Assembly (NCBI GenBank): GCA_951406725.2
Contig: OX597832.1
Location: forward strand, 48,050,001-48,114,000
Source: Octopus vulgaris
Lineage: Eukaryota
Length of the DNA stretch: 64,000 nucleotides
Direction: 5' to 3'
In this document: one piece after another, positions 1-64,000 of the stretch
Numbering within the stretch: the stretch's first letter is position 1
Layout of the letters: the number at the start of each line of letters is the position of its first letter
The notes under the pieces: model-generated
The model's input: the letters and a program-made list of their open reading frames with translations, nothing else
The model's database searches: none
Told to the model about the DNA's origin: nothing
Made by a program: the position numbers and the translations under genes

Positions 1-212
1 TAGTCTATCAGAACTATAAAGCCAGCCAGAGAAGGCTATTGGTTGTTGGATGAGGCAACTCCAAGACATAACACATGCGATAACAGGGCTCCCATGCAGA
101 TTAAATTATCACAGATTTAGGTTTAAGCTTATATATACTAAGCAATTTCAACTCCCCACCATTCCCCAAATTCAAAAAGATCAAATTGTTCTAAGCAATT
201 CATAAAAGATTG

Positions 213-241
213 TCATCGCATCTGTTCCACTGAGAACATCT
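213..241 (-). CDS. Candidate short terminal (or poison) exon adding QMFSVEQMR* after exon 5a or 5b
   Basis: Strong acceptor (tttgac, long U tract, ttttacctgtag|AG) with about 80 nt free of AG upstream. Phase-1 join C+AG gives Q, then ATG TTC TCA GTG GAA CAG ATG CGA TGA. No homology support. Confidence 0.4.
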
Positions 242-584
242 CTACAGGTAAAAATTCAGGTAAAAAAAAAAAAGTCAAATCAAAAAACAAAAACAAATCA
301 AATTCAAAGAGCAAAAAATCAACCTAGAAATGAAAAAGAGCAGTGGGGGGAAGAAAAGGGGGCCAGGAATAATGACAATGTTTCGAGGCAATAAGACTGG
401 CAAGGAGGAGCCCAAGGAGAGTGAAAAAAGGGGAATTGAAGAAGGGGTCGGAAGAGAGAGAGAGGAAAAAAAAAAAAAAGAGTTGCAGGCTAAGATAAGA
501 GGGCAGGTGCAGCTAGAGTGAATTCTAAGCTGTCAGAAAAACCATGACACACAGCTGAAACTGCACGGCACTTCCCAAACTTAC

Positions 585-699
585 GGGTGGAGGAAGGTTG
601 TGCTGCAGAGGCGGATGGTTTAGAAGTGTCACGATATGTGCCGTTAATGATAGCTAGCTCCATGAGTTGTCGTTTCTTTAAGTCATCCTCTCCTTCGGG
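585..699 (-). CDS. QKI: quaking/how exon 5b (QUA2, second tandem copy): PEGEDDLKKRQLMELAIINGTYRDTSKPSASAAQPSST
   Basis: Acceptor cctttttcag|CCC and donor ACCC|gtaagt; 115 nt, phase 0 to 1. Lies within ORF 490..738. Confidence 0.93.
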
Positions 700-761
700 C
701 TGAAAAAGGATCACAAGGAACACAGTTGTAAAGAACATGACTTAATAGAGTATGTACACAG

Positions 762-767
762 CATGCA
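762..767 (-). promoter_or_regulatory. UGCAUG Rbfox-type motif in the 85-nt intron between 5a and 5b
   Basis: Plus strand catgca equals minus strand TGCATG, starting 18 nt into the intron after the 5a donor. Confidence 0.45.
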
Positions 768-784
768 CTATTTAGCAAACTTAC

Positions 785-881
785 GATGGATGGATGAACC
801 AGTTTTGAAATCCCGGTAAGTTCCATTTAAGATAGCAAGCTCCATTAATTGCATTTTCTTGAGTTCATCCTCCCCCTCAGG
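785..881 (-). CDS. QKI: quaking/how exon 5a (QUA2, first tandem copy): [32 protein letters not shown]
   Basis: Read by hand; absent from the ORF track. Acceptor ttttctttcag|CCT and donor CATC|gtaagt; 97 nt, phase 0 to 1, no stop codons. QUA2 motif LKKxQLMELAIxNGTYRD. Confidence 0.9.
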
Positions 882-910
882 CTGAAAGAAAACAAATGGG
901 GTGCAGGGGT

Positions 911-935
911 GATTAGAAGCGAAGAACAATTAGTA
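911..935 (-). promoter_or_regulatory. Bipartite QKI response element overlapping the predicted exon 5a branch point (UACUAAU-N13-UAAU)
   Basis: Minus strand reads TACTAAT tgttcttcgcttc TAATC, about 30-54 nt upstream of the 5a acceptor. Matches the QRE consensus NACUAAY-N1-20-UAAY. Confidence 0.6.
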
Positions 936-1308
936 AGTGGAGTGGGGGATGGGTGGGAAAGTAGGGCAGCATTGCAAGAAACTAAGAATACAAAGGCTAC
1001 AGCTAGGGCTCGATGGAAGCAGATGACATCAGCCTCTCACTAACTTCTCTAGCACAGAAACATTCCACACTACATCTAAAGTTACGACTATCATCAGTAT
1101 TGGTGGGGGTGGTGGTAAGAAAGAACTTTGGGGAGAAATACACAGGGGGTAACATCGTGATTCTTTGGGGGCAGGGGCACGGTTTTGATAAAAACTGGAC
1201 AGTCTAAATTTTTAGTATTAAGCTATATTAAATATTCTGTAAATAAATATATAAAAATTGAAGACCAGTGAAATGGAAAGGGGGGAAAAGAAAAAAAGAA
1301 AAAATATA

Positions 1309-1695
1309 GGCGTGGCCGTGTGGTAAATAGCTTGTTTACCAACCACATGATTCCGGGTTCAGTCCCACTGCGTGGCACCTTGGGCAAGTGTCTTCTACTA
1401 TAGCCTTGGGCCGACCAAAGCCTTGTGAGTGGATTTGGTAGACGGAAACTGAAAGAAGCCTGTCGTATATATGTATGTGTGTGTATATGTTTGTGTTTGT
1501 CCCCCTAGCATTGCTTGACAACTGATGGTGGTGTGTTTATGTCCCTGTCACTTAGCAGTTCGGCAAAAGAGACCGACAGAATAAGGACTGGGCTTACAAA
1601 AGAATAAGTCCCGGGGTCGAGTTGCTCGATTAAAGGCAGTGCTCCAGCATGGCCACAGTCAAATGACTGAAAGAAGTAAAAGAGTAAAAGAGAGA
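1309..1695 (+). mobile_element. SINE family 1 (tRNA-derived head, internal (TA)/(TG) microsatellite, gtaaaagag tail)
   Basis: A-box-like tggccgtgtggtaa, B-box-like gggttcagtccc, tail caaatgactgaaa...gtaaaagag. More than 20 related copies in the window. Confidence 0.85.
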
Positions 1696-1774
1696 GTACC
1701 CAAGGAGAGTTTTCCCCGTTAGAACAAAACCCCCAGTGCAATTTGTAAAGCCCCACTCACTTTTATGAAGTGTT

Positions 1775-1951
1775 TAACCCTTGTTTTGAATTAATCATGC
1801 ATCATCTTGTAGTTTAGATATTTCAATTATGTGATTGCTTAGTTTCAGAATGACATTGTAGGGCTGAGGTGAGAGGCCAGATCTGGCCAGTTTCAACATG
1901 AAACAGGTTAAATATTTTGGCATATGGTTGGTTTGAATGCTAAAGGGTTAA
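1775..1951. mobile_element. piggyBac-like MITE family B (degenerate)
   Basis: ttaaccctt...aatgctaaagggttaa with TTAA ends. Confidence 0.65.
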
Positions 1952-2744
1952 ACTGCCCTCTATATTTAACAAAGGAATACTCAGAGCTCAAAGTCAGAAG
2001 TTCCCACTAAGGAAATCTGCCATAGGTTTCCCCAGCAAGTCTTATGCAAATGGCATTTTTTTTTTCTTTTTCAATGTGAGTCCCTCTTCACTTGTGGATC
2101 ATTCGGAATTTAATGACTTAGAAGAGCTGCAGTTAAATGAAATAAAATGCCAACAGTCAACACCAAGCATCAGTGATTCTCTTCCAATTACTAGTGCCAT
2201 GCTGTAAGTATATGCAAATTACTCCTAATGGACTCGGGTAGGCAAGATAGTTACCATGGCAGCCACAGACCCCTGAGTGTGGACAGGATTTTGAAATTTC
2301 TGGAAGAAATATTTGAAATAACTCCCTTTGGGAAACCAAAAGTTATTACTATCTTTTGAAATACTTTTCGGATTGGTATGGGCTAGAAAACAACAGTTGC
2401 TGGAGATGGAAAGAGAGAGAGACTGTGTGTGTATGTGTGCATGTGTATACATACACCCACAGGTGTGCAGAATAGACAGCTGATAGAATGTTTTGAGATG
2501 TAAGTAGCAGGTGAAAGGAAATTTTGAAAGTATGTCAATAACGAAGTCTGAACCGGAGTCCTGATTGAGTAAGGTGTTTGAAAATTTAACACCCACTGCA
2601 GCAGGACGATGTATTCTGATCCGTTGCAAGTGCTAGACTGTGCAGACAGCATTAAAACTGTGCATGCAGTTTTTAGTCATCAAAGGACAAGACTTCGCAT
2701 ACCTTTTGCATTTCCCTCCAAGCAAAAGCCAATGAGGGAAAAGT

Positions 2745-2853
2745 GGAGCAACGTGAAATGAAGTGTTTTGCTCCAAGAACATAAAGCATCGCCCCGTCAG
2801 GGAACTGAAACCACGATCTTGTGATCCTAAGTGCAACACTAACCACTAGGCCA
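2745..2853 (-). mobile_element. SINE family 3, 5' fragment (tRNA head)
   Basis: Similar to the full copy at 39724-39973. Confidence 0.6.
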
Positions 2854-3508
2854 TATGAGGAGGATACAAATGGGACATTAGCCTTTTACTAACACCGTTC
2901 AGTGTCGCCATAAGACTCAGCAGATGGTGTTGTGCAATAGGACCAGGAGGTAAAGACCTGTGCAAGGAGGGTTTGGTTTTATTGTGCCATGTGCACTGTT
3001 ACCATTAGCACCCTTCCTCGTCCCAGGACAAATGGTCTCGCATCTCAGCTGCTGCAAAGTCCATAGGGATTCTCATCCTTTTCCAAAAGGATGACTACAT
3101 CTATAATAAATGAATAAATGCTTGCACTTCTTAAGCTGTTATACTGTAAGCACAGTGCCCTAAACCTCATTGTCACGTCTTTGTTAAACCCTTTCCCCTA
3201 ACAGGTTTTCCTTTAAATCCACTGACACAGTGAAACTACTGGGACTTCAGCCAACAACTGTGCACCTGTGTGTCCCCTGTGCATTTTCTTTGTACTTTAT
3301 GCCCCCCACTTCTCTCTCATGCACACACATGAACTATCACAATCCAGCCTACTTTTTTTTTTACATTTTACTAATTAACTTAATGTGGGCAACCAGACAT
3401 ACTCCCACTATCAAACTATTAATAGCATTTCTCAGTGGTGGTGCACTAACAGAAATATTTCTATTTTCATCTATATTTTGGGGATGATATTCACATAAGA
3501 ATCCTCCA

Positions 3509-3544
<36 letters not shown>

Positions 3545-3717
3545 AATTCACTTCTAACTGCTTTAGAAATGCAGTCACAAAATCATATCACCTGCAGTTC
3601 ATACTGGAATTTTAGTGGCATGACAATTTGATCACTCCAAGAGCTTACCTATCAGGTAGAGTCACCTTGACAAAAACTCCTAATCTCTCTCGATATATAT
3701 ATATATATATAATCATT

Positions 3718-4091
3718 TGCACAGGAGTGGCTGTGTGGTAAGTAGCTTGTTTACCAACCACATGGTTCCGGGTTCAGTCCCACTGAGTGGCACCTTGGGC
3801 AAGTGTCTTCTACTATAGCCTCGGGCCAACCTAAGCCTTGTGAATGGATTTGGTAGATGGAAACTGAAAGAAGCCCGTCGTATATATGTATATGTGTGTG
3901 TTTGTCCCCTCTAGCATTGCTTGACAACCGATGCTAGAGTGTTTATGTCCCCCGTTACTTAGCAGTTCGGCAAAAGACACCGATAGAATAAGTACCGAGC
4001 TTACAAAAGAATAAGTCCCGGGGTCAAGCTGCTCGATTAAAGGCGGTGCTCCAGCATGGCCGCAGTCAAATGACTGAAACCAGTAAAAGAG
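3718..4091 (+). mobile_element. SINE family 1
   Basis: Same head, body and tail as 1309-1695. Confidence 0.85.
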
Positions 4092-6529
4092 TATGTCTTT
4101 TTTCCCATGCTAGCATGAGTTGGACAGTTTGACAAGAACAGACAAGCCAGAGGGCACAAGCAGGTTCTATGACTGTTTTGGCACAGTTTCTGCAGCTGGA
4201 CGCCCTTCCTAATGCCAACCACTTAAGAGTGTAATAGTAATCTGAAATCAGTAACTGCGCACACACATACAGAAGAAGGAAGGAAGAGAAAGAAATCACT
4301 GCTTTTTAGAGAAAAAAAAGCGCAGGAGATATGAATAGCAGAACCACAGCAAGTTTGCGATACTATTGATAGGGATGAGTGGGGAGTTATCATGCAGTTT
4401 TCTCTTAAAAATTTACAAGTGTGATGGCAGAAGGGGAAGTGTTTAAGTGTGTAGGGAATGGGGGGTGAAAGGGGGTAAAAAAAACAAGATAAACATGCAA
4501 TAGAGAAACTATAGAGAAATTTAAGTAATATATATTCAAATATGAATTTATTTACAATTTTTTTTTTGTGTATTTTAAAAAAAAAGCATGCAGTTTGCTG
4601 CCAGGAATTTTTTTTTTTTTTTTTTTAATTTTAATAGAAACTTTACATATATTTATATATACTTTTTTTTTTTTTTGCAATTTCTTTCACTGAACGAACA
4701 AGTTGCTTGTTATACTAACATCTACATAAGACACACACACACACGTTTTGAGTTTAAACGACAACATGAAAGCGAGTGTGGAGGAGGGGGGGAAGGGGGA
4801 GACAAAAAAAAGGTGTTTTGCAAATATCACATTTCAGGAAAAGAAAAAAAAAACAAAAAAAACAAAACTGAAGCAAATGGAAAAAAAATATAGGAAAATA
4901 AAAATTACAAAAAATTACTATAAGTACCAAAGTGCAAATATTTAAAAAAAAAAATTTTTTTTTTTTTTTTTTTGGTTAAAAGCAACTGGCAACCTGTGAA
5001 ATTGGAATTGAAGAGCCACAGAAGACAACAGCTAAGAAACATTATCACCAATATATAATATATATATAAATATATAGCAAATAGAATGTGAAGGAAAAAT
5101 AAAAAAAAATAAAGTGGAAATAATAATATAAAAATATAAACAAAGAAAGCTTTACACCTATGTTTGGGAGATAGTCATGCAAGAACCTTCCAGAATATAT
5201 ATATATATAATACACACATCTAGAATATATATATATATATATATAATATACATATATATATATATATATATAATATACATATATATACATATGTATATGT
5301 ACATATGTGTGTGAGTATATATGTGTATGACACACAATATAGATTTACTTACATGTTTGGAATCAAGTTGACAGTCCTTCCTCGAAGCATGTAATAAAAA
5401 TTGTTGCAGGATTCTTAAACAATAGTTTTAGAAATCTAATACAAGCAAACAAATGACTAATCTCTATTATTTTTGCTTTGTAGGAAAAAGAAAATAATGT
5501 TTTGTTTTTTTTTTTGCATTTTTACCCATTTCCTTTAAAAAACAAAAATCTCTTAAGATGTGGCTCCAATCACCACAACATTCAACAGAACAGGAAGAAT
5601 AAAATAATGAAAATAAAAAATGTGGAAAACACCATTATTACACATACCAATTATTATTACTTTTCTATAGGTTTTGGCCGGTTTCAGTCATTGGACTGCA
5701 GCCATGCTGAGGACATTGCTTTCATCATGTATTTAGTCATATATATATATATATATAGAGAGAGAGATCTTTCCCAGCACTCCTAGTACTTATTTTACTG
5801 AATACCAGACTAGAATACAGGACATTAAGAAACGAATACACACATTATGAACTACTGTACCATTTCTATGGTGCCAAATCCCAGTCATGGAGTACAGGTT
5901 AGCTTGAAATTATAGAAGGCACTTGCGCAAAACGTCACACATTAGGACTGAATTGTGTAGTTGCAAAGTGGACCTGTTAATCACACAACCATCCTGTGTA
6001 CAGCTAAGAATTTCCACAAGTAAAACCCATTCACAGACGGAACAGATTTCTGCATGAAGGGTTTTCTATGGAATGACCTGTAGGTCATCAAGTCAGTTCT
6101 CAGTACATGACTGCATTTTGGCTATTGAAAAACTTCCTATGAAACATAGTTTGACTTACATTAGCAGGAGAGGATTGAGTCCTTGGGTTCATAAGGTCAG
6201 GGCTTAGTCAGGTTCCCATGGAGTATAAGTGACAGATTATAACACTCCTCCACCACTGAATGGGATGCAAGTATATAACAGGATTAACTGCCCAACTAAT
6301 GGTGGAACCTATTCACTGGACTGGAGCAACATGAAGTGAAGGTTTTTTTTTTGTTTTTTTGCTCAAGAACACAATGTAGTGCCCAATACAGAAATTCAAA
6401 CTGATCTTAAGAAGACTGGAGCATAAATGAAATACACAACTACACCAAACACCTGCACTCTCATGTTAAGTACTAAGATCAAATCTTCTAGAGGTCTTGG
6501 AGAAGACCTCTTGATACATAAACCCTAGG

Positions 6530-6720
6530 ACAATGCTTTGGTGATGAAAAGGTGCCATGTACCTGACAGTGAACAGTACCCATGGCAGAGGAAGAGCAAG
6601 AATGAAATGGTGTGGCTTGATTTCACATAGTTCTGACACAACCTGACATTCCATTGTGCTTGAAAGACAGAAGATGATCGCTTCAGATCCATACAAGATT
6701 ATGATCAGGATTAGCATTGC
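6530..6720 (+). mobile_element. Degenerate RTE-clade LINE 3' fragment
   Basis: One frame reads VNSTHGRGRARMKW, resembling the RTE ORF C-terminal G..RGRPR.RW motif. Confidence 0.4.
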
Positions 6721-6804
6721 TACAGATTGATTCCTTTAAATCCCTATAGCAAGCTAATAATTCTACCATATCTTGCTTTAACTGTAGTTAAGCTCCTAGG
6801 GTAA

Positions 6805-6989
6805 TTAACCCTTTAACAATTAGATTATTCTGTCAAATCTGATATTTATTTATTCACATTGCTTTGTGTTAACCATAGATTATCTCAGAGATTCAAGATC
6901 TCAATGCTGTGATTATTTTCAGAATGACATTGTATGGTCGGTGTGAGAGTCTAGATCTGACTGGTTTAAAACTTATGCTAAAGGGTTAA
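6805..6989. mobile_element. piggyBac-like MITE family B
   Basis: ttaacccttta...tgctaaagggttaa. Confidence 0.7.
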
Positions 6990-8427
6990 TAAAGAAAAGA
7001 AAATTTTAAACTTTTCCTCAAATATCTCTGCAGCCACATTAAGACATTTTCAATCAAAAGTACAAAACACAAAATGGTACAAAACGTTTTTGGCTGAATG
7101 AGAATTTCCACAGAAACAAATTCACACAATCCTAAAGCTAAGTGAGGCTGGCGCTAATATTAGGCAAGGCGGAACACAAAACTCAAGTTTCAAGATTAGG
7201 TAAACCATATATGTTTGCATTCATTTATATACTAAAATATAATGAATATACTGGGAATAATTACTGAGAGAAAGGAACAATACTTAGTCCTTGGACTGTG
7301 GCCATGCTGGGGTAGTCCTTTCTCAGCTATAGTCTAATACATCAACACCAATTATTGGAAGGGTGAGAGGTTAAGTTGACCTGATAGAGATTTTGAACAC
7401 AGAACATGTAGGACATAACCATATACAACAAGGCAGTTTTGTCCGTGCTCTGCCGACTGCTATATTATCCTCTGATGTGAAATGTTGAAAATGAAATACT
7501 CCAAAACTGAGAGCAGTATTACAAAGCAAGAATGCTTAGAAAATAAGAGAAATGCCAATGATTTATTGGAGTAAACAAGACTAAGAGGAAAATGAGGGGA
7601 AAAACTTTTGTACTGATGAAAAACAATGAGTAATTAATTATAAAGGTACAAATGTGAAATTAGCTAAATAAACTAATGGTGGTGTTGGGACGATAGAGAG
7701 AGGGAAAAAGAAAGGAGGGAAAATCCTCCTCGTAAAATTTTCAAGAGCATATAAAATTTTTATTTATCTTCCTGGTCACAGGACACTAAAAGGAAACTTT
7801 TAAAGAAGAAAAAAAAATCCTACAGAAAATAAGAAACCTGAGAGACTAAATATTTCAGATAAGTAAAAGGAAGCTAAGGTCATGCATTTCCATATTAGAG
7901 AGATCTTAGAATTGACAAGCAAATAGTGTTACAAAGAAAAGATATGCATGAAATATTATCTCTGCTGCACCCCACCCGTCAGATTCAGGGTGAAAATAAA
8001 AAATTTTTAATTAGTTTTTTTTTTTTTTTCCACTTTAATCAAGCAACAAGGAAAAAAAAAAAGAGAAAAAGACTAGTTTGCTTTATTAGCTTAGTTAGAA
8101 CCCTTTCCATGCTGTGATGAAAATTTAGTCACCAGAGAGAAACACTAGTCTTGTAATACAGATTTGCCATTGGCTTAGTAAATTCATTATTATGATTATT
8201 TTTATTAATAAATTACATTATTATAATATCAGCAGTCAAAAAAAAAAAAAAAAATCAAAACTAAGCAGAATTAAGCAATTTTTAGAACCTACTGTTTTAG
8301 AAAAAAACTAACAATACTTCCCCACCTCTTTCCCCGTCTGCCAACCCCGCCTTCAGATACCCGCATTTACCAAATACTTTGTCTACTCAAACCAGCTTAA
8401 AAAGACAATTATTACTGTGTTACTTAC

Positions 8428-8571
8428 TGCTGGCACCAACAGTCGTTTCACTTCTTCGACAGCCTTCTGTAACTTGATTTCTGCTCTGTTACGTGTGTCT
8501 TCTACAGTGATGAGTACATGCAACTCTTCGTTCAAGTGTTCCCAGTTTGGCTTTCCCCGATTCAACTCCTC
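8428..8571 (-). CDS. QKI: quaking/how exon 4 (KH C-terminal half): [48 protein letters not shown]
   Basis: Acceptor atgcag|GAG and donor GCA|gtaagt; 144 nt, phase 0 to 0. [19 protein letters not shown] motif. Confidence 0.97.
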
Positions 8572-9774
8572 CTGCATAGTAGGAAAATCCAAAAGCCAGT
8601 GAGCGAACAGTCAAGAAGCCCGGCAAAAGTTAAAAAGGTATCGGCACACTCGGTGCCGTTTCAATTATTCAAGTACAAGTCAGGGGAGGGAGTTCCTCAA
8701 CATATGGCAGCTTAGTAGCACCCCACTTTCACAGAATGGCATTTAAACATATCTTCCCTTGTGTTTTTGTAAAGACAAAAGAAAAAGTTTTTAAATCGAA
8801 CAGGAGCTAGTGCACAAAATCTCATCCAACCTGTCTCTCTTATACATTTGCATGAACTGGGTGCAATGTGGCTATGTGGTTGAGGAGCTTGCTTCTGAAA
8901 CATGGTCTTGGGTCCAGTCCGATGGCATGATGCCATCTTCTGAGTTTTCTACCGTAGCCCTGGGCTGACCAAAGTCTTGTGAGTGGATTTGGTAGTCAGA
9001 AACTGAAAGAAGCTCATCATGTGTGTGTGTGTGTGTACGTACTCATCCATGTCCCAGTGTGTGAATGAACATCACTATCATACAAGCGATGCTGTTTGTT
9101 CCTAGTCTTCCATGGAAAATGTTAACTTGGAAATGTAAAGGTTGGGGACAGGAAGGGATTCTGGCCTTAGAAAATTTAACTCAACAGATTGTCTGACTCC
9201 TACAAGAATGAACATTAAATGATGATGGCATCTCTATGTCCAATATTTATGGAAATGGCTCCATAATTACATATCAGACTTCGTGGCACCATCAGTCAAG
9301 TTTTGTTCTCATTGATAACAAAATCCTATTCGTATATTAATCCTAACAAAGCTTTTTTCTTTTTCTTGAAATGCATTTGGTTTACATTTCTTTACTCCTA
9401 AGAAAAATCACAATCCCTTGTGGGTTCACAATATCCTGAAAGGGTGGTGACACAATCCAAGCTAATGCATTGAAAGTTGCAATTTAAAGCTGTGAATAGA
9501 CACCACGGGAGTTAAACATTGGCTCTGAACTTAAAGTTTAAATTCTTGACTCTGCCTTTTGAACTTTTACCACTGTGTATGTGTGTGTGTGTGTATAAAC
9601 ACACTACTCATCATGAGACAAGCTATGTATAGTATTTATGAACTAGAAAAACTTAAAGCTGGCTTAGTTTATTTAGTTCAATATACATTCACACACAAAT
9701 GTGTGTGTTTTGTTTTTGTTTGTTTTTGTTTTTCCAGTTTCAGCTCTTGAGCTGTGGCCATGCTGGGGCACCGC

Positions 9775-9941
9775 CATTGTGGTGAAAGAGTACAGCAGGG
9801 ATCACCACCCCCTGCCGGAGCCTCGTAGAGCTTTTTAGGTGTTTTCGCTCAATAAACACACACAACGCCCGGTCTGAGAATCGAAACCGCGAACCTGCGA
9901 CCGCGAGTCCGCTGCCCTAACCACTAGGCCATTGCGCCTCT
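9775..9941 (-). mobile_element. SINE family 4, 5' part (tRNA-Arg-like head)
   Basis: Minus strand gaggcgcaatggcctagtggttagggcagcggactcgcg...ggtttcgattc; similar to 49243-49631. Confidence 0.7.
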
Positions 9942-10010
<69 letters not shown>

Positions 10011-10596
10011 AACACACGCAGAGTGCGGACAATATTCGTTCACATGACTATCTCAAGAAAAAAGTATTTGTTTTTTCAGATATATTAATCAAATTTGGGT
10101 CACTTTGTCCTCATGGCACATATGTGTGTGTGTGTATTTATGTAGCCTAATTTAGTCAGGGGTGGCCTTGCATTGGCACAGCTTATAACGTGCAAGCTCA
10201 AGGAAGGCTTTTTTTTTGTCCTCACTTCTTGACTGGCAATTGACTATGCATACATATTTCTCTTCAATGTTTTATCTAAGAGAAAGATTACTGGACTTGG
10301 ACCTATACAGCTCGGCACCACCAGCCTCATGGCAGATATTGCTTTTAGAATGCAAAGAGCAGGAAACTGATACCACGAGCTATGTCAACTGACTTAACAT
10401 GTTCTGCCAAGCCACTGTCCTGAACTTTTTGTTTTTTCTTTTTAAAAATCAGTCCTTAAAAGGATGAAAAGCCAAGTTGACCTCAGTGAAATTTGAACTC
10501 AGATCAGAGTTATAAGACAATCTGCTCCACACCAACAACTCAGCCAAAAACTTAAGATTGTTAAAAAAAATTTCTAGGAAGTGGTATTGTTCATGA

Positions 10597-10814
10597 CTGG
10601 CAGAAACGTTAGCACGCCGGGCGAAATACTTAGCGGTATTTCGTCTGCGTTACGTTGTGAGTTCAAATTCCGCCGAGGTTGACTGCCTTTCATCCTTTCG
10701 GGGTCGATAAATTAAGTACCAGTTACGCACTGGGTCGATGTAATCGACTTAATACCTATGTCTGTCCTTGTTTGTCCCCTCTGTGTTTAGCCCCTTGTGG
10801 GTAGTAGAGAAATA
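10597..10814 (+). mobile_element. SINE family 2 (tRNA head plus gcctttcatcctttcggggtcgataaa central block resembling the Meta domain) with 16-bp TSD
   Basis: TSD ggtattgttcatgact at 10583-10598 and 10815-10830; B-box gagttcaaattcc. Confidence 0.85.
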
Positions 10815-11262
10815 GGTATTGTTCATGACTTGGAATATCAGTAGCAGACTGACCTCTACAGTGAAATAAGTCAAATACTCTCAACAGCAGTTAGTTGGCA
10901 TAAGTCAACTAGGTCAATTTCCTTTCAGCAGCTAGTTTGACATCTTGTCAAATAAATAGGTCATTGCCACATTTTAGCAGCAAGTTGGTTGACATCTGTT
11001 ACTCAGTCAATGCCCTTGACCTTCAGTGTCTAGGTTCATACCTAGACAGAAAAATATGGGGAGGAAAGAGAATCCTGGAGGTTTGCAGTTTTGAAGGGAG
11101 AATGACTGGGAGACAAGGGCAGAACCTGAGAGAACAGCTGAGTCATATTTGGAGTAATAGGGAGCAAGGACTGATGTGCTGTGAGACTGGAAGAGGGTCA
11201 TACAGCTATTTAGTTCACAGCAACGAAGTAATAGAAATAAGGGGACAGGGCAGTGAATTGTT

Positions 11263-11427
11263 GCTGTGTGGTAAGTAGCTTGTTTACCAGCCACATGGTT
11301 CCGGGTTCAGTCCTACTGCGTGGCACCTGGGGCAAGTGTCTTCTACTATAGCCTCGAGCCGACCAAAGCCTTGTGAGTGGATTTGGTAGACGGAAACTGA
11401 AAGTAGCCCGTCATATATGTATGTATG

Positions 11428-11466
<39 letters not shown>

Positions 11467-11656
11467 TTGTCCCCCTAGCATTGCTTGACAACCAATGCTG
11501 GTGTGTTTATGTCCCCGTTACTTAGCGGTTCAGCAAAAGATACCGATAGAATAAGTACTGGGCTTAGAAAAGAATAAGTCCCGGGGTCGAATTGCTCGAT
11601 TAAAGGCGGTGCTCCAGCATGGCCGCAGTCAAATGACTGAAACAAGTAAAAGAGTA
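11263..11656 (+). mobile_element. SINE family 1
   Basis: Matches the family 1 copies. Confidence 0.85.
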
Positions 11657-13212
11657 ACGCTCAAATGGCCTCCCTTCAGATGTGATCTAGAATTTTTGTT
11701 TGCGGCTGTACAGTCCAAGCATATGCAAAATTCTAGAGACATTGAGGCTAAGTACAAAACTATATGAAGGCAATGGCGCAAAGCTTAGGAGGGGATGGAA
11801 AGAGAAAACCCTCATAAAATCTCTTTTGAGAGAGAAACTGAAGTTTCGTGCACAATTTTTTTTTTTTTTTTAAATGAACAATGTCAAGTATGGTGCCGAT
11901 CGGACACTGAACTCAAATATTTCTTATAAACAGATTAACAGATATCAAATAAGGTTTCTAGTCTAACAATGGACTGTTTAGTAGACTTCTGACTGAACAC
12001 ACAACAACAGGGTATATGATAATATAGTCCAGTTTTCATAACAATTAACCACGTAACCCACCTTTTCTTTTTGTTTTTAATTTAATCCGTGTTGGGGGGT
12101 GATTTGAGTTTTCAATACAAAATCCTTCCTCACGTAAAAACAGCTATGTTTGCTTTGGAGAAAAAACTCAGCACTCATTTCAATAACCATGAGATTGGTA
12201 TTGAACAATCTCGCACCTTAAAATGATGCCGTCATTGTGATGCAACTGAAAAACGGGTCTTTAGACTTCATTCCTATGTTGCATTTTCAGCAATAAAACC
12301 TTAAAATCTATAATTCCCCACCAGACCATATTTAATTCTTGTTTGTTTAATGCTAGAATATAAAGGTTTTTACAATTGCAAAAACCAAAATGCCATAGCC
12401 AAGTTTAGTTCTGACACTCGCCCTCTTTCCTAGCTAGCCCTAAGACATTTTCTCCGGAAAAGTATTTCCAGGCAACGGGTAGAAGATATATATCTTGGTT
12501 ATTGTTAAGTAATTAGAATTAGTAAAATAACATTAAGAAAAAGTTAAACAGAAAGTAAGAATGAAAAATAAAGCAGTTCAATTTCAAACGCTGAAATTGT
12601 TGTGAATTCCTATGCCACATGCATCCACAAATCACCCCAGGTTGAGTTTTTTGTTTAATTAATTTTTTTTTAGTTTCCTTAAAAAGCAACTGATTAGAAG
12701 CACTTAAAATGAAGTGCAACAATTCTGGTAAATAGACTGGGAGAATTTCCTCGTGAAAAGCTAATGGAATATTGTTTCAATGTCCATTTTTCCATGCTTG
12801 CATGGGTTAGTTGGAATTCGTTAAGGTAGGTTTTTTTCTATGAGCAAATTGCCCTTCCTGTTGCCAACCCTGACTGCTTCCAAAAAGTTAGTATTTGTTC
12901 TTGGTTGGACATGTTTTCATGGAAGACTGGAAATAAACGATACAGCTTGTATGAAAATGATACTCAAAACTATTAAAGGGTGTCATGCTAAGACACACAC
13001 ACACGAGAGGTTTCTTTCAATCAAATCCGTTCACAAGGATTTGGTTGGTTAGGATCACATAAGCTGTTGCTTGCCCAAGGTGCCATACAGGGGGACTGAA
13101 CCTGAAACCATGTGGATGAGAATTGAACTTTATAACTACACAGTCATGATGCACTTTAGTATCCTACTGTTGTCTCCCATAATCAGACATTTTCTCTTTT
13201 TTTTTGTTATCT

Positions 13213-13599
13213 TTTTACTTGTTTCAGTCATTTTGACTGCGGCCATGCTGGAGCACCGCCTTTAATCAAGCAACTTGACCCCAGGACTTTTTCTTTGTAA
13301 GCCCAGTACTTATTCTATCGGTCTCTTCTGCTGAACCGCTAAGTGACGGGGACATAAACACACCAGCATCGGTTGTCAAGCAATGCCAGGGGGACAAACA
13401 CAAACACACATCATATATATATATATATATATATGGTTCTTATGGTATTATCTTACTCATTGATGTGTATTGTTTTATTCTGTATTATTCTGTTTGATCT
13501 GGATGTTCCTATATAATTAGTTAATAAATTATATGAATAGGTATTATCTAGTAGTTGATTGATTAAAATCTATTCCTCCATTTTCTTATTTTGTATATG

Positions 13600-13637
<38 letters not shown>

Positions 13638-13805
13638 TATATACGATGGGTTTCTTTCAGTTTCCGTCTACCAAATCCACTCACAAGGCTTTGGTCGGCC
13701 CGAGGCTATAGTAGAAGACATTTGCCCAAGGTGCCACGCAGTGGGACTGAACCCGGAACCATGTGGTTGGTAAACAAGCTACTTACCACACAGCCACTCC
13801 TGCAC
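13213..13805 (-). mobile_element. SINE family 1 with about 160 nt of foreign sequence inside its (TA)n
   Basis: Both halves match family 1; unrelated sequence at 13435-13592. Confidence 0.8.
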
Positions 13806-14633
13806 CTAACATTTTTCAGAACAATTAACTGAGACTAACTAATCAACCTCAGAAGAAATTGAAAATCACAGCAATAGATAGAGTTGATGTTTGAACTGGC
13901 TCGTAAGAGGTGGGTGAAAGAAACAAAAGTAGTGAAATGCATTCAGTCCCAAAAGCACACACAGCATTGTCCTTATTAGTCATATCCACTCGCTTCCAGG
14001 AAGTGAAAATGATAAAAGTATCAACCAGTTCTTGATAAGAGCAATTGGTGTTCAAAGTAGCAAAATAGCTATAAAAACCCAGCTGTGAAAACATTGGGTC
14101 TGTGAAAACATTTGCTCGGAACTGCCAAAGAAGTAAACGTTTGCACAGATAATTGAAATTAATAAGTTACCAACCAGAACCAGTATAGATATAAAAAAAA
14201 AAAAACTGGTTGAATGGTAATTTCAGCCCCTGCCCTCTCCTCCTTCTCCAGCCACCACTCAAAGAAAGGAGAATGAAAGGGTTACGAAAACTGAATTTGT
14301 TATTTTTGAAGGCAAAGTACTTGTTCCTGGGTGACTTATTATACAAACAATACATCAGGACTTTGATAAATGATGATGACAGGAACCTCAAAGTAAACAA
14401 AAAAAAAAAAAAAAAAAAAAAAAAAATTCAATTTGCAAAAGGTGCCATCTTGTTTATCATCAGTTCAATGATGGGCAGCCAGCTGTAAAAATATTTGCAA
14501 ATTTGAGGATTTACATTGTTGGGAGCAAACAATCCCACCCTGTAAGAGTCAAGACCATTTTCACCAAAATACACTGATTTTAAATGTGTCCCAGTTAATG
14601 TTTCTATGAAACCTTCGTCTTAACTAATATCTC

Positions 14634-14669
<36 letters not shown>

Positions 14670-15805
14670 TATATAAAATCATTATCATATCAAAAGTCAC
14701 TTTCCTATACTTGCATGGGTCTGATGAAGTTTATTTTGGGCAGATTTTCTGCAACCCTCACCCGTTTCCAAGCAAGGTAATATTTTCCCCCCATCCCATG
14801 ATGTGATGTGTTTCTGCAGAATATTGGAGAGGAACGATTCATTTTTCAACAATTGCATGATGTCAAGATAAGGAGGTACGAACATATACACACTAACACA
14901 AAATTAGTTTCTTCCAGTTTCCATCTATCAATCCATTCATAAGGCTTTGGTTGGCCAGGGGCTATAGTAAAACACACTTGCCCTCCAGGGTATCGGACAA
15001 TGGGACTGAACTCAAAATTATACAGCTGGGAAGCAAACTCCTAAACAACAAAGCCACTCCCCTCTTATATACATACATATTTCATGTCTGTTCCACATGC
15101 CACGATTAGACTTGTTTGGATGAGGTGTTATTTGAAGCCGGATTTTGCTGCATCACATACCTGTCTACAATTCCTTACCTGTTTTTAATACTCCAGAGGA
15201 CTTCAAAAACGCAGGGTGACAAAGCACATTAACGATATCACTGCATGACTGCTGTTGACAAGTGCAGAATAGCAACACACACTCTAGGCTTCCTGCAGTT
15301 TTCTATCTTACCAAATTCTGCCACAAGGAATTGATTGGTTCTGACTATACTACAAAACAAATTTAGATAACCACAGTCACATTTTCACATATACAGGTGC
15401 ACACACACATAGAAGCTGAAATTATCTAAATACTTCAGGCAGCACCAAATTCTTGACAAAAATTTGTCAGTGTTCAATTGCCAAAATTTAATGGCTATTG
15501 AATCTAAAGACATTCCCCAAAGAACAGGAGGTGGGGAAATTCATATTCAAAAATCAATAAGCTAAATAAAGCAAGAATTTGTTTACTAGCCACTTTCACT
15601 TAGATAAACAAGTTGCGTAACCCCAGGCCAGCTATTAGGTGCATGGTATAAATCAATTAAGCAACTATTCAAGTGGAGGAAAAAAAAAAACAAAAAAAAA
15701 ACTATAAAAATGTCACAAGAAACCCCCCTCTTAAAAGCCATATTTGGAATCATAATGGAACCAGATTGTAAGGACAAAGAAAAAAAAGACCCCTAAAGAA
15801 CTTAC

Positions 15806-15922
15806 CTTTACCTTGTCCCGCATTGATCCTTTCCCTCGTACCATGATTTTACAGCCTGTGTATTGTTCGAGTTCTTTAGCAGTCATCCCTCGTGGGCCCA
15901 ATATTCGTCCGACAAAATTGAA
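15806..15922 (-). CDS. QKI: quaking/how exon 3 (KH core with GXXG loop): [39 protein letters not shown]
   Basis: Acceptor tgtttcag| and donor AAG|gtaagt; 117 nt, phase 0 to 0. Diagnostic STAR KH sequence [11 protein letters not shown]...[12 protein letters not shown]. Confidence 0.97.
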
Positions 15923-16124
15923 CTGAAACATAAAAAAAGCACAATTAAAAACCAGCAACAAAACAATAACAATGAGGTTGAATGGCAACAACCTTTGAGG
16001 GTTAAACCCTTTAGCTTCGAGTTTTTTCTGTCAAATGAAATTCTTATTTATTAACATTGATATGAATTAGTCGGGCATTACTTTGTAGCTTTGAGATTCC
16101 AATGATCTGATTATTTATAGAATA

Positions 16125-16492
16125 CTAGCACTATGACCCGGCGTTGCTGGGTCATAGTGCTAGTGCATGCCTATACAGCTGCGTGTGTGCGCACATACAC
16201 GCGAGTACTGTCCAAATCTCCGACCAATCACATACAGCTAGCTGGCATTCAATTGTCGTATCAAGTTTCGGGCATTTTGATTGGGTTTTGGATAGAAAAT
16301 TCACAAAAAAGTCACTTCTATTGATTTTTTTTTAATGGCTTTGCGGGGTGACTGGGGAAATGTAAAGATGTGCATGACCACCCTTGGACGTTTTGAATGA
16401 CCATAGAAAGTGCGAGCCCTCTAACTGAAAAATTGTGTATTTGCATAAAGGACACACATGCAGACAGACATTTTGCCGTTCATATATAGAGA
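16125..16492 (-). mobile_element. Non-autonomous Helitron inserted in a family B MITE
   Basis: Minus strand 5' TCTCTATATATG, 3' CTAG, A^T target, subterminal hairpin gacccagcaacgccgggtc. Confidence 0.8.
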
Positions 16493-16904
16493 TTTTAGGG
16501 CAAATGCGAGAGGCAAGACCTAACTAGTTTCAAGATAACAGATTATTTTGGTTGGATATGGCCGCTTTAAATGGATAAACAAGTTGTATAACCCCAGGCC
16601 AGCTATGGCTTGGACTTGGTGCAAGGTATAAATTAATTAAACAACTAATCGAGTAGAACAAGAAATACAAATAAAACTATATAAAAACGTCACAAAGAAA
16701 CCCTCATAAAGAGGCATATTTGGAATCACATAAAGGAACCATATATTATAAGCCCCTGCCAAAAAAACCCTATCTTTTGTGTTCAGACCTGGCCAGAATT
16801 GGCCTCTTATGCCTACCCTACAATGTTATTCTAATTCTAAACAATTACATTTTCGAAATCTTGAAGCTGCAAGTTATTGCACGATCAGCCCATATTTTGG
16901 GCCA

Positions 16905-17029
16905 TATCCAGCTGTGGAAACTGCCAGATCAAGACTGGAGCCTGGTGCAGCCATCTGGTTCGCCAGCCCACAGTCAAACCGTCCAACCCATGCTAGCATG
17001 GAAAGCGGACGTTAAATGATGATGATGAT
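16905..17029 (+). mobile_element. SINE family 5, 3' part with (GAT)n tail
   Basis: ccaacccatgctagcatggaaagcggacgttaaatgatgatgat; related copies at 30457-30635 and 58655-58970. Confidence 0.7.
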
Positions 17030-17819
17030 CTGGCCCAAAATATTTTACTTGCTTTTGTTCAAACTGACCAGATCTGGCTTCTCACACCTATGCTACAATG
17101 TCATTTTAAAAGTAAACAATTACGTCAAACTCTTGAAGCTAAGGGATAATGCACAATAAATCCAAAACAATGATGGGGAAGCATTACATTCGATAAAGTA
17201 ATCTAAATGCTAAAGGGTCAAGATGTTACATTAAAATGATAGATGATCAACAGTCAGTATATAAATCAATCTGTGTTGGTCTGTCTCGGGCTTTTGGAAC
17301 AACAGGTATTGCTCCACTTGCTTTAATCCTTTGATCTGAAACCCATTGGAAGGTTGCCAAATTCAGCCTTTTTGGAAAATAATCAAGGTTTTAAGATTTA
17401 GTGATGTAAAATTACTGCACCCATTTTTAATCGGGCCTAAGGTGGCAAAATCGCTAGCAAGTTGGACGAAATGTTTCCATCCATTTGGTGGGGGTCGATA
17501 AAATAAGTACAATTGACTAACCCTCTTCCCCCAAAATTCCAGGCCTTGTGCCTATAATAAAAATTATTAAGTGTTTTTAAGGTAGTGAGCTGGCAGAATG
17601 ATTAAAGCAGGTTGGGGTGGGGGTAGGGAATCCCTTCCAAAGTTCTGAGTTCAAATCCTGCCAAAGTCAGCTTCCCCTTCTGTTCCTCCAGGGCCGACAA
17701 AATAAATTACAAGTGGCAGGGGTCAATGTAATTGACCAACCCTCACCTCCCCATTGCTAGCTAGCAATCAGCCTAAATTACAAATAATTTTAAAAACCAG
17801 ATGTTTGAAACAAAACTTC

Positions 17820-18043
17820 TTAACCCTTTCGTTACTGTATTCATTTTGAGATGCTCTGTGTTTCTTTCAATTAATTTTAAATATAACAAAGAATTTAGTA
17901 AAATAACTTAGTTATCATTAAGCTAGTGTTAGGAACATAAACTGTGACTAAGGTTTGGTAGAAGATTTTAATTCAAAACTTATGAAAACAAGACATTTGT
18001 ACTACAGAGCCAGTTTTGGCCGGTTTGGTAATGAAAGGGTTAA
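17820..18043. mobile_element. piggyBac-like MITE family A
   Basis: TIR ccctttcgttac / gtaatgaaaggg flanked by TTAA. Confidence 0.8.
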
Positions 18044-18727
18044 ACTATGGAAAGTTTAAATTTAAAAATAATTAACACTAAAAACAGATAGCTTTTATAT
18101 CCCAGACCCTTGTAGAGATTTCAGGCAATTTGGTGACAAATTAGTTAAGTTCATCCAGCTGCAAAAGCTTGACTGGTTCTTACTTTGGATAGTATGGGAC
18201 AACCAGCCAGTTACAATAGGAACTACTTCAGATAACCAAAATTTTGGAGAAAAACTCCACCTATTCTTTATCTATTCAAGTAGATCATTTAACATCCAAT
18301 TTTCCATGGTGACACGAGTTGGACAGTTTGACTATGGAATCTAGATACAGTCCCTGGTATTACCAGTTCCTGTCAAGCCATCCAAACAATGTCAGTAGGA
18401 AAAACAGGTTAAATGTTGACGATTACATTTGTCAAAGTTTGATCTGTGGTAAGGGGAGACAATCAGTCAATTCTGCTTGTGCTGCAAAAAAGTGACCCAG
18501 TGACCAACCACAATGTCCCAAAATGCACTGACAATTGTTTGTGTCTATAGGGCCATGCAGTGAGGCTGCATATATATATTGGCCTGCTTGCTTAGCCAGC
18601 GGGGTGGCGTCACTTGAGGGCTAAAACAATGCAAAGTGCATTGTGACCAGCGATGTGTAGCAACATCTGATAGTCTGGTCGGTCACGGTGATATTTATTT
18701 ATTTATATATATATATATATATACATT

Positions 18728-18761
<34 letters not shown>

Positions 18762-18915
18762 CATATATAAATATAAATATATATATATAAATATAAATAT
18801 ATATATAAATAACAGTCTTACATACTTGTAACCAACAACTTCGGGACCAGTGAGCAGAAAAAATATGAAGGCACCTGATCTTAACAAATGATGCATCAGA
18901 ATGTATTCTCTATAA

Positions 18916-19204
18916 CAGTGATTCCCAAGGTGGGGCCTGAGAAAATTCAGGTGGGGCGCGGGGCATAGACGTGGGCTGTGAAAATATTTGTACATGACGA
19001 GCGGTCATCGCGGGCACAACCTTAGATTCAATTCTCAAACTATTTTTTTGTATTTTGAATACAATTTTTTAATTTTTGATTTTTTTTCAATTGTAAGTAG
19101 GCCCACATGTACTTGTAAATGTGAGTGGACATGGGAAAAGGTGGGGCGTAAAAACTTTTGCTATGAAAAAGTGGGGCGCCGGGAAAAAAGGTTGGGAAAC
19201 ACTG
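18916..19204. mobile_element. hAT (Charlie-like) MITE
   Basis: TIR cagtgattcccaa / ttgggaaacactg; perfect 8-bp TSD ctctataa. Confidence 0.85.
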
Positions 19205-19814
19205 CTCTATAAGGTAGAGAAGATAACGAAAATATGTAAAGAAGCTTTGCTGTTATGCTGTTATGTCGACCCCACCATTGGTTCCATTTACAGAGTGCAA
19301 GGAAATGGTTTATCACTTTGTTTTGGAATAAAATTCCCGCAATAAAAAATTTACTTGTAGAAGCATTTAACATATTTTACAGGCTTTAAAATGGCTAAAT
19401 TGTTAGAAATGATACCAAAGGAATTTATGGAGTAATTTTAAAGGTAATTTTAGAGAGTGGGGAAAGGTGATAACATCCTCCAAGACTAAAGAATTCTTAT
19501 CTCTAATGGGGAAACAAATATTACTGACACTTAATCCTCGTTTTCATGACATTTCAAATACTATGGTAATTTGCATTCACCTTGGTAAGCTTGGTAAGTA
19601 ATTCTAGTCAAAGGATCCTAGACAAAAGCAGATGTAGGAAATGCTAAAAATATGAAGAATTTACTTCTCGTTTGAAAGGAATACATAGAATGACTTCTGT
19701 TTGTCCTGGCTTGGTGTATGTACCATGAATTGAAACCACGTCAAGGTCAACTTTGCTTTTTACTCTTTCAAGGGCCAATAAATAAAATAACCCCTAATAA
19801 AGTACCCAAACAGT

Positions 19815-20043
19815 TTAACCCTTCAGTGTTTGCATTATTCTGCCAAAATTAATCCTTTTTTATCTACATTGGTTTGAATTAATCAGGCATTATCTTGGAG
19901 CTATGAGATTTTGATGAGGTAGCTGTTAATTTTTGAAACGATATTATAGGGTTGGTGTGAGAGACCAGATCTGGCCAGTTTGAACATAAAACAGGCAGAA
20001 TACTTTTGGCCGGATATGGCCGGTTTAAATCCTAAAGGGTTAA
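19815..20043. mobile_element. piggyBac-like MITE family B
   Basis: ttaaccctt...aaagggttaa. Confidence 0.75.
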
Positions 20044-21152
20044 AGTAGTAAGGCAGTGAACTGGGAGTGCAGGATAAGCACCTTATGGAATTTGCTCCAA
20101 TTCTCTGCATTCTGGGTTGAAATCCCACAAAGGTCACCTGAGCAGTTCATTTTTTTTTTTCCTTGGATCATCATTTAATATCCATTTTCCACCCTGACAT
20201 CGGTCGAATGGCTTGACAGGATCTGGCGTGCCACAGGGAGGAGGTGAGCCCCAGTGTCAGCTTTGGCATGGTTTCTACAGACAGCTAGATGCCTTTCCTA
20301 ATGTCAACTTGTTTTTGTTTTTTAAAAAGGGACCCAGCCAGGGCAGTGAATTGGCAGAACTGTCCTGTTAAAAGAACAGGCAAAATACTTATCTTTTCCA
20401 GCTCTTTACATTCTGACACCATGGCCTGCGATGAGGCTGGTGCCAAACTATCAACCAAAATCAATAAACCTCTCTTAGAATAAAAGTGCTGTGGAGAAGG
20501 AGACTTGCACGCCCAATCCCTTGCATAATTAGCTTTGACTCATGGATCCATCTATCCATCCACCAGTCCAAAGCAGTGAATAAGTTTTTGCATCAGACAA
20601 GATGTTTCAAGGTATGTTCTGGCTCTCTGCATGTTCTAAATTGAAATTTTGCTTACTATCACTGTTCTTCTCCTTGTGGCAGGATAAAGGGTCTTTGTGG
20701 GCCAGCTTACACAGACAAGCCCACCATGTCCAATGCCATAAAGTGACGTGTCAACTGAAAGACTTATCTCAGGATCATCAGTGCAAAAACTAGCAGACCA
20801 TTGTACTCTAAAGACTATCATTTGGACAGATATTTTTCATTTGAAGAGCAAGAGGTTTGACTCCTGTCTGTCTACATGGTTATTAGTTCAAACATCCGTA
20901 TTGCTCACTTCTGAGAGAGACAGAAAGAGAGAAACAGACTAGGAGAGAGAGAGAAACAGAGAGAAAAGCAGGCAATAAATAAGTAACCATCTCCATCAGT
21001 ACTGGATAATGTGCATTTTCACTAAATTCATACAAACATTTTTGATACCAACACTGCCTCTTGTTCCACAGCACAATCCTTGTTTTAAAGTGTGACCTAA
21101 ATTAAACCTCCCTTCAAAATTCCCTGTCAAAATTTATGTTCCTGAACCAGCT

Positions 21153-21601
21153 TAAACCTTTCATTACTAACCCGGCTGAAACCGGCTCTGGCTCTGTAAT
21201 ACAAGTGTCTTGTTTTCGTAAGTTTTGAATTAAAATCTTCCACCAAACCTGAGTCATAATTTATGTTCCTAACACTAGCTTAATGATAACTAAGCTATTT
21301 TAACCCTTTCGTTACTGAATTTATTTTGAGATGCTCAGGATTTCTTCCAATTATTTTAAATATAACAAAGAATTAAGTAAAATAACATCGTTATCATTAA
21401 GCTAGAGTTAGGGACGTAAATTATGACTCAGGTTTGGTGGAAGATTTTAATTCAGAACTTTTGAAAACCAGACATTTGTACTAAAGAGCCAGAGCCAGTT
21501 TCAGCCGGGTTGGTAATGAAAGGGTTAATAAATTCTTTGTTTTATTTAAAATTGAAAGAAACCCAGGACATCACAAAATAAATACAGTAATGAAAGGGTT
21601 T
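21153..21601. mobile_element. MITE family A containing a nested, inverted family A copy (21300-21527)
   Basis: The outer element is split at tatttt/taaattctttg by a complete TTAA-bounded copy in the opposite orientation. Confidence 0.75.
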
Positions 21602-22767
21602 AATAATGACAAAAAACTGTCTTACTAAATATATTTTCAAAAATTAAAGCATTCATTAGAAATAAAGTAACAAAAGGGTTAACTAATAGGAACCACTTTT
21701 GTAAGCAGCCTGCTATCCATTCCAAAAAGGATTTAAAAAAAAAAACAAAAATTAAATTGTGAATTGACGACCATATAAGGGCATTGCCAAGTTATGATGT
21801 TCTAGGAATATAGTTTGTTATCTTAGATTGGGAAGAAGCTAAGATGAAGTTGAGATAAGAACAATATGACATTACCCATAATGCAGTGCATGTAGTGGAG
21901 AAAAGGAGGTTAAGACAGTGGAGGTAGGAAAAATATACACTCAACTAAATGGGTTTCTGTTCAGGTGGGGAGGAGGCAGGGGTTATGGAATCAGGACATT
22001 ACTGTGTATAAGGATCTCATTCCTCAACCCTTTCACATATGCATTCTGTCAGAAGTAATGCTTATTTATTCAGATTGTTTTGAATGAACCATGCATTATT
22101 TTGTAGCTTCGAGATTTTTGAAGAGATAACTTAATTTTTTGAATGATATTGTAGGGTTGGTTTAATAGGCCAGATCTATCCGTTTTAAGACCCCCAAAAC
22201 AGGAATATTTTGACCAGATATGGCCAGTTTAAATGCTAAAGGGATAATGATCCCCAATGATCTTGTTATCCTGACAGTGTACAAAACAACATTTTAGAAG
22301 GACACTCCAAGAATACAAATAACTTTTCAAAGTTGGTATATTTTTAACCCTTTAACACTGAAGTCAAATGTAATTCTTATTTCTCTTTTACTCTTTTCTT
22401 TTACTTGTTTCAGTCATTTGACTGGCCATGCTGGAGCATCACCTTTAGTCGAGCAAACTGACAAACAAGTAAAAGAGTAAAGAGAATACTGGTTACATTG
22501 TGTGTACACACACACATACACTGTGTGAGTTGAAACAGACACGTGTCAGGGTGTACCAAACAACAAGGTTGTGAGTTCACATCTGCTACTGGCATTTCAT
22601 ATATCACACGCATGCACATGATAGGCATGGGCTGTGAAGTTTGTTTCGCAAAGTGATTTGGGGTCAGTCCCACTGCACGGCACCTTGGCTCAAGTGTCTT
22701 CTATTATAGTTCTAGGCCAACTAAAAACTTGACTGGATTTGGTAGACAGAAGCTGAAAAAAGCCCAT

Positions 22768-23180
22768 AGGCGCAGGAGTGGCTGTGTGGTAAGTACCTTG
22801 TTTACTAACCACATGGTTCCGGGTTCAGTCCCACTGCATGGCACCTTGGGCAAGTGTCTTCTACTATAGCCTCAGGCCGACTAAAGCCTTGTGAGTGGAT
22901 TTGGTAGACGGAAACTGAAAGAAGCCCGTCGTATATATATATATATATATATATGCGTGTGTGTGTTTGTGTGTCTGTGTTTGTCCCCCTGGCATTGCTT
23001 GACAACCTATGCTGGTGTGTTTATGTCCCCTTTACTTAGCGGTTCGGCAAAAGAAACCGATAGAATAAGTACAGGGCTTACAAAAGAATAAGTTCCGGGG
23101 TCGAGTTGCTCGACTAAAGGCGATGCTCCAGCATGGCCGCAGTCAAATGACTGAAACAAGTAAAAGAGTAAAGAGAGAGT
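22768..23180 (+). mobile_element. SINE family 1, inserted in an older degenerate copy
   Basis: Full-length match; degenerate head at 22623-22766. Confidence 0.85.
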
Positions 23181-24736
23181 ATGTATATATGTGTGTGTGT
23201 GTGTGTTTTTCCCCCCTCGTCTTGCTCTTCAAATGGTATTGCTCATTCCCAATCCTTCATGAAAACAGGTGAGGACTGGCAAAAGAAAGGATATCCTGCT
23301 ATAAAAAAAAAAAAAAAAAAAAAAAAAACCCTGACTCAGTGAGTTCCGTCTAACTCATGCAGAAGTGTATGACTGCTACTGTGGTGTTTAGAGCACCACG
23401 CAGAGCATTATCAACCACTGCTTGCAGCAATGTGCTGCAGTTGCTACTTAGCAGGGTTACCAATTACAATATACAGACCAAATGTTGGGGAAAAGCATGA
23501 TAAACACAAGATGCAAATAACTAAATGCTAAAATGCAAAAATATTTATATCTCGTGTTTATCATGCTTTTTCTTATGTGTGCGTGGGGCTTCCATCTCAC
23601 ACAACTTCTACTGTAGTAAAGGGTGGACTAATGTTTTGTGAATGAAATTTAGTCAATGAAAACTATATGGAAGGCCATCTAACGTTAAGTGTAGGATTTA
23701 ATTATACTCGAAGGTCAGAGAATGACATATGAGCAGGCGCAATTGAAAAGGCCATCAAATTTAGGATTCGTTTTGAATATAAAACATTTCCCCCTCTTCA
23801 CTTCTCAGTTTACCGTTCTACCAGTTTTGTTGTTTTAATCCAATGGATATGTATATTCTTCAGCAATAAGGAAGAAAATGGTTTGAAGATCAGTCTTATA
23901 AAAGATTTCTGAAAGAACCCATAATTGTTGAGTCCTATAAATTTAAATGCTAGTAATATACTGGAGTTAAGTTTACGAAAAAGTGCTTATTGTATAATAA
24001 AAAGAGCAACCAAGGGACAAGGAACCAGCTCAAAAATGTGTAAAAAAAATTACACTTGAAGGAATATAAAAGGACATTGGCTTTAATGATGTCAGATGAA
24101 ACTATAAATGATAGCAAAAAGAATATTAGGTATAAAAAAAAAAAAAAATCCCTGGGAGAGTACAAGAGTAATTAATCCAGTGGGATTTTTTTGTAACATT
24201 CTACATGCTATTATTTATAACTTCATCTACTACAAGTCTCATATCAAAAAGATTTCATATTTCTTGAAGTCTGCAGTATGCTAAAATATGTCCATTTTTC
24301 TCTGCTTGAATAGGTTGGTTGGTTGGTTACTTATTTGGGGCTGTATTTTTACAGATGGCTTTTCCTGTCACTAACCCTCATCTCTTTGACAAAGTGCTTT
24401 TTGCATTCCACTATTTAGAGAGTGCAGAGTTACAGAATGCTGAGGTGTTCATTAGGAATGTAAACACGACATCATTTTCTATTCCTCTGACATCATGTGA
24501 AAAGTAGAAATGATATTTACATAATCAAGCAAACAGGCTTCCACCAAGAAGATGCTTGTCCAAACTGGTGCACAATAGGATTGAACCCATGAGCAAATTC
24601 CTTTAACCACACAGCCATGCGGGTGCCTGATATTTCAGAATTGCACCCATTAAATATACCATACTATGGCATATAAAACTGAGAGGGGGGAAAAAAAAAA
24701 AACCCGAAAAAAAAAAAGGGGGGGTCTACATAAGTT

Positions 24737-24963
24737 TTAACCCTTTTGTTACAACCCGGCTGAAACTGGCCCTGGCTCTGAGTACAAATGTCTTGTTTTC
24801 ATAAGTTTTGAATTAAAATCTTCCACCAAACCTTAGTCACAATTTATATTCCTAACACGAGCTTAATGATAACTAAGTTATTTTACTAAATTTTTTGTTA
24901 TATTTAAAGTAATTGAAAGAAATATTGAGCATCTCAAAGTAAATACAGTAATGAAAGGGTTAA
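24737..24963. mobile_element. piggyBac-like MITE family A
   Basis: TIRs and TTAA ends. Confidence 0.8.
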
Positions 24964-25626
24964 ATGCACTAAAAAATGCACTGATAGAATTGGGCTGCAT
25001 ATAATATGCCCTTGTGTATTATGTCATCAGATACAATGATCCTTTACATTATAGGCACAAGGCCTGGAAATTTTGTTAGGGAGGGGGTAAGTGTTACTTT
25101 GACCCCACTACTTGACTGGTGCTTATTTTATCAACCCCAAAAGGATGAAAGGTAAAGCCAACCTTGGTGGAATTCGAATTCAGAATGAAACAACGGATGA
25201 ACTACTGCTAAGTATTTTGTCTGGCATGCTAACATTTCTGCCAGCTTGCTCCAATAATAATAATAATAATAATAATAGGTTTCAAATTTTGGCACAAGGC
25301 CAGTAAAGTTTGGGGAGAGACCCCAGTGCTTAACTGATGATTATTTTATTGACACCAAAAGAACGACAGGCAAAGTCAACCTCGGTGGAATGAGAAACTT
25401 GCACCAGGTACCACAAATGTTTCAGTTTAACTGAAAGGTAGATACACTAGAATGATTTCTGGCCCTTCTCCAAAAAAATTATACAAAAGAATCGGTGTTG
25501 TGTAGATCACCATTTTAATATCCATTTTCCTTACACGAGCTGGGTGGAATTTGTTGAAGCAAATTTTCTATGGACGGAGACCCTTCCTGTTGCACTTTAC
25601 AATCACAGTTTCAGGTTTGATACTAT

Positions 25627-25741
25627 TGCATAACACTTAGGGGGTCGAAGTATCTCCTATGGCTTTGGGTTCACAAATACCCACTGCATAACACTTAGGG
25701 GGTCGAAGTATCCCCTATGGCTTTGGGTTCACAAATACCCA
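25627..25741. repeat. 58-bp direct tandem duplication (2 copies)
   Basis: tgcataacacttagggggtcgaagtat...cacaaataccca occurs twice. Confidence 0.9.
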
Positions 25742-25989
25742 ATGAGTAAAATTTAGCCGAAACTGTATGGAAGCCAGTTGTGCAGATGTGTGTGTTGGCT
25801 GTCCGTGTGCTTAACCTTTGATACTGCCTGGGCTGCAGTGATGTTTATGTCCCACACCATAGTTGTTCACCAAGCAAATGACCATTGGAATAAAGTTGCT
25901 ATACTTGGAAACAAAGGTTGGGTGTCTGTTGGGTGGGGAAAAAAAATGCAGGCATGGCTGTGTGGTTAAAAAGCTTGCTTTTCAATTCT

Positions 25990-26376
25990 CTCTTTTACTT
26001 GTTTCAGTCATTTGACTGCGGCCATGCTGGAGTATCGCCTTTAATCGAGCAACTCGACCCTGGGACTTATTCTTTTGTAAGCCCAGTACTTATTCTATCG
26101 GTCTCTTTTGCAGAACTGCTAAGTAACGGGGACACAAACACACCAGCATCGGTTGTCAAGCAATGCTAGGGGGACAAACACAGACACACAAACACACACA
26201 CATACACATATACGACGGGCTTCTTTCAGTTTCCGTCTACCAAATCCACTCACAAGGCTTTGGTCGGCCCGAGGCTATAGTAGAAGACACTTGCCCAAGG
26301 TGCTACGCAGTGGGACTGAACCCGGAACCATGTGGTTGGTAAACAAGGTACTTACCACACAGCCACTCCTGCGCCT
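25990..26376 (-). mobile_element. SINE family 1
   Basis: Full-length reverse copy. Confidence 0.85.
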
Positions 26377-26729
26377 ATGTAATTATGTAATCTCAGGTTC
26401 ACTACCATAGTGTAGTACCTTAGGTTGGTCTACTATAGCACTGAGCTAATCAGAGCTTTGTAAGTGGATATGGCAGATGGAAACTGAAAGAAGCTTGTGT
26501 ATGCGTGAGTGGGTACTCGTCTTGACTGTATGTGATGGTTGTAAATGAGCATCGTCATCATACAAGTAAGGGTGGTTTTTTTTGCCCCCAGTCTTCCCAA
26601 AAAAACTATGGGAAAGTACTACCTTACTCGGAAAACAGGTGAGAATTGGTGACAGGAAAAGTATCAAACTAGAAAATCTACCTCAACAAATTCTATTGTC
26701 TGGCCCATGAAAGCACGGAAAAGTGGACA

Positions 26730-27086
26730 TCTCCATATATATAAACGGCAAAATGTCTGTGTGTCCTTTATACAAATCCACAATTTTTCAGAGGGCTCGC
26801 ACTTTCTATGGTCATTCAAAACCGTCCAAGGGTGGTCGTGCACATCTTTACGTTTCCCCAGTCACCCCGCAAAGCCATTAAAAAAAAATCAATAGAAGTG
26901 ACTTATTTGTGAATTTTCTATCCAAAACCCAATCAAAGTGCCCGAAACTTGATACGCCAATTGAATGCCAGCTAGCTGTATGTGATTGGTCAGAGACTTG
27001 GACAGTACTCACGTATGTGTGCACGCATGCAGCTGTATATGCATGCACTAGCAGTATGACCCGGCACTGCTGGGTCATAGTGCTAG
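26730..27086 (+). mobile_element. Non-autonomous Helitron (same family as 16125-16492)
   Basis: a|TCtccatatatataaacggc ... gggtcatagtgCTAG|t. Confidence 0.8.
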
Positions 27087-27313
27087 TTAACCCTTTAGTA
27101 TTTAAACTGGCCATATCCGGCCAAAATATTTAATCTGTTTTCTGTTCAAACTGACCAGATCCAGGCTCTCACACCTACCCTACAATGTTATTCTATATTA
27201 GGTAATTACACCATCAAGATCTTGAAGATATGAGATAATGCATGATTAATTCAAATCAATGGGAATCAATAAGCATCATGTTTGATAGAATAATCAGAAT
27301 ACTAAAGGGTTAA
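27087..27313. mobile_element. piggyBac-like MITE family B
   Basis: ttaaccctttagtatt...aatactaaagggttaa. Confidence 0.8.
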
Positions 27314-27385
27314 ATGATATATATAGTGGGGAGGCATGGTAGAACAATGACATAACCAAGCAGAAATAAGGGGTGTGATACTTAC

Positions 27386-27519
27386 ATCAGGGTGTTCTTT
27401 GACAGGTACATAAAGTTTCTGTGATAATGTGACTGCTTGACCATCTGATGCAGGTAAGGGTAAAGATTCCCTGCTGTTTCCTTTGTGATGGAACAATGAG
27501 GATCGTATCCGTGCGATCT
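27386..27519 (-). CDS. QKI: quaking/how-family STAR protein, exon 2 (end of QUA1, linker, start of KH): (E)IARIRSSLFHHKGNSRESLPLPASDGQAVTLSQKLYVPVKEHPD
   Basis: Acceptor ttctgcag|AG and donor GAT|gtaagt; 134 nt, phase 1 to 0. The KLYVPVKEHPD motif is typical of QKI/HOW. Confidence 0.93.
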
Positions 27520-27788
27520 CTGCAGAAGATTAAAAAAAAAAATGAGCAAAAAAAATTAGCAAACAGAAAAATAGAAAGACACGGAAAATAAAAGAAAACA
27601 AAAAAAAAATGCAAACTAAGATATAAAAAAAAAAATTATACAAAGAAACAAAAACAAAACAATTTTATAGGAAATAGATAAAAAGCAAAAAAAAAAAAAA
27701 CAGCAGCAATCAAATCTAAATACACTGATAAATGCTTAAACAAGTGCCATTATGAAAGTGCGTGTTTATTTTATACACACAGACTCGC

Positions 27789-27845
<57 letters not shown>

Positions 27846-28177
27846 GTATATATATATATATGAGGCAAACGTACATAAAATAGCATAAATTGAGAGAGCT
27901 AATAGAGAACTAATTTGATCAGTTAAGAGAGAGAACTGTGACATTCAAACTGAAGAGAATGACCTTTACAGGGGCATGAAATGGAGAGAAATTAACTGGC
28001 GGTTGTTGGCAAACAACTTGTCAGAAGAGGGCACGAGCCACGCGAAAATTACTGTCATTACAAGTTAAATGGTAGACAATTATCACACACACATACATAC
28101 ATACAGAGGATTCAAAAAAGACAAAGACAAAAAAAAAAAAAGATGGTGTGTGTGTGTGTGCACACACGCGTGCCTAT

Positions 28178-28930
28178 GATATACAACATTAAAATAATCC
28201 ATTGAGGAAACTGCTATGCGGTTGTTTTAACCAGTTAGAAAAAGCAACCAAATTGCCTCTGAAACCACAACACTACTGTACTGTCTATAAATTAACCCTT
28301 TCGTTACCAACCCGGCTGAAACCGGCTCTGGCTCTGTAGTACATTACATATGCCTTGTTTTCATAAGTTTCGAAATAAAATCTTCCACCAAACCTTAGTC
28401 ACAATTTAGATATACAACATTAAAAATCCATTTGAAACCACAACACTGTACTGTCTATAAATTAACCCCTTCGTTACCAGCCTGGCTGAAACCGGCTCTG
28501 GTTCTGTAGTACAAATGCCTTGTTTTCATAAGTTATGAAATAAAATCTTCCATCAAACCTTAGTCACAATTTAGATATACAACATTACAATTCCATTGAG
28601 GAAGCCTCTATGCGGTTGTTTTAACCAGCTAGAAAAAGCAACCAAATTGCCTCTGAAACCACAACGCTGTACTGTCTATAAATTAACCCTTTCGTTACCA
28701 ACCCGGCTGAAACCGGCTCTGGCTCTGTAGTACAAATGCCTTGTTTTGAAATAAAATAAGTTTTGAAATAAGTTTTGAAATAAAACCTTCCACCAAACCT
28801 TAGTCACAATTTATGTTCCTAACACTAGCTTAATGATAACTAAGTTATTTCACGAAATTCTTTCTTATATTTAATGTAATTGAAAGAAACACAGAACCCC
28901 TCAAAATAAATTCAGTAACGAAAGGGTTAA
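28178..28930. repeat. Tandem triplication of a MITE A left end plus flank, ending in one complete MITE A
   Basis: ctgtactgtctataaattaaccc...ccttagtcacaattta occurs three times. Confidence 0.8.
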
Positions 28931-28968
28931 GAAGAAAGGGGCATTAAATAAAACGTAGATTTACTACC

Positions 28969-29194
28969 TTTAACCCTTTCATTACCAACCCGGCCAAAAC
29001 CGGCTCTGGCTCAGTAGTACAAGTGTCTTGTTTTCTTAAGTTTTTCATTAAAATATACTACCAAACCTTAGTCGCAATTTATGTTCCTAACACTAGCTTA
29101 ATGATAAATTATTTTACTAAATTCTTTGTTATATCTAAAATAATTGAAAGAAACACAGAGCATCTCAAAATAAATGCAGTAATGAAAGGGTTAA
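28969..29194. mobile_element. piggyBac-like MITE family A
   Basis: TIRs and TTAA ends. Confidence 0.8.
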
Positions 29195-29601
29195 GAGAGG
29201 CAGGATGGTCACAATTCTAAAACACTTGATCAATAGATCTGCTTCGTCAGGACTGACCTATGGTTAAACTACGATTCTGGGCTTGGCTGAATTTCGATGT
29301 TTGACACTTCAACTTTTAACACCATCATACGTTACTGTTGGTCTATTTATACCATTCTATTAATAATATGTAATCTATGGAGAGCCGAGGAGTGGTGATA
29401 ACAGCAGAAATCTACAGATCTATAATTCAAGGACTGTATGGCACCAACCACAGCTTTTGAGTTGATCTAAGAGTAAAAATTAGGAAAAATGGAAACTGTG
29501 CAAAAATCCTGTCAGACTGTAACAGGTTTCAAAAACCTGGTCTTAGACAATGTGTTATTCCACCAGTTCTACTGGAGGGATTAAGTTTATCCCTATAGTG
29601 T

Positions 29602-29990
29602 GAGTGGCTGTGTGGTAAGTAGCTTGCTTACCAACCACATGGTTCCGGGTTCACTTCTACTGCGTGGGACACCTTGGGCAAGTGTCTTCTATAGCCTCAA
29701 GCCGACCAAAGCCTTGTGAGTGGATTTGGTAGACGGAAACTGAAAAAGAACCCGTCGTATATATGCATATATATGTGTGTGTTTGTGTGTCTGTGTTTGT
29801 CCCCCTAGCATTGCTTGACAACTGATGCTGGTGTGTTTATGTCCCCGTTACTTAGCGGTTCGGCAAAAGTAGACCGATAGAATAAGTACTGGGCTTACAA
29901 AAGAATAAGTCCCGGGTTGAGTTGCTCGATTAAAAGCGGTGCTCCAGCATGACTGCAATCAAATGACTGAAACAAGTAAAAGAGAGAGTA
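29602..29990 (+). mobile_element. SINE family 1, inserted in a family B MITE
   Basis: Matches family 1; the MITE B body continues at 29995-30212. Confidence 0.85.
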
Positions 29991-30456
29991 TAGAGTATTC
30001 GCATTATTCTGCCAAAATTAATCCTTTATTATCCACATTGTTTTGAACTAATCGTGCATTATCTTGTAGTGATGAGATTTTGATGAGGTAGCTGTTAATT
30101 TTTAAAACGATATTGTAGGGTTGGTGTGAGAGACCAGATCTGGCCAGTTTGAACATAAAACAGGCAGAATACTTTTGACCGGATATGGCCGGTTTAAATG
30201 CTAAAGGATTAAACCAGCCATATCCAGCTTCTTACACTTACCCTGCAATGTCATTCTGACAATGTAATCTGAATGCTAAAGGGTCAAGAGTACTAGTATG
30301 TAGAATACTCGGCCATTTAAAATTAAATTTAACGAGCAGGTAGTCCAGTTCATCAGACAATTGGGATATTCATTGCTGAAGTCTGATGAAAGATCCATTT
30401 GTTTGGGTATAAATCAGCTGTAAAAAGTTAAGCAGATCACGTAGGGGGAAAATCTC

Positions 30457-30635
30457 CAGTGGTACGTAAAAGCACCCACTACACTCTCGGAGAGGTTGGC
30501 TTAGGAAGGGCATCCAACTGTAGAAACTCTGCCAGATCAAGATTGAAGCCTGGTGCAGCCATCTGGTTTGCCAGCCCTCAGTCATTCGTCCAACCCATGC
30601 TAGTATGGAAAGCGGACATTAAACGATGATGATAA
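30457..30635 (+). mobile_element. SINE family 5 with (GAT)n tail
   Basis: Matches the 16905 and 58655 copies. Confidence 0.7.
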
Positions 30636-31742
30636 TGTAGTCGACACCCATAGCTAACAGCTGCATACTGTCCTTCTCTTCCAGACTGTGAAAGCTTACC
30701 ATAACGTTTGATCTAAATACAGTGAAATTTTAGACTATTTTTTATGGGTATATATGGGTTAAGAGGGTTGCATCATGAACTGTTGTTGGTGGGATGCAAT
30801 TCTAGGATGGAGTGATCAACCCTAGCTAGGTTGCCCAGGTGAGGGTATTTGATTTTGAAAGACTTGAAACTTTCTGTTTTTGATAAACTATTCACTTGTT
30901 ATATATATATATATATATATATATAACATAAGGGACTAAAGCCATCTGAATATGGCTAGGGACAGGGCACCCTGCCCTGTCCCTTATGTTATCGAGCAGT
31001 TACTGTCTATATCCCTTTTAGAGAATTATTATTGCTATATATATATATATATATATATATATAACATGAGTAAATGCTACTCCCTCCTTTACCTAATGAT
31101 ACCTGATTCAGTAGTATTGAGGGAGAGGACTTCACAGCAGGTGATGCAATGTTTAGGGTACGACAGAAGGCTAAGAACACTATGTACATAATTCCTAACT
31201 TTGGAACATGGTACCCCCACCCACTGCCACTGAAAATTGAACTAACATTAGGAAGGACTAATTAAACTGATTTATTTTGCACTACCAATTCTATCATATG
31301 CTACAAAGTATAAATAAGAAACAGTAGTAGCCAAATCTTCCTCAGATTACAGCCAACTACCTTAGGGACATGAATGAGTTTCCAGCACACACAAAAAAAG
31401 AAAAAAGAAAAAAGTGATAGCCACAGCTGGAATGTTTTTGGTAATCCTGCTCAGCCAGAGGTGACATAAGGTTAAACAACAAATTATCAATGAACTCCTA
31501 GTCTTTGTAATAGGAACTCTTGTTTCACTCATTGGGCTGTGACCACGCTGGGGCATCCACCTTGAGGTGGTGTCAATCACAAACCCCAGTATTTAATTTT
31601 AGCGATTTCTGTTTGCTGAACTGTTAAGATACAAGAAAAATGACAACTGCTTTGTGGGTTCTTTTTAAATCAGTGTCAAAGTAAAGATATACAGAAACAG
31701 ACAGATCCATGTACACCAAACCCCACACCTGCATATGCACAT

Positions 31743-31953
31743 ATTTATTGCTCACAAGGGGCTAAACATAGAGGGGACAAACAAGGGCAAAGGGATTAAG
31801 TCGATTACACTGACCCCAGTGCAAAACTGGTACTTTCTTTATCGACTCCGAAAGGATGAAAGGCAAAGTCGACCTCGGCGGAATTTGAACTCAGAACGTA
31901 ACGACAGACGAAATACCACTAAGCATTTTGCCCTGCATGCTAACGTTTCTGCC
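31743..31953 (-). mobile_element. SINE family 2
   Basis: Reverse match to 10597-10814. Confidence 0.8.
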
Positions 31954-32454
31954 ACATGTGTGACTGCAGAACCATGCTATATGAAACCCGCAAGAGAAAA
32001 GTGGCGAAATGGATAAGGTAATTAAATCACTAGTTTATGAACAAAAGCTCAAATCATAGAATGTGTTTAGCCCGAGGTCAGCACTAGTTGAACAGTCTAT
32101 GATCAAAGTCGTTCCAGCCATGATCACCAGTCTTTGTACCCCACCAATTCTATGTAACATATCCAGGGGCTGGCTATGTCTTTCTGTTGTTAAAACAGAG
32201 AGAGGATAACTCGGCAATTATTTTTAAGAGGTTGAATGACAGCTGATTATGCCAAAACTAAGGAAATCACACTTTGTCAAGTATTCTGACAAAGCTACCT
32301 TATATACTGCACAAATCAGAGTCTCATATCTCGGATTTTCCATACGGTTTGCAGTCTCCCGAGGAAGAAGAGTGTTCAAGCTACAATTAGAGAACTACTA
32401 CCTTAGCTGTGTTGTACAAGAAGCAATTCAAACAGCAAAGCCAATGACATTCTC

Positions 32455-32811
32455 ACTCTTTACTCTTTTACTCGTTACAGTCATTTGACTGCGGCCATGC
32501 TGGAGCACCGCCTTCAGTCGAGCACATCAACCCCAGGACTTATTCTATCGGTCTCTTGATGAACCGCTAAGTTACGGGGATGTAAACACCAGCATCAGTT
32601 ATCAAGCGATGTTGGGGGGACAAACAGACACAAACACACACATATACACGACAGGCTTCTTTCAATTTCCGTCTACCAAATCCACTCACAAGGCTTTGGT
32701 CGGCCCGAGGCTATAGTAGAAGACACTTGCCCAAGGTGCCACGCAGTGGGTCTGAACCCGGAACCATGTGGTTGGTAAGCAAGCTACTTACCACACAGCC
32801 ACTCCTGCGCC
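32455..32811 (-). mobile_element. SINE family 1
   Basis: Full-length reverse copy. Confidence 0.85.
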
Positions 32812-33582
32812 TTTATCAATATTCCAAACAAATTAGCTATGAAAATGCTTTCTAAACCTTGACAGATAAAGGACTTCAACTAAATTTTGAATGAGATTAA
32901 GTAGACAAGAATCAAAGAAAACAGCGGGAAGGAATCCCCAAATGAATAAGTGAACAGAGACACAGAGTGTTAAATCTAACACTTGTACATTGAAACAACA
33001 ATCTCAGTAGATTAGAATTAAAGAGTTAATTGAGCTGATCGTTAAACATTAATAAAAGCAGGATGGTTAATGGATGAGCTAAGGGATTTATTGTTGTACT
33101 ATAAACTCGACAAATTGGCAGTTAAGCTAAGAAGGTGCCACAGCCACCTCAGTTGAAACACACAGTTCTATTTGCTAATCATAAAGACAATACTTTCAGC
33201 TAATAAAGACCCATTTATCATTAGCGGTTTATATCAACGAGAAAATTTCAATACTATGCCTTAGCAGAATGTTTAGGCGATGCTATCTAGTTACCAGGCA
33301 GTTGAATCTGTCTTAAAGTACAGAGCCAAAAAGCAAAGAATTGTAATGTTGTTCACAGCATTTATATATAACGTTGTCGCATCACAAATTCTGAGCATTT
33401 CGAGAATGACAGCTCCTCAATATAAATGAATATTTGCTATGGGTTTCTAATGTTACTCATTTGAAATGTTACTCATTTTGAAAAGACACTCTGAAACAGA
33501 TACAACCAGAATCTCTGCCTATTTACAAATGAACTAAACTAATAGCAACCCATTTTGTTTTCTTTCTTTCTACTACTTTACT

Positions 33583-33974
33583 ATGTATATATATACACAC
33601 ACATATATACATACACACACACATACACATATACACATACATACACACACATATACACATACATACACATACACGCATATATATACACATACATACACAT
33701 ACACGCATATATACATACACATACACGCATATATATATACATACACATACACGCATATATATATACATACACATACACGCATATATATATACATACACAT
33801 ACACGCATATATATATACATACACATACACGCATATATATATACATACACATACACGCATATATATATACATACACATACACGCATATATATATACATAT
33901 ATACACATACACGCATATATATATACATATATACACATACACGCATATATATATACATATATACACATACACGC

Positions 33975-34009
<35 letters not shown>

Positions 34010-34080
34010 TACACATATATATACACATACACACATATATACACACATACACACATATATACACATGTGTGTATGTGTGT
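33583..34080. repeat. Compound (TA)/(CA) micro- and minisatellite with a roughly 24-28 bp unit (atacacatacacgcatatatat...)
   Basis: Direct inspection; it is the source of the spurious YIH/CVY ORFs. Confidence 0.95.
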
Positions 34081-34387
34081 TCTAGCATTTACCTTCTGAA
34101 TTAACGAGTGCTGTCAAGAAAAGCAAAAATGGAAAACGAAAAATTAAAATTCTAACCTAAGCTGTCAATTTCTGAAAAATGACTTCTATAAAGTGTTTAG
34201 CTTAGCTGCCATCTAAAAACTCAATGCATGCAATCTGCAAACTAGAAAACTATCTTCCATTCCCCTCTCATTTCCCGTAAAAACAATGCTTCTTTTAGTA
34301 TCTCAGACATGGACAGAGTGAAGTGTCAAACTTCAATAAGTACAAACCATTTAAATTTTATAGAAGGGAGAAAAATGTAGAAAGCAA

Positions 34388-34790
34388 GGATCTTTTGGGG
34401 TTGAATGGCCAGTTTTTAACATAATTTCTAGGTAACTAAAAAATTTTAAACTTCGTATACTGGTAGAATGTGTTTATAAAACATCTTTTTCTCTAGGCTT
34501 TATTGAGAAAATTCTATGGTTTGTAAGATTTGTTTTTTTTCTTCAATTTCTGCAATTTCAACCAATCAATGATTTCTATTGAGGTAAAAAAAACATTCTG
34601 TGCCGTAGGAATATGTCCCTCGTTTAAGAAACAGATTGGGTTTATTTACATTTGTGAAGAAAAAAAAGATACCCCTCCCCTAACCCTAAAAGAGATTGAA
34701 ATGTAATAGATCGATATTAGGGTCATAATTATGGGTGACAATTTCATACGACACCACTAGGAAAAACTGCCGTGCAAACTGAAAAGATCC
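34388..34790. mobile_element. MITE with GGATC-ended TIRs of about 28 bp and an 8-bp TSD (Merlin-like)
   Basis: TSD gaaagcaa on both sides; TIR ggatcttttggggttgaatggc / gccgtgcaaactgaaaagatcc. Confidence 0.75.
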
Positions 34791-35022
34791 GAAAGCAACA
34801 CGTTTTGTCATACAGCATGAAATGGAAATGGTTAAAATTTATGTAGTCACATTTTATGTGCCTTAAACTTGCGGGTGTATGAGAAGAGGATTCTCAGAAA
34901 GGTCCATCCTGTTTAATGGCTGGACAGTGAAATATCAGTTACCCTGGACAGCAGAAATCAGAGATATTTACAATTCTGCATGTGATCTCATGAAATCATT
35001 AATTTTCTTGGAGAAGAAAATT

Positions 35023-35186
35023 AGGCGCAGAAGTGGCTGTGTGGTAAGTAGCTGGCTTACGAACCACATGGTTCCAGGTTCAGTCTCACTGCATGGCATC
35101 TTGGGCAAGTGTCTTCTGCTATAGCCCCGGGACGACCAATGCCTTCTGAGTGGATTTGGTAGACGGAAACTGAAAGAAGCCCATCG

Positions 35187-35238
<52 letters not shown>

Positions 35239-35438
35239 TGTCCCCCTAGCATTGCTTGATAACCGATGCTGGTGTGTTTACGTCCCCGCAACTTAATGGT
35301 TCAGCAAAATAGACCGATAGAATAAGTACTAGGCTTACAAAGAATAAGTCCTGGGGTCGATTTGCCCGACTAAAGGCGGTGCTCCAGCATGGCCACAGTC
35401 AAATGACTGAAACATGTAAAAGTAAAAGGGTAAAGAGT
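35023..35438 (+). mobile_element. SINE family 1
   Basis: Matches family 1. Confidence 0.85.
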
Positions 35439-35612
35439 AAGATAAATCAGCCGAAAAAATTTCCAGAAGGCACAATTCTCCCTACGGTCCAACTAACATC
35501 TTAGAATGGATCTGGTTACAATATTCAAGATACCGTGACTCCAGGAGGGCTGCAATGCAGACTAGCACAGAGAGTAGTAGAGGGGTACCCAGGAGTCATG
35601 GTCCCCTTAGAG

Positions 35613-35809
35613 CAGGGGTTCTCAACTGGGACCCATGCAACAGAATAGTAAATTGGGGATTCATGATAGTATCTGAAGGGCCCCTGAATAAGTTTTGCTT
35701 TAGATATGTTTCTATAAAACTAGTTTTTAAACACCGAACGGCTATAAGGGTCCACCAGAATAAAATAGTAAATCAAAGGGGTCCATAGACAAATGGTTGA
35801 GAACCCCTG
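35613..35809. mobile_element. hAT (Charlie-like) MITE
   Basis: TIR caggggttctcaac / gttgagaacccctg; perfect 8-bp TSD ccttagag. Confidence 0.88.
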
Positions 35810-36742
35810 CCTTAGAGTGTAAGAAGGGTCAAAACTTGCATTAAGGCCTTCAATTGTTCAGCTCTCCCTAGAATTTTTATTTCAACTTCCATCTTGGCAC
35901 GAGAATTTAAGTGTTTAATACTTAACAGAACACAACCAGATCACTTTATAATAAAAACCAGCAAGGTGGGTTCCAAAATTACAAACTTAATAAAGTACTT
36001 CAACTTTTTGCTTGGCAATCACCTTGTGATTTTTTTTTTAATTATCAAAGTTTTTATCTTTGCTTTAAAGAAAAAAAAATAGAAAAAGAACAAAATAGAT
36101 GAATGAACAGCGTTAGAATCTATGAGATTATTTTATATATTTTTTCTTTATCTATCACATCCGGTTCTATTTTAAATATATCTAATCAAACAAAACTCTC
36201 ACCCCCAACTCCCAGAAATAGAACAAACCACAAAGTAAAGATTTTATTGGCTTATTTGGTAATATAGTTTAAAAGAAACTAAATTATATTACTCGCCACA
36301 CGATAATAACCAGCTTAAACCAACCACCTAGCGTGCTGTGTTTGGCTAAATTAATCCAAAGCTATGTAACTTTGCAATTATATGGTGGTGTTCTAATTAA
36401 TTGTGTTGAACAGTCAAGTATTTCTTTCAATTTAACAACAATGCCCAGAAGAGGCAAAATATAATGCAATAAAACAGAATCCAACTCCATTAGTGCATAG
36501 CTTTGTGTTTTGTATTTAAATTAAGTATAAACCCTGCAGTAATATGGTGACATTAATAGCATGTTCCAACACTTATTGCTCAAATTTAACTTTCAGACTA
36601 TTTTAATAGATATTTTTATTACTGGGGCAGGATAAATACAAAAAGTATAAATGCTATGTTTTTCTCTTTTTTATCATTAAGAAATTGCTTATGAAGAAGA
36701 AAATGGAAATATTATCTACATTAATGATTAAAGAGAAACAAA

Positions 36743-37135
36743 AGGCGCAAGAGTGGCTGCGTGGTAAGTAGCTTGCTAACCAACCACATGGTTCCGGGTT
36801 CAGTCCCACTGCATGGCACCTTGGGCAAGTGTCTTTTCGATAGCCTCGGGCCGACCAAAGCCTTGTGAGTGGATTTGGTAGACGGAAACTGAAAGAAGCC
36901 CGTCGTATATATATGTATGTGCGTGTATGTTTGTGTGTGTGTGTGTTTGTCCCCCTAGCATTGCTTGACAATCGATGCTGGTGTGTTTATGTCCCCGTCA
37001 CTTAGCGGTTCGGCAAAAGAGACCGATAGAATAAGTACTGGGCTTACAAAGAATAAGTCCCAGGGTCGATTTACTCGACTAAAGGCGGTGCTCCAGCATG
37101 GCCACAGTCAAATGACTGAAACAAGTAAAAAGAGA
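36743..37135 (+). mobile_element. SINE family 1
   Basis: Matches family 1. Confidence 0.85.
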
Positions 37136-37949
37136 AAAAAAGAAAAAAGAGAAAAATATGCAACAAGAAGTAATGCTTATTATTGCCACATCAATATGGC
37201 TGTTCCATCGGAATCAGCGCCACTGCTATTTCTAACTCCAGGAGGTGCCTCCTCCAGTTTGTAATCAATGCAATCTGCACTGGATGGGATCACCAGACCT
37301 TATGGTTTTGGGCTATTCGTGTCCCTTGTCAGTGGTGAACACCCGTCTGCTAGAGGTAAAATCTTTATTATGATCATGTGATCGAACATAGAAAAGGACA
37401 TAAGACAGACAAATACAAACTCTAACCCTAACCCGTCTGCTAGAGATAGCAGCAATTCGCTCCAGCTTGCAATATATAGAAAAACCAAGCAACAATTAGT
37501 GGATCTTTTCGGTTTGAACGGCAGTTTTTTTAAAATAATTTCCACGTAACTAAACACTTTTGAACTTCGTATACTAGTAGAATGTGTTTATAAAACATCT
37601 CTTTCTCTTGGCTTTGAGACCCCAGTTGAACCGTCCAACTCATGCTAGCATGAAAAAAGGACGCTAAACGATGATGACTAGCATTGTTTTAATGGTCCGC
37701 TTTTCCATGTTCGTATGGGTAGGATGCAGTTTATTACGGCAGATTTTCTATGGCCAAATGTCCTTCCTGTTGCCAACTATTACCTGTGTTGAAGTAAGGT
37801 AATATTTCCTCATGGCCCAACAAGTTTTTGCAAATCAAAAATAAAGGACATCCATTTACAAGAAGCACAAGTCAAGACCATACACACAAATGGACTTCAT
37901 GCAGTTTCTACCTACTGAGACCACTCAAAATTTTGGTCAGCTCCGAGCA

Positions 37950-38168
37950 TTATCCTTTTCGTTACCAACCCGGCTGAAACTGGCTCTGAGTACAAATGTC
38001 ATGTTTTCATAAGTTTTGAATTAAAATCTTCCACCAAACCTTTGTCATAATTTATGTTCCTAACACTAGCTGAATGATAAAGTTATTTTACTAAATTCTT
38101 TGTTATATTTAAAGTAATTGAAAGAAACACAAAGCATCTCAAAATAAATACAGTAATGAAAGGGTTAA
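37950..38168. mobile_element. piggyBac-like MITE family A
   Basis: Body and right TIR intact. Confidence 0.75.
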
Positions 38169-39723
38169 AAGAAAATACTTGCTAAGTGTGCCATACAGTG
38201 GGACTGAACCTGAAACCACAAGGGTTAGGGAACAAACTGAAAGAAGCTGACTATATGCAGATGGTGGGGTTTACTTGACTCGTAAACAAGAGTCACCATC
38301 ACCCAAGAGGTGTACCTGGCTTTCAATTTTCCATGAAAACATGCCTGGCCCTTGAGAAATATTACCTTACTTGGAATCAAGTGAAGGTTCCCAACAGGAA
38401 GGCAGTCTGGGTGTAAAAGGAAAAAAAAGGGGCCTTAACGAATTTCGTTTGACTCATGCAGAATTGGAAAAATGTTAAAGTTGACGACAATAATAGTTAC
38501 CTACTGCAATGATCATGTATAAAACACTACAAGTTAGGGTACAAGGATTTTGGAGGAAATTATCACCCCCACCCCCTGCCGCCCCAAGATGCATATATAA
38601 TGTAAGGCATGGATTTTTTGCAGCACTCATTCACCTTAAAAGTCAATGTGAGCTTTTTATTTTTTTTCTTATAGCTCTAGAATCTTCTGGTTGTCTACCT
38701 GTTTCATCTTTTTCTTTATAACCTAGAAATAAAAATAAAAAAACTCCCACACCACATACAAAGGGCTCAAAAGTTTTATCACTCACTATCAACAGTCTCC
38801 ATAAAAGACAGGAAGACTATAAAAATAAAAATCCCTCCCCCCCCCTGAACAAACTTAACATTGAATAGTAGAGAAGCAGAAAGAAAGAGAGAGAGAGAGA
38901 GGGGGAGAAGGGGGAAAAGAGTATGAGAGATTTTTCCTTGTACTATATACTACATATAAGTCAATACTGTATCACTTGACAAAGTTCACAGATTAAAAGC
39001 AAATAAAATAAAGTAAAATACCAACTGAGATTTGTCTACAAATATAAAAAAAACAAACTATAAATCCTTTGAACAGAGACAGATGGAAGTGAATTTAGAT
39101 AAAAGTAGTAAAAAAAAAATTAAAAAAAGCAATAGTATCATCCACCCCCCCATCCCACCCCAACACAGCTAGACTGTTGTAGTCATTAACATATTTTTAT
39201 GTGTATGTGTGTGCGTGTGAATGCGCGCACGAATGCGTGTGTGAATGTGTGTATGTATAAGTGTGTGTGTGTGTGTGTGTGTTGTTTCAGCCATGCTGAG
39301 TTGCATTTTTAGTTCCAGTACCATCTTTTTTTTTTTTTGTTGTTTAAACCTTTGCTGAACAGTTGCTAAGTTACGGTGGTGGTGGGGGAAGAGTATAAAC
39401 ACACCAACACCGGTTGTCAAGTGGTGGTGGTGGTGGGGTAACTGTCGAAAATATTCTTTCACTAGTTTCAGTCATTTGGCAGTGGCCATGTTGGAGCACC
39501 GCATTCAGTTTTAGTTATATATACATGGGTGTATAATATACACATATGTGCATATATACATTACATGTAATGTATATATGCACACACACACACACACACA
39601 CTCATTATGCTACTAAGAGTAACACACACTTCTTACTTTTCAGTAAACCATTTTCCTAGTAGTAGGTTGTTCCAATGTAAAATCTGGTAATATCTTTGAG
39701 ATAACCATCTTACATCACCTTTG

Positions 39724-39973
39724 AAAAAGTGCACCCTTTTAAAGCCTAGCCAGGCTCATGGGCCCAGTTTCAATGGCGTATGTGTTCCCCAGTTGGATGG
39801 AACGACAGTCCATCGCAGCGTTACTCATTTTTGCCAGCTGAGTGGACTAGAGCAACGTGAAATGAAGTGTTTTGCTCAAGAACACAACGCATCGTCCGGT
39901 CCAGGAATCGAAACCACAATCTTACGATCATGATGCTGACACCCTAACCACTAAGCCACGCGCCTCCACACAG
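39724..39973 (-). mobile_element. SINE family 3, full length with 12-bp TSD
   Basis: TSD acatcacctttg at 39712-39723 and 39974-39985; tRNA-like head tggcttagtggttaggg...gtttcgattcc. Confidence 0.85.
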
Positions 39974-41139
39974 ACATCACCTTTGGCTTTAGGTTAATTG
40001 GCTTGGATAATGAGTTCTGTGTTGTGCAAGTTGTTCTTGACTTAAATTTCATGCAGACATTGTGGCAATTTCCTATTTTCTAACGAGTGAATGTGTGTGT
40101 GTGTGTGTGTGTGTGCAAATATACATTACATGTAATGTATATATGCACATGTGTAAATTATACACCCATGTATATATTACGAAAAGTGGTCTGCTGGAGA
40201 AGACCTCGTTTAATTTCAAGTCTGGGAAAAACAATTGTAAGGTAATAAATATGTGAGCGAGATTTGCATAGAAAATATTTTTCATTTTTAACCTCGTATA
40301 TAATACGCACTAGGGATTTTGACCTTCAAATTTTTTTTGGGGGAAAATGTGGATTATACACAAGGATTTATGGTACCAAGGCCAGGTTTGTAACAAAAGG
40401 GCTGTTTCCAGTTCTCTTAGAGCACTTGTCCTCCCCTTAATCAGTGAGCCTTAAAAAAGGAGTGCCACAGAGTGCACTAGGTATTCATTGAGTGGGTGGA
40501 ATGTTATGAGTTTTCTAGAAATTAAAATACTTAAACCATGTAACAATACTATTTGAAATACTTTTTCAAAAAGTTCTTGGTTGAGATTAAATATGAACAG
40601 AACACATTATCAGCAAACAGAAAAATGTCTAAAGATGCACTAAGGTTGAATATGATTTTATTAAGTCCCTGTCTTTAGTCATTTCTATGTAATTATTTAA
40701 CACACAGAGAGTATTAGTTCACATACACAGAGAAGCACATGTTGGATGGAATAAATATCAATTTCATTAAACCCTTTTGTTATATTTCGACTGAAATACA
40801 GTGCTTGAATGCCAATTAATTTTGAAAATCATTTCAGTAAAAGATTTGTCATTAAGCTGATCTTCAAAAATATTAACATGAAATTTTGATCCCTTCAAAC
40901 ATGAAGTCTGTATCAGAGCCAGTCTCAGGTGGGGGGTTGGTATCAAAAGAGGAAAGCATGAGTATGGGGACATGCGCTATAACAGCATGTTGCTACATCG
41001 ACCCCCTACCTCAAACCTCTTTTAGTCCCCTTTAAACAAGAGAGGGAAACACTAGGTTTATTCTTTTGTATGCTGGACCCTCTTAACACTAGAGCAATGT
41101 GAAATAAGTTGTAAGAACACGATACACTCCCTGATCTGG

Positions 41140-41559
41140 GATATGGCCGGTTTAAATGCTAAAGGGTTAAACCAGCCATATCCAACCCTAATCTGACCAG
41201 TTTTGTTTTCAAACTGACCAGATCTGGCCTCTTGCATTTTCCCTTACAATGTTATTCTAAAAATAAACATTTAATTCTCAAAGCTATAAGATATAGGATT
41301 AATTAAAAATAATGTAAATAAATAAGCATTGCATTTGACAGAATAATCTGAATGCTAAAGGGTTAAAGTGAAAATTTAGAATCAGTTAACCCTTTAGTAT
41401 TCAGATTACACTGTTAAATGTAATATATTTTTATTCAAATTTTTTGAATTCATCAAGCATTATCTTATAGCTTTGAGGTTTCAATGAATATGATTATTTT
41501 TAGAATGGCATTGTAGGTTAGGTGAGCTAGATATGGCCAGTTTAAACACTAAAGGGTTA
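41140..41559. mobile_element. Cluster of family B MITEs in opposite orientations
   Basis: Three aaagggttaa / ttaacccttt ends. Confidence 0.7.
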
Positions 41560-42699
41560 AATTGATTGGTTCAAGGTAGCATTTCATAACTCGTTTACTT
41601 TATGAAACCCTTGATTTCTATTCCACGTTTCATGGAATTGCTACAAAAAAATTATTTATCTCTTTTTTTTCTTTCTTTTCACAAAGTTAAATTTCATAAG
41701 AAAATGAACAAATGAAACGTCTTTGAATCCATTAAACATTAAGAGATTTTTTTTAAAGATTTCATTTTAAGCAAGGCCCTGTTCTCAACAAATCCCTGGT
41801 TGAAGTCATTCTTCTGAAGGACGTCTACTTACAGATGCCAAAATTTCTCGATTTTAGAGAGGAGAGGGCAGGAGGAGAGAGAGAGAATTATGAATGTAGA
41901 CTTAAGCACAAAAACGACTCCAAAATGCATGCGTGTGTATGCATGTACTTTTCATAATCTAAAATCGTAAATTGCTTTCGCGACATGTGTATAACACACA
42001 CCACCTTGCATTTCATACTGGGAAGTAAGGTTGGGTTTGAAATCCTCAGGCTAAATACACACACAATGCAGTTTGTCACATCCAGTGATTTCTTACAGAA
42101 CTGTAAGGTTCCAGTGTACACCCTAGTTACGAAACTTTGGTTGAAAGTATACCTGCCATTTCAAATTCTTAAAATATTGTGGTGCACTAAATGTGTAGTA
42201 GTAGTAGTAGTGCAAATTTAAAGGTGAGTAATGCAATGAATAATCGTTATTTATTTAATCTTGATTCAAACTGTAAAAAATTTTTTTTAATTTTTAGACT
42301 CCTAAATGATGTAAATTTTAAAACCAAAAATTCTAACGAATATAATGCAATTACTGAAAGAATTAATAAAGCTATGAATTCACTTAATCTAAAAATGCTT
42401 TAGAAAAGTTTTTAATATTTGGTATGGTATTCTAAGGCAAATCATTTATTTGATAATCCCACAAAGATCTGCTGTGACTGGAAAATGTGAAAGCTTAGAG
42501 ACAATTCAGAATTGTCCAACTATAGGCTGAAATTATGCTCAGCAAACAATTGCTCACCAAGCTATGGACACCTTCAGTGAAACTGGTCCCTCCCTATTCT
42601 GACTGTTCTCAAACCAGTGCAACCCTGAAAACTATAGTTCATCAATAAAGATCAAGAAAGTGACCTGCAAACAATGTGAATGGCATTTAACAGAAATAC

Positions 42700-42932
42700 C
42701 TATTTCTTTACTACCCACAAGGGGCTAAAAACACAGAGGACAAACAAGAACAGACACAAGGATTAAGTCGATTACATCGACCCCAGTGCATAACTGGTAC
42801 TTATTTAATCGACCCCGAAAGGATGAAAGGCAAAGTCGACCTTGGCAGAATTTGAACTCAGAACGTAGTGGCAGACAAAATACCGCTAAGCATTTCGCCC
42901 GGCATGCTAACGGTTCAGCCAGCTCACCGCCT
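42700..42932 (-). mobile_element. SINE family 2
   Basis: Reverse copy flanked by ttaacagaaatacc repeats. Confidence 0.8.
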
Positions 42933-43309
42933 TTTTTAACAGAAATACCACAGGCAGGTTAATGTTGCATCAAAAACTGAAGAGTAGTTTGGGTCTGTGA
43001 GATGCAATGCTCTTAAAAATGCACAGGTCTCTGAAAAAATTGAGGCATTAATGGTTAGAAAATTTTGTGGTTGTAAGAGCTGAAACTGAATGCGTCTGAT
43101 AATCAAGTGCATCTCCAACATTAAGAGATCCTGTGGAGAGTCCTGCTTCCATGTATCAAAAAACAATTTGGGCCAGATGTGAATTTATCAACATGAGCAG
43201 AACTTGTGGAAATTCCACAGTATAAGTCAGCACTTTTGAAAACCTTGTTGGTATATTAAATACAGGCAGTTTGAAAAACTTTGATATCCTGCCATTTAAT
43301 TAATGGCTT

Positions 43310-43592
43310 GCGATCGTAAGGTCATGAGTTCAATTCCTGGCAGCGTGTTGTGTCCTTGAGCAAGACACTTTATTCCACATTGCTCCAGTCCACTCAGCTG
43401 GCAAAAATGTTGTGTAGTGCCTGTATTTCAAAGGGCCAGCCTTGTCAAACGCTGTGTCATGCTGAATCTCCCCGAGAACTATGTTAAGGGTACACTTGTC
43501 TGGAGTGCTCAACTACTTACGTTTATTTCACGAGCAAGCTGTTCCGTTGATTGTATCAGCTGGGACCCTCGTCGTCGCAACCGACGGAGAGC
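43310..43592 (+). mobile_element. SINE related to family 3 (ccttgagcaagacactt block)
   Basis: B-box gagttcaattcc; central block shared with the 39724 copy. Confidence 0.65.
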
Positions 43593-43604
43593 TCCATGCC
43601 ATGA

Positions 43605-43821
43605 CTAACCCTTTAGCGTTCAGATTATTCTATCAAACATAATGCCTATTGATTCACATTGATTTGAATTAATCATGCATTATCTCATATCTTCAAGATC
43701 TTGATGGTGTAATTACTTAATGTAGAATAACATTGTAGGGTAGGTGTGAGAGCCTGGATCTGGTCAGTTTGAACATAAAACAGATTAACTATTTTGGCCG
43801 GATTAAATACTAAAGGGTTAA
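43605..43821. mobile_element. piggyBac-like MITE family B
   Basis: taaccctttagc...tactaaagggttaa. Confidence 0.8.
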
Positions 43822-44395
43822 AAATAAAAGTGAAATGAATTTTGCATGTATTGCTTATTTGTCCCCTTGTAATACGTTTGACAGATATGATGTCCTTTAT
43901 AGTTTAAGGAAATAAAAGATCAATTAAAAAGAAAGCATTATTGATTAACTGTTTAAATATTTACAAAGTAAATATAAATATGTTTTTTGTATATGATTAT
44001 ATGTACATAAAAAATGAGCTTACTGAATTAGATACAAACATTTTGCATTACAAATGTAACTATACAAACTGTGACACACATATAGAAACAGAAATACAAA
44101 ACAAACCAATTTAAATGTGTATTAAAAAAGCATGGTATGTGATCACGAAAAATACTTTACAAACTGTATGAACTAAATGTAATATGAATGACATCCATAT
44201 GAGATTACTAAAATTCTAGATTTACTCTCAACACTATTATTATACAGAAGGTTTTTCCTAAGAGTTTTACATTCTTATTTGTCTTGTCTTTGGTCTCAAC
44301 TACTTTTACTGCCACATCAAATAATTTCCTGGCCCTAGAAAATGTCACATAATTGCCCGTGCATTGAGCGAGGGAATTTTAAAAATAGAAAATTA

Positions 44396-44419
44396 AAGAA
44401 GCCCATCGTATATATGCAC

Positions 44420-44452
<33 letters not shown>

Positions 44453-44660
44453 CATGTATGTTTGTCCCCCTGGTATTGCTTGACAACCGATGCTGGTGTG
44501 TTTATGTCCCCCGTTACTTAGCGGTTCGGCACAAAGAGACCGATAGAATAAGTACTGGGCTTACAAAAGAATAAGTCCCGGGGTTGAGTTGCTTGACTAA
44601 AAGGTGGTGCTCCAGCATGGCCGCAGTCAAATGACTGAAACAAGTAAAAGAGTAAAGAGT
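44396..44660 (+). mobile_element. SINE family 1, 5'-truncated
   Basis: 3' half only. Confidence 0.8.
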
Positions 44661-44896
44661 GTAAATTACATTTTTTGTTTTTACTGTCCAACCACCAAGA
44701 AGGCTAAATCCAAATAATTTACCAATTGAGATTTTTATTTCAATTGTGCAATCTATCAATTTGTATATTTATTAATTAATATTTCTAAATTGCATAGCTT
44801 TTAATATATTGATATGCTCATCTACCTGTCGACTTACCTGTCCATGTCTAAGTAACTATCATATCTACTTTCCCGCTAGGCAAAATATGTGTATAC

Positions 44897-45306
44897 TCTT
44901 TACTCTTATTTGTTTCAGTAATTTGATTGTGGCCATGCTGGAGCACCGCCTTTAGTCGAGCAAATCGACCCCAGGACTTATTCTTTGTAAGCCTAGTACT
45001 TATTCTATCGGTCTCTTTTGCCAAACCGCTAAGTTACGGGGACATAAACACACCAGCATTGGTTGTCAAGCGATGTTGGGGGGTACAAACAGATGCACAA
45101 ACATATACACACAACACATACATATATATATATACACATATACGACAGGCTTCATTCAGTTTCCGTCTACCAAATCCACTCACAAGGCTTTGGTCGGCCC
45201 GAGGCTATAGTAGAAGACACTTGCCCAAGGTGCCACGTAGTGGGACTGAACCCGGAACCATGTGGTTGGTAAGCAAGCTACTTACCACACAGCCACTCCT
45301 GCGCCT
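44897..45306 (-). mobile_element. SINE family 1
   Basis: Full-length reverse copy. Confidence 0.85.
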
Positions 45307-45336
45307 ATGGTTACTTTCATGACACTGATAAGCATT

Positions 45337-45790
45337 TAACCCTTTAGTATTCATGTTATTCGGTCAAAAGTAATGCCTTTTTATTCACTTTGTTTTCAGT
45401 TAATCCTGCATTATCTTGTAGCTTTGAGATTTTGATGAAGTAACTATTCATTTTTAGAATTATATAGTAGGGCTGGTGTGAAAGGCCAGATCTGGCCAAT
45501 TTGAACATAAAACAAGGGAGAATATTTTGGCCGGAATATGGCCAGTTTAAATGCCAAAGGGTTAACCCTTTCAATACCAACCCGGCTGAAACCAGCTCTG
45601 GCTCTGTAGTATAAATGCCTTGTTTTCATAAGTTTTGAATTAAAATCTTCCACCAAACCTTAATCACAATTTATGTTCACAACACTAGCTTAACGATGGC
45701 CAAGTTATTTTATTAAATTCTTTGTTATATTTGAAGTAATTGAAAGAAACACAGAGCATCTCAAAATAAATACAGTAACGAAAGGGTTAA
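45337..45790. mobile_element. MITE B and MITE A joined back-to-back through one shared TTAA (45562-45565)
   Basis: Junction gccaaagggTTAAccctttcaatacc. Confidence 0.8.
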
Positions 45791-45932
45791 ACCCAATTTA
45801 TAAAAATGGATAGCAACAGTGCTTCACCATGGCACAGATTTTGGTTTGGAACAAAAAAAATAAAAGATGAGTTCCACAGCTACTTGCTCACTAAGGTTAT
45901 TCCACTTAATTCAAGTGTTGATATATCTTTTT

Positions 45933-46161
45933 TTAACCCTTTTGTTACCGTATTTATTTTGAGATGTTCTGTGTTTCTTTCAATTACTTTAAATATTACA
46001 AAGAATTTAGTAAAATAACTTAGTTATCATTCAGCTAGTGTTAGGAACATAAATTGTGGCTAAGGTTTGGTGGAAGATTTTAATTCAAAGCTTATGAAAG
46101 CAAGACATTTGTACGGTGGAGCCAGAGCCGGTTTCAGCCAGGTTGGTAACGAAAGGGTTAA
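45933..46161. mobile_element. piggyBac-like MITE family A, inverted relative to the 45562 copy
   Basis: TIRs and TTAA ends. Confidence 0.8.
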
Positions 46162-46691
46162 AGTATAAAGTTATACATATTCATGGTTTTGTTTCATTAT
46201 GTTAAAAACATTTTGGTTGCACCTGCAATTTTAATGCACAAATGCAGAGATATAGACCAGGGCAGGCTAACCTGAGGCCTGCAGAATTTTATCTTGCGGC
46301 CTGCTTGATACTTTCTTGAAATGGGTTTATTCAAACGAATATTTTTAAAATCTTATCAAAAATTAAAGATTGTAATGAAAAGTGAAAAAGAAAGATAGTG
46401 TTTTTGCAACGATAATATTCCATGTTGAATCAACAATTATTTAGTCATTCATTCATTATTGTAATTATAGCATGAGAAAGCAAAACGGTTTAATTTCTGT
46501 CAGTTTACAAGTGGCCCTCAAAAGACGAATTAAAGTGGCCAGCAATGTAACTTGATTTGGCCAGGCATGATAAAAACCTTCCTCCATTCACTATTTCGAA
46601 GAATATAGACCCCCACCTCTATTGTGCTTTCCCTCTCTATTTTCTCACTGTTTCAACTATTCCCATTTCACTGTCTCCCCTTCCATTATCA

Positions 46692-47318
46692 TATTTCGTC
46701 TGCCGTTACGTTCTGAGTTCAAACTTCGCCGAGGTCGACTTCGCCTTTCATCCTTTCGGGGTCGATTAAATAAGTACCAGTTACGCACTGGAGTCGATAT
46801 AATCGACTTAATCCGTTTGTCTGTCCTTGTTTGTCCCCTCTGTGTTTAGCCCCTTGTGGGTAGTAAAAGAAATATTTCTATATTCAATTTACAACCTCCT
46901 TTGACGGAGCATAACACACAGATGGGTACAGGCAGAAATACTGGAACAAGCATAATATAAGTAATATAATGGCAACGGTGACAAAGCACTCAACAGGAAT
47001 AGTCAAGGAATTCATGGAAAGCAATAAAATAAGTATTATTACTGTGGCCAGCACCAATATCTTCAGATTTTAAGCCCAAAAGAAAACTTATAGAAACAGC
47101 TCACAGTATAATCATTTCTTTACTACCCACAAGGGGCTAAACACAGAGGGGACAAACAAGGACATATCGACCCCAGTGTGTAACTAGTACTTAATTTATC
47201 GACCTCGAAAGGATGAAAGGCAAAGTCGACCTCGGCAGAATTTGAACTCAGAACCTAACGGCAGACAAAATACGGCTACGTATTTCGCCCAGCGTGCTAA
47301 CATTTCTGCCAGCTCGCC
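46692..47318. mobile_element. Two family 2 SINEs in inverted orientation (46692-46873 +, 47115-47318 -)
   Basis: Both match family 2. Confidence 0.8.
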
Positions 47319-48261
47319 TGTCCGCTTTTCCATGTTTGCACGGATCAGACGGAAGGATGCTCTACATGTCACCAACCCTCACCTGTAATAATCTAAGCAA
47401 GGTAATATTTCCTGTGGCCAAATTATATTTTGAAGGAAGACTGGAAACTAAGAACATGATCGTTTTACCACCACCATGCGATCTCAAAGATGCATGTGCA
47501 CACACGTGACAAGGCTAGTTTTACTTTTAGTTTCCATTACCAAATCCACACAGGTTTTGGTCGGCAGTGAGTGGAGGATGGGTGGGCTATAACAGAAAAC
47601 ACTTTAAGTTACCAATATTTGAAAGGAAGCTGGAGAACTATATGACTATATAGCAAAAATACAAATTCAAAACAAAATTTTTTTTTTAAATAAAAAGGAA
47701 AAAATCCAGACTATGTCGTTAAAATAAGCCACATAGTAATTCTGTTTCGAGAAATTCCGGGTACTCAGCCAAGTAGAAATGCAATTTAATATATATCCTT
47801 TCTCTTTAATGCACACATTACATTTTGTTGGTTTCTCTCTCCCTGTGCGTGTGTGTGTCTGTGCGCACACACACGCGTGTGTGTATATTAAACGTTCCTA
47901 AATTGAGTGATGTTCAATATTGTCAGGTTATTGATAATGTCAACTACATTTTAAAATTTTGTTTAAACCTGGATTACATAAGAGCGAAAAAATTCTACTC
48001 GTACATATCGCTATACTTTTTTTTTTATGCGATATATAATACACATGCACAGATACAGAAATATCTATACATATCATTTAGCATCTGCTTTCCATGCTGG
48101 CATGGGTTAGACAGTTTGACAAATTGGTAAGCTGAAGAGCTGCACCGGGTTCCAATCTGATTCAGCATGGCTTCTACAGCTTGATGCCCTTCCAAATGGC
48201 TGTGTAGACTAAGAACCAAGTTTAATTATTAGCATTCATGTTCTTGTCACTTCATCTTTTA

Positions 48262-48773
48262 CTAGCACTATGACCCGGATTTAGCCTTCTTGGTGGTTGA
48301 ACAGCAAAAAAAAAAAATGTAATTTACACATTTTTTATTTTTAAAATTCCCTCAATGTATGGACAATTATATGTGGAATTTTCTAGGGCCAGGAAATTAT
48401 CTGATGTGGCAGTAAGAGCAGTTGAAACCAACGCTGGGTCATAGTGCTAGTGCATGCAGATACAGCTGCGTGCGTGCGCACATACACGTGAGTACTGTCC
48501 AAATCTCCGACCAATCACATACAGCATTCAATTGGCGTATCAAGTTTTGGGCATTTTGATTGGGTTTTGGATAGAAAATTCACAAAAAAGTCACTTCTAT
48601 TGATTTTTTAATGGCTTTGCGGGGTGACTGGGGAAATGTAAGGATGTGCATGACCAGCCTTGGACGGTTTTGAATGACCATAGAAAGTGCGAGCCCTCTA
48701 ACTGAAAAATTGTGGCTTTGTATAAAGGACACACACACACAGACATTTTGCTGTTTATATATTTATAGAGAGA
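48262..48773 (-). mobile_element. Non-autonomous Helitron with about 150 nt inserted in its 3' hairpin loop
   Basis: Same body as 16125-16492; the hairpin arms are separated by foreign sequence. Confidence 0.75.
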
Positions 48774-49242
48774 TGCAGCACGGATTTTTGTCAGTGAACA
48801 GGTCGCAGATTTTAGCGCCGAAAATATTTTGACAAATTAAACTTAAAGTGTTTCTTAAATGGCTTACAAACACCTTCCACGCTGCAATTGTTTTCGTTTC
48901 AGATCAAATTACTTGCTATGCGCGTACATCTCCCTATATTTATAGATAGAGATTAACCCTCATGGCCAACAGTTATCAAAAGTTTCTATGGAAGCCTGTG
49001 GACAGCGGCTGAAGAAGTCAGCAGTCACTGAAACACCCAGGTGTTCCACAAGATTACCCCAAGTGACCCAGAAGATTACTGCATATTTCCTTTAACATGT
49101 GGTATTTATGTCAAACATTTTATTGAACTGGAAAAAGAAGAAAAAAACCTGCTGTTGACATTTAGAACAATGTTATCAGTCTGTCAATTGTTTTTCAAGG
49201 TTGTCTTTACTGAGAGCAGTCAGAATATCTTGCTGAAGATGT

Positions 49243-49631
49243 TGCTGTTGAGCGTAGCGGTCTTCGTCCCAGAGCTCGCAAGATCACGCCTCTGTAGTGG
49301 GAGAAGTCCGAAACGTGGTCCTTTGCTATTCGTAAGACCCGCAGAAGAGAAAGCAGGTCACCCCCCCGACACCGAGAGCATCGACGGATGGATGAATGCG
49401 CATCCAGGCTCAGCGGTTGCGTAGGAAGTCGGGGACAAGCAACAGGAAGAAAGAGTGAGAGAAAGTTGGGGGCGAAAGAGTACAACAGGCGTCGCCACCA
49501 CCCCCTGCCGGTGCCTTGTGGAGCTTTAGGTGTTTTCGCTCAATAAACACACACAACGCCCGGTCTGGGAAGCGAAACTGATCCTCCGACCGTGAGTCCG
49601 CTGCCCTAACCATTGGGCCATGCGCCTCCAC
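49243..49631 (-). mobile_element. SINE family 4, full length, tRNA-derived, with 12-bp TSD
   Basis: TSD tgctgaagatgt at 49231-49242 and 49632-49643. Confidence 0.85.
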
Positions 49632-50522
49632 TGCTGAAGATGTCCACAAGACAGTGAGCACTAGTTTTATAAACTAAGTTAATACTAAGTAACTAAATGA
49701 TTCTGTCCATGTATCTATTTCACATATCTTTTGTTTTAGTCATAGTACTAAGCTCATGCTGGAGCACAGCATGGCCACAATAAATCGCCTCACCTTTTTT
49801 TAGTGAAACAAATTGATCCCAGTACATATTTTCAAGATTAGTACTTACTCCATCAATCTCTTTTGCTGAACTGCAAGGTTATGGAGATGTAACCAAATGA
49901 ACACCAGTTGTCAAGGGACAGTGGGAAACGACATTTGTATACACATACATGACAAGCTTCCACACAGTTTCCATCAACCAGAAACACTCACAAAGAATTG
50001 GTCAGCCTGGGGCTACAATAGAAGGCACATGATCAAGGTGCTGTGCAGTAGGACTGAACCCCAAACCAAGTGTTTGCAAAGCAAGCTTCTTAACCACACA
50101 GCCACGCACGGTTGAAAAAGCGATGCTACAGTGTTTATTCTGCAACAAATTAATTAGTTGTAATTAATTGTACAGTACCCTCAGTGTACAATTGCCTCAT
50201 TAAGACAAATTAAGAGATTCCTGTGTGTCATTACCACACACGTGTGCATGTGTATCAGCCTATCTCTCTCTCACATATATATATGTATATGTGTGCATAT
50301 GTACGTATATATATATGTATGTATATAAATATATATATTATATATAATTCTGCTGGGGGTTGATAGAATGAGTAATGGTTGGGTACTGGGGTTGATATAA
50401 TCAACCTACCCCTTCCCCTGATACTGCTGGCTTTATGCCAAAATTTGAAACCAATATTAATGTGTACTGAGCAAGTATGTTGATTAGAGTTTACAAGCAT
50501 ATATATTTAATGAACATCTATA

Positions 50523-50865
50523 GGCGCAAGAGTGGGTGTGTGGTAAGAAGCCTGCTTCCCAACCACATGGTTCTGGGTTCAGTCCCACTGTGTGACACCT
50601 TGGGCAAGTGTCCTCTACTATAGCCTCAGGCTGGCCAAAGCATTGTGAGTGGATTTGGTAGACAGAAACGGAAAGAAGCCTGTCATATATATGTGTGTGT
50701 GTGTGCATGTGTATGTGTGTTTGTCCTCCAATGTTGGTGTGTTTACAGCCCCAGTAACTTGGCAGTTCAGCAAAAGAGACTGAAAGAATAAGTACTAAGG
50801 TTACAAAGAATAAGAGGTGCTCCAGCATGGACACTGTCAAATGACTGAAACAGGTAAAAGAATAG
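50523..50865 (+). mobile_element. SINE family 1
   Basis: Diverged family 1 copy. Confidence 0.8.
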
Positions 50866-51005
50866 AAAAATCTAATTTAGCCCCATAAAGTAACTTGATC
50901 CTCTGGTTAAACAGTATGGGCCTTTTTTTGTGGAACCAACCAATGAATAAAGACTCGAGTCATCTGGTAATTAGTGGAGTCATCAAGAGTGGATTATGCA
51001 CATCC

Positions 51006-51234
51006 TTAAGCCTTTCGTTACCAACCCGGCTGAAACCGGCTCTGGCTCTGAGTACAAATTTCTTGTTTTCATAAGTGTTGAATTAAAATCTTCCACCAAA
51101 CCTTAGTCACAATTTATGTTCCTAACACTAGCTTAACGATAACTAAGTTTATTTTACTAAATTCTTTGTTATATTTAAAGTAATTGAAAGAAACACAGAG
51201 CATCTCAAAATAAATACAGTAACGAAAGGGTTAA
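51006..51234. mobile_element. piggyBac-like MITE family A
   Basis: TIRs and TTAA ends. Confidence 0.8.
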
Positions 51235-51469
51235 GGTGAAACCCTCTGAAAAGGAGGAAGGGGAAAATACTCAACTGCATTTATACCCCAAAACAGTGTG
51301 ATAAGGAATGGGAGGGATTGGGGTCACACCAACTGAGACAGGCCCCTAGTTCTATAATACAAACTTCCCCTTTTAAACTGATTGAAATTAAAACCTTTCA
51401 TTAAAATTTCATGATAGTTCATGTTCTAAACATTAACCTGATAATCTTATTTTAATGACTTCTCTCTTA

Positions 51470-51813
51470 TCCTTTTACTTGTTTTAGTCATTTGACTGTG
51501 GCCATGCTGGAGCACCGCCTTTAGTCGATCGAGCAAATTGCCCCCAGGACTTATTCTTTGTAAGCCCAGTACTTATTGTCTTGGTCTCTTTTGCCGAACC
51601 GGGGACGTAAACACACCAGCATCGGTTGTCAAGTGATGTGGGGGGTACAAACACAGACACACACACGACGGGCTTCTTTCAGTTTCCATCTACCAAATCC
51701 ACTCACGATGCTTTGGTCAGCCCGAGGATATAGAAGACGTTTGCCCAAGATGCCACGCAGTGGGACTGAACCCAGAACCATGTGGTTGGTAAGCAAGCTT
51801 CTTACCACACAGC
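51470..51813 (-). mobile_element. SINE family 1
   Basis: Reverse copy. Confidence 0.8.
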
Positions 51814-52429
51814 TATTATTTTCAAAACTGATTGAAACAAAAAGATTTTCAGAAGATATGAAGAAAAAAACCCAAAAAAACATTAGAAAGAAAGCACAGA
51901 CTAGGGCAGATATGATCACCAAACGCTTGCAAAAGTGTTGTCTAGCATGGCTGCAACCAAATGACTGAGTAAAATGCTACACACACAGATAAGTGAGTGT
52001 GAGCAAATCAAGGACTAGCCAAAAACTATGGTGAGTCGCAGGGATCAGAATTAAGAAAATGTATTTTTGAAAAAGTGGCGGTTAATCCTTAAAAAGCAAT
52101 AATGGGTGGGAATAGAGTTGATGGCATATGGTGGTGGAGGTAGTGGGGAAGGAGGAGTAGAAATAAAAAGCTGAGGGAACAATATAATTTGTTTCTTTTT
52201 TTCTTCAGCTGTAAATAATCATTTGGTATGTCAACAGGAGACCAGAGTGAGTGAGAGAGAGAGAGAGAGAGAGAGATGGGGGTAGGTTGGTAGGTGGGTG
52301 GGTGGGTCACCAGAGAAGAATTCCCCAGAGACACAAGAATTTCAGCAGCAAGAGGGTGGAAATCTTAACTGAAACATGTACTGCCTACCTATTGATTACA
52401 CTGGTGATCACATGACACACATGCAGGGG

Positions 52430-52452
52430 TGTGTGTGTATGTGTATATACAT

Positions 52453-52495
<43 letters not shown>

Positions 52496-52497
52496 CA

Positions 52498-52541
<44 letters not shown>

Positions 52542-52562
52542 CACACACACACATATATACAC

Positions 52563-52593
<31 letters not shown>

Positions 52594-52781
52594 TATACAC
52601 ACACACATACAGATTTATTAGAAGAAAAACCCAAGGAAAACATGGCTAGACTGAGAAGCACTCAGGGTAAGGGGAGAAAGAGAAGGCTACAATTAATAAA
52701 TAAAAGAAAGCAGGGTTCTCAAGTCTGGCAGCACCCAGCAAATTTACCAAAAAGTAGGACAATATAACACTCATACAATAA

Positions 52782-52846
<65 letters not shown>

Positions 52847-52880
52847 AGAGAGAGAGAGAGAGAGTGTGTGTGTGTGTGTG
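52430..52880. repeat. (CA)/(TA)/(GA) microsatellite cluster
   Basis: Direct inspection. Confidence 0.9.
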
Positions 52881-53174
52881 ATAGAGTTTAAGAAGCAAGT
52901 GAAGGCATGGAGAACTTCCCACCCACACCACTACCCTTGCTCCTTTACAAGTCTACAAGGAATTCTTCAAAACTGCTGTGAATTCCAATCCCCACAAGTT
53001 TGAAACAGTTGACAATGTGCTGTGCTGTGCGGTAGGGAGGATGGGGGGAAGAGAAGACGATAGGGTAGGAGTGAATAGCTGACTTGGCTTATTTCCCTTT
53101 GTAAAGTAAATCATTTCACAACATTGTAAGTATACTTAAGTGCTTATATATAAGTGTGTGTAGTATGTATACTG

Positions 53175-53404
53175 TTTACTCTTACTCTTTTAACTCTTAC
53201 TTGCTTCAGTCATTTGACTGCGGCCATGCTGGAGCACTGCCTTTAGTCGAGCAAATCGACCCCGGGACTTATTCTTTTTGTAAGCCCAGTACTTATTCTA
53301 TCAGTCTCTTTTTGCCGAACCGCTAAGTTACGGCGACGTAAACACACCAGCATCGGTTGTCAAACAATGCTAGGGGGACAAACACAGACACACAAACATA
53401 CACA

Positions 53405-53447
<43 letters not shown>

Positions 53448-53600
53448 TTTTCAGTTTCCGTCTACCAAATCCACTCACAAGGCTTTGGTCGGCCCGAGGC
53501 TATAGCAGAAGACACTTGCCCAAGGTGCCATGCAGTGGGACTGAACCTGGAACCATGTGGTTGGTAAAGAAGCTACTTACCACACAGCCACTCCTGCGCC
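53175..53600 (-). mobile_element. SINE family 1
   Basis: Reverse copy. Confidence 0.85.
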
Positions 53601-54151
53601 TATGTATATATTTAACTTTTTTTTTACTGGCATTTGCAGTGTTTCCCAAGTCTGAGATTGATGCCATTAATTTTCATGAACTGTAATAAAGTCAACATCG
53701 TGTGTACGAGTACAAATATGTACATTTGTGTGTATGTATATATGTGTGTGCATACATGTGTATGTATACATGTATGTGTACACATTTGAGACTATGGCAT
53801 TTTATTTTTCTCCTCAAGATTTTCTAGAAATTCTATCACGTGGAACCAAGTGTTGAAACAACCCAATAATTTTTCATCTGAAATGATGAGGGGGAGAGAG
53901 AGAGAGGGAGGAAGAAAGAAAGAGAAAGAGAGAGAGAGAGAGAGAAAGATGGCCAATCAGAGAAAAGAGAAAGAACTGGAAATTTATGTAGGACTTGTGT
54001 TCCAACCGACTGAGTAAATTTTTTTGAAATTTCCGTTTCGTTTACAAGTCTTTTGGTGCTTGTGTCACCACAAGCCTTGAAATACAATGCAAAATAACTC
54101 AAACATACAGCTGTTACACTAAATTTCTAGATTTCAATTCTCTCTCTTTTT

Positions 54152-54530
54152 CTCTCTTACTTGTTTCAGTCATTTGACTGCGGCCATGCTGGAGCACCGC
54201 CTTTAATCGAGCAACTCGACCCCGGGACTTATTCTTTTGTAAGCCCAGTACTTATTGTATCAGTTTCTTTTGCCGAACCGCTAAGTGATGGGGACATAAA
54301 CACACCAGCACCGGTTGTCAAGTGATGTTGGATGGGACAAAGACACAAACATACACGCACAAATATATATATATATACGATGGGCTTTTAGTTTGTCTAC
54401 CAAATCCACTCACAAGGCTTTGGTCGGCCCGAGGCTATAGTAGAAGACGCCCAAGGTGCCACGCAGTGGGAATGAACCCGTAACCATGTGGTTGGTAAAC
54501 AAGCTACTTACCACACAGCTACTCCTGCAC
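54152..54530 (-). mobile_element. SINE family 1
   Basis: Reverse copy. Confidence 0.85.
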
Positions 54531-55137
54531 TTCATTCATAAAATTTAAAAAATATAAAGTATAAGCTTTGTGATAAGTTTGGGCACATGTCTTCTATAGC
54601 CCAAAGCTGGTCAAAAGACCTTGCAAGTGGATTTGGTGGGTGGAAACAAAGTAGCCAGTCGTGTGTGAGTGTTGTCCGACCATACCTTGACAACTGGTAC
54701 TGGTCCCTGTGTTAAACTGCCTGAGTTAGGGAGATGTAAACAAACCAATATAAGTACCAGGCCTAGAAAAAAATGTTTGATAATACTGGGGTCAATTGGG
54801 TCACCTAAACCTGCTAATGCAGTGCTCAGTACGGGCACAGTCCAATGGCAAGATAAAGAAAAAAATCTAGTCACTTCAGTTTATGACTTGTTGCTCAACC
54901 AAAACTTCCAACTATCTTAAAAACAGACACACTACTGGAAAATATAGCTGTGGATATAACGGATCTGGGAAAAAAATAAAAGGTAGTCACAGAATGGCTG
55001 TCTTCGATCGTATGTGAACTTGATCAAACTGACTTACTGGGGAAACCATGATCAATGTATTTGAAGGGAGATTTCCAGTATCACCTGACTCCATAAGGAT
55101 ACGAGTCAAATGCCAAGTTAAAATTTCTTTCTCAATT

Positions 55138-55175
<38 letters not shown>

Positions 55176-56059
55176 GTAATAGTGTGTGTGTGTGTGATGC
55201 TTGAGCCATGTACACAAGTCAGTCAAATATCTTACTTTCTCTTCAAATTGGAAATATCTGTCCAAACATACATCTTGTTTTATTGTACTATCATTTGCTC
55301 ATTTCCACACTGATGTTCCTGAGATTGACCTGATGCTCTGTGTGACCTTCGGAGTAAAAAGGCCTATCATTGCAAGCTGGGGACCTACAAAGAGCTTTTT
55401 CCTTGTTTTTGCTATGAAAAGACTAGTGATAGAAAACTATATTTTAATTTTGAACATGTAGAGAGCAAGAACAGATACTACAAAAACACCATGTCTGACC
55501 TAAAAATTTTAGTAATTCGCTATTTAGGTCTGGGTGGACTCCATTGGTCAAGGTTGATTATGCATCTATCTATACATATGTAGGCTTCTTTTATCTTTTC
55601 CTTTCCTTGCTTCAGTCATCAAATTGTTGCCATGCTGGGGCATTGCCTTCAAGGGCCAAGTCAAATTAACTCCAGTACTTATATACTTTTTCGCCCACTA
55701 AGCCTGGTACAAATTCTTTTGGTCTCTTGCTAAACCATGAAGTTGCAGGGATGAAAACAAATCAACAAAGGTTGCCAAGTAGTGATGGGGGACAAATATA
55801 TACATACAGACTTCTTTCAGTTTCTGTCAACCAAATCTACTCTTAAGGCTTTGGTTGGTTGAGGTTATAGTAGAAACCACTAACCCAAGGCACCACACAA
55901 TGAGACTGAACTTGGAAACCAGTGGTTGGAAAGCAAACTTCTTACCACACAGCCAAGCCTGGGCAAGATTTTTTTCTAATTTCGAAAGGCTAGCAGCTGC
56001 TCATGTACGCAAGTCACCTTCACGAAAATGTTTATCCGAAGGAAAAGTTGTTGACTTAG

Positions 56060-56370
56060 ACGTTATCAAAATGCAAATATATGGGAAACTACCACCTGTG
56101 TCATCTCTTGTGAAAGGTAGGAGAGTCCAGTTTGCTGGACATTGTTGTAGAGCTGAAAACGAGCAATTTCTACTCTTCTCCTCTGGAAGCCATCTACTCG
56201 CAATACCAGAGGGCACACACTCTCCTACCCTGATGTAATCTCCAGGGATACAGGCATCCAGCAACAGGACCTCCGTAATGCTATGATGGACCGTGAAGTC
56301 TGGCATAGCATGATAAATTCCATTGTCTCGACCACGGTCGAACAATGATGATGATGATGATGATGATGAT
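56060..56370 (+). mobile_element. 5'-truncated RTE-clade LINE 3' end with (GAT)n tail
   Basis: ORF segment QIYGKLPPVSSLVKGRRVQFAGHCCR resembles the RTE C-terminal RRLRFAGHC.R motif; ends in aatgatgatgat... Confidence 0.7.
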
Positions 56371-57668
56371 GGTTGACTTGGGTTGACACAGCTTAGCACC
56401 AGTGCCATCACAGGCTTTACTGTCAGAATACAAAGAACCAGAACAAATGCCACAAAGAACCTTAACTGGACCACTGACAGTCCGGACAATTAACTGACCA
56501 GGATTTGTACTTTTTGAATTGAAACCCATATTAATCTAATTATTAACACCTGAGTGAATTTAATTCAACCCCAAAGAATAATATTTCAAATATTTTGACC
56601 ATTAAGTTTACAGAGACATGTGATCACAAAGATATATTAAACAAAGAATTGGTAACAGAGACGAACAGTTTCAGTATCATCACCCCTTAAATACATATTG
56701 ATCTACTGTAAAGTTTCCAGCATGATCGATATTGAATCAGTAGCTAAGATTAACTGTGTGCACATTTTATATACAGATACAAAATACACACAGTTTAGAC
56801 TATCACACTTGACAAGACCTTTGGCTAAAACATCTGTTGAGTGTTTAAATATATAAAATACATTTACACGTGTGTGTGTATATTATTTAACATCCATTTT
56901 CCATGCTGGCTGGGGGCCGCACCAGGCTCCATTGGCTATTCTGGCACAATTTCCATGGCTGAGTACCCTTACTAACACTGACCACTCCACAGAGTATGCT
57001 GGGTACTTTCAACGCTGGCACCACTGCCGGTATCAATTCTTCTGTCACAGATGGATCATCTTGAGTAACACAGCACAGCACCAAACATCTTGATCCTTTG
57101 TCATCTTTGTAAGGCTCAACTGCTCTTTCTCAGCTACTTTTATACCACTTATATTAAACCTGTAAAAAGATGACACACATCTAATCTCATAGTTATCTAT
57201 TAGCAAATAGCCTGGTTGTTCTTGGTGGTTTGAACTAGAATTTGACCACTTTTGATCACAGTTTGCAGAACGAGTATATTGGATTGCTTTCCACGATATC
57301 ATTAATAGATGCTGCAAAGAGATTTATGAAAAGGCCATAAACAGCATCTTTTGTAAGAGTGCTTCCGTCTCTAAGTCCCAGAAAGTGTCCTCAAAATGTA
57401 AATGACAATAGTATAGCACACACATTTACAGATTGACATGCTGGGAAAATATTTCACAAGAAGTCATTATTAAGCCACTAATTTGCTGCAAAAAGCTGAA
57501 TCATGCAAGGGATTGCCAACAGATGGTAAAAGTTGAAGACTCGAAAAAAGATTGAGAGAATTAGAGTGACAATGAAAGCAAAGAAAGAATGAGAAACATT
57601 ATTTGACAGAAGGGGGGAAAAAATGAGTCTGGTTTGTGAGAAGTATAATATTTTAAGATACACAATAT

Positions 57669-57867
57669 CTTGTTTCAGTCATTTGACTGCGGCCATGCTG
57701 GAGCACTGCCTTTAGTCGAGCAAATCGACCCTAGGACTTATTCTTTGTAAGCCTACTACTTATTCTATAGGTCTCTCAAGCCGAACCACTAAGTTACGGG
57801 GACGTAAACACACCAGCATCGGTTGTTAAGCGATGTTGGGGGGACAAACAGACACACAAACATATAT

Positions 57868-57920
<53 letters not shown>

Positions 57921-57965
57921 ACGGACTTCTTTCAGTTTTCATCTACCAAATCCACTCACAAGGCA
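57669..57965 (-). mobile_element. SINE family 1, 5'-truncated
   Basis: Reverse copy. Confidence 0.8.
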
Positions 57966-58654
57966 CAAGGGAAGAATTTTCTTGTTAGTCAAAGAAATTT
58001 GATAATTTCTTTGATAAAATAATAGACATGGGCACAGCCATGCGGTTAAGAAGCTGACTTTGTAACCACCTTGTTTTGGGTTCAGTCTCACTGCACAGCA
58101 CTTTGGGCAAATGCCCTATTATAGTTCCAGGCCAACCAATGTCCTGTGAATAAGTTTGATAGATGGAAACTGTGTGGAAACCCGTTGTGTGTATTATCTT
58201 CCCCTGCCATGCTTGACAACCAGTGTTGGTTGACTTGTGTCCCTGTAACCCAGCAAAAGACATGGATGGATTAAATTCCAACCTTACAGAATAAGCCCTG
58301 GCAGCCATGTTGACCAGACTCTTTAGAAACAAGTAAAAGAGTTTCAAAAACATGGAACACTATGAAATTTCAAGCCTTTATTTTGAAATACACACACAGA
58401 CGGTGGGTGGGTAACAAATTTGGCAAAGCATCGAACAAAATCCTTTGTGGCATCTAATTACACCTCTACATTTTGAGTTCAACCTTCCCCCAGGTTTCTT
58501 TTGCTTTTCATTCTTCAGAAATTAATAACTTCAGGAGAGGGTGGAGCTGATGTAATCAGCTATGTCTTAGAACAGTGGTTCCCTATCTGTGGTCTGCAGA
58601 CCCCTGTGGATCCCTAGTAGTACTGGGGATCTGTGGATTAAATTCTAAATTTTA

Positions 58655-58970
58655 TATCATCATCATAATTTAACGTCCGCTTTCCATGCTAGCATGGGTT
58701 GGACGATTTGACTGAGGGCTGGCGAACCAGATGGCTGCGCCAGGCCCCAATCTGATCTGGCAGAGTTTCTGCAGCTGGATGCCCTTCCTAATGCCAACCA
58801 CTCTGAGAGTGTAGTGGGTGTTTTTACATGCCACCGGCATGAGGGCCACTCAGGTGGTACTGGCAACGGCCATGCTCAAAATGGTGTTTTATACGTGCCA
58901 CCTGCACAGGAGTCAGTCCAGCGGCACTGGCAATGACCTCGCTCGAATGTTTTGTTCACGTGCCATTAGT
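58655..58970 (-). mobile_element. SINE family 5 (longest copy in the window)
   Basis: catcatcat tail on the plus strand; body matches the 30457 copy. Confidence 0.7.
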
Positions 58971-60000
58971 GTTGAATGAATAAATATATATATACACATA
59001 CATACACACACATATATATATACACACACACATACATATACACACACACACACAAGGATGGGTGTGTATGGGGATAGGGGGCTATGAAAATCAGAAATTG
59101 TGTGAGGAGGAGACAAACAGCTATGTTTAATTAAATCAACATGGTTTTAAACTTGCCCTACTAACACCATGGCAAAGAAATTATACAGATAAAAGCTATT
59201 TTGTTTTCTCATTAAGATAGGGGGGAAAGAATCTCACAAATATTTTCTTGTAAATGGAGGGAGGCTGGTATTTGTTAGTCTGAGAACAGTTGTCCAAGAA
59301 TGAGGTGTTCCAGCATGGCCATTGTACATTAATTGAAACCAGTTAAAGATGTGTGTGTGTGTGCGCGTGCGTACATACATATATATATATATATACATAC
59401 ATATATACACATACACACACACACACACACTTGCATTTCAGAAGCTTGCTTTGTAACCATGTGGTTTCCGGTTCAATCCCACCATGTGGCACCTTAGGAG
59501 AAAGTGTCTTCTACCAAAGCACCTGACTGATCAATGCCTCTTAAGTGAATTTGGTAGATGGAAACTACGTGGAAGTCCATCATATTGTGTGTGAGTGTGT
59601 GTGCCTCACTGTTGGTTTGTTTACATTCCTGTAAGCAGTTTAGCAAAAGAAACAAACAGAATAAGCATCAGATTTTTTTTTTTAAAAAATGAAATATTGA
59701 GGCTGGTTGGTTTGACTAAACTCCAGGTGGTGCCACACAGTCCAATGACAGGCAAGTAAAAGATTAGAAGTTAATGAAGAACTTGAAGTTTAAGAAGCGG
59801 AATCAATTTGAGAAAATCGCAAAAATTAGCAACAAGGGGGACACACACCAGACAGTTGGTAAAACATTGGTTTAAAAACCAGCGTTTCTTCAACCACTTT
59901 TTACCTTTGATTCCTATTTTGCTAGGGTGGGACCTCATAGCCATTTGATGTTAAAAAAAAACCCCTATTATATTAAATATTAGTTATTCATTTCTATATT

Positions 60001-60410
60001 GCCCATAGGGGGCTAAACACAGAGGGGACAAACAAGGACAGACATAGGTATTAAGTTGATTACATCGACCCCAGTGTGTAGCTGGTACTTGCTTAATCGA
60101 CCCTGGGAAAAAATGAAAGGCAAAGTCGACCTCAGAACGTAAAGACAGACGAAATACCTATTTCTTTACCTACCCACATGGGGCTAAACACAGAGAGGAC
60201 AAACAAGGACAGACAAACGGGTTAAGTCGATTACATCGACCCCAGTGTGTAACTGGTACTTGTTTAATCGACCCCGAAAAAAAAAAATGAAAGGCAAAGT
60301 CGACCTCAGAACGTAAAGACAGACGAAATACCTATTTCTTTACCACCCACATGGGGCTAAACACAGAGAGGACAAACGGATTAAGTCGATTACATCGACC
60401 CCAGTGTGTA
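60001..60410 (-). repeat. Head-to-tail tandem array of about 2.5 internally deleted family 2 SINE units
   Basis: ggggctaaacacagag...gtcgacctcagaacgtaaagacagacgaaatacc is repeated. Confidence 0.8.
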
Positions 60411-60831
60411 TATAAGCGTTTAATAAGGAGCTGAGGTGGTGGAAACAGAAACGGTCATGAAAACCGAGATGGGTGTTGTCAACTAGATGAGTGTGGTATA
60501 AGTGGGCCGTTATTGAAAAGAACGTGTGTGTGCGTATATACATGCGTGCAAACACACACACGCGCAGGTGATTCATAAGTCCTGGGACTTTAAACTCTAT
60601 ACATTGTTAGTTCTCTTTTTTATGTATTTTCAATACAATCTTTATTTTGTGGTTAACCTAAGATTATATAAATATTTACAATTTTAAATATTTTCAGAAA
60701 AATGCCGTCAAAGGATAAGTTACATTCATTTGTCCTAAAATACAACCACACTATACAAGATGATAGCATTTTAGATTTTCAGATTTTTCTTTAATCTATC
60801 AAAAGCAACTGGAAAAAATACTAAAATCATA

Positions 60832-61240
60832 GGATCTTTTCGGTTTGAATGGCAGTTTTTAAAAATAATTTCCACGTAACTAAACACTTTTAAAGTTCGT
60901 ATACTGGTAGAATTTGTTTATAAAACATCTTTTTCTCTTGGCTTTCTTGAGAAAATTCAGTGGTTTGTAAGATATTTGTTGTTTTTTTTCCCTTCAATTT
61001 CTGCAATTTCAACCAATCAATGACGTCTATTGAGGTGAAAACATTCTGTGCCATATGAATATGACCCTCGTTTAAGAAACAGATTGGGTTTATTTACATT
61101 TGTGAAGAAAAAAAAAGATACCCTTCTCCCCAACCCTAACACAGATTGAAATGCAATAGATCTATACTAGGGTCATAATTATGGGTAACAATTTCATATG
61201 ACACCGCTAGTAAAAACTGCCGTTCAAACCGAAAAGATCC
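60832..61240. mobile_element. Merlin-like MITE (same family as 34388-34790)
   Basis: Near-perfect TIR ggatcttttcggtttgaatggcagtttt / aaaactgccgttcaaaccgaaaagatcc; imperfect TSD aaaatca. Confidence 0.75.
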
Positions 61241-62214
61241 AAAATCAGTCACAATAATAGTCAGAGAGGAGAGAAGTCTACCGATCATCCACTCGAACCA
61301 GGAACCATGTACTTTGCAAATAGAACTGAAGAACTACGCAGCCGTACTGGAATTCTGCAGTGAATCTATCAATCAATTTGGATGTGATCTAGGAATGCGG
61401 TTATGTATTAGGTCGCAACAGAGTTTTGAAGAAGGCCAGGAGATGGAAGGTATTTTCCAACTCTGTGGAGAGGATTCCTAGTTATTTGGATGTAATTTTT
61501 GATACGAAAGGCAACACAAACCTTTACACCTCATGAAAGATACCATTAGAGAAAAAAAAAAGGGGGGGGGACACCTTAGTAAAAAACTTAAGTTCACATT
61601 TTTTTTCGAAGGGGCATTTGTGACGTAAGGAGGGAAAAAAAGTGTCGAAAAACTGTTTAGTTTGGTTTGAAAGCTAGTAAGAAATAAGTAAATAAAATGT
61701 TGGGTAATTCCATAGGCTACAGCAATCCACGATTCATTCCAGCATAAAACAGCCAGAGTTGAAAAAATTCCAAAGAGAGAAGAGGGGAGGAGAGGAAGAG
61801 GAATAAAAGTGTGTGTGTGTGTGTGTGTGTAGCAAAGCAACACAAATAGTAACAGAAAAAAGAGAGCAACACAAATAGAAAAGAAAATATATAGAAAGAT
61901 GGCAGAAAAAGTAACAAAAAAAACAACGAAAAAAAAACTCCCCCCCAAAAAAACACACAGAAGTGATGTAGAGAGATAGACAATCTGCCAAATAGGTAGG
62001 AAGAGAAGAGGTGATGGGTGGTGATAGCTCTCTTCTCTCTCTCTCTCTGCCTGGCTCACTCAATTCTCCCACCCCACTTCTTCCTACATTACTTCAACAC
62101 AGCCTTACTTTCTTCCTAACACCAGATTTTCTCATTTCAACAATAAACCCGGCTTCTAGTTCACGCTGCTTCTTTCTCTCTCCATATAAGTTTACAGAAC
62201 TACAAAACTGTTCT

Positions 62215-62256
<42 letters not shown>

Positions 62257-62661
62257 ACGTACGTACGATTACACGGCGCACCTCTCCACCACACACAATC
62301 TAGAGCAAGGACCATACGCATTGGTTATTCAGTGTATTGTGTTAACGTTTTTATTTTCTTTATTTCAGACACAAACTGTAAAAGTATATACCTTGAACGT
62401 TAGCGTGGTTCTTTCTACGAGCTAAAGAGAACGTGTTCATACCGTATCATACACACACGCATCTTTTTCTTTATGGTATACGTGTACACACCACACACTA
62501 GAGAACTTCGAAAGCAAATACGCCACGTTATAACTGTTCTCAAATTAACAAAGGAGCCCCCCCCTCCTCCATGTCAGACAGGGACAACCTTTTTCTGAAG
62601 AGTGGGCCCCACTATTAACAGGAAAAAAAAAACAACCCTAGGTAATTTTTCATTAAGAATA

Positions 62662-62903
62662 TCTATTTCTTTACTAGCCACAAGGGGCTAAACACAGAAT
62701 GGGACAAACAAGGACAGACAAACGGATTAAGTCGATTAAATCGACCCCAGTGCGTAACTGGTACTTAATTTATCGACCCCGAAAGGATGAAAGGCAAAGT
62801 CGTCGACCTCGGCGGAATTTGAACTCAGAACGTAAACGGCAGACGAAATACGGCTACGCATTTCGCCCGGCGTGCTAACGATTCTGCCAGCTCGCCGCCT
62901 TAT
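62662..62903 (-). mobile_element. SINE family 2, full length with 17-bp TSD
   Basis: TSD atttttcattaagaata at 62645-62661 and 62904-62920. Confidence 0.85.
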
Positions 62904-63276
62904 ATTTTTCATTAAGAATACCGTCCTGAAAGTCCCGTGGGCTGCAGTTTGTCCCGGACGGCTCTATGCGGTCAATCGACCTGCTAGAAATTGTACCATT
63001 CCTTCCAACCTTAAAGAACAGGACATCGCTGCCCTAGATCAATGGTGCTTAAAAAAGTTCTTTTAGGTCTACAGACCCTCTCCCCTACAGAGTAATTCGG
63101 GTTTTTTTGTTTTTTTTTAAATCTTGTATTTTCATAATATTTGGATATTTGTTGTATTTCGGGATGGGTTTTTAAAATTTTATTTTGCCAAGTAAACACA
63201 CGCACTATATATTTTTCTTCATTCGTTTATTACTGTTAAAGCATTTTGTATATTGTTGAAGTGTAACTGATCTATT

Positions 63277-63582
63277 ACTCTTTTACTTGTTTCAGCCATT
63301 TGATTGCAGCCATGCTGGAGCACCGCGATGTTGGGAGAACAAACACACACACACACACATTATATATATATATATATATATATACATACATACATACATA
63401 CATACATACACACATATACGACGGGCTTCTTTCAGTTTCCGTCTACCAAATCCACTCACAAGGCTTTGGTCGGCCCGAGGCTATAGTAGAAGACACTTGT
63501 CCAAGGTGCCACGCAGTGGGACTAAACCCAGAATCATGTGGTTCGTAAACAAGCTACTTACCACACAGCCACTCCTACGCCT
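63277..63582 (-). mobile_element. SINE family 1 (internal deletion)
   Basis: Reverse copy. Confidence 0.8.
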
Positions 63583-63831
63583 ATAAATTTTAACAAAATC
63601 GTATATGGGCCCTGGTTGAGACTCAGGAAATTAAATTAAAAAACTAGGTGGTCACAAATAGTCTGCTTAATCAGAGTAGATCTGAAACTAAAACGAAAGT
63701 TTCTCACAAAGAGAGAAGGGAGAGTATGAAATGGGAAAAAGAGGTGAACAAGTTGAAGTATTTAATAAAATTGAATGGTTTTAAACATTAAAACTGGCTC
63801 AACACCATTCCGCCATCTTAATGAGATGGTG

Positions 63832-64000
63832 ACAGGAGTGGCTGTGTGGTAAGTAGCTTGCTAACCAACCACATGGTTCCGGATTCAGTCCCACTGCGTG
63901 GCATCTTGGGCAAGTGTCTTCTACTATAGCCTCGGGCCGACCAAAGCCTTGTGAGTGGATTTGGTAGACGGAAACTGAAAGAAGCCCATCGTATGTGTGT
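63832..64000 (+). mobile_element. SINE family 1, cut by the window end
   Basis: Head matches family 1. Confidence 0.8.

Follow-up and report, generated by a model that had tools for sequence, protein, structure and literature searches.

Evidence for an ancient, mutually exclusive pair of QUA2 exons in the quaking gene of octopus

Known isoforms of Quaking vary outside the RNA-binding core of the protein. Quaking acts as a master splicing regulator, and Quaking and HOW set splicing and translation programs in muscle, glia, and the germ line (see also PMC9786888). In human QKI, exons 1-6 are found in all major isoforms and variation occurs mainly at the 3' end (PMC9786888), and the accessible part of that article makes no mention of a duplicated QUA2 exon. 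In GLD-1, the QUA2 residues Gly308, Thr309, Asp310, Lys313, Arg314, Leu317, Ala321, and Arg328 contact the RNA, and Leu320 touches the KH domain (PMC4081071). In QKI, Q193 has been mapped as a contact residue (PMC5626755). QUA2 also contacts QUA1 and sets the orientation of the dimer (PMC4735526). A survey of mutually exclusive exons in C. elegans, as far as its text was accessible, contains no occurrence of gld-1 (PMC4165533).

The locus compared here with these systems lies in a window of 64,000 nucleotides of Octopus vulgaris (contig OX597832.1, positions 48,050,001 to 48,114,000). It carries two QUA2 exons in tandem, named 5a and 5b (Table 1). The host gene is an ordinary Quaking/HOW orthologue in the Quaking subfamily of the STAR family. 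Octopus quaking-B records, including P0005 of O. vulgaris, match exon 4 at 100% identity, and exons 2-5 of P0005 map to the window at full identity. Exons 2-4 lie inside the window, where exon 1 was not found; the later exons extend up to about 10 kb before the window start, with the next constant exon ~4.6 kb beyond it. The QUA1 dimerization domain ahead of KH is annotated on P0005 (precomputed PF16544), and its helices span residues 13-26 and 34-53 in a structure model of the 5a isoform. Exons 3 and 4 encode an extended KH domain with a GPRG loop. The best fold matches of the 5a-isoform model are GLD-1 (4JVY) and QKI (4JVH), with E about 1e-21, and the ESM Atlas returned only QKI/STAR clusters. 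QKI and GLD-1 rank above SF1 as matches of both QUA2 exons, which keep the contact positions; the best solved match is human QKI (4JVH) for 5a and GLD-1 (2MJH) for 5b. On the strength of these conserved contacts, both proteins are predicted to bind ACUAAY-type RNA. Vertebrate QKI (4JVH, 2BL5) shares the STAR layout, the QUA2 helix, and the RNA-contact residues with the octopus protein and has Met10 and Leu18 as in 5a (numbered by exon position), and GLD-1/HOW (2MJH, 4JVY) share a basic residue at position 10 and Ile18 with 5b.

Table 1. Features of the quaking locus in the octopus window
Feature	Position	Strand	Description
Exon 2	27386..27519	-	End of QUA1 and QUA1-KH linker
Exon 3	15806..15922	-	Part of the KH domain
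Exon 4	8428..8571	-	Second half of the KH domain; phase-0 donor (at 8428) upstream of the pair
Optional linker exon	5353..5388	-	36 nt, KH-QUA2 linker; used in sister-species models
TACTAAT with TAAT half-site 13 bases on	912..935	-	Branch-point zone of 5a
QUA2 exon 5a	785..881	-	97 nt, phase 0 to 1; Met10, Leu18, short tail
Middle intron, 5a-5b	700..784	-	85 nt
TGCATG motif	762..767	-	Single copy in the middle intron, downstream of 5a and upstream of 5b
QUA2 exon 5b	585..699	-	115 nt, phase 0 to 1; Arg10, Ile18, Ser/Thr-rich tail
Short alternative terminal exon, coding part	213..241	-	Joined to 5b in model P0005

The original prediction described two intact copies of the QUA2 exon, both with polypyrimidine-CAG acceptors, a common donor, and phase 0 to 1, and this description was confirmed to the base, including the lengths and the spacing. 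Each exon has a pyrimidine-rich TTTCAG acceptor and the same donor, in which an exonic C is followed by GTAAGTTTG. A recount also returned the predicted figures for the first 24 residues, of which 21 are the same in 5a and 5b; the codons of these shared residues differ synonymously in 12 cases and agree in 9. By codon position, identity is 20/24 at the first, 23/24 at the second, and 9/24 at the third, and 20 of the 72 bases differ in total. Chance similarity is excluded by the 23 identical second positions together with the two-exon layout in 9/9 loci from other animals. The 297-base stretch that holds both exons has a single match in the genome, and no third QUA2-like match was found in the 122 kb examined. 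The donor of exon 4 is in phase 0 and the next constant exon starts in phase 1, and 5a or 5b alone connects the two in frame. As had been predicted, inclusion of both exons leads promptly to a stop, which is the sixth codon after the join, and skipping of both shifts the frame relative to the phase-1 exon and then also runs into a stop.

Records of spliced products suggest that one exon is taken at a time. Among the 486 proteins examined, a single QUA2 copy is present in 359, two copies in 8, and no copy in 119, the last group including many fragments and not being checked one by one; P0318, which has no QUA2, was left out of the tabulation. The single copy was found in 43/43 assembly-derived proteins of spiralian type, and in all four spliced loci exon 4 is joined directly to a single 5b-type exon. 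These counts agree with the prediction that the exons are alternatives, and the further expectation that neither copy is idle was borne out in molluscs by separate single-copy isoforms of both types in 22 of 43 entries, which belong to four classes (chiton, octopuses, bivalves, and gastropods). Both types are seen solely through models with two copies in 5 of the 43 entries, and one type is seen in the other 16, for which 1-3 proteins per entry were available. In O. sinensis, 8 of 15 proteins contain 5a and 7 contain 5b, in O. bimaculoides the numbers are 6 and 4 of 10, and the whole 5a peptide and the whole 5b peptide of the octopus window recur unchanged in isoforms of both species. Among the models of O. 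vulgaris, only 5b is seen (P0005). The 120 residues upstream of QUA2 are identical in 22/22 pairs of 5a and 5b proteins, which indicates that they are isoforms of one gene. Of the sampled words, 0.42-0.81 were present in 14 runs marked or guessed to be RNA, and this was not counted as evidence; 5a or 5b alone covers 67 or 85 of the 311 sampled words. Strict exclusivity and tissue regulation of 5a and 5b are what we infer.

Other exons of the gene also vary. The 36-nt linker exon adds 12 residues to the KH-QUA2 linker, beside the pocket for the 5'-most base, and its effect on RNA binding may exceed that of the choice between 5a and 5b. Proteins of O. sinensis and O. bimaculoides, as well as the cephalopod-like P0138, include it, with either 5a or 5b; in the octopus window its acceptor reads CAT, not CAG, which could reflect a loss, an allelic variant, or an error in the consensus. 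In P0250 (O. bimaculoides) and P0252 (O. sinensis), exon 3 is joined in frame to 5a and exon 4 is skipped. These models lose half of the KH domain and keep QUA1, and a non-binding, dimer-forming protein is possible. With the short terminal exon after 5b, the P0005 protein stops right behind the STAR domain. In the stretch between about 3.4 and 4.6 kb past the window start, an optional 38-codon exon and three alternative acceptors of the next constant exon provide more isoforms after 5a/5b.

The pair is not specific to octopus, as both copies are intact in the isoforms of the sister Octopus species and in nine of nine other genomic loci. These loci were found by searching metagenome contigs with a pattern of the 5b core only, which gave 13 loci (4 spliced and 9 genomic). 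Though the pattern did not demand 5a, all nine genomic loci have a 5a-type exon just upstream of 5b. With octopus included, the 10 loci represent about seven independent lineages. In 10/10 loci 5a precedes 5b and double inclusion is predicted to give an early stop, and all 20 exons have a length of 3n+1, an AG acceptor, and a GTAAG donor. The middle intron measures 79-124 nt in nine loci and 301 nt in one. Within pairs, synonymous sites are largely saturated (0.43 identical codons) and the peptide is kept, and 5a cores are more variable than 5b cores, with 22.0 versus 23.4 of 24 residues the same between lineages. The original reading of an old duplication under purifying selection is supported. 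In Babylonia, two qki genes on different contigs each have the exon pair (P0223, P0226; P0075, P0149).

Mollusc classes split over 500 million years ago. In an exon tree built on the first 81 bases, one branch separates the 5a rows from the 5b rows (support 87/89) and appears in 90% of 200 bootstrap trees; the branch is not starred, and its 81 columns include the diagnostic codons. This tree is consistent with one duplication and is not proof of it. A protein tree without the QUA2 exon, which used 42 of 57 rows after 15 duplicates of 5b type were dropped, groups the molluscs with a support of 99. Transcript sets 2, 3, and 4, which contain both exon types, fall outside the mollusc group and join the nemertean Tubulanus in an open group (support 81); two of them are same-gene pairs, and the third consists of close relatives. 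The tail of Tubulanus is 5b-like, and no named annelid or brachiopod is among the matches. Elsewhere one QUA2 type was seen, by annotation and not by genome search, in amphioxus (15/15 listed proteins, of 17), Gordionus (3/3), and Styela (2/2). On the HOW side, unlike in octopus, the insect and arachnid records also contain one type in the 19/19 proteins examined, from five entries and again by annotation only. A search of 50%-representative proteins, in which 10 of the 150 matches were looked up, broadened the range of taxa. Together, the data are consistent with a single tandem duplication of the exon that preceded the divergence of the mollusc classes and probably also that of molluscs from other spiralians. 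As judged from sequence comparison, the age of the pair is far beyond what a single octopus sequence could reveal. It can be stated with high confidence that an exclusive and ancient exon pair is present in this Quaking/HOW orthologue.

The original prediction also held that choosing between the exons exchanges part of the surface that binds RNA, and in this wording the claim is unsupported. The exon does contain the RNA-binding helix, and the contact residues taken from the GLD-1 alignment and QKI Q193 correspond to exon positions 3, 4, 5, 8, 9, 11, 12, 15, 16, and 23, but these mapped RNA/KH contact positions are identical in 22/22 pairs. Across the pairs, differences occur at positions 1, 2, 6, 10, 13, 18, 22, and 24, and the exons diverge in the outer face of the helix and in the disordered tail. 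The octopus differences at positions 6, 10, and 18 point 136, 176, and 104 degrees away from the contact face, a placement that rests on a helical wheel. The outer QUA2 face is a candidate for packing on QUA1 or on a partner. The most constant difference between 5a and 5b is the tail after the helix: in 22/22 pairs and 10/10 loci, the 5a tail is mostly hydrophobic and the 5b tail has more Ser/Thr. In the model of the 5a isoform the tail is disordered, with pLDDT <50 from residue 201. The position-10 difference is not universal, since 5a and 5b both have Arg there in Biomphalaria and Pomacea. In heterobranch snails (P0204, P0215, P0195, P0229, and P0230), the 5a core is nearly that of 5b and has Arg10. 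Position 18 and the tail remain the main differences in these pairs, and this pattern suggests that selection acts on the tail.

The explanation proposed here, which is considered likely as a whole, is an ancient exclusive QUA2 pair with the same RNA motif and a different outer face and tail. Exon 4 would join 5a or 5b only. Transcripts with both or neither would meet early stops and be removed by nonsense-mediated decay (NMD), possibly with help from the short intron. The 5a and 5b proteins would bind the same ACUAAY-type motif, and the switch would change the outer helix face (positions 6, 10, and 18), a possible packing surface for QUA1 or a partner. It would also exchange a hydrophobic tail for a Ser/Thr-rich tail that could be phosphorylated or glycosylated. 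The swap of face and tail may thereby tune dimer geometry, partners, or signaling input. In many lineages, Quaking itself may set the choice through paired CUAAY motifs at the branch point of 5b. Same-motif binding and the outer-face/tail switch, taken jointly, are favored by a modest margin of belief.

Several other explanations bear on these steps. 5a and 5b might differ in RNA affinity or specificity, for example with Arg10 and the basic start of the 5b tail reaching the RNA, or with QUA2 re-angled on KH by the changes of the outer face. QUA2 has been described as the main modulator of affinity and specificity in the STAR family, two GLD-1 structures show it at angles 12 degrees apart (PMC4081071), and Arg10 is found in 5b in 22/22 pairs. 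However, every listed contact residue is the same in the two exons, and position 10 is the one that points most nearly opposite to the contact face. QKI has Met and GLD-1 has Lys at this position, yet they share a common consensus motif (PMC4735526). A change of affinity or specificity is regarded as unlikely. Somewhat less likely again is that the exons are not strictly exclusive and that double inclusion is regulated, either as a decay-linked off switch of qki or as an in-frame two-helix protein in oysters. Eight proteins contain both copies (P0160, P0172, P0227, P0237, P0180, P0209, P0179, and P0235), two of them are numbered isoforms in oysters, and the joining peptide begins alike in three oyster-lineage species. 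A middle intron of 79-301 nt is not clearly too short for splicing, and in octopus the frame would be preserved if 5a were joined to an AG that lies 7 or 10 bases into 5b. Against this, all eight models come from genome annotation; six run through the 5a donor into the intron and two enter 5b part-way, as in frame rescue by a gene predictor, and they are probably errors of this kind. None of the 43 assembly-derived proteins has two copies.

The age and the integrity of the pair can also be read differently. It is improbable, in our estimate, that the pair predates the protostome-deuterostome split as a self-regulated switch, with two QUA2 states toggled by Quaking through CUAAY motifs beside the exons, both kept by spiralians, and reduced by reciprocal loss to 5a in vertebrates and 5b (Arg10 and Ile18) in arthropods. 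The best matches of 5a to human QKI (Met10 and Leu18) and of 5b to GLD-1, and the CUAAY enrichment described below, speak for such an origin, whereas positions 10/18 are Arg/Leu in amphioxus, Lys/Ile in a tunicate, and Met/Leu in a nematomorph. This origin rests on two residues, convergence explains the pattern as easily, and the tails outside spiralians do not match. Pairs may also have arisen repeatedly or been kept alike by gene conversion, with one copy as a minor, nearly neutral spare. The greater variability of 5a cores, the partly 5b-like 5a of heterobranchs, and the moderate tree support would fit, but order, phase, and tail character are the same in 10/10 loci, both types are annotated across four mollusc classes, and the saturated synonymous sites stand beside a kept peptide; this reading is very improbable. 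An assembly artefact or a decayed copy is practically discounted. No evidence for either was found, and both are refuted by the 20 base differences in 72, by both peptides being unchanged in two Octopus species, and by the 9/9 loci. Two other sequencing runs contain all sampled words of the stretch, though one of them may be the source of the assembly.

How one exon is chosen over the other was approached through the introns. In C. elegans, 14/19 clusters of exclusive exons with non-3n lengths rely on NMD (PMC4165533), and exclusivity at the octopus locus would most simply be policed in the same way. Steric block operates when the donor lies under about 50 nt from the branch point (PMC7969005). 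Distances from the donor to candidate branch points range over 26-147 nt and straddle this limit, and no candidate was found in octopus or in locus L017; the octopus 85-nt intron contains no yTrAy branch-point match. Incompatibility of U2 and U12 sites was ruled out, as all donors are GTAAG and all acceptors are AG. A docking site or hairpin fold was sought in the nearby sequence downstream of 5b in seven loci, and none was shared or unusually stable (z -1.4 to +0.9); control of this kind was provisionally set aside. The TGCATG of the octopus middle intron is a motif that we take to be of RBFOX type, and conserved control of this type in the middle intron was rejected, since TGCATG occurs there in 1/10 loci. 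Farther downstream, two bivalve-like loci (L012:920-1097 and L021:565-745) share conserved intron blocks and a TGCATG about 125-150 nt past 5b. L017 has TGCATG at 129 downstream of 5b, and octopus has none within 300 nt.

The motifs of Quaking itself were also considered. In equal lengths of sequence, CTAAY occurs 12 times in middle introns versus 4 times upstream of 5a and 0 times downstream of 5b, in a test on 7 of the 10 loci in which near-copies were avoided. The shuffle mean is 2.0, and 0/2000 shuffles reach 12; a single CTAAY per intron can be a mere branch point. The middle introns of octopus and L017 contain no CTAAY (2/7 lineages). Paired ACTAAY motifs precede 5b in L009, L010, L011, and L019, and QKI is known to out-compete SF1 at paired ACUAAC branch points and to repress the exon (PMC13004596). 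The enrichment and the paired motifs suggest autoregulation in which more Quaking would give less 5b. That Quaking autoregulates the 5a/5b choice is a tentative reading, possible but not probable. In octopus, the core with half-site in the branch-point zone of 5a weakly suggests a bipartite Quaking response element, and this bipartite pattern is not enriched in the window (10 matches versus 23.5 expected).

The exon pair is apparently undescribed, although both isoforms are already present, unremarked, in automated annotation. The original prediction knew of no description, and a search of full-text literature, mainly open-access articles, likewise found none of a duplicated QUA2 exon. An either-or QUA2 exon kept at least since the mollusc classes split means that a large group of animals has been under selection for two forms of the core, and the usual models (fly, worm, and mouse) do not represent this group. 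With RNA contacts that do not change, the pair is a natural experiment on the outer QUA2 face and the tail. Quaking B has been edited in Euprymna berryi, where a deletion of ~1 kb in an intron results in brain defects; isoforms are not addressed in the accessible text (PMC13652810). Such editing makes the exon pair testable in a cephalopod. The eight database proteins that fuse both QUA2 exons are a trap for annotation.

Among known systems, U2AF1 exons 3/Ab are likewise duplicated alternative exons in a splicing factor, with control at the branch point, but they belong to another protein family and are described for vertebrates, without a link to STAR proteins in the accessible text (PMC5224494). 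The NMD-policed clusters of C. elegans share tandem homologous non-3n exons with the octopus locus (PMC4165533). RAI14 exon 11 resembles the four loci with paired ACTAAY before 5b, and in octopus the core and half-site lie before 5a instead (PMC13004596). In contrast to RAI14, the target here would be qki itself, the motif position varies between lineages, and binding is putative. In OGDH 4a/4b, a short intervening intron has also been kept over long times (PMC7969005); at the loci compared here the branch points are candidates, at the 26-147 nt given above, and a steric block would be putative. Pairs of homologous exclusive exons are well known, and the octopus pair works like U2AF1 3/Ab and OGDH 4a/4b.

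Follow-up and report, generated by a model that had tools for sequence, protein, structure and literature searches.

The quaking gene of Octopus vulgaris carries two homologous copies of the exon for the QUA2 RNA-binding helix, 5a (881-785) and 5b (699-585), placed in tandem on the minus strand of the window (the whole stretch of 64,000 nucleotides analysed here). Throughout, the residues at two sites of this helix are written as site 1/site 2, so that 5a is of the M/L type and 5b of the R/I type. The copies, likely mutually exclusive, would derive from one duplication in a lophotrochozoan ancestor, after which 5b would have retained the ancestral R/I and 5a would have diverged, its Met likely being convergent with that of vertebrate QKI; this reading we consider probable. 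The preliminary description of this locus had proposed that the exon pair predates the protostome-deuterostome split, with reciprocal loss in vertebrates and ecdysozoans, and had named convergence at two sites as the alternative; it is the alternative that is now favoured, exon a being itself unstable at both sites.

The gene in the window is quaking, its exons 2-5 matching named Octopus quaking proteins at 100%. It encodes an N-terminal QUA1 dimerisation domain and a single maxi-KH domain followed by the QUA2 helix, both features of the Quaking/How/GLD-1 clade, and to judge from the sequence 5a and 5b keep the Qk-type QUA2 RNA-contact residues (Lys190, Gln193, Leu, Ala, Arg) and not those of the SF1 or Sam68 type. 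Quaking, How and GLD-1 are treated as members of one clade whose base is formed by single cnidarian proteins (PMC4316625, in the part available). The numbering 5a/5b used from the start was right, with exons 2-4 inside the window and exon 1 about 23 kb beyond it (Table 1), and the interval 628-881 first assigned to the pair corresponds to the conserved cores of the two exons. The main tail exons are found 3.4-10 kb past the left end of the window.

Table 1. Exons and other features of the octopus quaking locus (window positions unless a genome position is given)
Feature	Position	Strand	Remarks
Exon 1, with QUA1	G000:C19:48136897-48136998	same strand, upstream	outside the window; PF16544 above its cut-off
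Exon 2, QUA1-KH linker and KH start	27386..27519	(-)	
Exon 3, KH domain with GPRG loop	15806..15922	(-)	
Exon 4, KH domain end	8428..8571	(-)	closes in phase 0
Linker cassette, KH-QUA2	5353..5388	(-)	36-nt segment, cassette exon in named Octopus isoforms
Dual motif ACTAAT (934-929) and CTAAT (916-912)	912..934	(-)	52 and 35 nt upstream of the 5a acceptor
Exon 5a, QUA2 helix, M/L type	785..881	(-)	97 nt; short tail FKTGSSIH; used in named Octopus isoforms P0122-P0125
Intron between 5a and 5b	700..784	(-)	85 nt; no AG beyond intron position 44
Exon 5b, QUA2 helix, R/I type	585..699	(-)	115 nt; Ser/Thr/Pro-rich tail; used in 9 named Octopus isoforms (among the matches listed)
Alternative short terminal exon	213..241	(-)	QMFSVEQMR*, of named isoform P0015

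Some features of the locus lie apart from the exon pair. The KH-QUA2 linker cassette reads ASRKDCQLDSKH and is preceded in this genome by AT (...ACAT) where AG is expected, so that its acceptor is non-canonical, polymorphic or mis-modelled. In two named isoforms (P0122 and P0123) exon 4, which holds the KH end, is skipped and exon 3 is joined to 5a; the resulting proteins would be without a complete KH fold. The introns are filled by a repeated SINE-like element, present at 1310-1690 of the window and in many other places, with recurring peptide-like read-throughs. Of possible bearing on the introns of this gene (27386-64000 and beyond), PMC13652810, in its accessible part, reports that coleoid Quaking B has a conserved region within an intron and that deleting it in squid had long-range effects; an intron of squid Quaking B was edited there, and squid are now CRISPR-tractable at this gene. 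Neither "mutually exclusive" nor "isoform" occurs in the main text of that paper, as far as it was accessible.

Exons 5a and 5b are adjacent and homologous. Both run from phase 0 to phase 1 and are flanked by the same splice signals, CAG at the acceptor and GTAAGT at the donor. The minus strand at 699-585 translates as PEGEDDLKKRQLMELAIINGTYRDTSKPSASAAQPSST, and the 5b core given beside these coordinates is LKKRQLMELAIINGTYRD. Both exons match the QKI and GLD-1 structures, 5a reaching E=5e-9 against human QKI (4JVH), and a genome search with QUA2 returned these two copies and one SF1-like match, nothing else; the strength of the QKI match together with so few genome matches excludes chance. 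An HMM search of the window and of 60 kb downstream found no third QUA2 copy. The likeness of 5a to QKI was correctly claimed, M/L being the residues seen in 4JVH, a structure that also confirms the human residues given in the preliminary description. That of 5b to HOW is borne out by the R/I of the dipteran "held out wings" proteins P0110, P0111 and P0117; the fly residues given there agree with these 3 proteins and with 40/40 named arthropod proteins, the Drosophila protein itself lying outside the sample. The M/R site does adjoin an RNA-contacting Gln, as K190 and Q193 are given as RNA contacts in the portion of PMC5626755 at hand.

The two cores have 52/72 bases and 9/24 third codon positions in common, so few that the duplication must be old. 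The probability that one of the copies is a dead duplicate, or an artefact of the assembly, is negligible: both exons have intact splice sites and open frames, their amino-acid core is conserved though third positions are saturated, and both are found in named isoforms and in intron-less transcript-like contigs. As to the SF1-like QUA2 exon of the genome (L003, G000:C25:20197398-20197469), it reads LRRQQLRELALLNG and has Gln in place of the Met of human SF1, meaning that site 1 is variable in SF1 too.

Mutually exclusive use of the pair is judged from isoform models and contigs. All 13 Octopus isoform models among the matches listed carry one copy only (nine 5b, four 5a). Since both exons go from phase 0 to phase 1, the inclusion of both shifts the frame to a stop, located at the sixth codon inside 5b when 5a and 5b are joined directly; double inclusion led to a stop in 11/11 loci tested (octopus and 10 others), and the frame is also shifted when 5a and 5b are skipped together. 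RNA carrying both exons would be predicted to undergo nonsense-mediated decay. Intron-less transcript-like contigs with a and with b have their downstream sequence in common (P0126 and P0021, P0217 and P0232, P0242 and L072). Nine oyster, mussel and snail gene models (P0001, P0002, P0005-P0009, P0011, P0012) contain both exons plus extra linking residues, which may reflect leaky exclusivity, use of a second donor or model errors. On this material, 5a and 5b are likely spliced in a mutually exclusive manner. Both isoform types are already present as automatic annotations, and no report of a duplicated QUA2 exon was found in the open literature searched, which was covered mostly at listing level.

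The arrangement resembles that of the mutually exclusive exons 4a/4b of OGDH, which are likewise adjacent, homologous and separated by a short intron (PMC7969005, in the part available). Other tandem mutually exclusive exons are known from oyster AOX (PMC5589949) and from human catalogues (PMC9741552, PMC8373072), as far as the accessible parts of these sources go. In quaking, unlike these cases, the exons that are exchanged encode the RNA-binding helix of a splicing regulator, and the motif of this regulator equals the branch-point consensus.

The exon pair is widespread. Named proteins of both types come from Octopus, oysters, Mytilus, Mya, scallops, Littorina, Biomphalaria, Gigantopelta and the chiton Liolophura, and 17/80 metagenome loci (partly redundant) contain two copies with splice sites in the same phases. 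In all 17 the a copy with its short tail comes first and is followed by b, which has RDT and a long Ser/Thr tail; locus L078 presents exon 4, a, b and exon 6 in that order. The b tails of 8/17 resemble those of the bryozoan Watersipora, with which the a-type spliced protein P0242 also groups (SH-aLRT 97, in a quick tree from which QUA2 was left out). Further animals bearing a and b fall outside the mollusc clade (97) and not with Watersipora in the STAR-domain tree, which was a quick search only, and to label them annelids would be a guess; the annelid Dimorphilus has an M/I copy. A duplication confined to cephalopods was rejected, as the pair occurs far beyond them, in bivalves, gastropods, a chiton and bryozoan-like loci, and on this point the early suspicion of an old pair holds. 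Its presence in molluscs and bryozoan-like animals makes it older than the mollusc-bryozoan split, which is Cambrian or older.

Rotifer-like and arthropod-like loci have one QUA2 exon, lying between exons 4 and 6 in the arthropod-like L044, L076 and L077. Among apparent doublings that were discarded, the two QUA2 copies of Brachionus P0013 belong to two whole genes fused in one model and those of Acipenser P0121 are near-identical, neither case being an a/b pair, and the second regex match in L043 was spurious. In some lophotrochozoan-like loci (L037:1205-5332, L048, L051, L056, L058) exon 4 is followed directly by a b-type exon and a is absent, and related proteins (P0203, P0195, P0219, P0221) are of an M/M a-type; a and b may here be partitioned between paralogous genes.

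The residues at the two sites were tabulated from the named proteins among the matches listed (best 120 of 308, best 120 of 661, best 120 of 2527 and best 150 of 4331 in the searches), deuterostomes being represented by annotated isoforms and not by genomic DNA; the counts that follow refer to these listed matches. With 13 rows each, the b core varies in 2/25 columns and the a core in 8/25. Exon a can have M, K, R, Q or I at site 1 and L, I or M at site 2, with gastropods showing K/L, R/L or R/M, the chiton Q/L, bryozoan-like animals I/M and Dimorphilus M/I. In octopus and bivalves 5a agrees with the vertebrate core at both sites. In fact, the cores of 5a and vertebrate QKI (a STAR protein, PDB 4JVH) are identical but for one pre-helix residue and the tail, and the two genes share the QUA1-KH-QUA2 layout and the phase 0 to phase 1 borders of the QUA2 exon, as seen in genomic read-through peptides. 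The difference is that vertebrates have a single QUA2 version, M/L in 45/45 named proteins. Known QKI isoforms are told apart by the C-terminal tail and not by the RNA-binding helix. QKI-5, -6 and -7 are named in PMC9786888. Arthropod HOW shares R/I with the 5b core (40/40 named proteins) but has a single QUA2 exon in arthropod-like loci, and nematode GLD-1 (PDB 2MJH, 4JVY) is K/I, its Ile being common to 5b.

The R/I combination is not specific to HOW, as it is also found in starfish and crinoids, other echinoderms being R/M or K/L. Amphioxus is R/L in 20/20 proteins, the tunicate Styela K/I, hemichordates G/L in 8/8 and corals K/M in 14/14. Met at site 1 was thus seen in 0/50 named invertebrate-deuterostome proteins from 12 genera and in 0/14 coral proteins, and at this level of annotation neither Met nor both versions appear in any listed invertebrate deuterostome or cnidarian. 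One core version per genus is found in invertebrate deuterostomes, and likewise outside Spiralia. The five-residue tail of amphioxus, NNTKN, resembles the vertebrate ANIKS in length and in N-x-K, yet amphioxus has Arg at site 1. No named protein of a priapulid, xenacoelomorph, brachiopod or two-isoform annelid was among the matches listed. Met or Val at site 1 occurs also in human SF1, in the vertebrate-like paralog P0301, in the nematomorph Gordionus (an ecdysozoan, M/L in 3/3 listed proteins, P0267, P0405 and P0406) and in the dicyemid Dicyema (P0264, M/L); the last two, both M/L like vertebrates, are key taxa for dating the duplication. In the hemichordate proteins with Gly at site 1 (P0421, P0425, P0466, P0516-P0520) Arg replaces the near-invariant Asn of NGT, and in the urchin P0409 this Asn is replaced by Lys.

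A phylogeny of QUA2 exons, as advised in the preliminary description, places a copies with a copies and b copies with b copies across phyla, with 3 label changes each against about 11 after shuffling; neither a nor b forms one clade in this tree (52 rows, 28 columns, bootstrap not converged). Separate duplications in molluscs, bryozoans and worms would suit this last result, as they would the differences of exon a between groups (M/L, I/M, M/I) and an octopus a+b clade that is not rejected (p-AU 0.24). Such repeated origins are, however, very unlikely given the clustering of labels across phyla, the a-then-b order with the same tail types in 17/17 two-copy loci and the recurrence of CTAAY clusters in the a-b intron of bivalve-, bryozoan- and worm-like loci.

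Older origins were weighed against the single lophotrochozoan duplication by AU tests and parsimony. None of four groupings was rejected on the 28-column exon alignment (p of 0.50 for vertebrates+amphioxus, 0.11 for all deuterostomes, 0.22 for a+vertebrates and 0.24 for octopus a+b), the vertebrate+amphioxus clade fitting slightly better than the free tree. On fixed topologies the lophotrochozoan duplication takes 190 steps and the older scenarios 190, 189, 188 and 187, meaning that these save 0-3 of about 190 steps before counting the roughly 4-10 exon losses that they need by our own count. The deuterostome ancestor is reconstructed by parsimony with R at site 1 and Leu at site 2, and the ancestor of exon a as M/I, not M/L. 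A tree of 28 columns is too short to decide the age of the duplication or to formally reject an older origin.

A duplication before the protostome-deuterostome split, after which vertebrates kept a and ecdysozoans b, would explain why octopus and bivalve 5a are the same as the vertebrate core at both sites. It agrees with the free exon tree, in which vertebrates join two mollusc a copies, with the non-rejection of an a+vertebrate clade (p-AU 0.22) and with topologies of 190, 189 or 187 steps against 190. In that tree, however, the starred branch (100/88) holding vertebrates and the two mollusc copies also includes Gordionus, Seison and Holothuria, which points to long-branch effects, and the vertebrate+amphioxus clade fits slightly better. 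None of the 50 listed invertebrate-deuterostome proteins has Met, no genus shows two versions, and about 4 losses would be needed if all deuterostomes had kept a, with no substitution steps saved, or about 7-10 if vertebrates alone had done so (own counts). By the genetic code, a single base separates Met(ATG) from both Lys(AAG) and Arg(AGG), and Leu from Ile. An origin before the split thus appears rather improbable: what stands of the reciprocal-loss proposal is that the pair is old and extends beyond cephalopods, and what is left unsupported, with amphioxus, tunicate, hemichordates, echinoderms and corals lacking Met at site 1, is its pre-split age.

It could also be supposed that the duplication took place in the protostome ancestor, with Gordionus keeping a, arthropods and nematodes keeping b, and the vertebrate Met still convergent. 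Gordionus has M/L and GTFRD, like some a copies, and the corresponding topology is 2 steps shorter (188 vs 190). This history is nevertheless improbable, as it requires about 5 losses (own count), Gordionus is a long branch, Phe at the GTFRD site is also found in echinoderms and hemichordates, and rotifer-like and arthropod-like loci have a single exon. In their boldest form, these ideas would make the pair a relic of the bilaterian or protostome ancestor, with one half surviving as vertebrate QKI and the other as arthropod HOW, and the bilaterian version of this we judge rather improbable as well. A single duplication in a lophotrochozoan ancestor is the reading kept here, and within it convergence of the vertebrate Met at site 1 with exon a is favoured, not proven.

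The introns around the pair carry a possible clue to the control of exon choice. In the first 100 nt of 11 a-b introns CTAAY was counted 18 times, against a mean of 3.3 in dinucleotide shuffles (0/1000 as high), the independence of these counts being overstated by the relatedness of the 11 loci; elsewhere it was found 5 times upstream of a, 0 times downstream of b and 3 times upstream of 17 single exons. In 7/11 loci a CTAAY lies 26-56 nt from the 5a donor. These distances are close to the steric limit of about 50 nt between donor and branch point that is cited in the available part of PMC7969005. If the motifs are branch points, their closeness to the upstream donor in several loci would be a further likeness to OGDH-type exons. 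No CTAAY is present in the 85-nt a-b intron of octopus, nor in the a-b intron of one bivalve locus. Octopus has instead the dual motif upstream of 5a, a candidate double branch point and quaking response element; two CTAAY in one 60-nt bin occur in 2/1066 bins on the gene strand. The octopus a-b intron contains TGCATG at 762-767 (-), which we take to be an RBFOX-type motif; TGCATG is seen again near the exon pair in several loci, lying downstream of b in L016, L018, L061, L024 and L026.

A precedent exists in mammals, where QKI binding to dual ACUAAC branch sites represses the next exon, with competition between QKI and SF1, as described for RAI14 exon 11, two ACUAAY/CUAAY elements being located there 30-60 nt upstream of the alternative 3' splice site (PMC13004596, in the portion available). 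Dual elements like those of RAI14 are found upstream of 5a in octopus and upstream of 5b in L025, L031 and L032. The mammalian targets are regulated in trans, whereas what might be proposed here, by analogy, is autoregulation of quaking's own exon choice. The CTAAY clusters suggest a hypothesis in which, in many lineages, branch-point-like elements near the 5a donor would add steric exclusion and quaking itself would steer the choice between a and b through them; in octopus, the dual motif upstream of 5a may act in place of elements in the a-b intron. Stated in full, lophotrochozoan quaking would switch its own RNA-binding helix by means of an exon pair more than 500 million years old, self-controlled by occupation of paired ACUAAY branch sites, and in octopus 5a would have taken the place of 5b as the regulated exon, a scheme that we put forward as tentative and somewhat doubtful.

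Within STAR proteins, QUA2 is described as tuning how strongly and how specifically RNA is bound, and the RNA contacts named for it in GLD-1 are G308, T309, D310, K313, R314, L317, A321 and R328, with L320 at the KH interface (PMC4081071, accessible part). In our own alignment sites 1 and 2 correspond to K315 and I323 of GLD-1, which are absent from the RNA and interface contacts named in that part of the paper, and nothing relevant on Met192, Leu200 or Lys315 together with QUA2 was met in the portions of the literature searched. As the known RNA-contact residues are kept in both proteins, the 5a and 5b isoforms likely read the same YUAAY motif. Differences in affinity, packing or partners may arise from the helix position beside Q193, from the I/L site and from the tails; what differs most between the two isoforms is the post-helix tail, short in a and Ser/Thr/Pro-rich in b.

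In summary, the quaking exon pair is a case where two-residue "signatures" mislead about ancestry. Vertebrates and arthropods have one fixed QUA2 version each, whereas lophotrochozoans appear to keep two and to choose between them by splicing, and this natural pair, in one gene and one cell, offers a test of the role of QKI-like versus HOW-like residues.
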